Part shown: in pieces, positions 1-64,000 of the stretch
How positions within the stretch are numbered: the first letter of the stretch is position 1
Layout of the letters: each line of letters starts with the position of its first letter
Source: Eledone cirrhosa
Lineage: Eukaryota
Length of the DNA: 64,000 bases
Assembly (NCBI GenBank): GCA_964016885.1
Contig: OZ024740.1
Location: 377,456,001-377,520,000 of the forward strand
Direction of reading: 5' to 3'
Notes under the pieces: model-generated
Seen by the model: only the letters and a program-made list of their open reading frames with translations
Database searches by the model: none
Told to the model about the DNA's origin: nothing
Made by a program: the position numbers and the translations under genes

Positions 1-608
1 TGGATGCAAATAAAAAATTTCAAGGTTAATATCTCTGTAAGCTTAATGCGCTGATAAGATACGCAATGATACTTATGGAGTCAAGCATATAAATATATTT
101 TTTTCATACTCACACATATCAGTATAATCACACATACATGTGCGTATATATATAAATATACACATAACCACGAACACACAAACACACACACTCCCCCACT
201 CACATTTATATATGTGGATATAAAATCATAAGCAAATAGAAATTAAGTCACTCACATAAACACACTGGTACACACATTTCAAGATCAAGATACAGAAATT
301 AGGTGGGAGGGGGGGGGGAGGGGTCAGTATTAGGTTGTCAGACCAGACAGCCTAATATAAATGTATCTATAAATTATGAAAAATAAAAAAATAAAAACAA
401 TAAAATATATTACATATAATATAATGTACATACGCATACAGATATACATACACATACATACATGTACGCGCACATAGAGATATCTACACATACATACATA
501 CACACATACCTATACTGTCATACACACACATACATTTACACGAACATACACATACACATATAAAAAGATAAAAATACGGACACACACACGCGCAACACAT
601 ACACACAT

Positions 609-665
<57 letters not shown>

Positions 666-774
666 TATACACACACACATAGACTCATATATATATACAT
701 ACACATACATATACTTATACATAAACATATATATCCCACACTCATACCACCATGAAAACACATACAAACATCCA

Positions 775-821
<47 letters not shown>

Positions 822-1210
822 ACATACACACACATACACATATATGTATATATACATACATATATACACACATACACATATATATATACACACACACATA
901 AAATACAGACATGCACATATATATATATATATATATATATATTTCATTACTCTTATATATACACATAGTATATATACATACACAACCTCACTTATACACA
1001 TATACATATAAGTTATATTACAATAATAATAAAGAATAATATATATATATATATATATACATACATATATATATACACACATATACACATATACATACAC
1101 ATACATACATATACATACATACATACACATACATACATACACCTAAATATAAACATATATAAATACACACATACGAATAAAGACATATATTCACACATAG
1201 ACACCTATAT

Positions 1211-1246
<36 letters not shown>

Positions 1247-1333
1247 ATATACACACACATACACATATATACACATATATATATATATACACATATACAC
1301 ACACGCACACACATACAGACACACATACACACT

Positions 1334-1374
<41 letters not shown>

Positions 1375-3097
1375 ATGTGAGTGTGCGCAAATACATACAT
1401 ATATATACACACACACATACAAACACACACAAACACATACATATGCATACGTGCACACACACGCACATATATCACATAGATACGAAGATAATCATATAAA
1501 TAGAGAGACATACAAATATATACAGAACCCATATACACATACATACAAACACGCATATACATATATATACATATATACACACATATATATTCCTATATAC
1601 AAGCATACACATACACACACATATATACATATACATACACATATATATACACCACACATTCACATACACGTACATATATAATACATATATATACATATAT
1701 ATACATACATATGTATGTACAATCATATATACACACTCAATCTTACATTCATATTTACATGCTCATATATGTATTTTTATATTTAGAAATAAATACCAAA
1801 AAAACTATATAGACACCCATCTACACATATATTCATACATATACACTTACAAAAACAGATGATAATAGTATGGGGGAAAGGGGGGGGTTTGGAGAAGGGG
1901 ATCAAAGTAAATATATGTTTCAAGAAACCTATAATATTTTCCATATCTTAATTCAATGTATGTTCTTACATATTTTCAGTGCTAGGAAACACGAAATCTA
2001 TGCATCACAAAATAAAAAAGTATACCATTAATCATATGTCAACTAAACCAAAGATAGTCAACATATTGATTTCCAAGGTGTAAATTAGTTAGGTTTATAA
2101 TATTTGAAGCAGAATTATGAAGTCAAACAGTAGTAGATTATTAATTACATTATAACTAAATTAAAGTTAATAACGTTATGGTATCAATATTAGGAGATGA
2201 ATTTAGTAATAGGGAAAAGAAACCCAAATAAAAATAAAATAAAGTATTACATCGGTAGTAGCATATAAATTATATGTTAACTAAGTTAAAAATTATATAT
2301 TTATTTCAATAGTATATGTTAATTAGTATATGTTAATTAGGTATACAATACATAAAGCAGATATTGTATTTCATCAATAGCATAATATAATTATATGCAA
2401 ATAAAAATCAAAATTAATACGCATACACATACATATACATACACATACACATACATATACATATACATACACATATATATATATATATATACATATATAT
2501 ACACATACATACATATATAGTCGCATAAATATACATACAGATACACATACAATACACACATATACATATACATATAGATATACATATCTTTTTCAAAAAA
2601 TTTGCACAGAATATATTAACTAGGTATATATCCAAAAACACTTCCCATTCTATGATTACATGAAATTCTGCAATTCGTCTGTACAAGGATACTAATTTTA
2701 AGCAAATTAAAATTAAAATTAAAGTTTTAGGTTGATTAAAGCTAAAACCAAATAATAAATATATTTCCAAAATGTATATTAATTAGGTCAATAATACTAA
2801 AAATTCTTTCTCCGTCATAGGATACATGATATTATTTTGTTATATTTTATCTGTAAAAGAATTATAATAAAAAAAATTATAATAAAAGGTTAAACTAAAT
2901 TAAAAAATTATAATAAAAGGTTAAAATAAGTTAAAATTAATCTATAAATTAAATTACTGAATATATATTAGTAATATTTAAAGGTTTTTCAAAATTAATG
3001 ATTACATAATATTTTCTCATCTGTAATAAAATATTAATTAAATTAAATTTATAGGTTAACTAACATTTAAATTAAATTAAATTCTAGAATAATGTTA

Positions 3098-5539
3098 TTA
3101 ATTAGGTTTATAATATTTAAATGTTTTTTTTAGTTTATGATTACACGATATAATTAATTCCTGTCTTTTATTTAATAAGATATCCCTAGACTTCATTATT
3201 TCAAATAGTTCTTGGGAACATAATCTACATTCCTTTCTATTATTTTGATAAGGGGTGGCTCTTTTGAGCACACTCCAGGTCAAATCATATTTTATATTTT
3301 TATTTTTATAACTATTGATTTTTTCTGCTAGAGATGTTGTATTAGCCAGTGCGGCATTTTTAAAGCTATGTTTGTGGGTATTATACCTTGTCTTAAAATT
3401 GTTAGAGGTAGCTCCTATATATGAGCAAATAGAATCTTTAGTTTTAACATTACATTTATAGACTATGTTGTTAACAAGACAATTCCCTTTTAATGGGCAG
3501 TTTGTTTTGTTTCTACAGTTACATCCTTTCGTTAATTCTGTATTTGAGGAGATATTATTGTTAATTTGATGTACTGGTGGTATACTTATAGTTTTCTTAC
3601 ATTTATATGCATTATATGCACTTATATTTTGTTTTATGTTATTTGTTGTAGAATATGAGAATTTAACTGTAGACCTATTTAAGATTTGATGGTATTTGTG
3701 GTTTGGCGGGAAGTTTTTCTCAAGGATATAAAAAAATTTTTTGGCAATATTATCCTTAACTTGTAAATTAAAAGGAGCATTATACCAAGTAACCCGTCTA
3801 TTACGGTTTCTATGTTGTTTATTATTTTTATTATTTTTATATGTTGTATCATGATTTTTACTAGGAGGAATAATGTTAATGATAACACCACAACTATTTT
3901 TAGTTATATTTGTAGATTTAGGTGTTTTATCTTTTTTATTAGGAGTTTTATTATTAATATTTATTATAGTCTTATGATGAGTAGTTTTTTGAGGGTTACT
4001 ATACTTTATATTAGAAGATTTAGTATTTTGGGGTATACTGTGGGTGGCATTTAGGTGTGTACTTTTCATTTGGTGTTTGTTGGTAATATTATGCTGTATG
4101 TTTTCAGTATTTTTAGTAGAAGTTATATACTCTAATCTATTTTTGTGGCCACTTCTATCTAGAGCTTCATTATAAAAGGTCGCATTTTTATCAAATACAT
4201 CTTGGTTAGAAGAAAGGTTAGAAATTCTAAGTGATATATTATATGCAAGGTTTTTAAGGATAGATTTAGGGTGATTAGATTGTGAGTGTATGTAATGTAA
4301 GTTTTGGTTAGGTTTATGGTAAGGTTGGTATATACCCGTAGCTAAATCTAAAGTTATATCTAGGAAATTTACTACTTTACTTGTTTTTTCAAAAGTAATA
4401 TTAAGATTATAATAGTCTTTAAGGAAAGTTCTAATATGCTTTTTGTTTTTTTCGATTTCTGAAAGGCTAAGGTTGTTAGAAAGAAGAAGACAGTCATCAC
4501 GATATAAACCACCTTTGAGGTGGGGAAAAGAGGCATTTATGTTGAAAAGGAGAAAGAGGCCCACAAGATCAGTAATTTGGGCAGAATCGCTTGAACCCAT
4601 AGTAATATCAAAAAGATTACTATAAGTGTTTCTGGTCCAGTATTCATTCTGAAATTCAATAAGTGTTTGTCTAGCATGTGTAATAATGTTAATGTCATCC
4701 GAAGTTAAATTAGATCTATTTTTAGCAAATATTAATGCTTTGTTCAGGAGTATGGGTGATATAGAAGAATAATAATTATCTATATCAAACTGTAGGAAAG
4801 AAGCAGAAGATTTACACCTAATATTTTTAAACCAATTAATTACCTGGGAGGTGTTTTCCCAGAGTGGTAAAATAACGTATTTTCTTATTTGTGGGATGAC
4901 TCTATCTAAAATTTTTTTGCTAATTATTCCAATATCTGATTTGGAGGGACATATAAGTCTAATAGAAGGATTAGAGTTAAAGTTAGATTTGTGATCTTTC
5001 AGGTTGAAGTGTGGACTTCTCAATGCCAAAGGTTCAGTTCTATCTTCAATATTTAGTTTTTTTACTATGTTGTGTGTTTTGTTGTTGATGTTGGTGAGTG
5101 ACGCATTATTAGATTTTTTATAATTTTTTCTGAGTTCTTTATATATGAACTCATTATAATGTTCAATATCCATATGATACAAGTTACCAGTTTTGTCCGA
5201 GTGGACATGGATTTTTTTAGACTTTTTTAGGTCCAATAGGGTAGAATCAAGGTCCTTTTGAAAGACGGATTTATACTTTTTAAATTTGAGGTGTTTAATT
5301 AAATTAAAAAGGTCTTTCTCGAAGTCTTCAAGTAAAAAGTTGTGTGGTGGATTCTTGTAAGTGTTGAAATCATACATATATTTCCGATCTGCTTGTTTAG
5401 ATTTTCTATCAAAGTGGTAGGCTCTCCATCTAACCCTTCTGATAAAATTATTAGTTTTCTGAATCATAAGGAGTAAGAAGTCGTCCTTAGAAGGTATTGG
5501 TATGTTTTTTAAGGAGGTTCCTAAATATTGTTTTTCCAT
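3098..5539 (-). CDS. Penelope-like retroelement polyprotein (reverse transcriptase + C-terminal GIY-YIG endonuclease), probably Naiad clade; intact
   Basis: Uninterrupted ORF. The track starts at a TTG (5560); the first ATG is at 5539 (MEKQ). Motifs: SLKNIPIP, RWRA, SDKT, QFDIDNYYSSI, MGSSDS, GLYRDD, VNFLDITLDL, HSQSNHP, WYNAPF, CNCRNKTNCPLKGNCL zinc motif, IVYKC...YIGAT..FKTRY..HK, CRLCSQE. Confidence 0.93.
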   Translation of the reverse strand: MEKQYLGTSLKNIPIPSKDDFLLLMIQKTNNFIRRVRWRAYHFDRKSKQADRKYMYDFNTYKNPPHNFLLEDFEKDLFNLIKHLKFKKYKSVFQKDLDSTLLDLKKSKKIHVHSDKTGNLYHMDIEHYNEFIYKELRKNYKKSNNASLTNINNKTHNIVKKLNIEDRTEPLALRSPHFNLKDHKSNFNSNPSIRLICPSKSDIGIISKKILDRVIPQIRKYVILPLWENTSQVINWFKNIRCKSSASFLQFDIDNYYSSISPILLNKALIFAKNRSNLTSDDINIITHARQTLIEFQNEYWTRNTYSNLFDITMGSSDSAQITDLVGLFLLFNINASFPHLKGGLYRDDCLLLSNNLSLSEIEKNKKHIRTFLKDYYNLNITFEKTSKVVNFLDITLDLATGIYQPYHKPNQNLHYIHSQSNHPKSILKNLAYNISLRISNLSSNQDVFDKNATFYNEALDRSGHKNRLEYITSTKNTENIQHNITNKHQMKSTHLNATHSIPQNTKSSNIKYSNPQKTTHHKTIININNKTPNKKDKTPKSTNITKNSCGVIINIIPPSKNHDTTYKNNKNNKQHRNRNRRVTWYNAPFNLQVKDNIAKKFFYILEKNFPPNHKYHQILNRSTVKFSYSTTNNIKQNISAYNAYKCKKTISIPPVHQINNNISSNTELTKGCNCRNKTNCPLKGNCLVNNIVYKCNVKTKDSICSYIGATSNNFKTRYNTHKHSFKNAALANTTSLAEKINSYKNKNIKYDLTWSVLKRATPYQNNRKECRLCSQELFEIMKSRDILLNKRQELIISCNHKLKKTFKYYKPN

Positions 5540-5882
5540 TGTGATATGGATGATGGACAATTGAAAGAGCTCAACTAAATGTATATGGGTTTACAAAATC
5601 ATACATATATATATGTTTATACATAAATATAAAATTAATACACACATACAGTACAAAAATACGAATATTTCCGTGAAAATAGGAGCAAAATTATGTAGAT
5701 AAATCTACCAAGAGTTTACGGTAGTGTCCAATCCGTATGAAGAACTCAATGTATTCCGGATATCATGGAAAGAAGAGATGTAATGAAAATCCAATTTCGG
5801 TGAAAGATAAACGGTATACAGAGTCAAGATAAAATATTAAACAAATAATGAACAAACAATTCCTTATATTAAACAAAAAAAG

Positions 5883-6037
5883 TTCACTATTTAACGATCG
5901 TTTCTAGGGTATATATGTGTTATAATTGGTATGCATATTTAACAGATCTATGTACAAAATTATACAAAATTATACAAATTATCAAGATTAAATATACATA
6001 CCTAACTCATATATACGCCGTCTTCAGAAATAATGAA
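5883..6037 (-). ncRNA. Type I hammerhead ribozyme with very long stem II, sense to the PLE ORF
   Basis: Minus strand: TTCATTATTT-CTGAAGA-[stem II including GTATATATG/CATATATAC and GGTATGTATATTTAA/TTAAATATGCATACC]-GAAA-CGATCG-TT-AAATAGTGAA. Stem I is 10 bp; stem III is the palindrome ACGATCGT. Confidence 0.85.
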
Positions 6038-6797
6038 GTATATTTATTGATAATAACAACAATTCAAAATATCAGTTCAAAATTGACCAATGAAAACACA
6101 AAGGGTTAAAAAACAGTTTGGTGTGTGTATATACATGTAAAACCCTACACACATTTTACAATAATGTGTGTATAATTTGTATGTGCATACTAAAAAGATG
6201 GATGCAAATAAAAAATTTCAAGGTTAATATCTCTGTAAGCTTAATGCGCTGATAAGATACGCAATGATACTTATGGAGTCAAGCATATAAATATATTTTT
6301 TTCATACTCACACATATCAGTATAATCACACATACATGTGCGTATATATATAAATATACACATAACCACGAACACACAAACACACACACTCCCCCACTCA
6401 CATTTATATATGTGGATATAAAATCATAAGCAAATAGAAATTAAGTCACTCACATAAACACACTGGTACACACATTTCAAGATCAAGATACAGAAATTAG
6501 GTGGGAGGGGGGGGGAGGGGTCAGTATTAGGTTGTCAGACCAGACAGCCTAATATAAATGTATCTATAAATTATGAAAAATAAAAAAATAAAAACAATAA
6601 AATATATTACATATAATATAATGTACATACGCATACAGATATACATACACATACATACATGTACGCGCACATAGAGATATCTACACATACATACATACAC
6701 ACATACCTATACTGTCATACACACACATACATTTACACGAACATACACATACACATATAAAAAGATAAAAATACGGACACACACACGCGCAACACAT

Positions 6798-6856
<59 letters not shown>

Positions 6857-6965
6857 TATACACACACACATAGACTCATATATATATACATACACATACA
6901 TATACTTATACATAAACATATATATCCCACACTCATACCACCATGAAAACACATACAAACATCCA

Positions 6966-7010
<45 letters not shown>

Positions 7011-7399
7011 ACATACACACACATACACATATATGTATATATACATACATATATACACACATACACATATATATATACACACACACATAAAATACAGACA
7101 TGCACATATATATATATATATATATATATATTTCATTACTCTTATATATACACATAGTATATATACATACACAACCTCACTTATACACATATACATATAA
7201 GTTATATTACAATAATAATAAAGAATAATATATATATATATATATATACATACATATATATATACACACATATACACATATACATACACATACATACATA
7301 TACATACATACATACACATACATACATACACCTAAATATAAACATATATAAATACACACATACGAATAAAGACATATATTCACACATAGACACCTATAT

Positions 7400-7435
<36 letters not shown>

Positions 7436-9100
7436 ATATACACACACATACACATATATACACATATATATATATATACACATATACACACACGCACACA
7501 CATACAGACACACATACACACTCACATATATATATATATATATGTGTATGTGAGTGTGCGCAAATACATACATATATATACACACACACATACAAACACA
7601 CACAAACACATACATATGCATACGTGCACACACACGCACATATATCACATAGATACGAAGATAATCATATAAATAGAGAGACATACAAATATATACAGAA
7701 CCCATATACACATACATACAAACACGCATATACATATATATACATATATACACACATATATATTCCTATATACAAGCATACACATACACACACATATATA
7801 CATATACATACACATATATATACACCACACATTCACATACACGTACATATATAATACATATATATACATATATATACATACATATGTATGTACAATCATA
7901 TATACACACTCAATCTTACATTCATATTTACATGCTCATATATGTATTTTTATATTTAGAAATAAATACCAAAAAAACTATATAGACACCCATCTACACA
8001 TATATTCATACATATACACTTACAAAAACAGATGATAATAGTATGGGGGAAAGGGGGGGGGTTGGAGAAGGGGATCAAAGTAAATATATGTTTCAAGAAA
8101 CCTATAATATTTTCCATATCTTAATTCAATGTATGTTCTTACATATTTTCAGTGCTAGGAAACACGAAATCTATGCATCACAAAATAAAAAAGTATACCA
8201 TTAATCATATGTCAACTAAACCAAAGATAGTCAACATATTGATTTCCAAGGTGTAAATTAGTTAGGTTTATAATATTTGAAGCAGAATTATGAAGTCAAA
8301 CAGTAGTAGATTATTAATTACATTATAACTAAATTAAAGTTAATAACGTTATGGTATCAATATTAGGAGATGAATTTAGTAATAGGGAAAAGAAACCCAA
8401 ATAAAAATAAAATAAAGTATTACATCGGTAGTAGCATATAAATTATATGTTAACTAAGTTAAAAATTATATATTTATTTCAATAGTATATGTTAATTAGT
8501 ATATGTTAATTAGGTATACAATACATAAAGCAGATATTGTATTTCATCAATAGCATAATATAATTATATGCAAATAAAAATCAAAATTAATACGCATACA
8601 CATACATATACATACACATACACATACATATACATATACATACACATATATATATATATATATACATATATATACACATACATACATATATAGTCGCATA
8701 AATATACATACAGATACACATACAATACACACATATACATATACATATAGATATACATATCTTTTTCAAAAAATTTGCACAGAATATATTAACTAGGTAT
8801 ATATCCAAAAACACTTCCCATTCTATGATTACATGAAATTCTGCAATTCGTCTGTACAAGGATACTAATTTTAAGCAAATTAAAATTAAAATTAAAGTTT
8901 TAGGTTGATTAAAGCTAAAACCAAATAATAAATATATTTCCAAAATGTATATTAATTAGGTCAATAATACTAAAAATTCTTTCTCCGTCATAGGATACAT
9001 GATATTATTTTGTTATATTTTATCTGTAAAAGAATTATAATAAAAAAAATTATAATAAAAGGTTAAACTAAATTAAAAAATATATATATATGTATACATA

Positions 9101-9133
<33 letters not shown>

Positions 9134-9219
9134 GTATACATAAATATATTTATATATACATATATATATATATATGTATACATATATATATATGTATACA
9201 TATATATATATATATACAC

Positions 9220-9353
9220 ATGAATTAGCCGTCGAAACGGCTTGAGCTCAGCTGTCGGGGTCTTACTGGTTCCTATTACCCACTCTACTACCTCAAGTAT
9301 TGAGTACTTTGGTGCGTTATGGTCCACCTGGTTCCTTACCACATTTCCTTCGT
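9220..9353 (+). mobile_element. Short TA-flanked element family K carrying the 3' half of an HHR (copies also at 13682-13872, 44912-45105, 49276-49436, degenerate at 53557-53690)
   Basis: Shared sequence TAGCCGTC-GAAA-CGGCTTGAGCTCAGC(C/T)G-TC-GGG...TTCCTTACCACATTTCCTTCGTTATA at five loci, each bounded by (TA)n. Confidence 0.75.
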
Positions 9354-9658
9354 TATATATATACACATATATATATATATGTATACATATATATATATAT
9401 ATACACATATATATATATATGTATACATAAATATATATATATACATATATATATATATGTATACATATATATATATATGTATACATATATATATATATAT
9501 GTATACATATATATATATATGTATACATATATATATATATGTGTGTTTGCAACCTTATATTGCTATACTGCAAATAGCAGCCACTCAATAATTGTTGTTC
9601 ACAGTCCAAATTTTCAAAAAAAAATCTTTTTTTTTAATTTGGACTGTGAACAACAATG

Positions 9659-9725
<67 letters not shown>

Positions 9726-9790
9726 GTATACATATATATATATATGTATACATATATATATATATATGTATACATATATATATATATGTA

Positions 9791-10120
9791 TAGCGGCGAT
9801 GAATTAGTTTTGCGAGGTTTTTTATATGAAATCGTGTGTCGAAACAGATATTGTTATATTTGGGGAGGGTCATATTTGCGTAATATTGCCAGAATTAATA
9901 ACAGAACACACTCACTGTTTGGTTGGTTTTCGCTTCTCGCTGTCTTTTATATATATATATCTGCGATCTAACTTACTCTAGTTAGATCGCAGTAAGTTAG
10001 ATCGCAGATATATATATATAAAAGACAGCGAGAAGCGAAAACCAACCAAACAGTGAGTGTGTTCTGTTATTAATTCTGGCAATATTACGCAAATATGACC
10101 CTCCCCAAATATAACAATAT
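9791..10120. repeat. Tail-to-tail inverted duplication of a short dispersed element (family also at 13912-14456 and 45120-45350)
   Basis: 9848-9960 is the reverse complement of 10008-10120. The GGGAGGGTCAT...AACACAC...GGTTGGTT motifs recur at the other two loci. Confidence 0.8.
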
Positions 10121-10155
10121 ATATGTATACATATATATATATATGTATATATATG

Positions 10156-10300
<145 letters not shown>

Positions 10301-10342
10301 GTATACATATATATTTATATATATGTATATATATATATAAAA

Positions 10343-10632
10343 GAGAAAACACAGGTAAGCATTAAGAGAAGGATTTTATCCAGGTATTTACGACCGTTTC
10401 ATTGGTAAGTGCAACCTTATATTGCTATACTGCAAATAGCAGCCACTCAATAATTGTTGTTCACAGTCCAAATTTTCAAAAAAAAATCTTTTTTTTTAAT
10501 TTGGACTGTGAACAACAATTATAATTGAGTGGCTGCTATTTGCAGTATAGCAATATATGGTTGCACTTACCAATGAAACGGTCGTAAATACCTGGATAAA
10601 ATCCTTCTCTTAATGCTTACCTGTGTTTTCCC
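10343..10632. repeat. ~290 bp near-perfect palindrome, with a partial copy at 9548-9657; contains a possible HHR 3' half (GAAA-CGGTCG-TA)
   Basis: GAAAACACAGGTAAGCATTAAGAGAAGG...CCTTCTCTTAATGCTTACCTGTGTTTTC; apex near 10487. Confidence 0.85.
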
Positions 10633-10768
10633 TTTTATACTTTATACTCCAAGATTGAACGGAATTCTTACAAACTTGTGGAGTTACCCCTAAGCGTACG
10701 TTGAAACCATCCATGAAACTGGCTTTCTTAACCAAAAACTGGATCACAATAAGCAATTTTTTGCTTCT

Positions 10769-10860
<92 letters not shown>

Positions 10861-10869
10861 ATATAATAT

Positions 10870-11100
10870 AAAACGAAAAATCAGTGATACATCTGAACTC
10901 AATTTATTGTGTGTCACAAGTGTTTCGCAGGCAGACAGCTCGATACACGATCATTTTGTGGATCTGTCTGATTCTGGAACTGCAGGTTCGTCGGACACTT
11001 ATAAAAACTTCGGATCAAATTTTCTCACTGGGGTGTTAGCGTCAAAAAACATCCTCTTCGCTCGTCCTGCTATTGGCTGTTTTTTGTCTACGTCATCATA
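10870..11100 (-). mobile_element. Short element family J with a decayed HHR (10911-10998); homologous to 53080-53400
   Basis: Minus strand: GTGT-CCGACGA...GAAA-CACTTG-TG-ACAC. Aligns by eye with the 53 kb palindrome arms. Confidence 0.6.
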
Positions 11101-11820
11101 AATTTTGATCAACAGGTACTGTCAAACTGCCCATCAGCTCTCCTTTTTCCTGCCACACTTCAATGAATCCCTGCTGGGTTTGGTAGTTCACACGTCCACG
11201 CGCGCACTTACACACACACAAATATATATAAATATATATATATATACACACAGTCAGACACACAATCATATAAATAACAACATCCGTACGCATATACTTC
11301 CGCTATACATACGCACCCAAAGAGAACCCATAAAACTATAGATATACGCGTCAACAGACGCCTGCCTACATGCCCACGTACATCAACTCACACACATACA
11401 CACGCACGCGCACACAGGCGCACACACATGCATACGCGTAGATCTACTCGTATACACAAACACGTACAGACATATACATAGACACGCACACGCACATACA
11501 CACACGTGTCCATATATACAGGCACAAAAACAGACTCGCTCGCAAACACACATATATATGTATATATATGTACATATATATACACACAAACAAGCCCTTA
11601 CACTACAGTGGGTGCAAGTACACACACACACACACACACACATACACACACTGGCTCATATACACTCTTACAAATATGCGCCTATTACCTACAGGCCCAC
11701 GCACATGTATATATATAGCCTCACACATACGAACGTATACACCAAATACACATGAGAATATATATTTAAAAAAATACGATATTAATAAATGGAAATTATA
11801 TTTATAAAACCATATTTATT

Positions 11821-11885
11821 TCATTATATATATTTCAAGGATACCAAGTTAAATTATGGTATGCCTTCATCAGACAAAATACAAT
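11821..11885 (-). ncRNA. HHR-like motif, family C' (copies at 24760-24822 + and 41715-41782 +)
   Basis: TTTTGT-CTGATGA-AGGCATACCA...TGGTATCCTT-GAAA-TATA-TA-TAAT. All three copies share the ~50 bp 3' tail ending TTCCATTT(A/G)TTAATAT. Stem I is weak. Confidence 0.6.
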
Positions 11886-12234
11886 ATATAACAGTTTTAT
11901 AAATAGACATTGACGTACCCTTTTAAAAAGTGACCGTTGCTTTTGGAGGCCATCAGGATATTAAAATATATATATATATATGTGTGTGTGTGTGCATGTA
12001 TACATATAATTATATAAACGTATATAAATATACACACATAAATACGTATATACCGCGCGCGCACACATACCTACATGTAAATACACATATGTGTATTTGC
12101 GTGGGTTCTGTATGTGCGTGCGTGTTTTTTTGTGTACGTGCTTGTATTTGCATAACCATGGCGGGTGTTTTTGCGTATACATGTGTATGTACGTGTATGG
12201 ATGTGTGCATGTATATATTTAATCTTTGTTGATT

Positions 12235-12740
12235 TCAATTACCTCTGTAATTTATTTACATTATTCTTAACTCTGAAGCCGAGAATCATTCGGTGTCCTA
12301 AATAGAATTTTAGTCTACGACTTCAGTTATACCATAAATATGATATTCTCTTTGCGTGTAATTGTTCTCATCGATACACATAATGACGTATTATCTTCGT
12401 TTTTTTCCGTTCATTACCAGAGAACGTCTCCACGAACCATCTAATAGAATATTAGTCTACGACTTCATTTATACCATAAACGTGGTTTTTTTTTGCGTGT
12501 AATTGTTTTCATCGCTCCAAATAATGACGTATTATCTTCGTTTTTTTTTTTTCATTCTTTGCCAGGGAACGTTTCCACGAACCAAAGTATCGTCTTTCTG
12601 TCTTCCTTCGGTTGCAACGTTTTTCGAAATATTTACTTCTGCGTTCACAGATTGATTTTTTTAGTTTCAGAAGATCCCGTTAAGGGTGAAAGCAGCGATT
12701 CTTTGCTTAAACTTTAATCTGTTATTTTAATAAATAAATA
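12235..12740 (+). mobile_element. Short element family B with an internal ~145 bp duplication and a terminal HHR-like motif (copies at 15968-16125 +, 52038-52510 -, fragments at 49928-50030 and 52910-52945)
   Basis: Direct sequence identity among loci; the longer copies end TTTAATCTGTTATTTTAATA next to (TA)n. Confidence 0.8.
12663..12713 (+). ncRNA. HHR-like motif with variant core CAGAAGA (also 16053-16103 + and 52055-52105 -)
   Basis: AGTTT-CAGAAGA-TCCC gttaa GGGT-GAAA-GCA gcgattctt TGC-TT-AAACT. All three stems form; position 4 is A instead of U in all three full copies. Confidence 0.65.
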
Positions 12741-12839
12741 TATATATATATTAAAGAGTTAAACAAGATTCAATGAGTATATCAAAGAATGAGTTTTACA
12801 GTAGATTGGAAGCACTCTATGGTAATAATTTTAGAGTTA

Positions 12840-13302
12840 TTAATATTAAAATACAAATATTCATAAAATAGATGTTCTTTTGATCAATTACATTTTATTA
12901 TACATATTTCGGATATACAACAATACGTCCTCATCAGACAAAATATAATGATACATGACATACCCTGAGATGTTAAATGGTTAAGATTTAATCAAGGTAG
13001 TGATTAACCTAAGAGAAAGTTTAACATTTATACCCTAATAATGAGAAGATACGAAAACGTAATAAATTCAATAGAGAATGTGTGAGTAAGAAAAACGTGC
13101 TTAATGTATCAGTTGTAGAGATTTTAAAATGTATGATACTACAATTTATCTGGGAAAACAGTCAATGAGAGCCATTGGAATATATCATATAGCATTATAT
13201 TTTGTCTGATGAGGACGTACTGTTGTACATCCGAAATATGTATAATAAAATGTAATTGATCAAAAGAACATCTATTTTATTAATATTTATATTTTAGTAT
13301 TA
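12840..13302. mobile_element. Divergent inverted pair of HHR-bearing ~120 bp arms (HHRs at 12891-12950 - and 13193-13252 +) around a ~220 bp spacer
   Basis: TTTTGT-CTGATGA-GGACGTAC tgtt GTACATCC-GAAA-TATG-TA-TAATAAAATG and its diverged reverse complement. Confidence 0.75.
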
Positions 13303-13364
13303 TATATATATATATTTATATTTATATATTTATATATATATATTTATATATATATATATTTATG

Positions 13365-13482
<118 letters not shown>

Positions 13483-13870
13483 AACATCACGGACGCTCTA
13501 TCTCAAAATTATTTTTGAAAAGCATTAGAAATGCGCCACCGGTCAAACTTAAAACCAAAACTGAATACTAACCAATACAATTACTAATTCTCACTTAATC
13601 CTAATTAAACTATTTTTCTCTGTGAACAATTTGTCAGCATTTTCTATTCCGTTTACCAATATATATATATATATATATATAAGGAATAGTATGATCCCGA
13701 CGGCAGAGCTCAAGCCGTTTCGACGGCTATTTCAGTCCAGGAATAGCCGTCGAAACGGCTTGAGCTCTGCCGTCGGGATCATACTTTTTCCTATTTCCCA
13801 CTCTACTACCCTAAGTATTGAGTACTCTGGTGCGTTATGGTCCATTTGGTTCCCTACCACAATTCCTTTG

Positions 13871-13916
<46 letters not shown>

Positions 13917-14452
13917 ATATATTGTTATACTTTGGGAGGGTCATGTTGCCAATAAGAAACACACGCACCAATTGCTTTCACTTCAATTTATTATAATAAA
14001 TTTATAAATTTAGGAATTTATAAGTTTCCGGTTGGTTGGTTCCACAACCAGATGGTTGTTTATATATTGTCAAAGTTCTTTCGTCACACATTCTGTGACC
14101 TCTTCAGTGACTCCTTTGTTCTGTCCTACGCCATCTTGTTTTTGTGTGTGACACACAAAAACAAGATGGCGTAGGACAGAACAAAGGAGAGGCACAAAAA
14201 ACAAAGAAAATAATCCCCAGTCACTGAAGAGGTCACAGAATGTGTGACGAAAGAACTTTGACAATATATAAACAACCATCTGGTTGTGGAACCAACCAAC
14301 CAACCGGAAATTTATAAATTTATTATAATAAATTGAAGTGAAAGCAACTGTTACGTGTGTTTCTTATTGGCAACATGACCCTCGCAAAGTATAACAATAT
14401 CGGTTTCAACACGTTTTCAGATAAAGAATCTTGCTAAACAAATTCAGAAACG

Positions 14453-14510
<58 letters not shown>

Positions 14511-14529
14511 TAGAATTGGTGCTCTGAAA

Positions 14530-14969
14530 TAGCGATATATATATATATATGAATGTATATATAGTGTATTTTGCAATACACTGTATGCTTAATTAAAACC
14601 ATTTTGAAGACCTTACGCTATTGTTTTAAAGTAGTAACTATGTCACTTCTTTTTTCCACAAACAAAGAGAGATAAGCTGTTTCATACTGTTAGTAATCCT
14701 CAGAGCTCAGCACTCCCCTTGTTTGTTGAAAATTATGAATGTTGGATTCTTATAGAATTCCAGTAATAATCAGGAACAGATTATACAGAGAAGTGTGCTA
14801 AGCTCTGAGGAATACCAACTGTATGAAACAGAGTTCTGTCAGCTTATCTCCCTTCGTTTGTTGAAAAAAGAAGTAAGTGACATAGTCACTACTTTAAAAC
14901 AATAGCGTAAGGTCTTCAAAATGCTTTTAATTAAGCATACAGTGTATTGCAAAATACACTATATATACA

Positions 14970-14985
<16 letters not shown>
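14530..14985. repeat. Inverted repeat of family D arms (~170-185 bp) with a ~75 bp spacer
   Basis: GAATGTATATATAGTGTATTTTGCAATACACTGTATGC... pairs with ...GCATACAGTGTATTGCAAAATACACTATATATACATTC. Confidence 0.85.
14799..14846 (+). ncRNA. Canonical minimal type I HHR, family D (homolog at 49712-49752 +; stem-III-deleted inverted copy at 14670-14712)
   Basis: TAAGCT-CTGAGGA-ATAC caact GTAT-GAAA-CAGA gt TCTG-TC-AGCTTA. The 49.7 kb copy keeps pairing with different bases (stem II ACA/TGT, triplet GTA). Confidence 0.88.
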
Positions 14986-15009
<24 letters not shown>

Positions 15010-15011
<2 letters not shown>

Positions 15012-15843
15012 TAGATTTAGCGAGAATCGCATTTCGGCGGGTAGAAAAGGCGAAACGAAAGGCAAAAATCAGAAATGATGCTGGCAAGCGCTCAATAGTT
15101 AAAAAACCAGAGCTAAACAATATGAATAAAAATAGACAAGGGGTAAAATGTCCTCTTCAGTAGTCTACTGATTATCGTTGGTATTTCGACGCATTAAAGA
15201 CTAGATACCTCAAATCACTGCGAGCGATAACTCAATTAAGTTATCGGGACAGTAGGAAAAACAGAGGGAAGGAAACAAACACATGGTGGTATGCAACGTA
15301 AAGAGAGGAAAATAGAGACAAGTCAATGAATCCTGTGGGCTTAAGCCCGACAAATCAAATTGACGAGGAGAAATAGACACGTCCGAGCCGCGAGAAGATT
15401 GAGAGGAAAGAAATTCAAGCAGGTCAGATGGGAGGAAGTGATAGGGGGAGAAGCAGAGAGGGAGTAAGTGAAAGTGGGAGAAAGGGGCCAACCGAGAGTG
15501 AGTGACCAGCAGCGGGAGTTGAGGAAGGCAAGAGGTGAAGGAGAGAGAAAAGGTGATAGCAGTAAAGGGACAGAAAAAATACGAACCACAGCGAAGGGAA
15601 AAAATATGTGAATGAAGAATGGCGTGCTGCGTTGTTGCGAACATGAACATATGAATAAAAATAGACAAGGGGTAAAATGTCCTCTTCAGTAGTCTGCTGA
15701 TTATCGTTGGTATTTCGACGCATTAAAGACTAGATACCTAAAATCAGTGGGAGCGATAACTCAATTAAGTTATCGGGACAGTAGGAAAAACAGAGGGAAG
15801 GAAACAAACACATGGTGGTATGCAACGTAAAGAGAGGAAAATA
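15010..15843. mobile_element. Non-coding partial-tandem element: ~195 bp direct repeats (15120-15313 and 15650-15843), period ~530 bp, TA-flanked
   Basis: Direct repeat of ATATGAATAAAAATAGACAAGGGG...GCAACGTAAAGAGAGGAAAATA around a purine-rich core. Confidence 0.75.
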
Positions 15844-15885
15844 TATATATATTCACATATATATAAATATATATATACATGTGTG

Positions 15886-15959
<74 letters not shown>

Positions 15960-16148
15960 TATATAGTAATACCAAAGTATCGTCTTCCTGTCTTCCTCCG
16001 GTTGCAACGTTTTTTGAAATATCCACTTCTGCGTTTACAGATTGACTTTGTTAGTTTCAGAAGATCCCGTTAAGGGTGAAAGCAGCGATTCTTTGCTTAA
16101 ACTTTAATCTGTTATTTTAATAAATATATATATTTATATATATATATG

Positions 16149-16228
<80 letters not shown>

Positions 16229-16271
16229 AATATATATATGTGAATATATATATGTGAATATATATATGTGA

Positions 16272-16303
<32 letters not shown>

Positions 16304-16381
16304 GTGAATATATATATGTATATATATATATGTGTGTGAATATATATATGTGAATATATATATGTGAATATATATATGTGA

Positions 16382-16413
<32 letters not shown>

Positions 16414-16453
16414 GTGAATATATATATGTATATATATATATATATATATATGA

Positions 16454-16496
<43 letters not shown>

Positions 16497-16859
16497 TGAG
16501 ATTCTACAGGACTAGAACTGTTTCATTCTTTAGAAATTATCTGGAATCTCTTCTTATATATATATATGTGTGTGTGAATATATATATATGTATATATACA
16601 TATATATATATGTGTCTGTGTGTGTGCGTGTGTGTGTGTATGTTTACGTTTGACTTTATGTTTAAGCAAATTACGTAATTATAGAACATTTCCTTTAATT
16701 GTCCACTTTAAACACCGATCTATCGAACGAGCTATTATAGTATTTTATTTTTAATATCAAGTTATTCAGACTGAATAATTTGCTTGCTCTGTGACATACG
16801 ACAAAGTTACTTATTTCACCGCTCTGGAGGTAGCGTGGTTATTTACTACTGCAAAGTTT

Positions 16860-17330
16860 TTACAGAACAATGTTTACGTAGTAATATCTCCTTGCTTGAT
16901 ATCACGGTCTATAGAAATCGGTTCTGACAGAATATCATTAAAATCGGAATAGGCTTTCATATCCGGCGAGGACCTAGCATTTCCAGAAATTCTCTCCAAT
17001 GTATTTCTGATGATCGTGTCAAAAGCTTTCATTAGTTCAACAGAGTTTAATATACAGAGAGATATTGATCTATGCACTAATCCTGCAAGTACCTGACACT
17101 ATTGAACATATATGTAATTCCTCTACCAGATTTCAATCCACATTGGGTGTTTTTGAATAGTTGAAATTACTCTTCTACGATGCAATGCTATACAAATACG
17201 TATCTTTAAGAAAAGAGCAATCAACACATAATGTGGAAGTTGAGAATATCCATACTGATAATTTGACTTATGTTTTGCATCACCAAATGGTTGTGAGGCC
17301 GTAAAGCCGACCAGAGACTTAAAAGACAAT
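16860..17330 (-). pseudogene. Highly decayed LINE (RTE-like) RT fragment
   Basis: KAFDTI and IKQGD remnants in broken frames. Confidence 0.45.
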
Positions 17331-17836
17331 GTTTCAGTGTATATTCGTGAGTGGTTGTTTGATTGCGCATGAACTGCTTTACAGAAGCAAGCATACTAAT
17401 TTTTTTTTGTTTTTTTGCGTGTATTATGTATGCATGAATTGTGTGCCTTTAGTATGTGTGTGTTGTTTTTGTTCATTTCCATATTATATACGAGTAAATT
17501 TAGATACACCTGGAAAGGTATATATGAGTGTTGGTGTGTGTATTTCTGTGCATTGCTCAGGTACGTGTCAAATGCTGTTTTGTAGTATTCTTCTGACGTA
17601 GTCGTCAGAAATAGTCTCTGGTTATGGTTGTGTTAGTGTACGTGTTTGTGTTTATACGTACATATGTTTGTCTATCCAGGTTTGAAATAATGAATGAGAA
17701 TGGGACAGCTGTTACTTCATGTCCTACATAAATATAAAATCATTTAATGTTTTGTATGTTGTTTGTTCAAGCGTTCCAGTTATTACACTGATTAACATAC
17801 CTTTTTCTAGCTTGCTACTGTTTAACAGCCGGTCTT

Positions 17837-17929
<93 letters not shown>

Positions 17930-20579
17930 CACACACACATATATACACACACACATACATATACACACACATATTTATTTTAAATTCATGTACGATGATA
18001 ATCTTAATGCATTTACAAACACGAAGGAAGTAGACATAATCATCAAATACAAACGCCTGCGCGCACACATATACATATATACATACATGCATATATACAC
18101 ATATACATATATACATACATGAATATATACATACATGCATATATATGCCCATTTTTCTATCTCACCAACCATAATTAATTGCTTATCTATTCTCGTCGGG
18201 CCCGTGAGTTTTTCCCATTTTATAGAATTTCTTATTTCTATTCCGGTGCATTGATGTATAGATCTTCATAACTTTGTTTCATTGTAAAACGATTTCTTTC
18301 CATAGTTAAAGTTGTTTCAAGAGGGAACATTCAAATACATATATTAAGGTAGGTAGGATCAAGCAGATAATATTATAGATAATATTGCTGGTGGGGTTGG
18401 GGTCGTTGGTAGTGGTGGTGATGGGGGGGGGGGGGATGATGATGATAATAATGATGATGATGATGATTATGATGATTTTGCTGTTCAATGGCAACTGATC
18501 CAGCCCACGGCGCCTGTAAGTAGTTGTTGGAACCACTTAAAGTAATCCATAAATCTATTAATCACTATATGCCTTGCCTCAACGATGTGAAGAACCAGGC
18601 TGTGCATACTGACGTACAATGGTTTATGTGTGGAAATCCGTCGTGTTGATTTACTTTCACTATGCTGAAGCCATCGTGTAACCTGTGCTCAATGTTATGC
18701 AATACCACACTTACGTACGACATTTCATTGCACAGGTGGTGGCTAATGAGGAAAATGCGTAGTTGACTATGTTCATTCACTCCATATATTTCGATCCCTT
18801 TCGTGTGCAACTTTGCAGACTTGTCAACTCTCCGCGTCCAACGGGGAGATCTCCCACCCACTTTGGGTGGTTGAGAGATGTCTTCTCTGGTGAAAATGGG
18901 TATAGCTTTCATTATGTAAAATCTCCCCATTTCGCCTCATTTCTCCAGGATTTTGGCCATTTTTCTTCATGGTACTCCCCATTTGTGCTTTTAGAGATTG
19001 GCAGGTCTGACTTTGCTATTTATTAGTACTGTAGCGCTACGCGTTCCTTTTTTATTATATATTTGTTTACTTAACAGTGCGATAATTCTCTTCCTCTTTC
19101 TCTCATAGACATACATATTCTCTCTCACCCTCTTCTTTTTACTCAAGTCAATATTTCATTTCCTCCGGCGTTGCCATTTGCACAACTTGTCGGCACTGCA
19201 TCCTGTCTTGTTTCCAGTAGTAAGACTGTTTATTGTTATTTTTTGTACATAATCACCCTGCTTCCCTAGTCGAAAATTACTTACTTGTTTTTCCATGTAT
19301 CTATGTTGTATTGTCTCATATGCATCTTTCCGGTGGCATATTCTAAGCCGTCATGCAACCTGAGCTCAGTATTATGCAATACCACTCTTATGCAGCAAAT
19401 TCCATTGCCCAGGAGGTGGGTGATTGGGGAAGCTAGAAGCTTTAATTTATTCGTCCCACGTCTTTTTCCGTGTTCAACTATATAAGGGAAGAGTGCCTTT
19501 TTTTTAGAAATCCTGACGCGCTATCTGCCGCTGTTAAAGAGATTATGTTAAGTAGAATTGTGTTCTCGAATTTCAAATTACAGTTTTCCGTTTATCTAAG
19601 TGGTCATGGAATAAGTAGCGATTTGTCATATCCATTCGGTTAAATTTGTAAATACTCTTGCAATGAGACATCATCGGAGATTTTAGGCCTGAGCTTGTAG
19701 CGACACGAAGCGTTTTATATGTTATTCATAAGTAATAAATGAATGTTACTTTGATATGAGTAGCAATTGTGTTTTTGAACTGATGAAAAAGACCAAATTA
19801 ATTTATCATAATTGAAGGGATTTTTGTGTGGGCCAATGTGTGTGGGTGATATTTTGGCGTGATTCGGCTGCTAATTTTAGCAGGTCATGCGTCACCATAT
19901 CCAATGAAGGAAATGTAAGATATGCTTACTGTCTCTTTTGTTGATTTGATTGCATTGGAGTGCGTGTGTTGATTGAGTTGAGGTGACTGCTAGAAAGCCA
20001 TAAGTGATAAAAATGTAACAAAAATGTGATTGAGTATGGGTAGTAGAGAAACTTCTCAGCATACGCTGCAATAAAGCAGCCTGACAGAAACTGCTTACCC
20101 AAGACTTAAAAAACGGGTGTATCCTATAGACGTATAATATAGCTAAGATATTTTCATGCCAGATACAGTAGACGTCGTTGTTGATATCGAGTGGAATAAC
20201 ATTGATCTCGCTTGTATCATCAAGAACGAGATACTGCGGTTGAGTGACAGAGAAAAACAAGCTCCTGGAAGAATTGACTCTACAAATGCCGTACTGCGGA
20301 TAGAGTAAAACTCGCGTAATAGAGGAGTGAGTGTGTTTGAATCAATTAGATAAGCTAGATGTCCTCAAGCGATGGTCAAACAACTTCTGGTGGCCGGAAC
20401 AATTCAGCGAGCAATAGAAACGAAAGATGAATTTTCATCAATGATGAAGACATACTTTTGAGTCACAATATCTGGAGATTTTTGTTGCTGATATCTAGGT
20501 GAGTGGGACGTGGTAGTGAGAGGAGTGAATGTTACCTACTTTTGCAATGTAGAGTAGAATGTTATAATAATTTAAATTA

Positions 20580-20615
<36 letters not shown>

Positions 20616-23599
20616 TAATGTAAACTATGTTTCTCAGTGAAAAAGGTCAATGGATATTTGTCCAGAGCATCAGTAATTCAATTTTTTTTAAATATATGCA
20701 TATAGTCATATATCATTAGAGAAACTTGTTGTATTCTATACATATATATAAAAACCATAATATTTTGGAAACACCGTATGTTACAGCGCCGTTTCATCGC
20801 TCCTAGAATCGGATTGAAAATCGATCCAAGTAATCGATTATCAATTACCAAATATCGGTTTTGGTACAGCTCTGGGAGACATGTAACCATCGTCAGAAGA
20901 AATTGTTTTGTTATAAGATCAATAAAATACAAAATACCTTTGTTCAGAGAAATAGTCAATCCAGGCTGCATGGGGTGAATTTATATTTAACAGTGATGGC
21001 AAATATAAATAGGATTAGACGGCATGTCCGCTAGAAATAGGTGCGATGTACTAGTCACAGCACAAGCAGTTCAACAAATTAAGAATTTGGAGCAGATATA
21101 TACTAATTTATGATACTTTAAATTAGTATTTATTTTTACTAACAAGTATTATCTGTGTTGCATATTATCTATGTATGCAAATCGTACAATTATCTTTAAC
21201 AAGCGTGTAGTAGCCATGTAACATTCTTTGGAAGCCAAATACTGCTTATTGGCTATATAAAACAAATTCGAAAAGAACCGGTGTTAGTTAATTATCAGTC
21301 GTCAAAATGATTTATGTACAAAATGCATGCTTTCTAAAAATAATCCATCTTTGTTTCGCTTGTATTACTTGTTTCCGCTGCTGTTAACTTAGCAAATATA
21401 TTTTGTTTTACGAGATCGATTAATTCCTTTCTGTCAATAGTTGGATCTATTTTCCAATTTTTCTTCTTAGCAACAATAACATTACAATTCTTATTGTCCA
21501 TTTATAAAATCTGTTCAGTTTGATCTATGTGTCTTCTTTATTTTCACTCTATTCGTGTATAATTTCTTTTTGCCTATATTTTGACGACTGAATTATTCCG
21601 TCTATTGTGTTGTTGCAGTTGTTGCTATGATTTTTCTTTCCTTTCTCACTTGCACTAGAATTATTTATACGCACCATTTTGTCGATTATCCCAAGTTTTG
21701 TGCTGAGTGACTCAGTGAAATAAACTAAACAAAATGCTTATCTCCCCTCTCTTCTCTTAAATATGTTAGAACTAATACTTAAATATCGTTGCGGTATGAT
21801 AACAGTGAAGATATCTTTCTTCGCTCTGGCAATAATGTTTTAGAGTAAGATATACGGCTGGCTTCTGAGAAAGCATACGAATTAATAGATAACAAATAAC
21901 AGGTTGTTTTAATACCACGAAAAGAGCAGCATCGCAATTAGGAATGTTCTCTCTTGTTAAGGTGAATAATAGCAGTGGTTTGAAATATATTCAATTTCAT
22001 CATATATTCTTTAAATGTTTTTTAAAGCAAAATATCGATTGATACTTTTGTATGTCTCACGTAGGTATTAATTTTTATGAACTCCTTCTTTGCCATTTTA
22101 TATATGAAAAAGAAGCTCGAAATAAGGAAATTTGATTTAAAGAAATAGCAAAAACTATTCTTATTTATTCAAACATGATGGATCGTTGATAAATAATAAT
22201 TGTTATATTTGCATTCTAACCTAGTATTTGAACAGCGTAGAGATTGGTTTCGTCGCTTATTTGAAAACTTTTCTAAACAAAAAGGAGTTTTTATTTCAAC
22301 ATCTCACAAATGTTATATTCAATTACTCATAAAATTCCGTTTTAACGGAAATAACCCAATAAAAAATATTAACAATGAATATATCATGTTATATCTGAAA
22401 GTTTCTTCCAACTATTTGTATCTACTCGCATTCATATTTGTATATATTTTAGATTATTTCTGAAATTTTCTTTACAATAAAATATGAACCCAGCATTTTC
22501 TTTATAACTTCCCAGTCAACAAATTGAATGGTCAAAATTAATATTTCATTGCGATAATAAATGTTAAATGTGTCAGCAAATAAAAACGGCCTATTCATTT
22601 AATTTCTATTAATTGTTATTTTTAATAATTTTGGTATGGTTTGTAAATTGAGATAGTGATAAAATAAGATAGAAAACTTGCAAATATTCCTTTTGGGGTT
22701 ATTGGTTTCGTATATAATAAAATTCTATAAATATTAAAATGTGAAGCCTTATACAGAATACAGAATTCTTCTTTTTTATATTTAAGTGACACACAATTAA
22801 ATTTCTTTGAATTTCTACTTGTTTTTTTAGTCAATTAACTAGATCTTTGTTAGTTAAAAAGTTTTAGAAAGCTTCATTTTTACCCTTATTTTCATAACAT
22901 TTAGTCTTACTACTGAAATTTGTTCATGTTTTCTTGAATGTCGTCTTAGCTCGTAATTAAGCAATGTTTATTTCCAAAGTAAAACCACGTTATTAGTTCA
23001 AAATCTTATCAGAATTGACTTTGTCTTTTCCCTATCAGAAGTCGATAAAATAAGCAACAATAATATAGTGGAGCTGAATCAAATGACTATAACTCCGCTA
23101 TCAAAGTTAATCCTCTACGTCGTTTAAGTAAATCAATAGTTAATTTACTCTGAAATTTACTTCAGAAGGGCTGAATCAGTAGAACGACCAATAATACAAC
23201 CAACAACATTTAACCTTGTGGAACAAGGCTCCAGATTCAACTCCTGACAAGGTCAACTTCACTGTTTATAACTTAAGTAATGAGAGAATAAGTACCAGTA
23301 GCATTCTAAAATTGATTTGATTGGTTATATAATATTCCCTTGTACTAAATCAAAAGTAATCAACATTGGTTTCATTTTGACAAGAGGCAAATATTTTTCT
23401 TAAAAACGTGACGGATATGCAGCCTGAAAGAATTCGACTAAATTTAGCTAGGTGGCGAATTGGCAGAGTCGTTAGAGTGTTGGTTAGAATATTTTGCAGT
23501 GTGTGTGTGTGTGTAGGTGTGTGTGGGGGGGGTCTGTGTGTGTGTGTGTGTTTGTTTGTTTGTTTGTTTGTTTGTTTGTTTGTTTGTAGTGTGTGGACA

Positions 23600-23760
23600 C
23601 AGCATGGCTGAATGATCAAGAGGTTTGCTTTGCAAACATTATATCCCAAATTTGATCCCACTGCGTGGCGTCTTGGGTAAGTGCCGTTTACCAATGTCGA
23701 GGGTCAAATCATGTCTAGTGCGTAAAATTATTTAGGCAGAAACTGTTTGGAAGCCCGTTT
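23600..23760 (+). mobile_element. Decayed tRNA-derived CORE-type SINE
   Basis: GCATGGCTGAATG...CCCACTGCGTGGCGTCTTGGGTAAGTG...GAAACTG..GAAGCCCGT resembles an abundant octopus SINE as I recall it. Confidence 0.55.
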
Positions 23761-23927
23761 GATTAACTGTATTTGTAATTCAAATGACCAGTCTTGTCGC
23801 GCTGTGTGATGCTGCTACTTCTTGAGAATTGCGTATCAGTGGAATATGATCCTCCACTTACACTTTAATTGTCCAAGAGCTAGAGCCATGCTGAATAACT
23901 AGGCACATGTGTGTATTGTCTGGGTGA

Positions 23928-24190
23928 TCGGTAGTTACCACAATTCCGGTTTGTATTTATTTTCTTGATTTTTTTCTTAAATTGAGACAAGCAAACCCAA
24001 TTGTCTATAGTTAGTATTCTTTTCACCTTAGCGAATCTGGTCCCTTACGATTTGAACTCATATATGTATATATCTGTGTTCGTTTTTCTTTTATATTCAA
24101 TTATAATATACGGCTAAGAAATATCTCTTTCTTAGAGCTATTTTGTTGTAAGAGACTATTTTGAGTTCTTAACTCAATATATACCTTTGA
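23928..24190 (+). mobile_element. Short element family N (second copy at 48818-49072); begins at a possible HHR stem III/cleavage site and ends in (TA)n
   Basis: GGTAGTTACCACAATTCCGG...CTCAATATATACC is shared between the two loci. Confidence 0.75.
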
Positions 24191-24377
24191 TGTATGTATA
24201 TATATATATATATATATGCATATAACCAAGATGATATTTACCAAAAAGAAGAACAAGTCATCATCATTGTCTACCAGGATTGCAGGTGTTATATCAGAAT
24301 TCTGCCTTGACAAAGGCTAAGGGGTCATCTCTCCCGGTGATTTTGGATGACCATTGACTCATAAGAGCTCCTTAATG

Positions 24378-24477
<100 letters not shown>

Positions 24478-24495
24478 CAAGCATATATATATACA

Positions 24496-24530
<35 letters not shown>

Positions 24531-24559
24531 GCATATATATATATATATACATGTATATG

Positions 24560-24595
<36 letters not shown>

Positions 24596-24861
24596 CATGT
24601 ATATATATATTTATGTATATATATATGCATGTATATATATATATGTATATACATGTATGTATATCAAATTTTTCTCTTTTTCTTTCACTATCCAAATGGA
24701 ACCTGAACCGTTAAGGTCTGGTTTATCGGATATGTCACTCTTTATAAAACAAATTTTGTATCTTATCTGATGAGAGCGTACCAAATGTTTTGGGGGACCC
24801 TTGAAATATATATAATAAAATAAATATCGTTTTATAAATATAGTTTCCATTTATTAATATC

Positions 24862-24902
<41 letters not shown>

Positions 24903-24944
24903 AACATAAACATATATACGTACATATATACAAACACATATATG

Positions 24945-25200
24945 TGGAGGCGCATGACCTAGTGGTAAGGGTATTGGACTTACTAGCATAATGGGTTCGA
25001 TTCCTTGGCTGGATTGTGTGTTGTGTTCTTGAGCAAAACACTTCATTTCACGTTGCTCCAGTAAACTGTAGTATCAGCAATAACTGGAGGTTTAACCCTG
25101 CAATGGACTGGCGTCTTATGCTCTCGGTCTCTTCACGCCACGGAAAACGGGATAAGCACCGGCCTGGTGAGGCTTCGGACTTTAGACTTTAAACTTTAGA
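24945..25200 (+). mobile_element. tRNA-derived SINE with a Meta-like central domain
   Basis: A box (TGACCTAGTGG), B box (GGTTCGATTCC), CCCTGCAATGGACTGGCGTC...GAAAACGGGATAAGCACCGGCC, and an ACTTTA-repeat tail. Confidence 0.75.
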
Positions 25201-25408
25201 TATAAATATATACACATATATAGATATATTATGCAAGTAATATAACAGAAGATGAAGTAATGAAGAGAGGAATTAATATATAGTTGTGTATTTCATTTTG
25301 GTTGTCAGATAATGTAAATATCCTTTGATGAATAAAAAGACGTAAATTTGACATGTTTACAAGTCTAAATACTCACTGAATATATACAGATATGTATTTG
25401 TCATATAA

Positions 25409-25502
<94 letters not shown>

Positions 25503-28259
25503 ACTAGTCATGTAACTAAGTCATGTATTTACTCTATCTAGAGTAAATATATCAATATCAAAATGAGGAAGAGATACAGAGGGGCAGGAATTGTCATTCA
25601 GAAGGTCGCAGAATATGCCAGGAAAGAGTTTTGACAATTAGATAAACATCTGTTTAAGAAACTAACCAAAGAATGGATTGGTTAGCTGACTAATAATAAG
25701 ACCGAAGTGAAACTCAACTTGTGTGTACTGGTATATATATATGGCAGCATAATCTTCACAATGTGTTACATATATATATGAGAGGAATAGAGAGAGAAAG
25801 AGACAGACAGACAGAGACAGAGGGGGGGACTCCAAATCTCAAAGTAAGTGGGGCTTCACAACTGGGATTGGGAATACACACATAATTTCAGACTAATCAA
25901 AGCCATCAAATAAAAAACAAGTGCAAGGGACAGGATAAGATATATCATACGGAAATGCTAACTAATTAAAGATAACAACATATAATATACTAATTATATG
26001 AATAGCCGTATTCAATAATCGTTTTTAGGTAGAACCCATTGGATTGCCATAATGCTGGGGCGATATTTTCAAGAATTATAGTCGATCATATCGTCCCTAG
26101 AATTTATCTTTATCAAGAATGTATTTTATTGATCTCCATTAATCTCACCACTAAATTATAAGACATAAAGTATACTGTAAATAATTGAATCTTGTATAAA
26201 GACAGATACATACACAAATTGTGTATATGGGTGTGTGCATACATACGTACATAATATATCTGGGTGTGTGCGTGGCATAATAATCAACAACTTGTGTAGT
26301 TGCTCAATAATCGATAGTTGAGCTATTTGCATTTTGGTTACCGTCTCGTTTCCTCCTTAAACAGATTAATTTATATGAGATAATATATCTCCTAATCTGA
26401 TCAGTATTCATTGAGCCTTGATATGAAAAAGTCCCGATGAATTTTTAACAAATTAGAATATATGTATATATTATCTCATATAGATTGATCTCAAATAGGA
26501 AACTAAACGATAATCAATATAATGTTATGCAATATCAATATCTTATATATGAATGCATGAGTGTTTGTTTGTATGCGTTTTTGTGTGCGTGTATGTTTAT
26601 TTGTATGTGTGCGTGTGTTTAATATATCACAAGTTTAATAGTGGATCTGTATTAGTGTTTATAAATTTGGTCGATCAAGAATAATTACAAGAAGGATTTT
26701 TAAAAACGTTTATCAATTGAATTTACTAATGAGTTATAAGTTTTATGAAATAGATAATCAAAGACAATTTTTTGAAAATTGATATGCCAAATGGAAATGT
26801 ATATATCAAATTATCATAGATTATTATCGAAATAAAAAAACGAAACCAATTTCATGTTGATTGATTTGAGTTATTCAAATATGTTAGAAAGCGAGTCTCA
26901 CTTTCTTTCTATATTTCTTCGAATTCTGAAACATGAAAGTAATACATCTGAAATCAGCTATATTTGTATGATATGATCAGTTAAACTTCCAAGAAAATGC
27001 AACTCATGCTTCACGTGTAACTAACGTCATGATTATGAAGAATATATATAAAATAGATAGAATGAATTCCGCAATACTTTTATTTTTAACATTTACATGC
27101 AGCATTCTTCGCTCCAATAATATTTAATAAGTTACAGATCTAAAGAATCGGTTTTCGTTACATTTTCATCAAATGATTATTAAAGTAATCCTTGATGCTC
27201 TTCGTTCGATAAAATTATTTGCACTATACTTCCTACCAGAATAATTCGAATCTTGATTTGTTAAGGAGGTAAAGTTATGCATTATTGTGGAGACATATAT
27301 TTAAGGACAAGTATGCGATACTAATATCCAATATGATGAAAGAAATAAACCACTCACTCATCCCGCTTCCACTTTCATAACTACCATAGTGTATCAAATT
27401 GTTTGGCGTTATATATATGTATGCAGATTTTACACGCATTTGATGTATGAGTACATGCCTGTTTGTCTGTGTATGTCTATATGTTTATGTGTGTATGTAT
27501 CTGTATCTTTATGTGTGTTTGTGTGGTATGTGTGAATGTATGTGATTATATGTATGTACGTGAGTATGTAGATTGTCATTAATGTCGAAAATTTTCAAAT
27601 ATTTCAATGAAGCACGAACCATTAAACCATCCAATGGAATCCACTCAATCATATATGACACTAGAGAAAAGCAATAAAGACTTTTAACATTTATGGCTTT
27701 GATAAAAGTTAATAGAATAAAAATGATAGCGTAAGATATCTCTTTGGATCAATGTTCTTACCATGCATTTGCATTTACATTCAGCACACATTTACATTCA
27801 CATGCTAACAGCGTGAATGACAGCTTCGTAACCACCTTCATGTGTGGTAATCTCTGTCTGTAATTTTAGTTTGACGCTTCAAAACACAAATCGTGACGCC
27901 AGTTTTCTGAGAGTTTTGCCTACGGAGATGATTCTTTATCCCCAATACTTTTACGTATTTGTGTCACCGTCATTTCATTGTGTTACCGTCCTTTCTTTTG
28001 AGTGTAAAATTTCGAATTCTGAGATGTAGAGTTGAGAATGTATTTTCATGTCATCTAGTCTGTTTGGCACCGATGTTTGATCATCTTCTTGTCGTATGAC
28101 ATATGCGGAATAGCTAGAGAGGCAGGTCGAGCCCGGCGAGTCAGACCAAGGTGTTATTTGCAACATTATGAATAGCCTCCAGGCCACCGAGAAAACGTCT
28201 AAGGGGGTAATCCCGAACAACATACAGTACTGTCTGGTCAGAGTCCCCACAGTCACATA

Positions 28260-29290
28260 CTGTAATTTCTTTCATTTTTCATCGATGGAGATGATGGGCT
28301 GTCCTGGTATGTATTGTGCGGATCCGATTAAGAGACACCCATTGCTTTCTAGGGAGGTCAAAGCCGGCTTGGTTAGATGTGGAGTTCTGGACGAGGTCCT
28401 GTTTGGCAAATTTGGACTCATTCCATTATCTTCACAACTCTTCCTTCAGATCAAAGTCATTGTCCTAAAGGGTCTTCATTGATTTCCAGAATAGTTTGCG
28501 TGATCCAGGCACATGTTAGGAAGGTTTTCAGGTCTTTGTGGGTGGGCAGGTCGGGTGTGGACTTGGTAAAAAGTGCTGTTTTGCGGATCATCTACTGACG
28601 CCGCATGTGAGAAAGGGCTATATGAGAAAGGGTAGGCAGCCACTAAGTATGTGTAGATTTCAATGTGCCAGATACTATTCTCATTGCATAGTTGAAGCTG
28701 GTGTCAACGTGCTTGGCATGACAGCTCCTTGCCCATACCGATGAACAGTACTCTGCAAATGAGTGTACAAACGCTAAGCACGCAATTCGGAGTGTGTGCG
28801 CATCAGACCCTCAACTGTTTCCTGCCAAGTTGTGGAGGATCTTAATCCTAGTCTTGAGCTTTCCGACAACCCTCTTTAGATGCTCTCGAAAGGTCAGGCT
28901 GTGATCCAATGTTACGCCAAGATATTTGTGAGGTGTGGTTCATTCTTGACACGTCTACCGCCGAAGGAGACCTTGAGTTCCGTCCAAGCTTGTCTGGTGC
29001 TGAAATGGAAGACTGTGTCACAGTCGTCCTGCTTGGATTGGGCCGACGAAGACGCCAATAGTAGTCCTCCATCTTTTTTAGGTCTTCTGTGAGTGTAGAT
29101 TTTCTCAAAGTCAATAGATTGGGTAGCCAAGGCAAGGTCATCTGCATATGCAAATTTCCTTGAAGTTGTCCTGGGCATATCACTCACGAGGATGTTAAAG
29201 AGCATTCGTGCCAAGACGGAACATTTGGGAAAGCTATCATTCAGAGTTCTGGTTGAGTTTGTTTGATCTCCTAGTGACACTCTGAACCTT
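28260..29290 (-). pseudogene. Frameshifted LINE RT 3' portion, RTEX-like
   Basis: LFNILVSDMPRTTSRKFAYADDLALATQS...LTEDLKKMEDYYWRL..PNPSRT across frames. Confidence 0.75.
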
Positions 29291-29507
29291 TATGTTTGAT
29301 TTAGATAAGCGCTATTGTCCCTATACATTAGAACGAGACTATTGTCGTAGTTCGGTTTTGAGAATAGAACTAACCACAGAACTAATTTCTTTTCGTGGTT
29401 TATGTAATTTCACATGTATATATATTATGTAAATATATGCCTTAATGTTAATGTGTGTATATATATAAATATATATGTGTGTGTATATATATATATGTAT
29501 ATATATG

Positions 29508-29547
<40 letters not shown>

Positions 29548-29889
29548 TACATATATATTTATATATATATATATACATATATATTTATATATATATATAT
29601 ATATTTATATATATACACACATTAACATTAAGGCATATATTTACATAATATATATACATGTGAAATTACATAAACCACGAAAAGAAATTAGTTCTGTGGT
29701 TAGTTCTATTCTCAAAACCGAACTACGACAATAGTCTCGTTCTAATGTATAGGGACAATAGCGCTTATCTAAATCAAACATAAAGGTTCAGAGTGTCACT
29801 AGGAGATCAAACAAACTCAACCAGAACTCTGAATGATAGCTTTCCCAAATGTTCCGTCTTGGCACGAATGCTCTTTAACATCCTCGTGA

Positions 29890-29890
<1 letters not shown>
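29188..29890. repeat. Inverted duplication (~270 bp arms) centred on a TA tract
   Basis: 29188-29456 is the reverse complement of ~29617-29890 and includes part of the old LINE. Confidence 0.9.
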
Positions 29891-31173
<1,283 letters not shown>

Positions 31174-32121
31174 CTAAGGCGGGTAAAATTCCCGAGATCC
31201 ATGGACGAGTTCTCTCCAGCGGTCTCTGTCCCTCATTATCGCTGCCATATCCTGCATCTCCAGCAGACCAGTGTCTGTCCTTAGGGCATCAACATATGTT
31301 AATCTTGGTCTTCCTCTTCTAGTGTGTCCATGTAGGGGCTCCCAAAGGAGCACTGAGTGCAATGTCAACTCCGGATGTCGGTGAGCATGTCCAGCCAACC
31401 TCAGTCTCCTCTGTGTCACTTTTGAGCTGACTCTTGGGATGCTCCCATACAGCTCTGAGTTTTTCATCCTCAGTGTATACTGATTAATGTTCAGAGCCAT
31501 CCTCAACATTCTCGTGTAGCACCCATCCACCATCTGAGTGAGTTTCTTGGTCAGTGTCCAAGTCTCAGACCCATACAGCAGCACAGACTCCACTACAGCA
31601 ATGAAGAGGCGGATTTTCAGGTCTCTACGAAGGTCCGACTTCCACACCGATCTCAAGCTGTGGCACGCCGCCCAGGCCTTGCTCTTCCTCTCAACCACAT
31701 CATCCTCCGTATTCCCAATCTTTGCTCCCAAATACAGGAAGTCCTCAACCAATTCCAGCGGCTTCCCGCCTACATTAGTGATCCCCTCTGGCTTCTCAAT
31801 ATTCTCTACCAGATATTTTGTTTTAGTCTCATTCATTCTCAGCCCCACACTCATCGACACAGTCTCAACCTCCCGCATCAAATCCTCTGCCTCCTTCACT
31901 GTATTTGTCACCAAAACTATGTCGTCGGCAAACTCAGCATCCGATACCTTTTTCGCCCCAACTCTCCTGCTCTGAGCCGGTGCTACAGTAAAGCCAGAGT
32001 CCTGGTGTTTTTCCAGTGCAAGGCGCATACAATAGTCCACTACGATGATAAAAAGGTAGGGAGCCAATGTATCTCCCTGGAGCACTCCAGCCAGTATCTC
32101 AAAGAACTCTGTCATCCCATT
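31174..32121 (-). pseudogene. 5'-truncated RTE-clade LINE (RT C-terminal half, open frame) inserted in (TA)n; short 3' fragment of the same family at 57200-57358
   Basis: [53 protein letters not shown]. The stop codon abuts the TA tract at both loci. Confidence 0.9.
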
Positions 32122-32124
32122 ATT

Positions 32125-33089
<965 letters not shown>

Positions 33090-33138
33090 TGTATCTGTGT
33101 TTCTATATATGTATATATGTATATATATATATATATAT

Positions 33139-33254
<116 letters not shown>

Positions 33255-33259
33255 GTATA

Positions 33260-33326
<67 letters not shown>

Positions 33327-33411
33327 GTATATATATATATGTATATATATATATGTATATATATATATGTATATATATATATGTATATATATATATGTAT
33401 ATATATATATG

Positions 33412-33655
<244 letters not shown>

Positions 33656-33682
33656 GTATATATATATGTATATATATATATG

Positions 33683-33716
<34 letters not shown>

Positions 33717-33742
33717 TATATGTATATGTATATATATATATG

Positions 33743-33799
<57 letters not shown>

Positions 33800-33800
33800 G

Positions 33801-33855
<55 letters not shown>

Positions 33856-33868
33856 GTATATATATATG

Positions 33869-33933
<65 letters not shown>

Positions 33934-33948
33934 GTATATATATATATG

Positions 33949-33995
<47 letters not shown>

Positions 33996-34082
33996 GTATA
34001 TATATATATGTATATATATGTATATATATATATATGTATATATATATATGTGTATATATATATATGTATATATATATATATG

Positions 34083-34131
<49 letters not shown>

Positions 34132-34227
34132 GTATATATATGTATATATATATATATGTATATATATATATGTATATATATGTATATATATATATATGTA
34201 TATATATATATGTATATATATATATAT

Positions 34228-35897
<1,670 letters not shown>

Positions 35898-35929
35898 TAT
35901 GTATATGTATATGTATATATATATATATG

Positions 35930-36010
<81 letters not shown>

Positions 36011-36057
36011 ATATATATATATATATGTATGTATATATGTATATATATATATATATA

Positions 36058-36116
<59 letters not shown>

Positions 36117-36195
36117 AGGTGCATCTTCAATTATTTATTAATATTTTTATGTATATAGCACTCTCTGTGCCCCTTATAACCATCATCAAGAAACC

Positions 36196-37255
36196 ATGCT
36201 GACCAAACTCGACCTTGATATTTCCTTGAAGAACATCCCTATCCCTCCAAGGAAACTATACTTAAAAACACTCATCAGACGTACCGACGAGTTCATCAAG
36301 CGAATTAGATGGAGGGCCTTCTTCCTCGACAACCCTGATGTAGCATCTACCAATGATGAGAAGTTCGGCTTCAAAACGAATAAGACACCACCCACCAACA
36401 GCCTACTCCAACCATTTGAAGAAGACCTCTTCAAGATGATCAAGGATATTAAATTCCGTAGAGCCACCACACCGTTCCAGGCCTACTTAAATGCCGAATT
36501 ACGGAAAATAAAAAAATCCCCTAATCTTTATGTCTCCTCCGATAAAACCAAAAACGTTTATGAGGTAGACCCACAGACCTACAATAAGCTGGCAAAAAAT
36601 ACCATCACGACCACCTACAAAAAGGTAATAGAGAGGGCGCTGACTGAGACAAACGCGGCCGGAAAAGAAATCGCCAAGTCCCTTAAATTACATGACCGAA
36701 CCGAACCTTTAAGGGTAAAGACCCCGCACTTTACCCTGAGGGACCATAAGGGAGATTTCCTCAACAAACCATCAGTCAGACTTATCAACCCCACTCGTTC
36801 TGACATCGGCTCTATCAGTAAGAAGATCCTGGATAGAGTTCTACCATCATTGCGGGCAGCCTCACCACTTCCACTCTGGAGTAGAACATCTGAGGCAATA
36901 TCATGGTTCCAAGAATTACCCGATAAACACCACACTCGCTTCCTGCAACTCGACATAGAAAACTACTATGCCTCTATCTCGGAGCCCCTCCTGAAGGACG
37001 CAATTAACTTTGCCAGGAATTTTACCACCATTACCGATGCTGAGCAAGTTATTATCCTCCACGCTCGTAAGACCTTTCTATACCACGATGGATCTTACTG
37101 GATCAACAAGAAATCTCAGACCCCATTTGACGTTAGCATGGGGGCGAGCGACTCGGCTGAAATTAGCGATCTTGTGGGCCTGTACATCCTACATAACCTG
37201 AAGAACCTCTTTACCGGCCTAACTGGGGGTTTATACCGAGACGACGGCCTCTTCG

Positions 37256-37260
<5 letters not shown>
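36196..37260 (+). pseudogene. Second Naiad-like PLE: N-terminus through the RT YRDD motif, cut off by (TA)n
   Basis: SLKNIPIP, RWRAFF, SDKT, QLDIENYYASI, MGASDS, GLYRDD; collinear with the 820 aa ORF. Confidence 0.9.
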
Positions 37261-37299
<39 letters not shown>

Positions 37300-37569
37300 T
37301 AAAGTCGTTTGGAAGCCTCGACAATGCAAATGGGTAAATCTCCGGGTAACAAGGTCCGGTGGTTGAGAGAGAGATGTAAGTCGGTGAACGTTGAGATGCG
37401 TGTTGTGTATAAGTTGTGTGAGATGTGTAGAATGAAGGGAAGAGTATAAAGGATAAAATTAAAATAACAACACAAGAGAGAGTTACCTTGGGAGAGATTT
37501 AATAGTCCCCATATATTTCGGATTCGCATCCATCAACTGGGTTATTTTCCGGGGTCAGGGAAAAGGTTG

Positions 37570-37681
37570 TCTGTCGGACAAGTGCGGAACGCGTCCTTCG
37601 CTGTTTGTTGTTTTAAATATTAGATATTAGATATTTAAAACAACAAACAGCGAAGGACGCGTTCCGCACTTGTCCGACAGA
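37570..37681. repeat. Perfect ~50 bp-arm hairpin ending a TA-flanked insert (37298-37695)
   Basis: CTGTCGGACAAGTGCGGAACGCG...CGCGTTCCGCACTTGTCCGACAG. Confidence 0.9.
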
Positions 37682-37781
37682 AGCCATTTCTATATTAAAT
37701 ATATATATATGTATGTATATATATATATATATGTATATGTATGTATATATATATGTATGTATATATATATATATGTATATG

Positions 37782-37868
<87 letters not shown>

Positions 37869-38039
37869 GTATATATATGTATATATATGTATGTATATAT
37901 ATGTATATATATGTATGTATATATATGTATATATATGTATATATATATATATATATATATTTATGTATATATATGTATATATATATATGTATGTATATAT
38001 ATGTATATGTATATATATATATATGTATATATATGAAAA

Positions 38040-39172
38040 CAGGGAGAAAAAGACGATTATTAGGAAGAAAAAAAAATGTTTCCCTTTTTATTTCTCTCTC
38101 TCTTTTTTCTGGATTAGAAAATGATTAAAACGAAATATTTTACTTTGTGTGAAGTGTCAAGGTATTAGTTGATTTATTTATTAATTAACAATGGCATTTA
38201 TTTATTTATTTATTTATATATTTAATAATTGTCTATTACCTGTTTCAGCATTTTTATGCATTATCAAATGATAATAATATGCATTGGTGTAGAATGGTGC
38301 TGTTGGACATGTTAAAGAAATGGTGCAGAAAGAATAATGTTATTTACAAACAAGGTTTATGAAGTGAAAAAAAAAAAGAAAAATAGAAGCGTAATGTGGA
38401 GCATAATAGGCCAATGTGAGAGAAAAAATAATGTTATTTACAGGCATAATTCTTGAAGATAAGTAGATCAAAATGTGTTAGTATAGCAAGAGTGCTTAGT
38501 TGATCCATGATGGATGCAAATGGTGGACTGGGCTTTGATATGATTTCCCTTTTTAGAGTGTTAATATGCAGGGGGAGGTAATTCATGCTGGATGATATTT
38601 AATTTATTTAAGAAAAAGGATTAGGTAAGGTGTGAGGGACGTAACTCTTTAGAGAGACATAGGTATTTGTAAATGTTTGATTGTTCGTTCCAGTTTTAGT
38701 TTAGTCCGAAGCTTAGTACATTAAGTAGAGGTTGGAATTTGTTAATGAAATACGTTTCCTTATTGGTACGATGGATGAAAATAGCGTTGTCTATGAATTT
38801 GTAAATGGGGAAAATGTTAAAGTTTGGATGTTGGTTGGGTGCACAATTGGCGATATGTTCACTAAATGCAATCTTTCTGTATTACTGTATTTTGATTTGT
38901 GATTTATGGACGGTCATACGTTGTCGGAGGCTGTTTTTTATCTGTCCTATGTAGTGCTCTTGACAAACTGAGCAGGTCAAAACATAGAATAGGTTTTCAG
39001 ATGCACATGTAAAGTTGTGTTTAACTGTGAAATGTTGTCCTTGTTTAAAATGGAATGTTGAACCTTCTATTAGATTTATGCATATGCCACAGTTGGGCCT
39101 TCCGCATTTTGTTACTGTAGGGTTCATTGTGAGGGTTTGTTGGATTTTGGCTTGTGTGACCAGTTGCAACAT
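38040..39172 (-). pseudogene. 3' end of a Neptune-like PLE: zinc finger + GIY-YIG (38700-39172, disrupted), 3' UTR and a probable U3-A8 HHR at 38229-38275
   Basis: KCGRPNCGIC, FTCASENLFYVLTCSVCQEHYIGQ..LRQRMTVHKSQI, then SEHI..C...KETYFINKFQPLLN. HHR: TTGATAA-TGCAT aaaa ATGCT-GAAA-CAGG-TA, with weak stem I. Confidence 0.8.
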
Positions 39173-39403
39173 ATATATCTATGACTTTATGTATATGTAA
39201 ACCTTTATATTTAATAATCTCCCGTTAGGTTGAGATACAATTGGGCGATATTTGGCTGCGCTTTCTAGCAACAAGCCTACCCGCCGTAAGCAACTAATCA
39301 CATTCTTTCTAACTTGACCACTGCCACGTCACGATTCTTAGCCATTTTTTAATCTATTTTTGGCGCGATCACTTTGGAAAATTAAATGTCTAATTTTGAG
39401 TTT

Positions 39404-39478
39404 TCTCCTGATGAGTCTGTTACACTGGATATCCTGATAATTGGATGTCTAAAAATACGGACGAAACCATGGTAGAGA
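39404..39478 (+). ncRNA. Canonical type I HHR with extended stem II
   Basis: TCTC-CTGATGA-GTCTGT..GGATATCC..GGATGTCT..ACGGAC-GAAA-CCATGG-TA-GAGA; stem III is the palindrome ACCATGGT. Confidence 0.88.
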
Positions 39479-39896
39479 TATAATTACGGTATGTACACAT
39501 TTCTTCTAAGTTTGAATTTACACCTAATTGTGTATGGTTGACGGTATATTTAGTCAGTTTCTACATGCTGTTGAAATGTTGGATAAATACTCTATTGGGG
39601 CCACCGCGAAGAGGCCGCTTTCGGTTATTTGTCGGAAATTTCTTCATAGGAGCCTTTATTGTTATAACCTGGTCTAATTGATTTTTTATATGGTTAATTA
39701 TGCTAATTGGGAGAGGAAATGGTATATATTTTATCTAATAATTCTAAGGACATGATTTATGATATATATATACGGCAAATATTGATGCAATTCAAATCAA
39801 GCACTCGACGCATTTTTTCCACATAGGAAAAACGGAGTATATTTAGAATGAGAAAATGCGAAGTAGTTTCAGATGTTAAAGTCATTTATTAGTAAT

Positions 39897-39964
39897 GCTG
39901 AGATACATATTTCAATTACGACAGTGGCCACACGATTCCCAGTGCCGTGACATCATCAGACAGC
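39897..39964 (-). ncRNA. HHR-like motif inside an element with ~50 bp inverted tails (39845-39896 and 40022-40073)
   Basis: GCTGT-CTGATGA-..ACGGCACTGG...CCACTGTCGT..-GAAA-TATG-TA-TCTCAGC. Confidence 0.6.
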
Positions 39965-40083
39965 TTCTTATATAATAAGGTTACGTTCCCAAGGCCATCC
40001 AAACAGAAACGACATTGAAATATTACCAATAAAGGACTGTAACATCTGAAACTGTTTCGCATTTTCTCATTCTACACACACAT

Positions 40084-40147
<64 letters not shown>

Positions 40148-40151
40148 AGAT

Positions 40152-40199
<48 letters not shown>

Positions 40200-41092
40200 T
40201 CTTTGCACGCATTTACACGTATGTGGGTGTAACTTTATCTCTGTGTGTTTCTGTTAACAGAGAATGTGTTTCTATGTGTATGTGAGACAGAGAGAGAGAG
40301 AGAGAAAGGGAATGGGGAAGAAAGAGTAAGGGAGTGTATGTGTATTGTCATTGAGGCCTAAATTTATGAAATAAGTAAAACTATTTCAATAAATCACGAA
40401 CAATCTTGTCGTCTAATCAATTCCACTCAATCACATATGACACTATGGAAAAGCAATAAATATATTTAACGGTTAAAACACTATTGAAAGTTAATTTATA
40501 TATAATATAAAAGAGAGATGTTTTTTGACTTGCTGGTTGGTTTGTTGGTTGGTTGAAAACTACACATACGCGCGCGCGCGCACACACACACAAATGCATA
40601 CACACACATCTAAAGAGTAAGACAGGGAGAGAGAGAGGCAGAAATAGAGAGATAGGCTGCTATACAAAGATACATACAATTAAAGTGTTAAATATTCAGA
40701 GATAGAGTTACGTCCCACAAAAGTCTAGAATCGGCTTAAACTATACATACTTTGATCTATAGGAAGGTTTAACAATATTGCGTTAGCTTTTATAAAGTCG
40801 TTTTATAGTCAGTGATTTTTTAGAACAAAGAAAAATTGCTACTATTTGAAATTAATCTACTCTCCAGCTGTTATCCATATATACTACTGTACTTACAGGC
40901 CGTACTAACGAAGCAACACTTCAGAAGCAATGTTATGCGGTACATTGCTACCTTTCAGATGACGTCTTTGGAGCTGAAAAAGATAATACTGAAGATGGTT
41001 ATTTCACAACATTTAAAATCCAAGGCCAATTTAATCGGCAGTTTACTCCCCCAGCCTAATAAGGAAGTTTTATTATTGTTTTTGTTTATGTT

Positions 41093-41170
<78 letters not shown>

Positions 41171-41517
41171 TACGGTCACACCTCATATCAGACAGCACAT
41201 CCAATACAATCGTTTTCTCTTTTATCTGTTTTCTCTTAGCTATTCTCCAGGGCGAATCCGGGTACCTCAACTAGTATAATATAAATGATAGTGTATGATA
41301 TCCTTTCCTTACTATACATGTACATTACCATTCGGTAAACGTTCAGTCCCACACGAAAACGTCATCAAATCAGAAGACACCGTTTTCTAGCTTACTGCCA
41401 ATCTTGGACACCAGAAATGTGAATGTCAGTTTTAAGTAGAGTGAATACCAATCCCAGAATAGGATATATTTCTGGGACTTCGACATAAACAAATCTCAGC
41501 ATAATACGTTAAGAGTT

Positions 41518-41647
<130 letters not shown>

Positions 41648-41826
41648 GGAGCTTCCAACATAAATGGTCGCATTCTTTAAGGGTATGTCAATATTTATTT
41701 ATAAAACTGATCTATATTATATTTTATCTGATGAAAGCGCACCATAATTTGACTTGGTGTCCTTGAAATATGTATAATGAAATAAATATGGTTTTATAAA
41801 TATAGTTTCCATTTGTTAATATATTG

Positions 41827-41907
<81 letters not shown>

Positions 41908-41914
<7 letters not shown>

Positions 41915-43050
41915 CGTAAAATAAGAAAAAAAATTTTTTTTTTTTTAATTTTTAAAAAAAATTTTAACTTACTTAAATTTTCACTCCAACTAATTAGTTT
42001 CTGCAATGGGATAAAGACAGTTACGTAATCTAACTGTCGAGAATTCATTGCGTCATCAGGGAGTCTATTCTCAGCTAAGTCTCCAGGCAATGCGCGGACA
42101 CTGGCGGCTCATATAAAAATAATAATAATTCGGTAGATGGAACAGCTAGCGGGGACTGAATTCTATGCACTGAAATCCTCACTGCCTCTAGTCAAATGGC
42201 CGATTCTAAAGAATCAATCACGTGACACAGAGGCTAGTCAGTAGGAATGGGATGGTAAGATGACAGACGCCTACTAACACCCCCCAAAAAATGTTAGAAG
42301 TGGTTTTGGCAGGTTTGCTCGACAAATCAGTGATTTGGAGATAAATATAGATAATTTAATATATCAACTAACATAAGCGCACAGATGTACGCTAATGCCA
42401 GCAAATACACAGGTTATGTCATAGTACCTAGGTGGTTCAATGCAGGAGGATGCAGAACAATAATATAAAAGACGTAAAATAAGAAACATTTTTTTTTTTT
42501 TTTTTTAAGCTTTTTTTTTAAATTTTAACTTACTTAAATTTGCACTCCAACTAATTAGTTTCTGCAATGGGATAAAGACAGTTACGTAATCTAACTGTCG
42601 AGAATTCATTGCGTCATCAGGGAGTCTATTCTCAGCTAAGTCTCCAGGCAATGCGCGGACACTGGCGGCTCATATAAAAATAATAATAATTCGGTAGATG
42701 GAACAGCTAGCGGGGACTAAATTCCATGCACTGAAATCCTCACTGCCTCTAGTCAAATGGCCGATTCTAAAGAATCAATCACGTGACACAGAGGCTAGTC
42801 AGTAGGAATGGGATGGTAAGATGACAGACGCCTACTAACACCCCCCAAAAAATGTTAGAAGTGGTTTTGGCAGGTTTGCTCGACAAATCAGTGATTTGGA
42901 GATAAATATAGATAATTTAATATATCAACTAACATAAGCGCACAGATGTACGCTAATGCCAGCAAATACACAGGTTATGTCATAGTACCTAGGTGGTTCA
43001 ATGCAGGAGGATGCAGAACAATAATATAAAAGACGTAAAATAAGAAACAG

Positions 43051-43081
<31 letters not shown>

Positions 43082-44371
43082 TTTTTTAAATTTTAACTTA
43101 CTTACTTAAATTTGCACTCCAACTAATTAGTTTCTGCAATGGGATAAAGACAGTTACGTAATCTAACTGTCGAGAATTCATTGCGTCATCAGGGAGTCTA
43201 TTCTCAGCTAAGTCTCCAGGCAATGCGCGGACACTGGCGGCTCATATAAAAATAATAATAATTCGGTAGATGGAACAGCTAGCGGGGACTAAATTCCATG
43301 CACTGAAATCCTCACTGCCTCTAGTCAAATGGCCGATTCTAAAGAATCAATCACGTGACACAGAGGCTAGTCAGTAGGAATGGGATGGTAAGATGACAGA
43401 CGCCTACTAACACCCCCCAAAAAAATTTTAGAAGTGGTTTTGGCAGGTTTGCTCGACAAATCAGTGATTTGGAGATAAATATAGATAATTTAATATATCA
43501 ACTAACATAAGCGCACAGATGTACGCTAATGCCAGCAAATACACAGGTTATGTCATAGTACCTAGTTGGTTCAATGCAGGAGGATGCAGAACAATAATAT
43601 AAAAGACGTAAAATAAGTAAATTTTTTTTTTTTTTTTTTTTTTAAGTTTTTTTAAAAAATTTTAACTTTCTTACTTAAATTTTTTTAAAAAACTTTAATT
43701 TTTTTAAAAAACTATTTTAAAAAAAAAAAAAAATTTACTTAATTTTTTTTAAAAAATTTTAACTTACTTAAATTTTTTTTAAAAACTTACTTAAATTTAT
43801 TTTAAAAACTTTTTAAAAAAAAAAAAAATTTACTTAAAAAAACTTACTTAAATTTACTTAAAAAAACTTACTTAAATTTACTTAAAAAAATTTAAATTTT
43901 TTTTTTTTTTTTTTTTTTTAAATTTACTTAAAAAAACTTACTTAAATTTACTTAAAAAACTTACTTACTTAAATTTACTTAAAAAAACTTACTTAAATTT
44001 ACTTAAAAAAACTTACTTAAATTTACTTAAAAAAACTTACTTAAATTTACTTAAAAAAACTTACTTAAATTTTTTTTAAAAACTTTTTAAAAAAAGAAAA
44101 AAAATTTACTTACTTAAATTTTTTTTTTAAATTTTAACTTACTTAAATTTTTTTTTAAAAATTAAATTAGTTGGAGTGAAAATTTAAGTAAGTAAGTTAA
44201 AATTTTTTTTAAAAACTTTAAAAGAAAAAAAAAAAATTTCTTATTTTACGTCTTTTATATTATTGTTCTGCATCCTCCTGCATTGAACCACCTGGGTACT
44301 ATGACATAACCTGTGTATTTGCTGGCATTAGCGTACATCTGTGCGCTTATGTTAGTTGATATATTAAATTA

Positions 44372-44376
<5 letters not shown>
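41908..44376 (-). mobile_element. Retrozyme-like tandem array: three ~560-570 bp units, a partial fourth, a scrambled junction and an inverted partial copy
   Basis: Units start AAAAGACGTAAAATAAG near 41908, 42467, 43028 and 43601. The inverted copy is at 44166-44376. TA-flanked, with no real ORF. Confidence 0.88.
41983..42064 (-). ncRNA. Type I HHR, one per unit (also 42544-42625 and 43116-43197)
   Basis: ACTCC-CTGATGA-CGCAATG..GACAGTTA gattacg TAACTGTC..CATTGCA-GAAA-CTAATTAG-TT-GGAGT; stem III is palindromic. Confidence 0.9.
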
Positions 44377-44412
<36 letters not shown>

Positions 44413-44423
44413 TTAATATAGAT

Positions 44424-44476
44424 GAGATTCTACAGGACTAGAACTGTTTCATTCTTTAGAAATCATCAGGAATCTC
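44424..44476 (-). ncRNA. Type I HHR, family E, within a palindrome at 44410-44527 (decayed copy at 16498-16550)
   Basis: GAGATTC-CTGATGA-TTTC taaa GAAT-GAAA-CAG ttctagtc CTG-TA-GAATCTC; stem I is 7 bp. Confidence 0.82.
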
Positions 44477-44625
44477 TAAAGAATGAAACAGTTCTAGTCC
44501 TGTAGAATCTCATCTATATTAAAACTTTTATACTCTGCAATGTATTGAGTACCTTACTTACTGTGGTTACCTCCGATTCAACCCGGAATAACGTATATGT
44601 ATATATATATATATACATATATATA

Positions 44626-44677
<52 letters not shown>

Positions 44678-44681
44678 TATA

Positions 44682-44717
<36 letters not shown>

Positions 44718-44725
44718 AATATATA

Positions 44726-44760
<35 letters not shown>

Positions 44761-44767
44761 ATATATA

Positions 44768-44799
<32 letters not shown>

Positions 44800-44811
44800 A
44801 ATATATATATA

Positions 44812-44914
<103 letters not shown>

Positions 44915-45579
44915 CGAAGGAAATGTGGTAAGGAACCAGGTGGACCATAACGCACCAAAGTACTCAATACTTAGGGTAGTAGAGTGGGTAATAGGAACAA
45001 GTAAGGCCCCGACGGCTGAGCTCAAGCCGTTTCGACGGCTAATTCTGGACTGAATTAGCCGTCGAAACGGCTTGAGCTCAGCCGTCGGGGTCTTACTTGT
45101 TCCTATATATATATATATAAATATCGTTATACTTGGGGAGGGTCATATTTGTGTAATAATATTGCCAGAATTAATAACAGAACACACTCACTGTTTGGTT
45201 GGTTTTCGCTTCTGTATCTTTTATATCGGTTAATTTAATTTATTCGGTCCTCAATGTTACCATTGACTGACCAACGGTCAAAAATACAAATATAATAGTC
45301 TAACACAAATATATAGTCTAACAAAGTTCTTTCGTTGCACATCTGCATTCCTGGTCAGATATATATTCAATTAAGGTTAATAGTATGAAATAGATAGTGC
45401 AGGTCATTCTTAAATTGAGGAATTTATGTGGAGTGGTGATACTGAAATTTATGGTTAGAGTAGAAAATTTACAAATAAAAAGACTTATCTAGGTTGGCTT
45501 GCACGTACACTCAAACCCACCTCCACAGACACACACACACACATCCACTCATACAAAATGTGGGGTGGTAATACTTAAA

Positions 45580-45775
45580 ATAATTGTTTCTACTTTAGGC
45601 ACAAGGCCAGCAATTACCCAGTGCATTACTGGTACTTTATTTTATCGACCCCGTAAGGATGAAAGGCAAAGTCAACCTCGGCGGGATTTGAACTCAGATC
45701 GTAAAGGGACGGAACTATGCTGGAAAGCATGGCGTCCGACCCTCTACCGATACTGCCAATCCACCGACCATTAAT
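45580..45775 (-). mobile_element. tRNA-derived SINE with a Nin/Deu-like domain (copies at 51468-51650 +, 60130-60347 +, decayed near 23165-23300 +)
   Basis: CTGAGTTCAAATCCCGCCGAGG..ACTTTGCCTTTCATCCTTACGGGGTCGATAAAATAAAGTACCAG is shared by the copies. Confidence 0.8.
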
Positions 45776-46239
45776 AAAATAATGGTTAGAATCCAATACT
45801 TAGATAGTTTAGAAAATTTAGAAATAAAGGTTTATGCTGGTTGAAACACCTACCACCCTCAGACACTCACACATCTACACACACAAATCCATACAGGCGT
45901 GTATATATATGTATGCATGTATGTACGCACAAGTATATATATATATATATAAAATATATATATATACACTGAACATACATATATATAAAATATATATTTA
46001 TAAAATATATATATATATACATAAAATACACACATACATAAAATATATACACACATGAAACATACATACATATATATATATATAAAATACACATACATAT
46101 ACATATATATATAAAATATATACATATATATACATACATATTTATAAAATACACATATATACACATATAAAATATATAATATATATATACTATATATTTA
46201 TATATATACACATGATATATATATATATACATATATATA

Positions 46240-47192
46240 TAAAATCAGGTTAAATAAAACGTGGTTTAGATGACTCGGTTTAGATGACTCCTAACCAGTA
46301 GAGGATCCGGTGGACCATCCACCATAAGGACAACAAACTATGGGTGGTTGTTGTTGTCCATTGGTCATTGGTACGGGGTGTAGGGGACCTACAGGGGGGG
46401 GGGGGGGCGTTGTGGGAGGCCGTAACTGGTGTTTATCCATATAGCTTCAGGAAAGTTCCCGTCCTTAGGTGTCTGCAGGTACCGATAAGTCGACCCTTCT
46501 GTTTAATAGCTTGGTTCCGCCATGAAGAATCTCGAGTGTCTCACTAAGACAGAGGTTGGTTGCAAATACCAGACCCACCTCTGTCTGGGGGAACCTTTCT
46601 AACCACGGACCAGACCAGAGAGTGCGGGGTCTTTTCAAGTTTGAGCTTCCAGATCAATTCAGAAAGGGCCGTACATTTCCTCTTATCTATTCTGTTAAAG
46701 GGATGGCGATTGTTATACCACCGATCTTTGCAGCTCGTCGCTGTGGATCCTATGTAGTGGTGCTCCGAGTTAGAGGTTGTGACCTTGCACCTGTAGACTA
46801 CGTTTTTCGTTATGCATTCATTACTAAGGGGGTATAGTGATGGGTCTCTGCAATTACATGACTTCTTAAGCCCCACCACATGTACCGCGTGGTTACCATC
46901 ACTCGGAGTTGGCTGGGTAGCCTCCGCAATCAGCACAGGGTCGTTGGGTTCCGGTGTGCTAGTTGGGCCTGTCCGGGTTCCGTTGCGTCCCGCGTGATGG
47001 TTCTGATGGGGGGCTCCGGGGTTTACGGTGGTATTAGAGGCAGTGAGCCTATTCCTATTTATGCCAGCTATGTGCTGGGCTACGGAGCGTGTGGTTGAGT
47101 AGGATAGTTTCACCGTGTGCCTGTTGAATATTTTATGGTTCTTGTGGGCCCTAGGGAAACATTTATCCAGTACTCTAAAGAATATTCTAGCC
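46240..47192 (-). pseudogene. Naiad-like PLE 3' fragment (linker, zinc motif, GIY-YIG, 3' UTR), TA-flanked
   Basis: KIFNRHTVKLSYST, SCNCRDP..PL..EC, VVYRC..YIGST. A 4 bp CAAC duplication near 46555 frameshifts CNLCLSE. Confidence 0.88.
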
Positions 47193-47209
47193 ATATATAT
47201 ATATATATA

Positions 47210-48225
47210 TAGCAAATTACCCATGGAGCTTCTATCATTATTCAGAGACTAACAGCCAGTAAAGGAGCTTCGCAGGTACTTCTGAATTGCAACTGAATTT
47301 GGTTGTCTTATCGTATCTCACCGACACCTACGAGCCACCAAGCCTAGAAGCCCATCTATAGAACAAGTCTCTATACATGGAATAAATTACATCAGGAGAG
47401 TTGGGAAGGAACTCCTTGAAAAATACTCACTGTATAATAACAAAAGATTCACACTCAGGGAAATTGTCATGGAATAACGCAACGAGTCCATGGATGAAAA
47501 GCTGCATACTTATTATCAAAGTATCGTGCATGACCATGTTGCTAGAAAGCTTCAAATTCAGAGTAATATAGATAAGCATAGTAGTCTATATTGAACCAAC
47601 AACCGGCATATTAGCTCTCACTTTAAAGGGTATGCTCATACAATCCAAGAACAGGAAACAACAGATGCAGACTCTGCGGAATAATCATTGAAGATGTCAT
47701 CACTATTTTATTTACTTATGAGGCATGAGGCAGTGGCCAAACTACTATACAATGCAATCCGTAAAACGGATAATCTTTAGAATAGACATATAAAAAGTTA
47801 CTGTGGTGTGGAGGACATATGCATACATAATATAATAGATTTCTAGTGGAATGTTCCAGTCAAAACCCCAATAAGATACAAACCTAACAGTCAAGACAGT
47901 GACATGGGACAGAGAAATAGCATGCACACTAGTGGAAATCAGCTGTCCAGCAGATGCCAATATAATGCTAATGATTAGTGAAAAGTGGAACATTTATGTT
48001 GAACTAATGAGAAATCTGCAAGTACTACACTTGATTATACCTCTATATTTGTACCTGTGATTATTGGGGCTCTCGGATGTGTTGCTAATAGTCTCGGTAT
48101 AAATCTTAAGAAGCAGCTGTACTTCAGAAATCCAGAAAGGGAACCACTAGTTAGGAAGTTATAAATACAATCCACTAATGGAACTGTAAAAATATGTAAA
48201 ACATTTCAGAAATTTAGCATGTAAT
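47210..48225 (+). pseudogene. Decayed Dong/R4-clade LINE 3' portion
   Basis: Remnants of HDHVAR, NKP(N)L...LVEISCP and VPVIIGALG in broken frames. Confidence 0.65.
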
Positions 48226-49068
48226 AACTGGATATGCACTACAGAAACATATGCACGTATACCCATATAACTCAATACATACAGATCCATACAACCAATA
48301 ACACGTGTTCTTACCTGCATATAGAGACACACAAACACATGCAGGCATATATACGTATTTGCCTAGTTGGTGTCTAAATTCAAATGAAATAGTCCTGTTT
48401 CTATGTTAGAAACCGACTCTCCCTCTATTGGTGAAAATTTATATAATAATAAAACCAGAAGAACATACATACATATGTCGAGGTTATGTGCGAAACAGTG
48501 AGAGAAAGAGAGACAAAGAGAGAGAGAGAAAGGGAGATATGAGAGAGAGAGAGGGCGGAGAAAGAGAAAGGGGGCATAGAGAGACGGAGAATGAGAGAGA
48601 GAGATACAAATGTCACAACACTATTACCTTCCTATTTTATATCAGTGTCAGATGAAGTAAAAGTCAATGCGTATTAGAGAATAATAAGCGTTAAAACACT
48701 GACATATCACCTCAACCTACAGTCACCTCAACCTAGGAGGCTTCGATAAACTGACCTTTGGGAATTCTGCAATTGGTAACTACCAATTGTGGTAACTACC
48801 AATTGTGGTAACTACCAATTGGTAGTTACCACAATTCCGGTTTGTATTTATTTTCTTAATTTTTTCTTAAATTGAGACAAGCGAACCCAACTGTCTATAG
48901 TTAGTATTCTTTTCACCTTAGGGAATCAGGTCCCTTACGATTTGAACATATATACCTATGTTCGTTTTTCTTTTATATTCTATTATAATATACGGCTCAA
49001 AAATATCTCTTTCCTAGAGGTATTTTGTTGTAAGAGACTATTTTGAGTTCCTAACTCAATATATACCA

Positions 49069-49102
<34 letters not shown>

Positions 49103-49243
49103 TACAACATAGACGAAGTTCTAGTATACGGCCAAGCTAGCGTGTATGCTTATTCGGTTTGTAGCTTTAGCACTCAGATGAGCTTAGCAAATTAGATATA
49201 GCAGTCGGCAGTCCGACCGCATCACTAGAGCAACGAAAATACA

Positions 49244-49277
<34 letters not shown>

Positions 49278-49432
49278 CGAAGGAAATGTGGTAAGGAACC
49301 AGGTGGACCATAACGCACCAAAGTACTCAATACTTGAGGTAGTAGAGTGGGTAATAGGAACCAGTAAGACCCCGACAGCTGAGCTCAAGCCGTCGAAACG
49401 GCTTGAGCTCAGCTGTCGGGGTCTTACTGGTT

Positions 49433-49476
<44 letters not shown>

Positions 49477-50107
49477 TACTTTAAAATAGTAGCGCAAGGT
49501 CTTCGAAATGTTTTTAATTAAACATACCGTATATTACCAAATATACTATACATACATTCATGTATACATACATCGCTATTTCAGAGCACCAATCCTAATT
49601 TTTAATTTTTGCTGGACCGGCAATCGTTCTGTATAATCAGTTCCTGATTATTACTGGAATTCTATAAGAATCCAGTCTCTATAATTTTCGGCAGAGGTCG
49701 GGGAGTACGTTGCTCTGAGGAACAACAACAATGTGAAACAGAATCTGTAGGCTTCTCTCCCTTCCTTTGCCGAAAAAAGAAGTAAGTGACATATTCACTA
49801 CTTTAAAATGATAGCGCATAATGACTACTTTAAAATGATAGCGCAAAGTCTTCAAAATGTTTTTAATTAAACATACGGTATATTACCAAATATACTATAC
49901 ATACATTTATATATATATATATATATATTAAAATAACAGTTTAAAGTTTAAGCAAAGAATCGCAGCTTTCACCCTTAACGGGATCTTCTTTTCTTAAACT
50001 TTAATCTATTATTTTAATAAATATTTTCTCTAAGGTTCTTATATATTTGATATATATTTATCCTTATTGAGCCCTCTTTGGATTTTAGTCTTCAAATTTA
50101 ATATTAT

Positions 50108-50211
<104 letters not shown>

Positions 50212-50212
50212 T

Positions 50213-50250
<38 letters not shown>

Positions 50251-50251
<1 letters not shown>

Positions 50252-50432
50252 TCTACAATTAAGGAGCGTATTTATATATCCATATCCAAAATTAACATAA
50301 ATCAAAGTGAATTTAATCTAAATCAAAATTATGGGTGTCATGCCAGACATAATTTTGATTTAGATTAAATTCAGTTTGATTTATGTTAATTTTGGATATG
50401 GATATGTAAATACGGCTCCTTAATTGTAGAGC
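50251..50432. repeat. ~80 bp-arm hairpin at the edge of a microsatellite
   Basis: CTCTACAATTAAGGAGC...CAAAATTATG pairs with CATAATTTTG...GCTCCTTAATTGTAGAG. Confidence 0.85.
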
Positions 50433-50835
50433 TAACTCTGTTGAAAGGACTTGACTGCTGTTTCTAGTTGTCGATAATCCTATTCACGCCACTGGGACGA
50501 AGCTGGTATGATGTGTGTATTTTTAGTAGATACAGCACGTGTTACTGGCCAGTCGGTGATTTGAACTTAATGCGTAAACACAGATGGCTGGACTTCTTCC
50601 TTGTTGAAAATCCAAGTATCGGCCTCCGTGGTTTACCATTCGATTAATTCGGGAAATATATTTCTTTAATGGAATATATACAGGGAAGATTAATCATATT
50701 ATAAGGTATCTATTTTTGAAGTTCTAGTTAACTTTATTTAGTTACCTACCTAGCTATGTGTGCATACACATTTGTAAAAATTATCCCCTGTGATTGTTTC
50801 ATATGTTTATTTATATGTTAATCAATTTCTAGTTG

Positions 50836-50909
<74 letters not shown>

Positions 50910-51083
50910 AGTGAGAGAGAAAACGAGAAAGAGATAGATAGATATGTGTGAGTACAAACAAATATACATACATACATGCATGATGATGGTTGCCCCCTCG
51001 TTATCAAGTATAGTCATTGCACGATATAACATTATTGATAATTATCAATTAATGCTATCGTACAATGCCTGTGCGTGAAGATT

Positions 51084-51177
<94 letters not shown>

Positions 51178-51220
51178 CATATATAGATATACATATGTAA
51201 GTATGGGTGATGTCGAACAT

Positions 51221-51470
51221 TAATAATAATACTCGATTCGTTTGTAAACAAACTGCCCGATTTGATGCTGTGCCGTGCCGGTGACCGATCGTCACCTGTT
51301 TGTTCAACACTGCCTTTGAACGAATCGAATCGAATCGAGCATTATTATCAATGTTCGAATCGAACATTGATAATAAAGCCAGTGTTGAACAAACAGGTGA
51401 CAATCTGTCACCGGCACGGCACAGCTTCAAATCGGGCCGTTTGTTTACAACCGATTGGAGCATTATTATT
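51221..51470. mobile_element. MITE/foldback-like element with ~95 bp imperfect terminal inverted repeats
   Basis: TTGTAAACAAACTGCCCGATTTGA..TGTGCCGTGCCGGTGAC pairs with GTCACCGGCACGGCACA..TCAAATCGGGCCGTTTGTTTACAA. Confidence 0.65.
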
Positions 51471-51706
51471 GGCAGTATCGGTAGAGGGTCGGACGCCATG
51501 CTTTGACGCAAAGAGTTACGGCCCTTTCCATTCTGAGTTCAAATCCCGCCGAGGTTAACTTTGCCTTACATCCTTACGGGGGTCGATAAAATAAAGTACC
51601 AGTAATACACTGATTAATTGCTGGCCTTGTGCCAAAAGTAGAAACAATTATTAATATTCGATATAACCCATACGTACATATGAATATATGTGTGTGTGTA
51701 CATGTT

Positions 51707-51757
<51 letters not shown>

Positions 51758-51878
51758 ACGTGTGCTTACTTACATTTATGTATCAGGTGTGCTAGGGCGA
51801 GAAATAAAATTCTATACATAGATATGTATTTGTGTGTGTGTGTGTGTGTGTAAGTGTTTACGTGTGCATACTTACATT

Positions 51879-52011
<133 letters not shown>

Positions 52012-52949
52012 ATTATATATATATATATATATATATATTAAAATAACAGATTAAAGTTTAAGCAAAGAATCGCTGCTTTCACCCTTAACGGGATCTTCTG
52101 AAACTAACAAAGTCAATCTGTAAACGCAGAAGTGGATATTTCAAAAAACGTTGCAACCGGAGGAAGACAGGAAGACGATACTTTGGTTCGTGGAAACGTT
52201 CGCTGGCAAAGAGCGGGAAAAAACGAATAATACGTCATTAATAGGAGCGGTGAAAAACAATTACGCGCAAAGACAGAACCACGTTTATGGTATAAAAGAG
52301 GTCGATGACTAATGTTCTCTTAGGTGGTGCATAGAGACGTTCTCTGGCAATGAACGAAAAAACGAAGATAATAAGTCATATGTGGAGCGTGGAGAACAAT
52401 AGCACGCAAAGACAAAACCACGTAAATGGTATAGCAGAAGTTGTAGACTAAAATTCTAACTAGGAGACCAAATGAATCTCCGCTACAGGGTTAAGAACAA
52501 AATAAATAAATACAATACAGAAGTAATAGAAACAAATAAATACATACACGCAAACAGATACGTACATACACAAGCATACGCAAAACCTTACCATAGGTAT
52601 ACAAAACCACGCACATATAAATATGTATGTGTGTGTATGCTTGTGTACAAATAAATAAATAATTATATAAACGTATATCAGTAAATAAATACGTATATAA
52701 CAAGCGCACACACATACCTACAAATAAATACACGAATGTTCGGAGACGTAAGTCAACTAAAACAAGAAGTACACATATACACACACCCACCATACGTACG
52801 AACCTGCATACTCACGCAGACGCAAAACTCCCGTATACACATAGCCAAACCCTAAATGCCAGAATATGTAAAAATTATTATATATAGTAATAGTAATTAT
52901 AATATAATTATTCTTTGCTTAAACTTTAATCTGTTATTTTAATAAATTG

Positions 52950-53004
<55 letters not shown>

Positions 53005-53079
53005 AATGTTGCTTAGATGCGTCCATAGTCGGTATGCCGGTTGAGCACTCTATGCTCCTTCAGAGCAGAGTATAATATT

Positions 53080-53402
53080 ATAGAAAACGAAGAATCAGTG
53101 ATGCATCGAAAGGCAATTTATTAACGTATTACAATTGTTTCTCCGGCGAACAGCACGAGGTACGATCTATTTGTGGATCGAACCTGACTCTGGATTCGCA
53201 AGCTTCTCAGATACGTCTAGCGACTTCGAAGCAAATCTTCCGTCTTGCTTCGAAGTCGCTAGACGTATCTAAGAAACTTGCGAATCCAGAGTCAGGTTCG
53301 ATCCACAAATAGATCGTACCTCGTGCTGTTCGCCGGAGAAACAATTGTAATACGTTAATAAATTGTGTTTCGATGCATCATTGATTCATCGTTTTCTATA
53401 AT
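53080..53402. mobile_element. Family J palindrome with two outward-facing HHR-like motifs (53124-53216 -, 53263-53355 +)
   Basis: ACGTAT-CT(G/A)AGAA-...-GAAA-CAATTG-TA-ATACGT. Stem I is 6 bp and stem III is palindromic, but the core is non-canonical. Confidence 0.7.
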
Positions 53403-54718
53403 ATATATATATATTGGAAAATGTGTGAGATCACTTGTAGTTGTAAATAATTTGATTTAATTTTATAATATTATAATATTATAAAATTAAATCAAATTAT
53501 TTACAACTACAAGTGAAGTCATTCTTTTCCTTTTTTTTTCAAATATATATATATAGTTCTGAACTAGCTGTTGAAATGACAAGAGCTCAGCCGTCGGAGT
53601 CCCCGACTCTTTCATATTACTAGATTCTACTACTGCAAGTATCGAGTACTCTGGTGATTAATAATCTAACAGGTTTTTACTGCATACATTTTTATTTATA
53701 TATATATATGATATATGTAATTCTTGTGTACATTGACCTTAACTTACACACATGAATAGGGCGCATATATTTCCAACATCAAGAGGACTTATATTCAACG
53801 TGACACCTCCAGAAGCACCCAGTAGTATTAGCTCTTTGATAATAATGATAATAAATATGTGCATAGTGGCGTTTTTTTAACATGCACATGCTTATTCGTA
53901 AGATGGCTTTTTGGTTTTTCAGATGTTAATGGCTATGATACTTTCTTGCTCGATCATTTTATTAGTTGAACACATCATGAATATTTTAAAAGGCAGTTTA
54001 ATTCCAGTGACAACTCCTATAAATATATAATAGATTTATTTCAATAAATTTTGTAGAATACGTATTTATATCTACGATATTGTATTACCATTTATCTTAT
54101 CGGCTACAAAGATATGAATAATTTTAATCTATTTCGAAGATATTTGAAATCAGAACTTATGAGGTAGATTTTAAAGATTTTTAATCATTTCATCCTTTAT
54201 CAAACGTTTCTGCTTGTGAAATTCAAGGATTGTGTAGGCATTGCTTTTCGATAGTTTAATATAGAAAATAAAGTCTTTATCGTTTATCTTATACTGACAT
54301 TTAATATAAGGATGGAAACTTTGTAATGCTTTCCGGGGAATGAATTATGTGCTAAACTGACATCACTGGTTTCAACCATTATCTTTCAAATTAGCGAGTG
54401 AGTTGCGTTCGTGGTAATATGTGCAATTGTTCCTGTAGGTTTATTCATCAAATATCAGTATAAATGAAAATATAAAGAACAGTTAACGTTTAATCATTTA
54501 TTTGGATTGAACCCTGGTAAAACTCGTAGAGCTAGAAATAAGTTACAGTCAGTAAAAATGATGATATTACATGTTATTCAATTATGTTATTTTATGATGT
54601 TATTGGTGTGAAGGCACAGTTTCAATATTCATTTCAATGGACGCTAAGACTTGTAGGAAGAAGAAGGTAAATCATTTTCAGACAAGAGAGCTGGCCCAAA
54701 TACCAACCCCTATATGCA

Positions 54719-54902
54719 CACAAAAGTCAAGTGGTAGATGGATTAAGTTTACAACCTTGCTAGTAAGAAATACATGTGCTGGTCATAGTAATGGTGATAA
54801 TCTGAATTTCACAAAAGTCAACTGAGAGATGGATTAAGTTTACAACCTTGCTAGTAAGAAATACATGTGCTGGTCATGGTAATGGTGATAATCTGAATTT
54901 CA
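54719..54902. repeat. 91 bp tandem duplication
   Basis: AGATGGATTAAGTTTACAACC...TCTGAATTTCA occurs twice. Confidence 0.9.
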
Positions 54903-56164
54903 ATTGGCGATTCTAATCATTATTTCATTTTATTCCCACAATTTAATGTCTTCACAAATCCTTTCGCAAAGTGAGACAATTGTTTTCAAATAAAATAAAA
55001 ACCAATATCATGATTTTTGCATAAAGTATTTTCATTTATTCTAAAAACATTATTTTATACTAAAATATTATTTTTCTTTTCCTTCTCTCTTCAATTTTCG
55101 CCATCTGCTGAAATGAAATAGTATTTGCATTTAAAGACTGTTTACCTAATGCAACATGGTTTCGTCATCCTGTATCAAATCTTCCTTGGACCGATTACAC
55201 TCCTTGCTTCATTAATCGCGTAAGTATTAAACTGGTTGTATTTGTTTTCCTTAACTGGATAAATATCTAATTAAATATTTTGTCAATAGTGTAAATATTA
55301 TATATTTGGTTAATCATATGAATATTATTATCATATATTTTTCATTAAACTCATTGATATTTAGCTGTACATTGCAGCCGACGGTTACTATATCATGGCA
55401 CAAGCCGATATCACGAAATAAATCGAATATTCATCAACAAAAATTAACAGCTATACTAAAAATACTATATCATTGATCTAACATCTAGTGTTGACAAGTA
55501 TTTTCCCTCCCTGAACAGCATACATTTCTCAAATTATAACATATTCCATCATTGTTCAATGAAAACAATATAAAACGTTAGCTACAGCTGCATGCAGAGA
55601 ATTCCCAGTGTCATTCATAGTCTCAAGGCAATGGTGAATAACAAGGAAAAAGTATTATATAACATGTTGACATCCCCATTAATAACACTTCAAGCGACTA
55701 TATAGGATTTACAGAGCACTCATTCGAATGTTCCTGCCCCAGTATAGGATATCATTCATCAGATATGGAATGTCACTATATAAAAATATTTGATGATCAA
55801 CACATCATTACTGGAACAATACTGAGTAAACCTAAAGTGATTATGAATGAATCAAAAGATTTTCATTTCTGTCTTACAGAAAACAGAATTCTTTCATTCG
55901 CCACTTCATTGCAGTTCTAAATAAACGAAGATAAGGTGATGCGATTTGTTGGCACATGTTTAAATTCCACCTCACAAATTTTAAGACATATTCGCCTGAC
56001 CAATGATGTAAAATTATTTACACACTTCTCATATAAGGGTGCATGAGCCAACGATGGAGCCCATACACAGTCACTTGAACCAAGGTGTTTCTCCATATAG
56101 TTGCTCGTCCAGAGATAAATTTAAAGCATATATGCCGTCATATTCTGTATTGTTTTATTCCATA

Positions 56165-57021
56165 CTAGCAGTAAAGCCCGGCGTTGCTCGGGGTCGCTCA
56201 GTAGCTGTGTTAAAGTTACAATGTTAAGTTTCTTTTTGGGCTTAAAAACTGTAGTGTCTACTGTGCAGACTTGCATGTGGTGTTTTTGATTAATATTCCC
56301 TCAACCAACAATATGCCTTATGAAGTTAAGAAAACATAACGATAACCCGAATGTTATAACAAAAGAGGATGCTGGGGATAAAAACTGCACTGGTTATTTA
56401 TTAACAAAGATCGAAAATGTAAACACTGCAACGCAGAGAAAAACATTAGCGTAACCAAATTATCAGTTATGTCTGTCTGCACGCCTATATCACCTCTCTG
56501 CACGACTGTCTGTCTGCACGCCTATATCACCTCTCTGCACGACTATCTGTCTGCACGCGTATATCACCTCTCTGCACGACTGTCTGTCTGCACGCCTAAC
56601 GACGAAATATTTGCTTGTTTTACGTAGTCTTTAAATAGACTTGTTTTCAAGTAAAAATATTGTTTTAAAATGCTTTTAAATGGAAATGAAGCAAAACGGA
56701 AGCCTAGTGTTCGAACTGATGAATTTTGCAGGTCAATATTTTGCTGGCTCGACAACTGTTCGTAGCGTAATTTTTTACGTAAGACGCTCAATGTAAACAG
56801 AACAAAGGGAAATAACTGATAACTTACGCTCAAAAATCGATACATTATATTCGATTTCGTCACATAGGGTGGGTCAATTTGAAATTTTTTTTTCCGATGT
56901 CTTCGCTAGGGCTCAATGTACAAGTATAGCAATTTCGGTGCAATTCCGTGAGAGATTCTAAGAGGAGATGTGTGCCAAAAATCGATAGACAGACAGACAA
57001 CCACAGTTTTATATATATAGA
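56165..57021 (-). mobile_element. Non-autonomous Helitron (~857 bp) with an internal 37 bp x3.5 minisatellite (56470-56598)
   Basis: Minus strand: A|TCTATATATAT...CCCGAGCAACGCCGGG hairpin...CTAG|T, with no target-site duplication. Confidence 0.85.
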
Positions 57022-57161
57022 TTAGTATCGCAGTGTTCGCTCACACAATTGCTTCCACGGATGACTTTTACACGAGTCAGTAATTTCAGTTTCATCTGAC
57101 GAACTCAGATCATGTCACTAGGTAAACAAGTTAAAATCAGAAATATGTATGCGTGTGTATG

Positions 57162-57199
<38 letters not shown>

Positions 57200-58213
57200 T
57201 CTAAGGCGGGTAAAATTCCCGAGATCCATGGACGAGTTCTCTCCAGCGGTCTCTGTCCCTCATTATCGCTTCCATGACCTGCGTCTCCAACAGACCAGTG
57301 TCTGTCTTTAGGGTATCAACATACGTTAACCTTGGTCTTCCTCTTCTAGTGTGTCCATATGAGCGGAAGAGATATATGCGAGGGAGAACAAGTGAGTGTC
57401 ATTCGACTCGGACAGCGCGAAGCAAGTACGCAAACAAATAACAATAAGCTATTTATTGCTTAGCCGTCACAATATTATACCATCTGTTACGTTCACTGCA
57501 TAGATTCCTTCTAAGTGTTGATTCAATTCTCAACAACTTTAAATCTTTTTTGCTATCGTACTTTATCAGCTTTCTGATTTGTATTTGTATATTTGTTGAT
57601 ACAATATCTGTAAATAGATAAATATTGGATAATAGTGGTGTTTATTTTCTATTGGGAGCGTGTGCAAATAGTCACGAAGAACCTTCTACTTGGTCGCTTA
57701 ACCTGGTAGAAATGGCAGCCAAATCACCCACAAATTGCATTTTTGTATAGTTTGAAATTCAGCTTGCCTGAAAAAGTCATGATTGGAACATCTTTGATCA
57801 TAGATGTTCATAGTCGTGGCTGACTCTGAGCTAAATAAACAACAGTGGCGTATTCATACGTTTGCATAGAGGATATCCTTTCGATGAGAGTAGTGTCTCA
57901 TTAATGATTTTTTATTTTTCCATTCAAATGCACTTAGCAGGAATCTTTATACATATCTATTTACATTGAAATCATAAAATCCATAAGCCTCTTCTTGTTT
58001 GAGCCCATCAACTATATATAAAATGTGAAAAATTGCCTTCCACTTTCGAATTCTGCTGAAAATTATGTTTCTAAGTTGTAAGAAGCTGATAGGTTGGGGG
58101 GGTGTAGCTTTATATTAGTTTTGGTTAAATTGTTAAATCTCTCTAATCAGTTCCAATTAAAAAAGATAAAGTCAACATTTTTTCTCGCAAATTCTTATTG
58201 TCTCCTTTACTTT

Positions 58214-58271
<58 letters not shown>

Positions 58272-60349
58272 TTTCATTCTTTCTCTCTATCTCTCTCTCT
58301 AATTCTTTTATTTACTACTCAGTTTCCACTTAGGCCGCAGGAGAAATTTACTATGAAATTTACTAACCAGAGTGGACAAAGCGCTAATGACATGATATGA
58401 ACTCTTTAACCGAAATGTCAACCTTTGTAACTCATTGTACAATTGATTTTGTCAGATTACAGTAACCATGCATTTAGAGGAATTACTAAGTAGATTTCTA
58501 GCTGAAATGAGTGACAATCGTAAGATTGGTATCTAAAATCTTATTTTTCCTATTCTTCTCGTTTTTGATCAACACGTTTGTGATTGGTTCAATGATGACA
58601 TACTTCGCCACTTTGAACTGAGAATTGACATTCTTCATATAATCCCCAAATTAACATAACCAAAATATTCTGCTACTTAAACTGAAGCTGTCGTAACTGA
58701 ATTTAAGATATTTTACCAGAACAAAGATTTAACAAAGAAGGGTTATTGCTAACAGCAAAATTGTAACACTCCGTATTTTATTTGTTATTCATGTATTGAT
58801 ATTCTTAGAAAAATAAAGACTTTTGAAAAAATATATTATATTGTTCTTGTAAAGTATAAAAACAAATTATATATTTCTGTAATTGTAATTGCACTTCAGC
58901 TTGAGGATTAAAATTTCAAGCAAAATCATTTTGTCGATATTAACATTTTTTCTCTTTGCCTTTGTCTTAAACAGATTTCAAAGCTGTTACATGAAGTCAT
59001 TATCATGTAATTTCTGAGTTAAGAAAGAAACTAGCCATCTTAATGCAGATATCTGCCATAAGCATAAGAGAAAATTGAAATACATAGGTTTTGATGACAT
59101 TATTTCAAAAGTTAGAACTGCCATACTACATTTTCATAAGCTCATAACTGCCTCTCAAAAGTTTGCATATATATTTCTATTATTAATGGCTGCTAAACAT
59201 TCAGCAGGGTGGCGTGATACTAATTGTATTATATATAAGATTATAATTGCAGCATTGTTTTAGTTTGGCCAAAATAAATTTTATAAACACCGTACAGAAT
59301 GAAACAGGCATCTTCAGAAATAAAGATTGAAATACAATTTCGCATTCGTATGAAGTTATTTCACTTAATTTGTGCTAGTGTTCTATTAATTTCCATCGAT
59401 ATTCATGCCTTCCAAAATAGAATTGCCCGTAGAGTAGATGTGCAAATAATCAACTCACTCGATCTGCATGTAGAAAGTATGCTGGTAGTAGGAACAAATA
59501 CCTTTGTCCTACTGCAACAGTTCTTTTGGCATCGTATAATTTGGAGCTTTTATGTACCGTTTAATCTGATGTATGTGTTCCAAAGTGTTAGGGCATATAA
59601 CAAACATATGACCGTCTTCTGTTAGATGCCTCTCACGATAGAACAGTATTTTAGACACCAGATGATCTGAGCCTACTTCAATATAGTGCATATTCTGTGT
59701 ATGACACAAAGTCTGGAATCGTTTCTTACCAATTGATACTGAGGATCTTTTTAAAAACACGTTGTGAGAAATAGTTTACCATGTGTATACAGTTGAGGCT
59801 TTACTAGCACAAAGTGGCATGTATAATATGTATGATAGATTTATTTATAGGCTGATGCGTCTTCTTGCAATTTGTGCATTCACTTTGCAATTAATTGTGA
59901 AATTTCCAGTGACCAGTTCTGTAAGGACTTGTCAATGCTATCTTTGTTATAATAATCTAAGACAGCACTGAGAACGCAGTCATCAACAAACAAAGACACT
60001 GACGATGCTTCCTATAAAATCATCTAGAAATGCAGTTTTGCCATCACTAATAGTAATTGATTCTGATTCCAATATCGTCATTTCTGAAAATATCACTCAA
60101 TATTTCAGATAACATAAGACTTATTATTATTGGTGGATTGGCAGTATTGCTAGAGGGCCGGACGCCATGCTTCGAAGCATAGAGTTACGGCCCTTTATGA
60201 TCTGAGTTCAAATCCCGCCGAGGGTAACTTTGCCTTTCATCCTTACGGGGTCGATAAAATAAAGTACCAGTCACGCACTGGGGTCGATTTCATCGACTTT
60301 TCCCTCCCCCCCAAAAATTGCTGGATTTGTACCTATAAGAAACCAATAT

Positions 60350-60808
60350 TATTCAGCCAATCCCTAATCAACTTTTTCAAATTTCATTTGGAAAGGAAGG
60401 TGAAGGTGGAAAGAGAAGTGCTGCCCACCTCCTTCCAGTACATTTGCTGAAAGGTGGATGAATGTGGCGAGAATGGCCCGTGCGTGAGTGGGCCTACTCT
60501 GACCATGCGCCTATAGTCTGGTTAATTTGAGGAGGGGGTGCCCTCTCGGGTGCCCAGGAAGCGTCGGGGGGTTCAGGATTGGTGGGGTACCTGTGTCGCA
60601 CCTGGGTAGTTCACTCCTTTATTGGGGAATTTATTTTGTTATTTTTATTCATAGTTTATTTTTATATTTTTTCATTGTTAAATTGGTTTTGTTAATGTGC
60701 ATTTTTATTCAATCTTATTGTAAACCCCCACTGTCCCAGTCTTTTGTATTGTCCCCTATATGTTGGCCCTTGTGGCCAATAAATGAAATTATTATTATTA
60801 TTATTATT
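60350..60808 (+). mobile_element. 3' end of a probable Tx1/L1-clade LINE with AATAAA and an (ATT)n tail
   Basis: SLINFFKFHLERKVKVEREVL...ERWMNVARMAR, then a T-rich UTR and AATAAATGAA(ATT)n. Confidence 0.5.
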
Positions 60809-62886
60809 GCATTTATCTTGCTTTATGAGTTATCACCAGGTCACAACCAGTGACCTCAAGAGACAACAAGGTCCGCCATGTTCAAGAAAGAACATACATA
60901 CACACACATGCATCTTTAGGTGTTTAGACTTGTGATGTACTTATATTGACAGAATCTTCCTTAGTATATGGGCAGTTCCCATTAGTACTATCTTTTGTAT
61001 TTCTCCTATACGCGGGTTTCCTGGGATTTGCGATAAGTAGTCATTAGACCCCTTAGGTATCATTCCTAGAGCGCCTACAACCACTGGTATTGTTTTAGTT
61101 CTCAATTTCCACATTTTTCCAATTTCTATCTCCAGATCCTTATACTTACTCAATTTTTCAAATGTTTTTATAGATACATTCTTGTCTATTGGAACGGACA
61201 TATCAATTAGCAAGCATACCCTCGTTTTAAAGTCCTTCAGTATTATATCAGGTCTATTTGCATCTATTTTTCGGTCTGTTTGGATGCTATCCCTTAGATA
61301 TGTACATAATCCAATTGTTGCAGTTTTCAACGCAATGTCTAACTGGATTAACCCACGTCCTCCTTCTTTCCTAGGGAGATATATTCTATCTGTATCTGCC
61401 TTAGGGTGATGCATTCTGTGCATGGTTAAGAATTTTCGAATTTTTGTATCGAGCCTACGGATCTCTGTGCTTGACCAGTTGATGACATTGTAACTGTAGG
61501 TTACTACTGGTATAGCAAGCGTGTATATGGCTTCGATCCTATTCCTTGCCTTCAATTCCGTTCTTAAGATTGCTCTAACTCTGCGGTAACATTCCTTCCT
61601 TATCCTTTCCCTCATTGTCGAGTGCTTGATTCCGTCTCCTTCACAAACACCTAGATATTTGTAAGTTTCCTCTTGATCAAGTTCTCTTATCACATTCCCC
61701 CGATCAAGATTAATGTCTGAACTTTTCAGCAGCTTTCCTCTGGTGAACGTTGCTTTGGCGCATTTATCTAGTCCAAATTCCATTTTAATGTCATCACTAA
61801 ACTGCTCCACAGTGGATAATAGCCCTTCCAATTGTTCATCATTTTCTGCAAATAGTTTCAGGTCATCCATGTAGAACAAGTGATTAATAGTTCACCCTGA
61901 AAAATTCCACAATTAATATTAACTTCTCCAGCTTCCAGTGATTTTTTTTCACTATTCAAAAGGAGTGTCATTTTCCATGTCTTCATACTGAATGACAAGA
62001 ACCTCCTCACAACGGGAGATATTTTTAAAATCTCTAAACATTTTTCAATCCAACTGTGTGGCAAACTATCGAATGCTTTTTTATAATCTATCCAAGCAAT
62101 TGATGGATTTTTGTGTCTATTATGACAATCTTCCAGTATCATTTTGTTAACCAAAAGCTGATCCTTACAGCCATATGAGCCTCGTTTACACCCTTTCTGC
62201 TCATTGGGAAATAGGTCATTTGTTATCAGGTGGTCATATGTATATTCAGTTAGGACTGATGTTAAAATGTTATACATTATGGTCAAGCAAGTTATAGGTC
62301 TGTAATTTTTAGGATTGTTTGTCTCATCATTCTTCGGAAGCAGGAATGTAATGCCACTAACCAGCCATGATGGTATCTTTTCTGGCTCCTGAACTGTTTT
62401 ATTGTAAAGTTGGGCTAACAGCTCATGATACTCTGTGAAGGCATTTATCCAAAAATTTGGTATTTTGTCTTTTCCTGGGGATTTCCATTTGCTGGTTTTT
62501 CTAAGAGCCAAACGCAACTGTTCAACTATTATATTTTCCCATATTTGTTCCTCAAGGTGAGCTGTATCTTTCATTTGTCTGTCTCTCCATGGGGCATGTA
62601 TATTATGAACTTTTTCTTCGGCCCAGATCTTTTCCTAGAATTCTTGCACTTCCTCCTTGTGTGGTATTGATTTAGCAGTTATTGTTGACTTGCCAATTTT
62701 TCTGTAGAAGTTTCTTTGATTGTTTTTGAACATATTATTGTCCTTATAGAATCTAGATCGTTTTTCAAAGCGCCTTATACGTGCAGCTTTGGCCGACACT
62801 TTTTGCTTGATTATTTCTATCAGCATGTCTATGTCACTTGTTGATTTTATACTGTATTTTCTTTTCAATTTTCTAAGTTTAGTTTG

Positions 62887-62890
<4 letters not shown>
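60809..62890 (-). pseudogene. Dong/R4-clade LINE (RT + restriction-like endonuclease), 5'-truncated, frameshifted and internally deleted, bounded by (TAA)n
   Basis: WKSPGKD, NYRPITCL, WIDYKKAFDS, GIFQG, FYMDDLKL, YKYLG, NRPDIILKD, KYKDLEIEI, IPVVVGALG. Confidence 0.92.
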
Positions 62891-62971
<81 letters not shown>

Positions 62972-63732
62972 GTTGTTCTTTGAGTCTCAGTCATTGATGT
63001 TAGTTAACTGGAAAGTTTGTTGAAATGAATATCAAGCCACTACCTGCAGCCTCAGATATTCAGGACGTATCGGAGGGTTCTTGCTGTTCCCAGCAAGCAT
63101 GCCTTTTGAAGTGTTCCAAAAAGCGGGGCTGGACTAATCTTCTTTAACCATCCTTGGAAACTCTTTGAGATAGTACCTAGTGCGCCTATGACAATCGGGA
63201 CGACCTTGACTTCATGGCAGTTCCAAATCCTTTTTACCTCCCACTTTAAGTCCTGGTATCGGTTAAGTTTCTCCCTCACCTACTATGAAGGGATTTTTCA
63301 TGAAGGCTGCTCTTTCTCCTTGTTGTTATTTCCTCCTTGGACATCCCCTGGTCTATTGTCCTCTCCTTCAGTACAATTCTGAGCATTGGCTCCTTACTAT
63401 CAGTCACCTATTTGTGTAGGTTGTTTTTCTCCATCTGAACACAGTCCTCTATGCTGATAAGACCTCTTCCACCTTCAGATCTCCTTAAGTAGAGTCTATC
63501 GACATCACTCTTCTTGTGGAACACGTTGTAGATAGTCAATAGCTTCCTAGTCTTCCTATCCATTTCTTTTTGTTCAGCAACATTCCATCTCAGAATTCCT
63601 GCACTGTACCTAATAATAGACACAGCTCGGGAATTTACTGCACTTATGGCATTCCTACTGTTCAGATGTGACTTTAATACGCTCCTTACTCTCCGAATGT
63701 ATTCAGATCTTATCAATTCCTTCATTTTTTTC

Positions 63733-63735
<3 letters not shown>
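62972..63735 (-). pseudogene. Second Dong/R4 family 3' fragment, internally deleted, between (TAA)n tracts
   Basis: DVDRLYLRRSEGGRGL; EKLNRYQDLKWEV..W..VVPIVIGALG...LQKACLLGTA. Confidence 0.88.
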
Positions 63736-63769
<34 letters not shown>

Positions 63770-64000
63770 GGTCTAAGCGGACGTATTTTGCTCGCTCACA
63801 GTAAGTCGCTTTATTTGCCTGTTTAAATTATTTGTTGCTAAATATTTCTTGTTGTATAAGGGATATAAGCCCTTAGACTTTTTTTTACATGGTAAAAGAT
63901 TTACGAAGAAAAAAAAACGGCTGTCGTGCGACAACGACGTAGAAGTTGAGAGGAGCGCTACAGCGAAATTAACACACATTGATAACACAAACACCACCAC

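What the first reader, a model, noticed from the sequence alone, without database searches (positions are those of the whole stretch)
13682..13872. Family K palindromes fold back exactly at ribozyme hairpins
Seen: family K has the HHR 3' half (stem II strand, GAAA, stem III CGGC/GCCG, GTC, GGG) but never the CUGANGA side. At 13.7 kb and 45.0 kb the missing side is replaced by the reverse complement of the 3' half, with the apex on the same TGGACT loop (putative stem II loop). At 49.4 kb the apex is on GCCGTCGAAACGGC. At 9.2 kb the copy simply stops there. Inference: nascent cDNA snaps back on the ribozyme's own hairpin and self-primes, so ribozyme structure dictates insertion architecture.
Basis: partly seen in the sequence, partly recalled or inferred. 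Interest (0 to 1): 0.75.

Follow-up and report, generated by a model that had tools for sequence, protein, structure and literature searches.

The report
Retroelement RNA starts inside its ribozyme
These mirror-image insertions are among tens of thousands of stubs of a Penelope-like jumping gene, and the places where they stop suggest that each was likely built from two DNA copies that ran off the end of the same RNA, either at a capped start lying inside the element's self-cutting ribozyme or at the ribozyme's predicted cut site.

Summary
The palindromes are real and the breakpoints cluster, but not on ribozyme hairpins. Family K is the pLTR/ORF junction of a Hydra-type Penelope-like element (52,348 exact 24-mer hits). 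The full hammerhead exists (6,843 hits) with a U3-A8 core, not CUGANGA; TGGACT is not its stem II loop. With C17 = 0: 50 of 100 long arms end at -47..-32, none at -246..-48. The non-genomic base before A(-40) is G in 89 of 100 hits, the cap signature, so transcription likely starts inside stem II. A second class stops at the predicted cut: 25 of 50 near-site palindromes have both arms ending at +1. Each palindrome pairs two fixed 3' ends (+19, about +99). In 21 of 66 the short arm reaches further than the long, and 9 do not overlap, which one snapped-back cDNA cannot make. Best model: two target-primed cDNAs run off one RNA and are joined head to head. No RNA data were available. This scan noted cap run-off and cleavage footprints before on other DNA; my paper searches found neither in print.

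The parts
13682..13733 (-). Short arm (element -34 to about +18), inverted; 3' end in (TA)n
   Evidence: Sequence, blastn, coordinates
13734..13873 (+). Long arm (-40 to +99): begins at A(-40), the inferred capped start; 3' half of the hammerhead (C17 at 13,774) plus an 80-nt tail; 3' end in (TA)n
   Evidence: cap inference
44912..45051 (-). Long arm (+99 back to -40, or to -44 if the 4-nt overlap GAAT is counted)
45052..45105 (+). Short arm (-34 to +19), C17 at 45,086
49275..49393 (-). Long arm (+99 back to -19)
49388..49436 (+). Short arm (-29 to +19); 6-nt microhomology AGCCGT with the long arm at a hairpin that is not a hammerhead helix
9222..9355 (+). Solo long arm (-34 to +99) between (TA)n-rich repeats, no inverted partner
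53565..53656 (+). Older, 75%-identical relative of K, also beginning just 5' of the stem II 3' strand

Best explanation
Family K copies are short insertions of a Hydra-type Penelope-like retroelement, each likely made from two cDNAs primed on the two strands of a (TA)n target at two fixed internal RNA sites (+19 and about +99), run off the 5' end of the same RNA and joined head to head. The major template is inferred to be the capped transcript, which starts at A(-40) in an initiator-like TTAGTC/TCAGTC word inside the hammerhead's stem II insert. That RNA would carry only the 3' half of the ribozyme at its front, which is why the core side is missing from the stubs. A minor template is inferred to be the 3' product of self-cleavage (5' end at G+1), which needs a read-through RNA holding the whole U3-A8 hammerhead. 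Long, ORF-bearing and tandem copies need a template that continues past -40 (uncut read-through or circular RNA). SHOWN: element identity, two fixed 3' ends, the stop at -47..-32, the G excess, the paired stop at +1, non-nested arms. INFERRED: cap and start site, cleavage in vivo, priming on both strands, the joining step.
For: Element: 719-aa RT plus C-terminal GIY-YIG ORF 3' of the tail in L068, which runs on through both 'ends'. Two ends: 61 of 66 short partners end at the TTC[CA]TA word; 28,696 exact long ends joined to TATA; 50 of 50 near-site palindromes pair one long with one short arm. Hard stop: of 58 long arms that reached -32, 50 stop by -47 and 8 go past -246; 50 of 66 short arms stop in the same window. 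In 600 kb of unselected DNA, 8 of 21 long arms stop there, 0 at -246..-48, 1 beyond. Depth on contigs of two public runs rises about 20-fold across the same place. Cap: G:A = 89:11 in the first 100 of 7,011 hits, counted by eye; in 30 loci 13 G against 1 A cannot be explained by partner arm or flanking repeat; G at -40 in 8 of 11 against 20 of 97 at eight neighbouring positions, p = 0.0008. An extra G as a mark of mRNA capping is described for L1 (PMC11702581, passages). Cut site: 25 of 50 palindromes with an apex near the site have both arms at +1, out of 544 in all; of 14 long arms ending at +1 with a scored partner, 12 partners also stop at +1 or 3' of it, against 1 of 66 partners at or 3' of 0 in the general sample. 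Not nested: 21 of 66 and 9 of 66; such copies are no more diverged than the rest (2.6% against 2.5%, p = 0.16). Biochemistry of a related element: both strands nicked and extended, RT starting at two internal sites that bound the tail (PMC11167929, parts 1-2 of 4 read).
Against: No RNA evidence: the start site and the cleavage are read from DNA only. Most arms stop a few bases short of -40 or run to -44..-47, so the ends are ragged and a second start near -44 is possible. 12 of 26 G cases could come from the partner arm. No cap-derived G at -41 in extended copies: 4 G among 16 purine changes, against 35 purine changes at -42, so a retrovirus-like jump from the cap is not supported. 21 of 26 ORF-bearing 5' junctions carry the whole hammerhead upstream and only 4 start at -43..-40, so the capped RNA is rarely the template of long copies. 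Arms share subfamily sites in nearly all of 36 pairs, which fits one RNA but also fits snap-back. The hammerhead has no Rfam match, no compensatory pair change in 12 copies and weak folding z-scores (-0.66, -2.40, -1.49). In vitro, uncut RNA was the main substrate and no RNA-seq reads ended at the cut site for the lizard element. The pattern searches sample exact matches, so young copies are favoured. Target-site duplications cannot be read in (TA)n.
Confidence: 0.75

Rival explanations
1. One cDNA snaps back on a hairpin of its own and self-primes (first reader; self-priming was also proposed for Penelope junction palindromes by Arkhipova et al. 2013, on an antisense template).
For: 26 of 66 junctions have 2 or more nt of microhomology at self-complementary words. 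The 45.0 and 49.4 kb copies have 4 and 6 nt. Arms match in subfamily. PMC3846280, passages.
Against: 21 of 66 short arms reach beyond the long arm and 9 do not overlap it. 34 of 66 junctions are blunt or carry inserts. The +1/+1 class joins CCCC to GGGG across 0-9 extra bases with nothing to pair with. The short end at +19 is also the 3' end of long direct copies, so it is a start site of its own.
Confidence: 0.09
2. The folded ribozyme stalls the reverse transcriptase, and the stalled cDNAs are joined.
For: A minor peak lies next to stem III, and the major peak lies within the stem II region.
Against: The major stop lies 5' of the lower stem II strand, after that helix has been copied. A stall would thin copies out gradually, whereas 0 of 100 end in the next 199 nt. 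It gives no reason for an extra G at one base. The minor peak is at +1, the cleavage product's end, and both arms share it.
Confidence: 0.04
3. The RNA end at -40 is real but is made by processing (cleavage and recapping, or a splice-related event at the TTTAG word) and not by transcription initiation.
For: AG at -40/-39 follows a pyrimidine run and looks like a 3' splice site (sequence). No RNA data exclude it.
Against: No shared sequence lies 5' of the G in 30 loci, as a spliced exon or leader would give. The word matches an initiator (consensus recalled), and Penelope is known to start within its pLTR (PMC2377424, passages).
Confidence: 0.07
4. Longer palindromes were trimmed after insertion (cruciform cutting, deletion), or mis-assembled, and this made the clusters and the non-nested arms.
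For: Perfect palindromes are unstable (established knowledge). Some copies show internal deletions (L262, L364).
Against: Solo arms without a partner stop at the same places and some show the G. Non-nested copies are not older, and 5 of 16 have no change from a reference. DNA deletion has no reason to add G at -40 or to choose +1. Opposite-strand joints and the same depth step appear in run contigs (that run may be the assembly's own sample).
Confidence: 0.05

Closest known systems
EN+ Penelope-like elements with partial tandem, inverted 5'-truncated copy and tail (Craig et al. 2021 PMC8557442, passages and section 11; Arkhipova et al. 2013 PMC3846280, passages)
   Same: pLTR, head-to-head inverted partner, tail at one end only, junction palindromes, microsatellite target.
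   Different: The tail here is about 80 nt, not 30-40. The passages read leave the origin of the inversion open or propose self-priming. They give no breakpoint map, cap mark or cleavage mark.
Hydra clade of C-terminal EN+ PLEs (PMC8557442 section 11)
   Same: DKT, CxCX5C linker, CxxC and CxH around the EN's E and N, no CCHH, (TA)n target, single ORF of about 710-720 aa.
   Different: RWR for RWK, a 3.54-kb unit against 'generally <3 kb', and a non-canonical U3-A8 hammerhead.
Poseidon element PAc of Anolis in vitro (Frangieh et al. 2024 PMC11167929, parts 1-2 of 4)
   Same: Both target strands nicked and extended; RT starts at two internal sites at the pLTR/ORF junction that define the tail.
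   Different: No RNA ends at the cut site were found there and cleavage was dispensable in vitro. Here a class of genomic copies ends at the predicted cut, and the inferred start site lies inside the ribozyme.
PLE hammerheads, including the U3-A8 core of Schistosoma Cercyon elements (Cervera and de la Pena 2014 PMC4209133, parts 1-2 of 4)
   Same: Type I fold, short helix I, long helix II, U3-A8 core, palindromic loop 3.
   Different: K has a 4-5-bp helix III and a 33-35-nt insert in helix II that holds the inferred start site. That paper states that in vivo evidence was absent.
L1 twin priming and cap-derived extra G (Ostertag and Kazazian 2001, seen only as cited; PMC11702581, passages)
   Same: Two target ends prime two cDNAs; extra G at full-length 5' junctions.
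   Different: In L1 the two cDNAs copy adjacent, mostly non-overlapping parts from variable sites. Here both start at fixed sites and copy the same 5' stretch, giving palindromes.

Membership tests
EN+ Penelope-like element | Single ORF with RT and GIY-YIG endonuclease | tested here: met
   719-aa ORF with YRDD and a C-terminal IYQ...YIG; 2,054 relatives at E <= 1e-20 among 7,996 scored, the top hit carrying PF01541. A direct Pfam scan gave 0 families.
EN+ Penelope-like element | pLTR, partial tandems, inverted 5' copy, tail at one end | tested here: met
   L061, L062, L064, L068; tandem units about 3.54 kb apart
Hydra clade | DKT motif, CxCX5C linker, CxxC/CxH in EN, no CCHH | tested here: met
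   SDKTG, CNCPDRSIC, CNLC, CKH; one Cys in the GIY-YIG core (read by eye)
Hydra clade | RWK motif; length generally under 3 kb | tested here: inconclusive
   RWR; unit 3.54 kb
Hydra clade | (TA)n targeting | tested here: met
Hydra clade | Placement in the clade by RT phylogeny | not tested
   No tree was built
Type I hammerhead ribozyme | Canonical CUGANGA core | tested here: not met
   30 hits against 52,348; core is TTGANAA, in a minority CTGANAA
Type I hammerhead ribozyme | Core with the described U3-A8 covariation, free position 7, G10.1-C11.1, GAAA, UH | tested here: met
   6,843 hits; position 7 is G, A, T or C; variant described in PMC4209133
Type I hammerhead ribozyme | Three-helix junction | tested here: inconclusive
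   MFE fold gives it in 3 of 3 copies with weak z-scores; 92.9% of cells paired but no two-sided change in 12 close copies; no Rfam match
Type I hammerhead ribozyme | Self-cleavage 3' of C17 | not testable with these tools
   Indirect only: paired stops at +1
Non-autonomous palindromic element that spreads as a unit (MITE- or retrozyme-like) | One conserved junction shared by copies | tested here: not met
   Junctions vary across 66 pairs and across subfamilies

The most novel reading that the evidence does not exclude
The promoter's start site sits inside the hammerhead, so one sequence works as a switch. Transcripts started there carry half a ribozyme at the front, serve as mRNA and give mostly abortive run-off palindromes. 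Read-through transcripts carry the whole ribozyme, cut themselves at +1, and the unit-length products (linear or circularised) template the long tandem copies that regenerate the pLTR. The genome then holds a countable record of both RNA 5' ends and of two-strand priming.
Probability: 0.4. Interest if true: 0.72.

Novelty: new variant of a known kind. Interest (0 to 1): 0.56.

Why it matters
How Penelope-like elements make their inverted ends and tails, and whether their hammerheads cut in living cells, are stated as open in the papers read (PMC8557442, PMC4209133, PMC11167929). Thousands of copies here give base-level predictions: a capped start at A(-40), a cut at +1, and RT starts at +19 and about +99. 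Each can be tested with 5' RACE, a cleavage assay and the existing in vitro system. The element class, tail, inversion and U3-A8 core are known; the new part is the template logic.

Tried and rejected
BLAST-type search of the own genome with the K arm found nothing because common words are skipped; patterns were used instead. Rfam: only microRNA-type chance hits on the window and no match on the full ribozyme. CTGANGA upstream of the 3' half: rejected as junction products (output partly cut). Type II or III topology and a ribozyme on the other strand: no core found by eye. No RNA holder listed; this is no evidence on expression. Contigs cannot show RNA starts. Retrovirus-like strand transfer from the cap: its predicted G at -41 in extended copies is absent. 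Two different RNAs per insertion: no subfamily hybrid among 36 pairs. Covariation: none, but the 12 copies are too alike to tell. The listing (53 distinct places in the first 100 rows, counted by eye, about 22 at +1) was not used as the main count, because the pattern favours short partners. The 'short' rows include long arms matched twice and were dropped. In one search the partner search reached only 160 nt and needed the +5 region, so 34 arms scored without partner include long inversions and very short partners. Paper searches that found no account of cap-ended or cut-ended PLE stubs or of twin priming in PLEs: (listings; most subscription papers are not covered). Supplements were not read; Craig 2021 file S2 on Hydra hammerheads may bear on the ribozyme variant.

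Full report
Numbering: the predicted cleavage nucleotide C17 is 0; + is downstream on the sense strand.

1. Observation. Each palindrome has a long arm ending at about +99 and a short arm ending at about +19, both in (TA)n. The 13.7 kb long arm begins at A(-40); the 45.0 kb long arm ends at the same base; the 49.4 kb apex has a 6-nt overlap; the 9.2 kb copy starts at -34.

2. What K is. A 24-mer of K has 52,348 exact hits in the 3.0-Gb genome. [quoted passage not shown] In L068 the sequence runs through both ends into the ORF, so both ends are internal positions of the RNA. The motifs DKT, CxCX5C, CxxC and CxH, the lack of CCHH and the (TA)n target match the Hydra clade as defined in PMC8557442 section 11. 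I built no tree. The direct Pfam scan was empty; 2,054 relatives were found.

3. The ribozyme. CTGANGA upstream of the 3' half occurs 30 times. The real 5' half reads ACCCC-TTGANAA-G and has 6,843 exact hits, with position 7 free. This is the U3-A8 variant described for Schistosoma elements. Three copies fold into the type I junction, with weak z-scores. Pairs are kept in 92.9% of cells with no two-sided change, and Rfam has no match. Stem II closes a 33-35-nt insert; AGTCCA lies at its 3' side and is not the apical loop.

4. Breakpoint map. I took the first 100 of 28,696 exact long ends and mapped their 5' ends: 20 at +3..+75, 5 at 0..+2, 17 at -31..-1, 50 at -47..-32, 0 at -246..-48 and 8 beyond. 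Of 66 scored short partners, 50 end at -47..-32. In 600 kb of unselected DNA from four other contigs, 21 long arms gave 8 in that window, 0 in the gap and 1 beyond. Contig depth in two public runs steps up about 20-fold at the same place; these runs may include the assembly's own sample.

5. The stop is marked by G. The genomic base at -41 is T or C in all 30 full copies. Where it is a purine (7,011 hits), it is G in 89 of the first 100, counted by eye. In 30 loci, 13 G against 1 A are not explained by partner or repeat, while 12 G could be partner-derived. Neighbouring positions show no such excess (8 of 11 against 20 of 97, p = 0.0008; one control position cannot show G). No shared sequence lies beyond the G. 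An extra G is the described mark of a copied cap in L1, the word TTAGTC/TCAGTC fits an initiator (recalled), and Penelope starts within its pLTR. I infer a capped start at A(-40), inside the ribozyme.

6. A second stop at the cut site. Of 544 palindromes with an apex near the site, the first 50 were scored: 25 have both arms at +1 (20 with inserted bases, 5 blunt), and all 50 pair a long with a short arm. Of 30 loci with A before G(+1), 9 were point changes and 21 true ends; 14 had a scored partner, and 12 of these partners also stop at +1 or 3' of it. In the general sample 1 of 66 partners does. Both arms therefore follow one template end, which fits a self-cleaved RNA and not independent stalls.

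7. Snap-back test. A folded-back long cDNA can only yield a short arm nested in it. 21 of 66 pairs break this, 19 by more than 10 nt, and 9 do not overlap; in 7 of these 9 the short arm still ends at -37..-42. They are no older than the rest. Junctions: 26 with 2 or more nt of microhomology, 6 with one, 11 blunt, 23 with inserts. Arms agree in subfamily, so both copies come from one RNA or one source. In vitro, a related protein nicks and extends both strands from two internal sites that bound the tail.

8. Results against the simple picture. Extended copies show no cap-derived G at -41. Of 26 ORF-bearing junctions, 21 carry the whole hammerhead upstream, 1 part of it and 4 start at -43..-40; several sit in near-identical tandem arrays. 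Long copies thus come mainly from another template, read-through or circular, which I could not distinguish. No RNA run was listed. The joining step (end-joining, or an RT jump onto the other cDNA) is not resolved.

9. Known and new. The element class, inverted partner, tail, two RT start sites and U3-A8 core are in print. Self-priming was the earlier proposal for junction palindromes. My searches found no paper on cap-ended or cut-ended PLE stubs or on twin priming in PLEs. This scan noted the cap run-off model in this and other genomes and cleavage footprints of a U3-A8 Hydra element in this genome; I reached both before those look-ups, and those notes are not independent support. They also led me to PMC3846280. 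Added here: the start site lies inside the ribozyme, both template classes occur in one family, and both arms track the same RNA end.

10. Verdict. A real feature, partly misread; a new variant of a known kind. Confidence in the two-cDNA run-off model 0.75; interest 0.56.

Noticed in passing
G000 C1:91,476,616-91,487,386 (L334-L337); also C1:437.20 Mb and C2:320.55 Mb: Head-to-tail arrays of 3-4 full K units about 3.54 kb apart. Units at 91.48 Mb are 99.7-99.9% identical to each other and 97.4-98.9% to three other loci, as a rolling or repeated copy of one template would give.
   Followed up: partly
L329 (C1:27,009,515) and C2:356,030,085-356,032,022: Short tandem arrays: a 257-nt unit running from about -43 to the ORF start with the same junction twice, capped by an inverted short arm; and seven matches 299 nt apart. 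Possible small circular or jumped templates.
   Followed up: partly
L116, L173 and about a fifth of the rows: A subfamily reads C3 with A8, a mismatch that would be predicted to weaken cleavage.
   Followed up: no
L068:3375-3383: Loop III holds the palindrome TGAGCTCA, as in hammerheads proposed to cut as dimers (PMC4209133).
   Followed up: no
L231-L233 (C1:414.55 Mb) and L239: Extended copies with G at -41; one cluster of three. Could be a rare cap-derived change.
   Followed up: no
window 12,907-13,236; 14,079-14,252; 14,680-14,828; 11,833-11,873; 24,767; 41,728; 44,447; 49,715: Other repeat families with canonical CTGANGA...GAAA spacing, several as inverted pairs; at 12.9-13.2 and 14.1-14.25 kb both arms hold the whole motif.
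   Followed up: no
L097 (C1:4,720,366-4,720,545): A palindrome with two long ends instead of one long and one short.
   Followed up: no
window about 45,630-45,720: A repeat resembling a cephalopod SINE (recalled, not checked).
   Followed up: no

What the first reader, a model, noticed from the sequence alone, without database searches (positions are those of the whole stretch)
43670..44170. De novo ~24 bp repeat generated next to the ribozyme-cleaved 5' end, resembling telomerase-like reiteration
Seen: the fourth unit stops at ...TTACTTAAAT, a few bases short of the HHR cut site. It is followed by ~500 bp built only from reshuffled pieces of the preceding ~60 nt, including about eight copies of AATTTACTTAAAAAAACTTACTTA. 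The sequence then resumes inverted from the palindromic stem III (AATTAGTTGGAGT). Established: PLE RTs are the closest retroelement relatives of telomerase RT. Inference: the RT repeatedly re-primed on the template's 5'-terminal segment before folding back. Alternative: a sequencing or consensus artefact at a hairpin.
Basis: partly seen in the sequence, partly recalled or inferred. Interest (0 to 1): 0.72.

Follow-up and report, generated by a model that had tools for sequence, protein, structure and literature searches.

The report
Patchwork repeat at retrozyme insertion joint
A 24-base repeat found nowhere else in this genome assembly sits in a 480-base patchwork at the joint between the two back-to-back arms of a hammerhead-ribozyme mobile element; its pieces match both strands of both arm ends, so it was likely written by repeated DNA-templated re-priming while the joint was being closed, not by telomerase-style copying of the RNA alone.

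Summary
The 24-mer is real: 7 exact copies, found only here in the assembly, and recovered as a perfect 54-nt contig in 3 of 3 same-sample runs. The rest of the filler was not read-tested.

It lies in a ~480-bp filler at the inner joint of a two-armed ~560-bp hammerhead retrozyme in (TA)n. The inverted arm is likely a second target-primed cDNA, not a fold-back: in 24 of 24 two-armed copies the arms start at the two fixed outer sites. The filler alternates strand 23 times, uses both arms, and copies a rare variant of the last unit. Re-priming on RNA alone cannot make that; DNA-templated end joining (Pol theta-type, or the RT) is favoured.

Arm ends are about 3-fold enriched at the predicted ribozyme cut. 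Fourteen other copies repeat the same terminal segment at their joints. Of 6 reiterated ends that reach the cut, 5 break there, versus 3,439 ordinary read-throughs. The scan has already noted two-armed retrozymes and junction stutters on other DNA of this genome. Verdict: an extreme variant of a known kind, with a testable telomerase-like side reading.

The parts
41819..41909 (.). (TA)n target, left flank
41910..43683 (-). Direct arm of a ~560-bp hammerhead retrozyme (RNA sense = minus strand, cDNA = plus strand). Starts at family start site A, crosses the predicted cut three times (after 41987, 42548, 43120), stops 6 nt before the fourth
41982..42064 (-). Type I hammerhead-like motif, copy 1 (CUGAUGA core, GAAA, palindromic helix III, UU|GGAGU, 5-bp helix I)
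   Evidence: sequence; no Rfam hammerhead hit
42543..42625 (-). Hammerhead-like motif, copy 2
43115..43197 (-). Hammerhead-like motif, copy 3
43602..43683 (+). End of the direct arm: A/T-run segment that differs at nearly every pass; carries the sporadic TAAGTAAA variant; one source of the filler
43684..44164 (.). Junction filler, ~480 bp patchwork of both strands of both arm ends plus self-copies
43827..44069 (+). De novo 24-mer array (7 exact copies + 1 near copy, interrupted by a T23 block)
44165..44373 (+). Inverted arm (RNA sense = plus strand here); outer end at family start site B, inner end 8 nt beyond the predicted cut
44374..44409 (.). (TA)n target, right flank

Best explanation
The ~480-bp stretch is a patchwork of short pieces matching both strands of the two arm ends of a hammerhead retrozyme insertion, likely written by repeated DNA-templated, microhomology-guided re-priming while the two cDNA ends were being joined, most likely by host Pol theta-type end joining. 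Steps: (1) shown: the element sits in (TA)n with two back-to-back arms whose outer ends are at the two fixed start sites; inferred: a Penelope-type RT primed one cDNA from each end of a break in the self-complementary (TA)n. (2) Shown: the left arm stops in the A/T-rich segment just before ribozyme helix I and the right arm 8 nt past the cut; inferred: these A/T-rich 3' ends could not pair stably. (3) Shown: the filler alternates between cDNA-sense and antisense pieces of both arms, with 4-6 nt overlaps inside the 24-mer; inferred: cycles of snap-back, cross-priming and release. (4) Shown: later filler is best parsed as copies of earlier filler; inferred: once the 24-mer existed it was re-copied from itself, possibly with later slippage. 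The enzyme is not identified: about 0.5 Pol theta-type, 0.35 the RT itself. The repeat is a by-product with no evident function.
For: Both strands: 110 cDNA-sense-only and 96 antisense-only 11-mers; the cDNA-sense of the last unit alone covers 62% at k=11, both strands of both arms cover 98% (shuffles max 82%). 23 sense switches, with antisense blocks at the left end and sense blocks at the right, opposite to an all-RNA model with one switch. The sporadic TAAGTAAA variant (24 places vs at least 3,439 units; one unit only in 9 of 9 multi-unit loci) appears in antisense 11 times; pieces found only in the inverted arm also occur. Two independent arms: 24 of 24 two-armed loci start one arm at site A and the other at site B; the window's inverted arm differs from units 3-4. 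Joint stutters also occur far from the cut: L169 has a 9-mer x4, and a second hammerhead family has stutters about 200 nt from its ribozyme, one of them a two-strand patchwork (L075). Pol theta switches between cis, trans and untemplated extension (PMC4912351, abstract and section 8); snap-back occurs at R2 5' junctions (PMC11371274, passages).
Against: Length: Pol theta insertions had a median of 7 bp, occasionally over 25 bp (PMC4912351 section 8); 480 bp is far outside that. In the 15 of 24 two-armed joints with both ends in complex sequence, filler was 2 nt or less. The A/T segment differs at nearly every pass, and the CTTA count is mixed in 7 of 25 multi-pass loci, so the RT itself likely slips here. 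Three reiterated ends join the other arm at the cut with only 0-1 nt microhomology (L099, L121, L092; read by eye), which fits extension on RNA better than cross-priming. Low complexity inflates all k-mer matches. Only the 24-mer core is read-verified.
Confidence: 0.6

Rival explanations
1. The Penelope-type RT itself reiterates. Near the ribozyme-defined 5' boundary it realigns the cDNA's TTTT end to an upstream A-run of the RNA (an A-B-A' template just 3' of helix I or of the cleaved end, as in telomerase and DRT10), adding the terminal segment again. At this locus it also switched onto its own cDNAs.
For: Arm ends exactly at the cut: 19 of 24 deviants at +0, and at least 20 among the 34 inspected of 55 deviants at +1, versus 9 of 35 at -1 and 6 of 30 inspected (of 31) at a control site 32 nt further on. 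Eight loci have both arms ending within about 2 nt of the cut. Fourteen other copies repeat the terminal segment at the joint; 5 of 6 that reach CACTCC break within 0-4 nt against 3,439 read-throughs. (GA)n or (GATA)n extras at 26 of 91 site-B starts. A PLE RT extends both strands in vitro (PMC11167929, parts 1-2 of 4). The A-B-A' and boundary rule comes from PMC12632851 and PMC4993307 (passages).
Against: The search pattern could find only direct repeats of one motif. Cross-priming by the other DNA end, or slippage in gap filling, gives the same products. Reiteration is rare (15 loci including the window, among roughly 1,800 estimated from 53 loci per first 100 matches), at most 3 extra copies elsewhere, and imprecise. 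One of 6 reads through (L205). The same stutter occurs far from any cut (L169; second family). Near-symmetric joints occur away from the cut too (L137, L142). In vitro, uncleaved RNA was the dominant substrate (PMC11167929). The window's 24-mer is not collinear with the RNA.
Confidence: 0.3
2. A shorter joint patchwork held one or two 24-mers, and the array grew afterwards by ordinary replication slippage or unequal exchange. This can add to the best explanation rather than replace it.
For: Runs of exact 24-mers parse as self-copies. The window is full of expanded simple repeats.
Against: The runs are interleaved with a T22 piece from the direct arm and a 17-nt piece matching the inverted arm. 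The non-array ~240 bp still needs templated switching.
Confidence: 0.07
3. Sequencing or consensus artefact at a hairpin.
For: The filler lies between inverted arms and is A/T-only; the confirming runs are one sample of unknown library type; about 370 bp of it was skipped by the read tool.
Against: Perfect cyclic 24-mer contig in 3 of 3 same-sample runs at a depth compatible with about 5 copies at one locus. Shorter versions of the same stutter occur at 14 other joints.
Confidence: 0.03

Closest known systems
Metazoan non-LTR retrozymes (PMC7229834, passages; bioRxiv 10.64898/2026.07.22.740005, part 1 of 5)
   Same: Protein-free tandem units with a type I hammerhead-like motif, thousands of copies, low GC.
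   Different: Unit ~560 nt (the paper reports ~170-400 nt RNAs). Cleavage, circular RNA and expression were not tested here. The passages read do not describe joint fillers.
EN+ Penelope-like element insertions: tandem plus inverted 5' copy, optional tail, two RT start sites (PMC8557442 and PMC3846280, passages; PMC11167929, parts 1-2 of 4)
   Same: (TA)n targets, head-to-head arms, two fixed starts with the tail on one arm only, minimal hammerhead with palindromic helix III (PMC4209133, passages).
   Different: Tail is about 122 nt rather than 30-40. No ORF; partner RT not identified. PMC3846280 explains inverted joints by self-priming; the 24 of 24 A/B ends here fit two target-primed arms better.
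Pol theta templated insertions, and snap-back at retrotransposon 5' junctions (PMC4912351 abstract and section 8; PMC9962433, PMC11371274, PMC11331408, passages); L1 twin priming (PMC11702581, passages)
   Same: Short pieces copied in cis and in trans from next to the joint, direct and inverted, linked by microhomology.
   Different: About 480 bp and about 30 segments rather than a few bases, and it produces a new perfect minisatellite. Both arms start at fixed element sites, unlike L1 twin priming.
Telomerase and DRT10 repeat addition (PMC4993307, PMC12632851, passages); LINE 3'-end template slippage (PMC3747384, one passage)
   Same: An A-B-A' segment just 3' of a helix or RNA 5' end; short reiterations of that segment at 14 other joints; stutter at the start site.
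   Different: The window's 24-mer is mixed-strand and not collinear with the RNA. The boundary is crossed 3,439 times. Reiteration is rare and imprecise.

Membership tests
Metazoan non-LTR retrozyme | Tandem non-coding units, each with a type I hammerhead motif | tested here: met
   Three full motifs in the window; core nearly invariant in 143 passes (the regex itself required part of the core); no element ORF. No Rfam hammerhead hit; an extra A precedes GAAA, so it is a variant.
Metazoan non-LTR retrozyme | Self-cleavage at the predicted site | tested here: inconclusive
   Indirect only: about 3x excess of arm ends at the cut, and 8 loci with both arms ending there. The MFE fold does not give the active core. 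No assay.
Metazoan non-LTR retrozyme | Expressed as linear or circular monomer RNA | not tested
   No run on record as RNA was laid; the two RNA-labelled holders had share 0.06-0.07.
Penelope-type insertion footprint | Tandem plus inverted arm, tail on one arm, (TA)n target | tested here: met
   24 of 24 two-armed loci among 40 examined have one arm at site A and one at site B.
Penelope-type insertion footprint | Sequence link to an autonomous PLE with RT and GIY-YIG | tested here: inconclusive
   One PLE-like family checked (14 loci): only 13-18 nt chance-level matches. Its 847-aa ORF had no Pfam or PDB hit; the PLE label rests on recalled motifs and a weak GIY-YIG hit for P0001, E 0.22.
Telomerase-type repeat addition | Repeat is the collinear complement of one RNA template segment | tested here: not met
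   The 24-mer parses into three pieces, two of them antisense to the cDNA. Met only by the short reiterations at other loci.
Telomerase-type repeat addition | Alignment region (A-B-A') next to a 5' template boundary | tested here: inconclusive
   Present in sequence, and 5 of 6 reiterated ends break at the cut, but the site is read through 3,439 times.
Telomerase-type repeat addition | Processive synthesis by the RT on RNA | not testable with these tools
   Needs an in vitro assay.
Pol theta templated insertion | Insert copied from joint-flanking DNA in direct and inverted sense with microhomology | tested here: met
Pol theta templated insertion | Genetic dependence on POLQ | not testable with these tools
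   No mutant data; the POLQ gene was not searched for in this genome.

The most novel reading that the evidence does not exclude
A Penelope-type RT performs telomerase-like repeat addition in vivo. It realigns on an A-B-A' RNA segment bounded by the hammerhead cut or helix I (the 14 short reiterations), stutters (GA)n and (GATA)n at its start site, and here switched among RNA and both cDNAs for about 480 nt. Retroelement RTs would then be a direct source of new micro- and minisatellites, and show a latent telomerase activity with a ribozyme as template boundary.
Probability: 0.25. Interest if true: 0.75.

Novelty: new variant of a known kind. Interest (0 to 1): 0.42.

Why it matters
It captures the birth of a perfect minisatellite in what is likely a single insertion event, and shows how far joint-filling synthesis can run. 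The family gives genomic evidence on two open points of PLE biology: whether the hammerhead cut ever bounds the template in vivo (yes, in a minority of arms) and how the inverted arm forms (two target-primed arms). It also yields a defined RNA substrate to test whether a telomerase-related RT can add repeats. The locus itself is probably a functionless accident.

Tried and rejected
Fold-back from helix III: rejected (fixed outer ends; sequence differences from units 3-4; because the A/T segment varies per pass, the differences alone are weak).

RNA-only parse of the filler: rejected.

The cut as the dominant stop: rejected. There are 3,439 read-throughs, and by eye 10 of 64 arm ends in the 40-locus set fall in the last ~75 nt, about what length predicts.

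Rfam: no hammerhead at gathering or at E up to 5.

Reads: RAD-seq run X21 laid nothing. X4 gave one partial contig running into (TA)n, probably another copy.

Partner RT: one PLE-like family compared, no link.

Pattern hits that are unrelated satellites or non-family sequence (L078-L081, L083-L087, L110, the C1715 array) were dropped; L076 and L077 were not inspected; 602 unlisted matches, presumed mostly the C1715 array, were not seen.

Literature: no paper held at least 5 of reiterative / reverse transcriptase / retrotransposon / telomerase-like / slippage / Penelope. Listings showed no report of such fillers in PLEs or retrozymes. PMC13282606 (passages) has no mention of ribozymes. The library lacks most subscription journals, and no supplements were read; those of PMC11167929 and PMC11371274 may hold junction sequences that bear on this.

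Look-up of earlier scan findings by sequence gave nothing.

Full report
Observation. The window holds, between two (TA)n tracts, a direct array of a ~560-bp unit (41910-43683), about 480 bp of A/T-rich filler (43684-44164) and an inverted arm (44165-44373). The 24-mer is present 7 times exactly and once with one A missing; the exact copies are unique to this place in a 3.0-Gb assembly. In each of three public runs of one sample there is a single 54-nt contig matching the tandem perfectly, depth 60.7, 40.4 and 26.1. 54 is 24+30, the cyclic contig expected at k=31. Divided by a mean multiplicity of 5.3 this gives about 5-11 per copy, similar to the lowest-depth contigs in the same tables. The tool skipped most of the remaining filler, the library type is not on record, and the sample may be the assembly's own, so only the array core is read-verified.

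The element. The minus strand of each unit carries CUGAUGA, a long helix II, GAAA, a palindromic helix III and UU|GGAGU closing a 5-bp helix I; the core is nearly invariant in 143 passes. It fits the minimal PLE-type hammerheads described in PMC4209133 (passages), though Rfam does not detect it. The plus strand is therefore the cDNA strand, and a cleaved template would end at ...CACTCC. The assembly has 3,439 exact passes across that site. I fetched 40 of the 53 loci behind the first 100 listed matches: 37 of the first 38 plus three later ones chosen because both orientations showed. Twenty-four are two-armed. In 24 of 24, one arm starts at site A and the other at site B about 122 nt away, each beside a simple repeat, with the cDNA 3' ends meeting at variable inner positions. 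The window has the same layout. This matches the PLE footprint (PMC8557442, passages) and the finding that a PLE protein nicks and extends both strands from two internal start sites (PMC11167929, parts 1-2 of 4). I infer two target-primed cDNAs, not a fold-back. The window's inverted arm also differs from units 3-4 and ends 8 nt beyond the cut. The partner RT was not found: one PLE-like family showed no link.

The filler. 98% is covered by 11-mers from the two arm ends on both strands, against at most 82% in 300 run-shuffled controls and 62% for the cDNA sense of the last unit alone. There are 110 sense-only and 96 antisense-only 11-mers, and sense changes 23 times. If both growing ends had copied only RNA, the left part would be all sense and the right part all antisense; the ends show the reverse. 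The last unit carries a variant seen at 24 places genome-wide and in one unit only at 9 of 9 multi-unit loci among the 10 inspected, so it is likely a per-pass RT error present in that cDNA only. Its complement occurs 11 times in the filler. Pieces matching only the inverted arm are present too. The 24-mer itself is two antisense pieces and one sense piece joined by 4-6 nt overlaps, and later copies parse as self-copies (32 segments in all). DNA-templated re-priming is thus required; low complexity weakens any single match but not the pattern.

How usual is this? In the 15 two-armed joints of the 40-locus set with both ends in complex sequence, filler is 2 nt or less; in the other 9 an end lies in or next to the A/T segment and the gap is at most 65 nt. 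One locus of 40 (L169) has a new 9-mer x4 far from the cut. The window is an extreme outlier. A genome-wide pattern found 13 other copies of this family that repeat the terminal segment at their joint (L065, L082, L088, L089, L092, L095-L102), L121 makes 14, and L205 repeats it and reads on. A second hammerhead family shows similar stutters about 200 nt from its ribozyme, one a two-strand patchwork (9 loci viewed). Stutter is therefore a property of joints in general.

Does the cut matter? Of 24 deviants at the first base after the cut, 19 are arm ends (script 18, plus L115 by eye). Of 55 at the next base, 34 were inspected and 20 are ends; 20 lie in one uninspected array and 1 was not seen. 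At the base before the cut, 9 of 35 are ends (script 11, minus L253 and L256 by eye); at a control base 32 nt on, 6 of 30 inspected. The Poisson chance of 19 or more is 3e-5 for mean 6.2 and 2e-3 for mean 9. Eight loci have both arms ending within about 2 nt of the cut, though near-symmetric joints also occur elsewhere (L137, L142). Of six reiterated ends that go on to reach CACTCC, five break within 0-4 nt. So cleaved RNA, or helix I, likely bounds a minority of cDNAs, and the short reiterations cluster there. The segment has the A-B-A' form beside a boundary that telomerase and DRT10 use (PMC4993307, PMC12632851, passages), and three of these joints have only 0-1 nt microhomology. But cross-priming by the other DNA end, or slippage in gap filling, makes the same direct repeats, and the pattern could see only direct repeats.

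Mechanism and ranking. Best (0.6): iterative DNA-templated re-priming at a hard-to-close joint, most likely Pol theta-type, which is known to switch between cis, trans and untemplated extension (PMC4912351, abstract and section 8; PMC9962433, passages) and resembles snap-back at R2 junctions (PMC11371274, PMC11331408, passages). The length argues against a routine Pol theta event. Rival (0.3): the RT reiterates on RNA and switches onto its cDNAs. Later expansion as the main cause 0.07; artefact 0.03.

Novelty. The element type, footprint and templated joint insertions are known, and this scan has noted two-armed retrozymes and junction stutters elsewhere in the genome (my reading was written before those look-ups). 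I found no paper on such fillers in PLEs or retrozymes (partial library, no supplements read). The host is called a cephalopod in earlier scan notes; I did not test that. Verdict: a real, extreme variant of a known kind, interest 0.42, with a 0.25 chance of a telomerase-like RT activity that is directly testable.

Noticed in passing
Site-B starts in L005, L023, L053, L055, L089, L105, L119, L150, L160, L161, L062, L064, L140, L146 and others: 26 of 91 site-B starts (8 of 28 in the 40-locus set) carry extra (GA)n up to n=28, or (GATA)n, between the target (TA)n and the element. This may be RT stutter at initiation creating new microsatellites; pre-existing compound repeats are not excluded.
   Followed up: partly
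L169 (G000:C1:68323500-68326000): A very short inverted arm reads (GA)18 then a 9-mer four times, a cDNA-sense reiteration right at the start site.
   Followed up: partly
L066, L075, L090, L091, L103, L104, L278-L280: A second, unrelated-looking hammerhead family shares the motif ACTTACTTAAAT and often stutters at it at its joints; the shared motif may be an RT pause or recognition signal.
   Followed up: partly
window 43602-43683 and all copies: The ~60-nt A/U-run segment just 3' of the ribozyme cut differs at nearly every pass, even within one arm, while the rest of the unit is 97-100% identical.
   Followed up: partly
L127/L128, L133/L134, L112/L175, L176, L189, L197/L260, L132, L261: Perfect or near-perfect palindromic joints where both arms end at the predicted ribozyme cut.
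   Followed up: partly
G000:C2:312.63-312.67 Mb, C12:24.48-24.53 Mb, C28:8.79-8.82 Mb: Long tandem arrays of this retrozyme (tens of kb), candidate source loci or satellites.
   Followed up: no
window 46544-47248 (-); L303:1237-3780: Fragment of an abundant Penelope-like ORF (weak GIY-YIG hit, E 0.22; 59,414 first-look candidates); one copy has an 847-aa open frame and a hammerhead-like motif nearby.
   Followed up: partly
window 41715-41790, 44410-44530, 44975-45105: Further small elements nested in the same (TA)n cluster: another hammerhead-like motif and two long perfect inverted repeats.
   Followed up: no
window 31174-32451 (-), 60941-62634 (-): Degraded LINE-type RT fragments (Pfam RVT_1).
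   Followed up: no
window 1-9000 (ORF 3098-5590, -): A ~6.2-kb direct duplication (repeat tables match at that offset) and an 830-aa open frame without Pfam match.
   Followed up: no
G000:C1715: An 18-bp satellite containing CTTACTTAAA fills much of this small contig; relation to the retrozyme untested.
   Followed up: no
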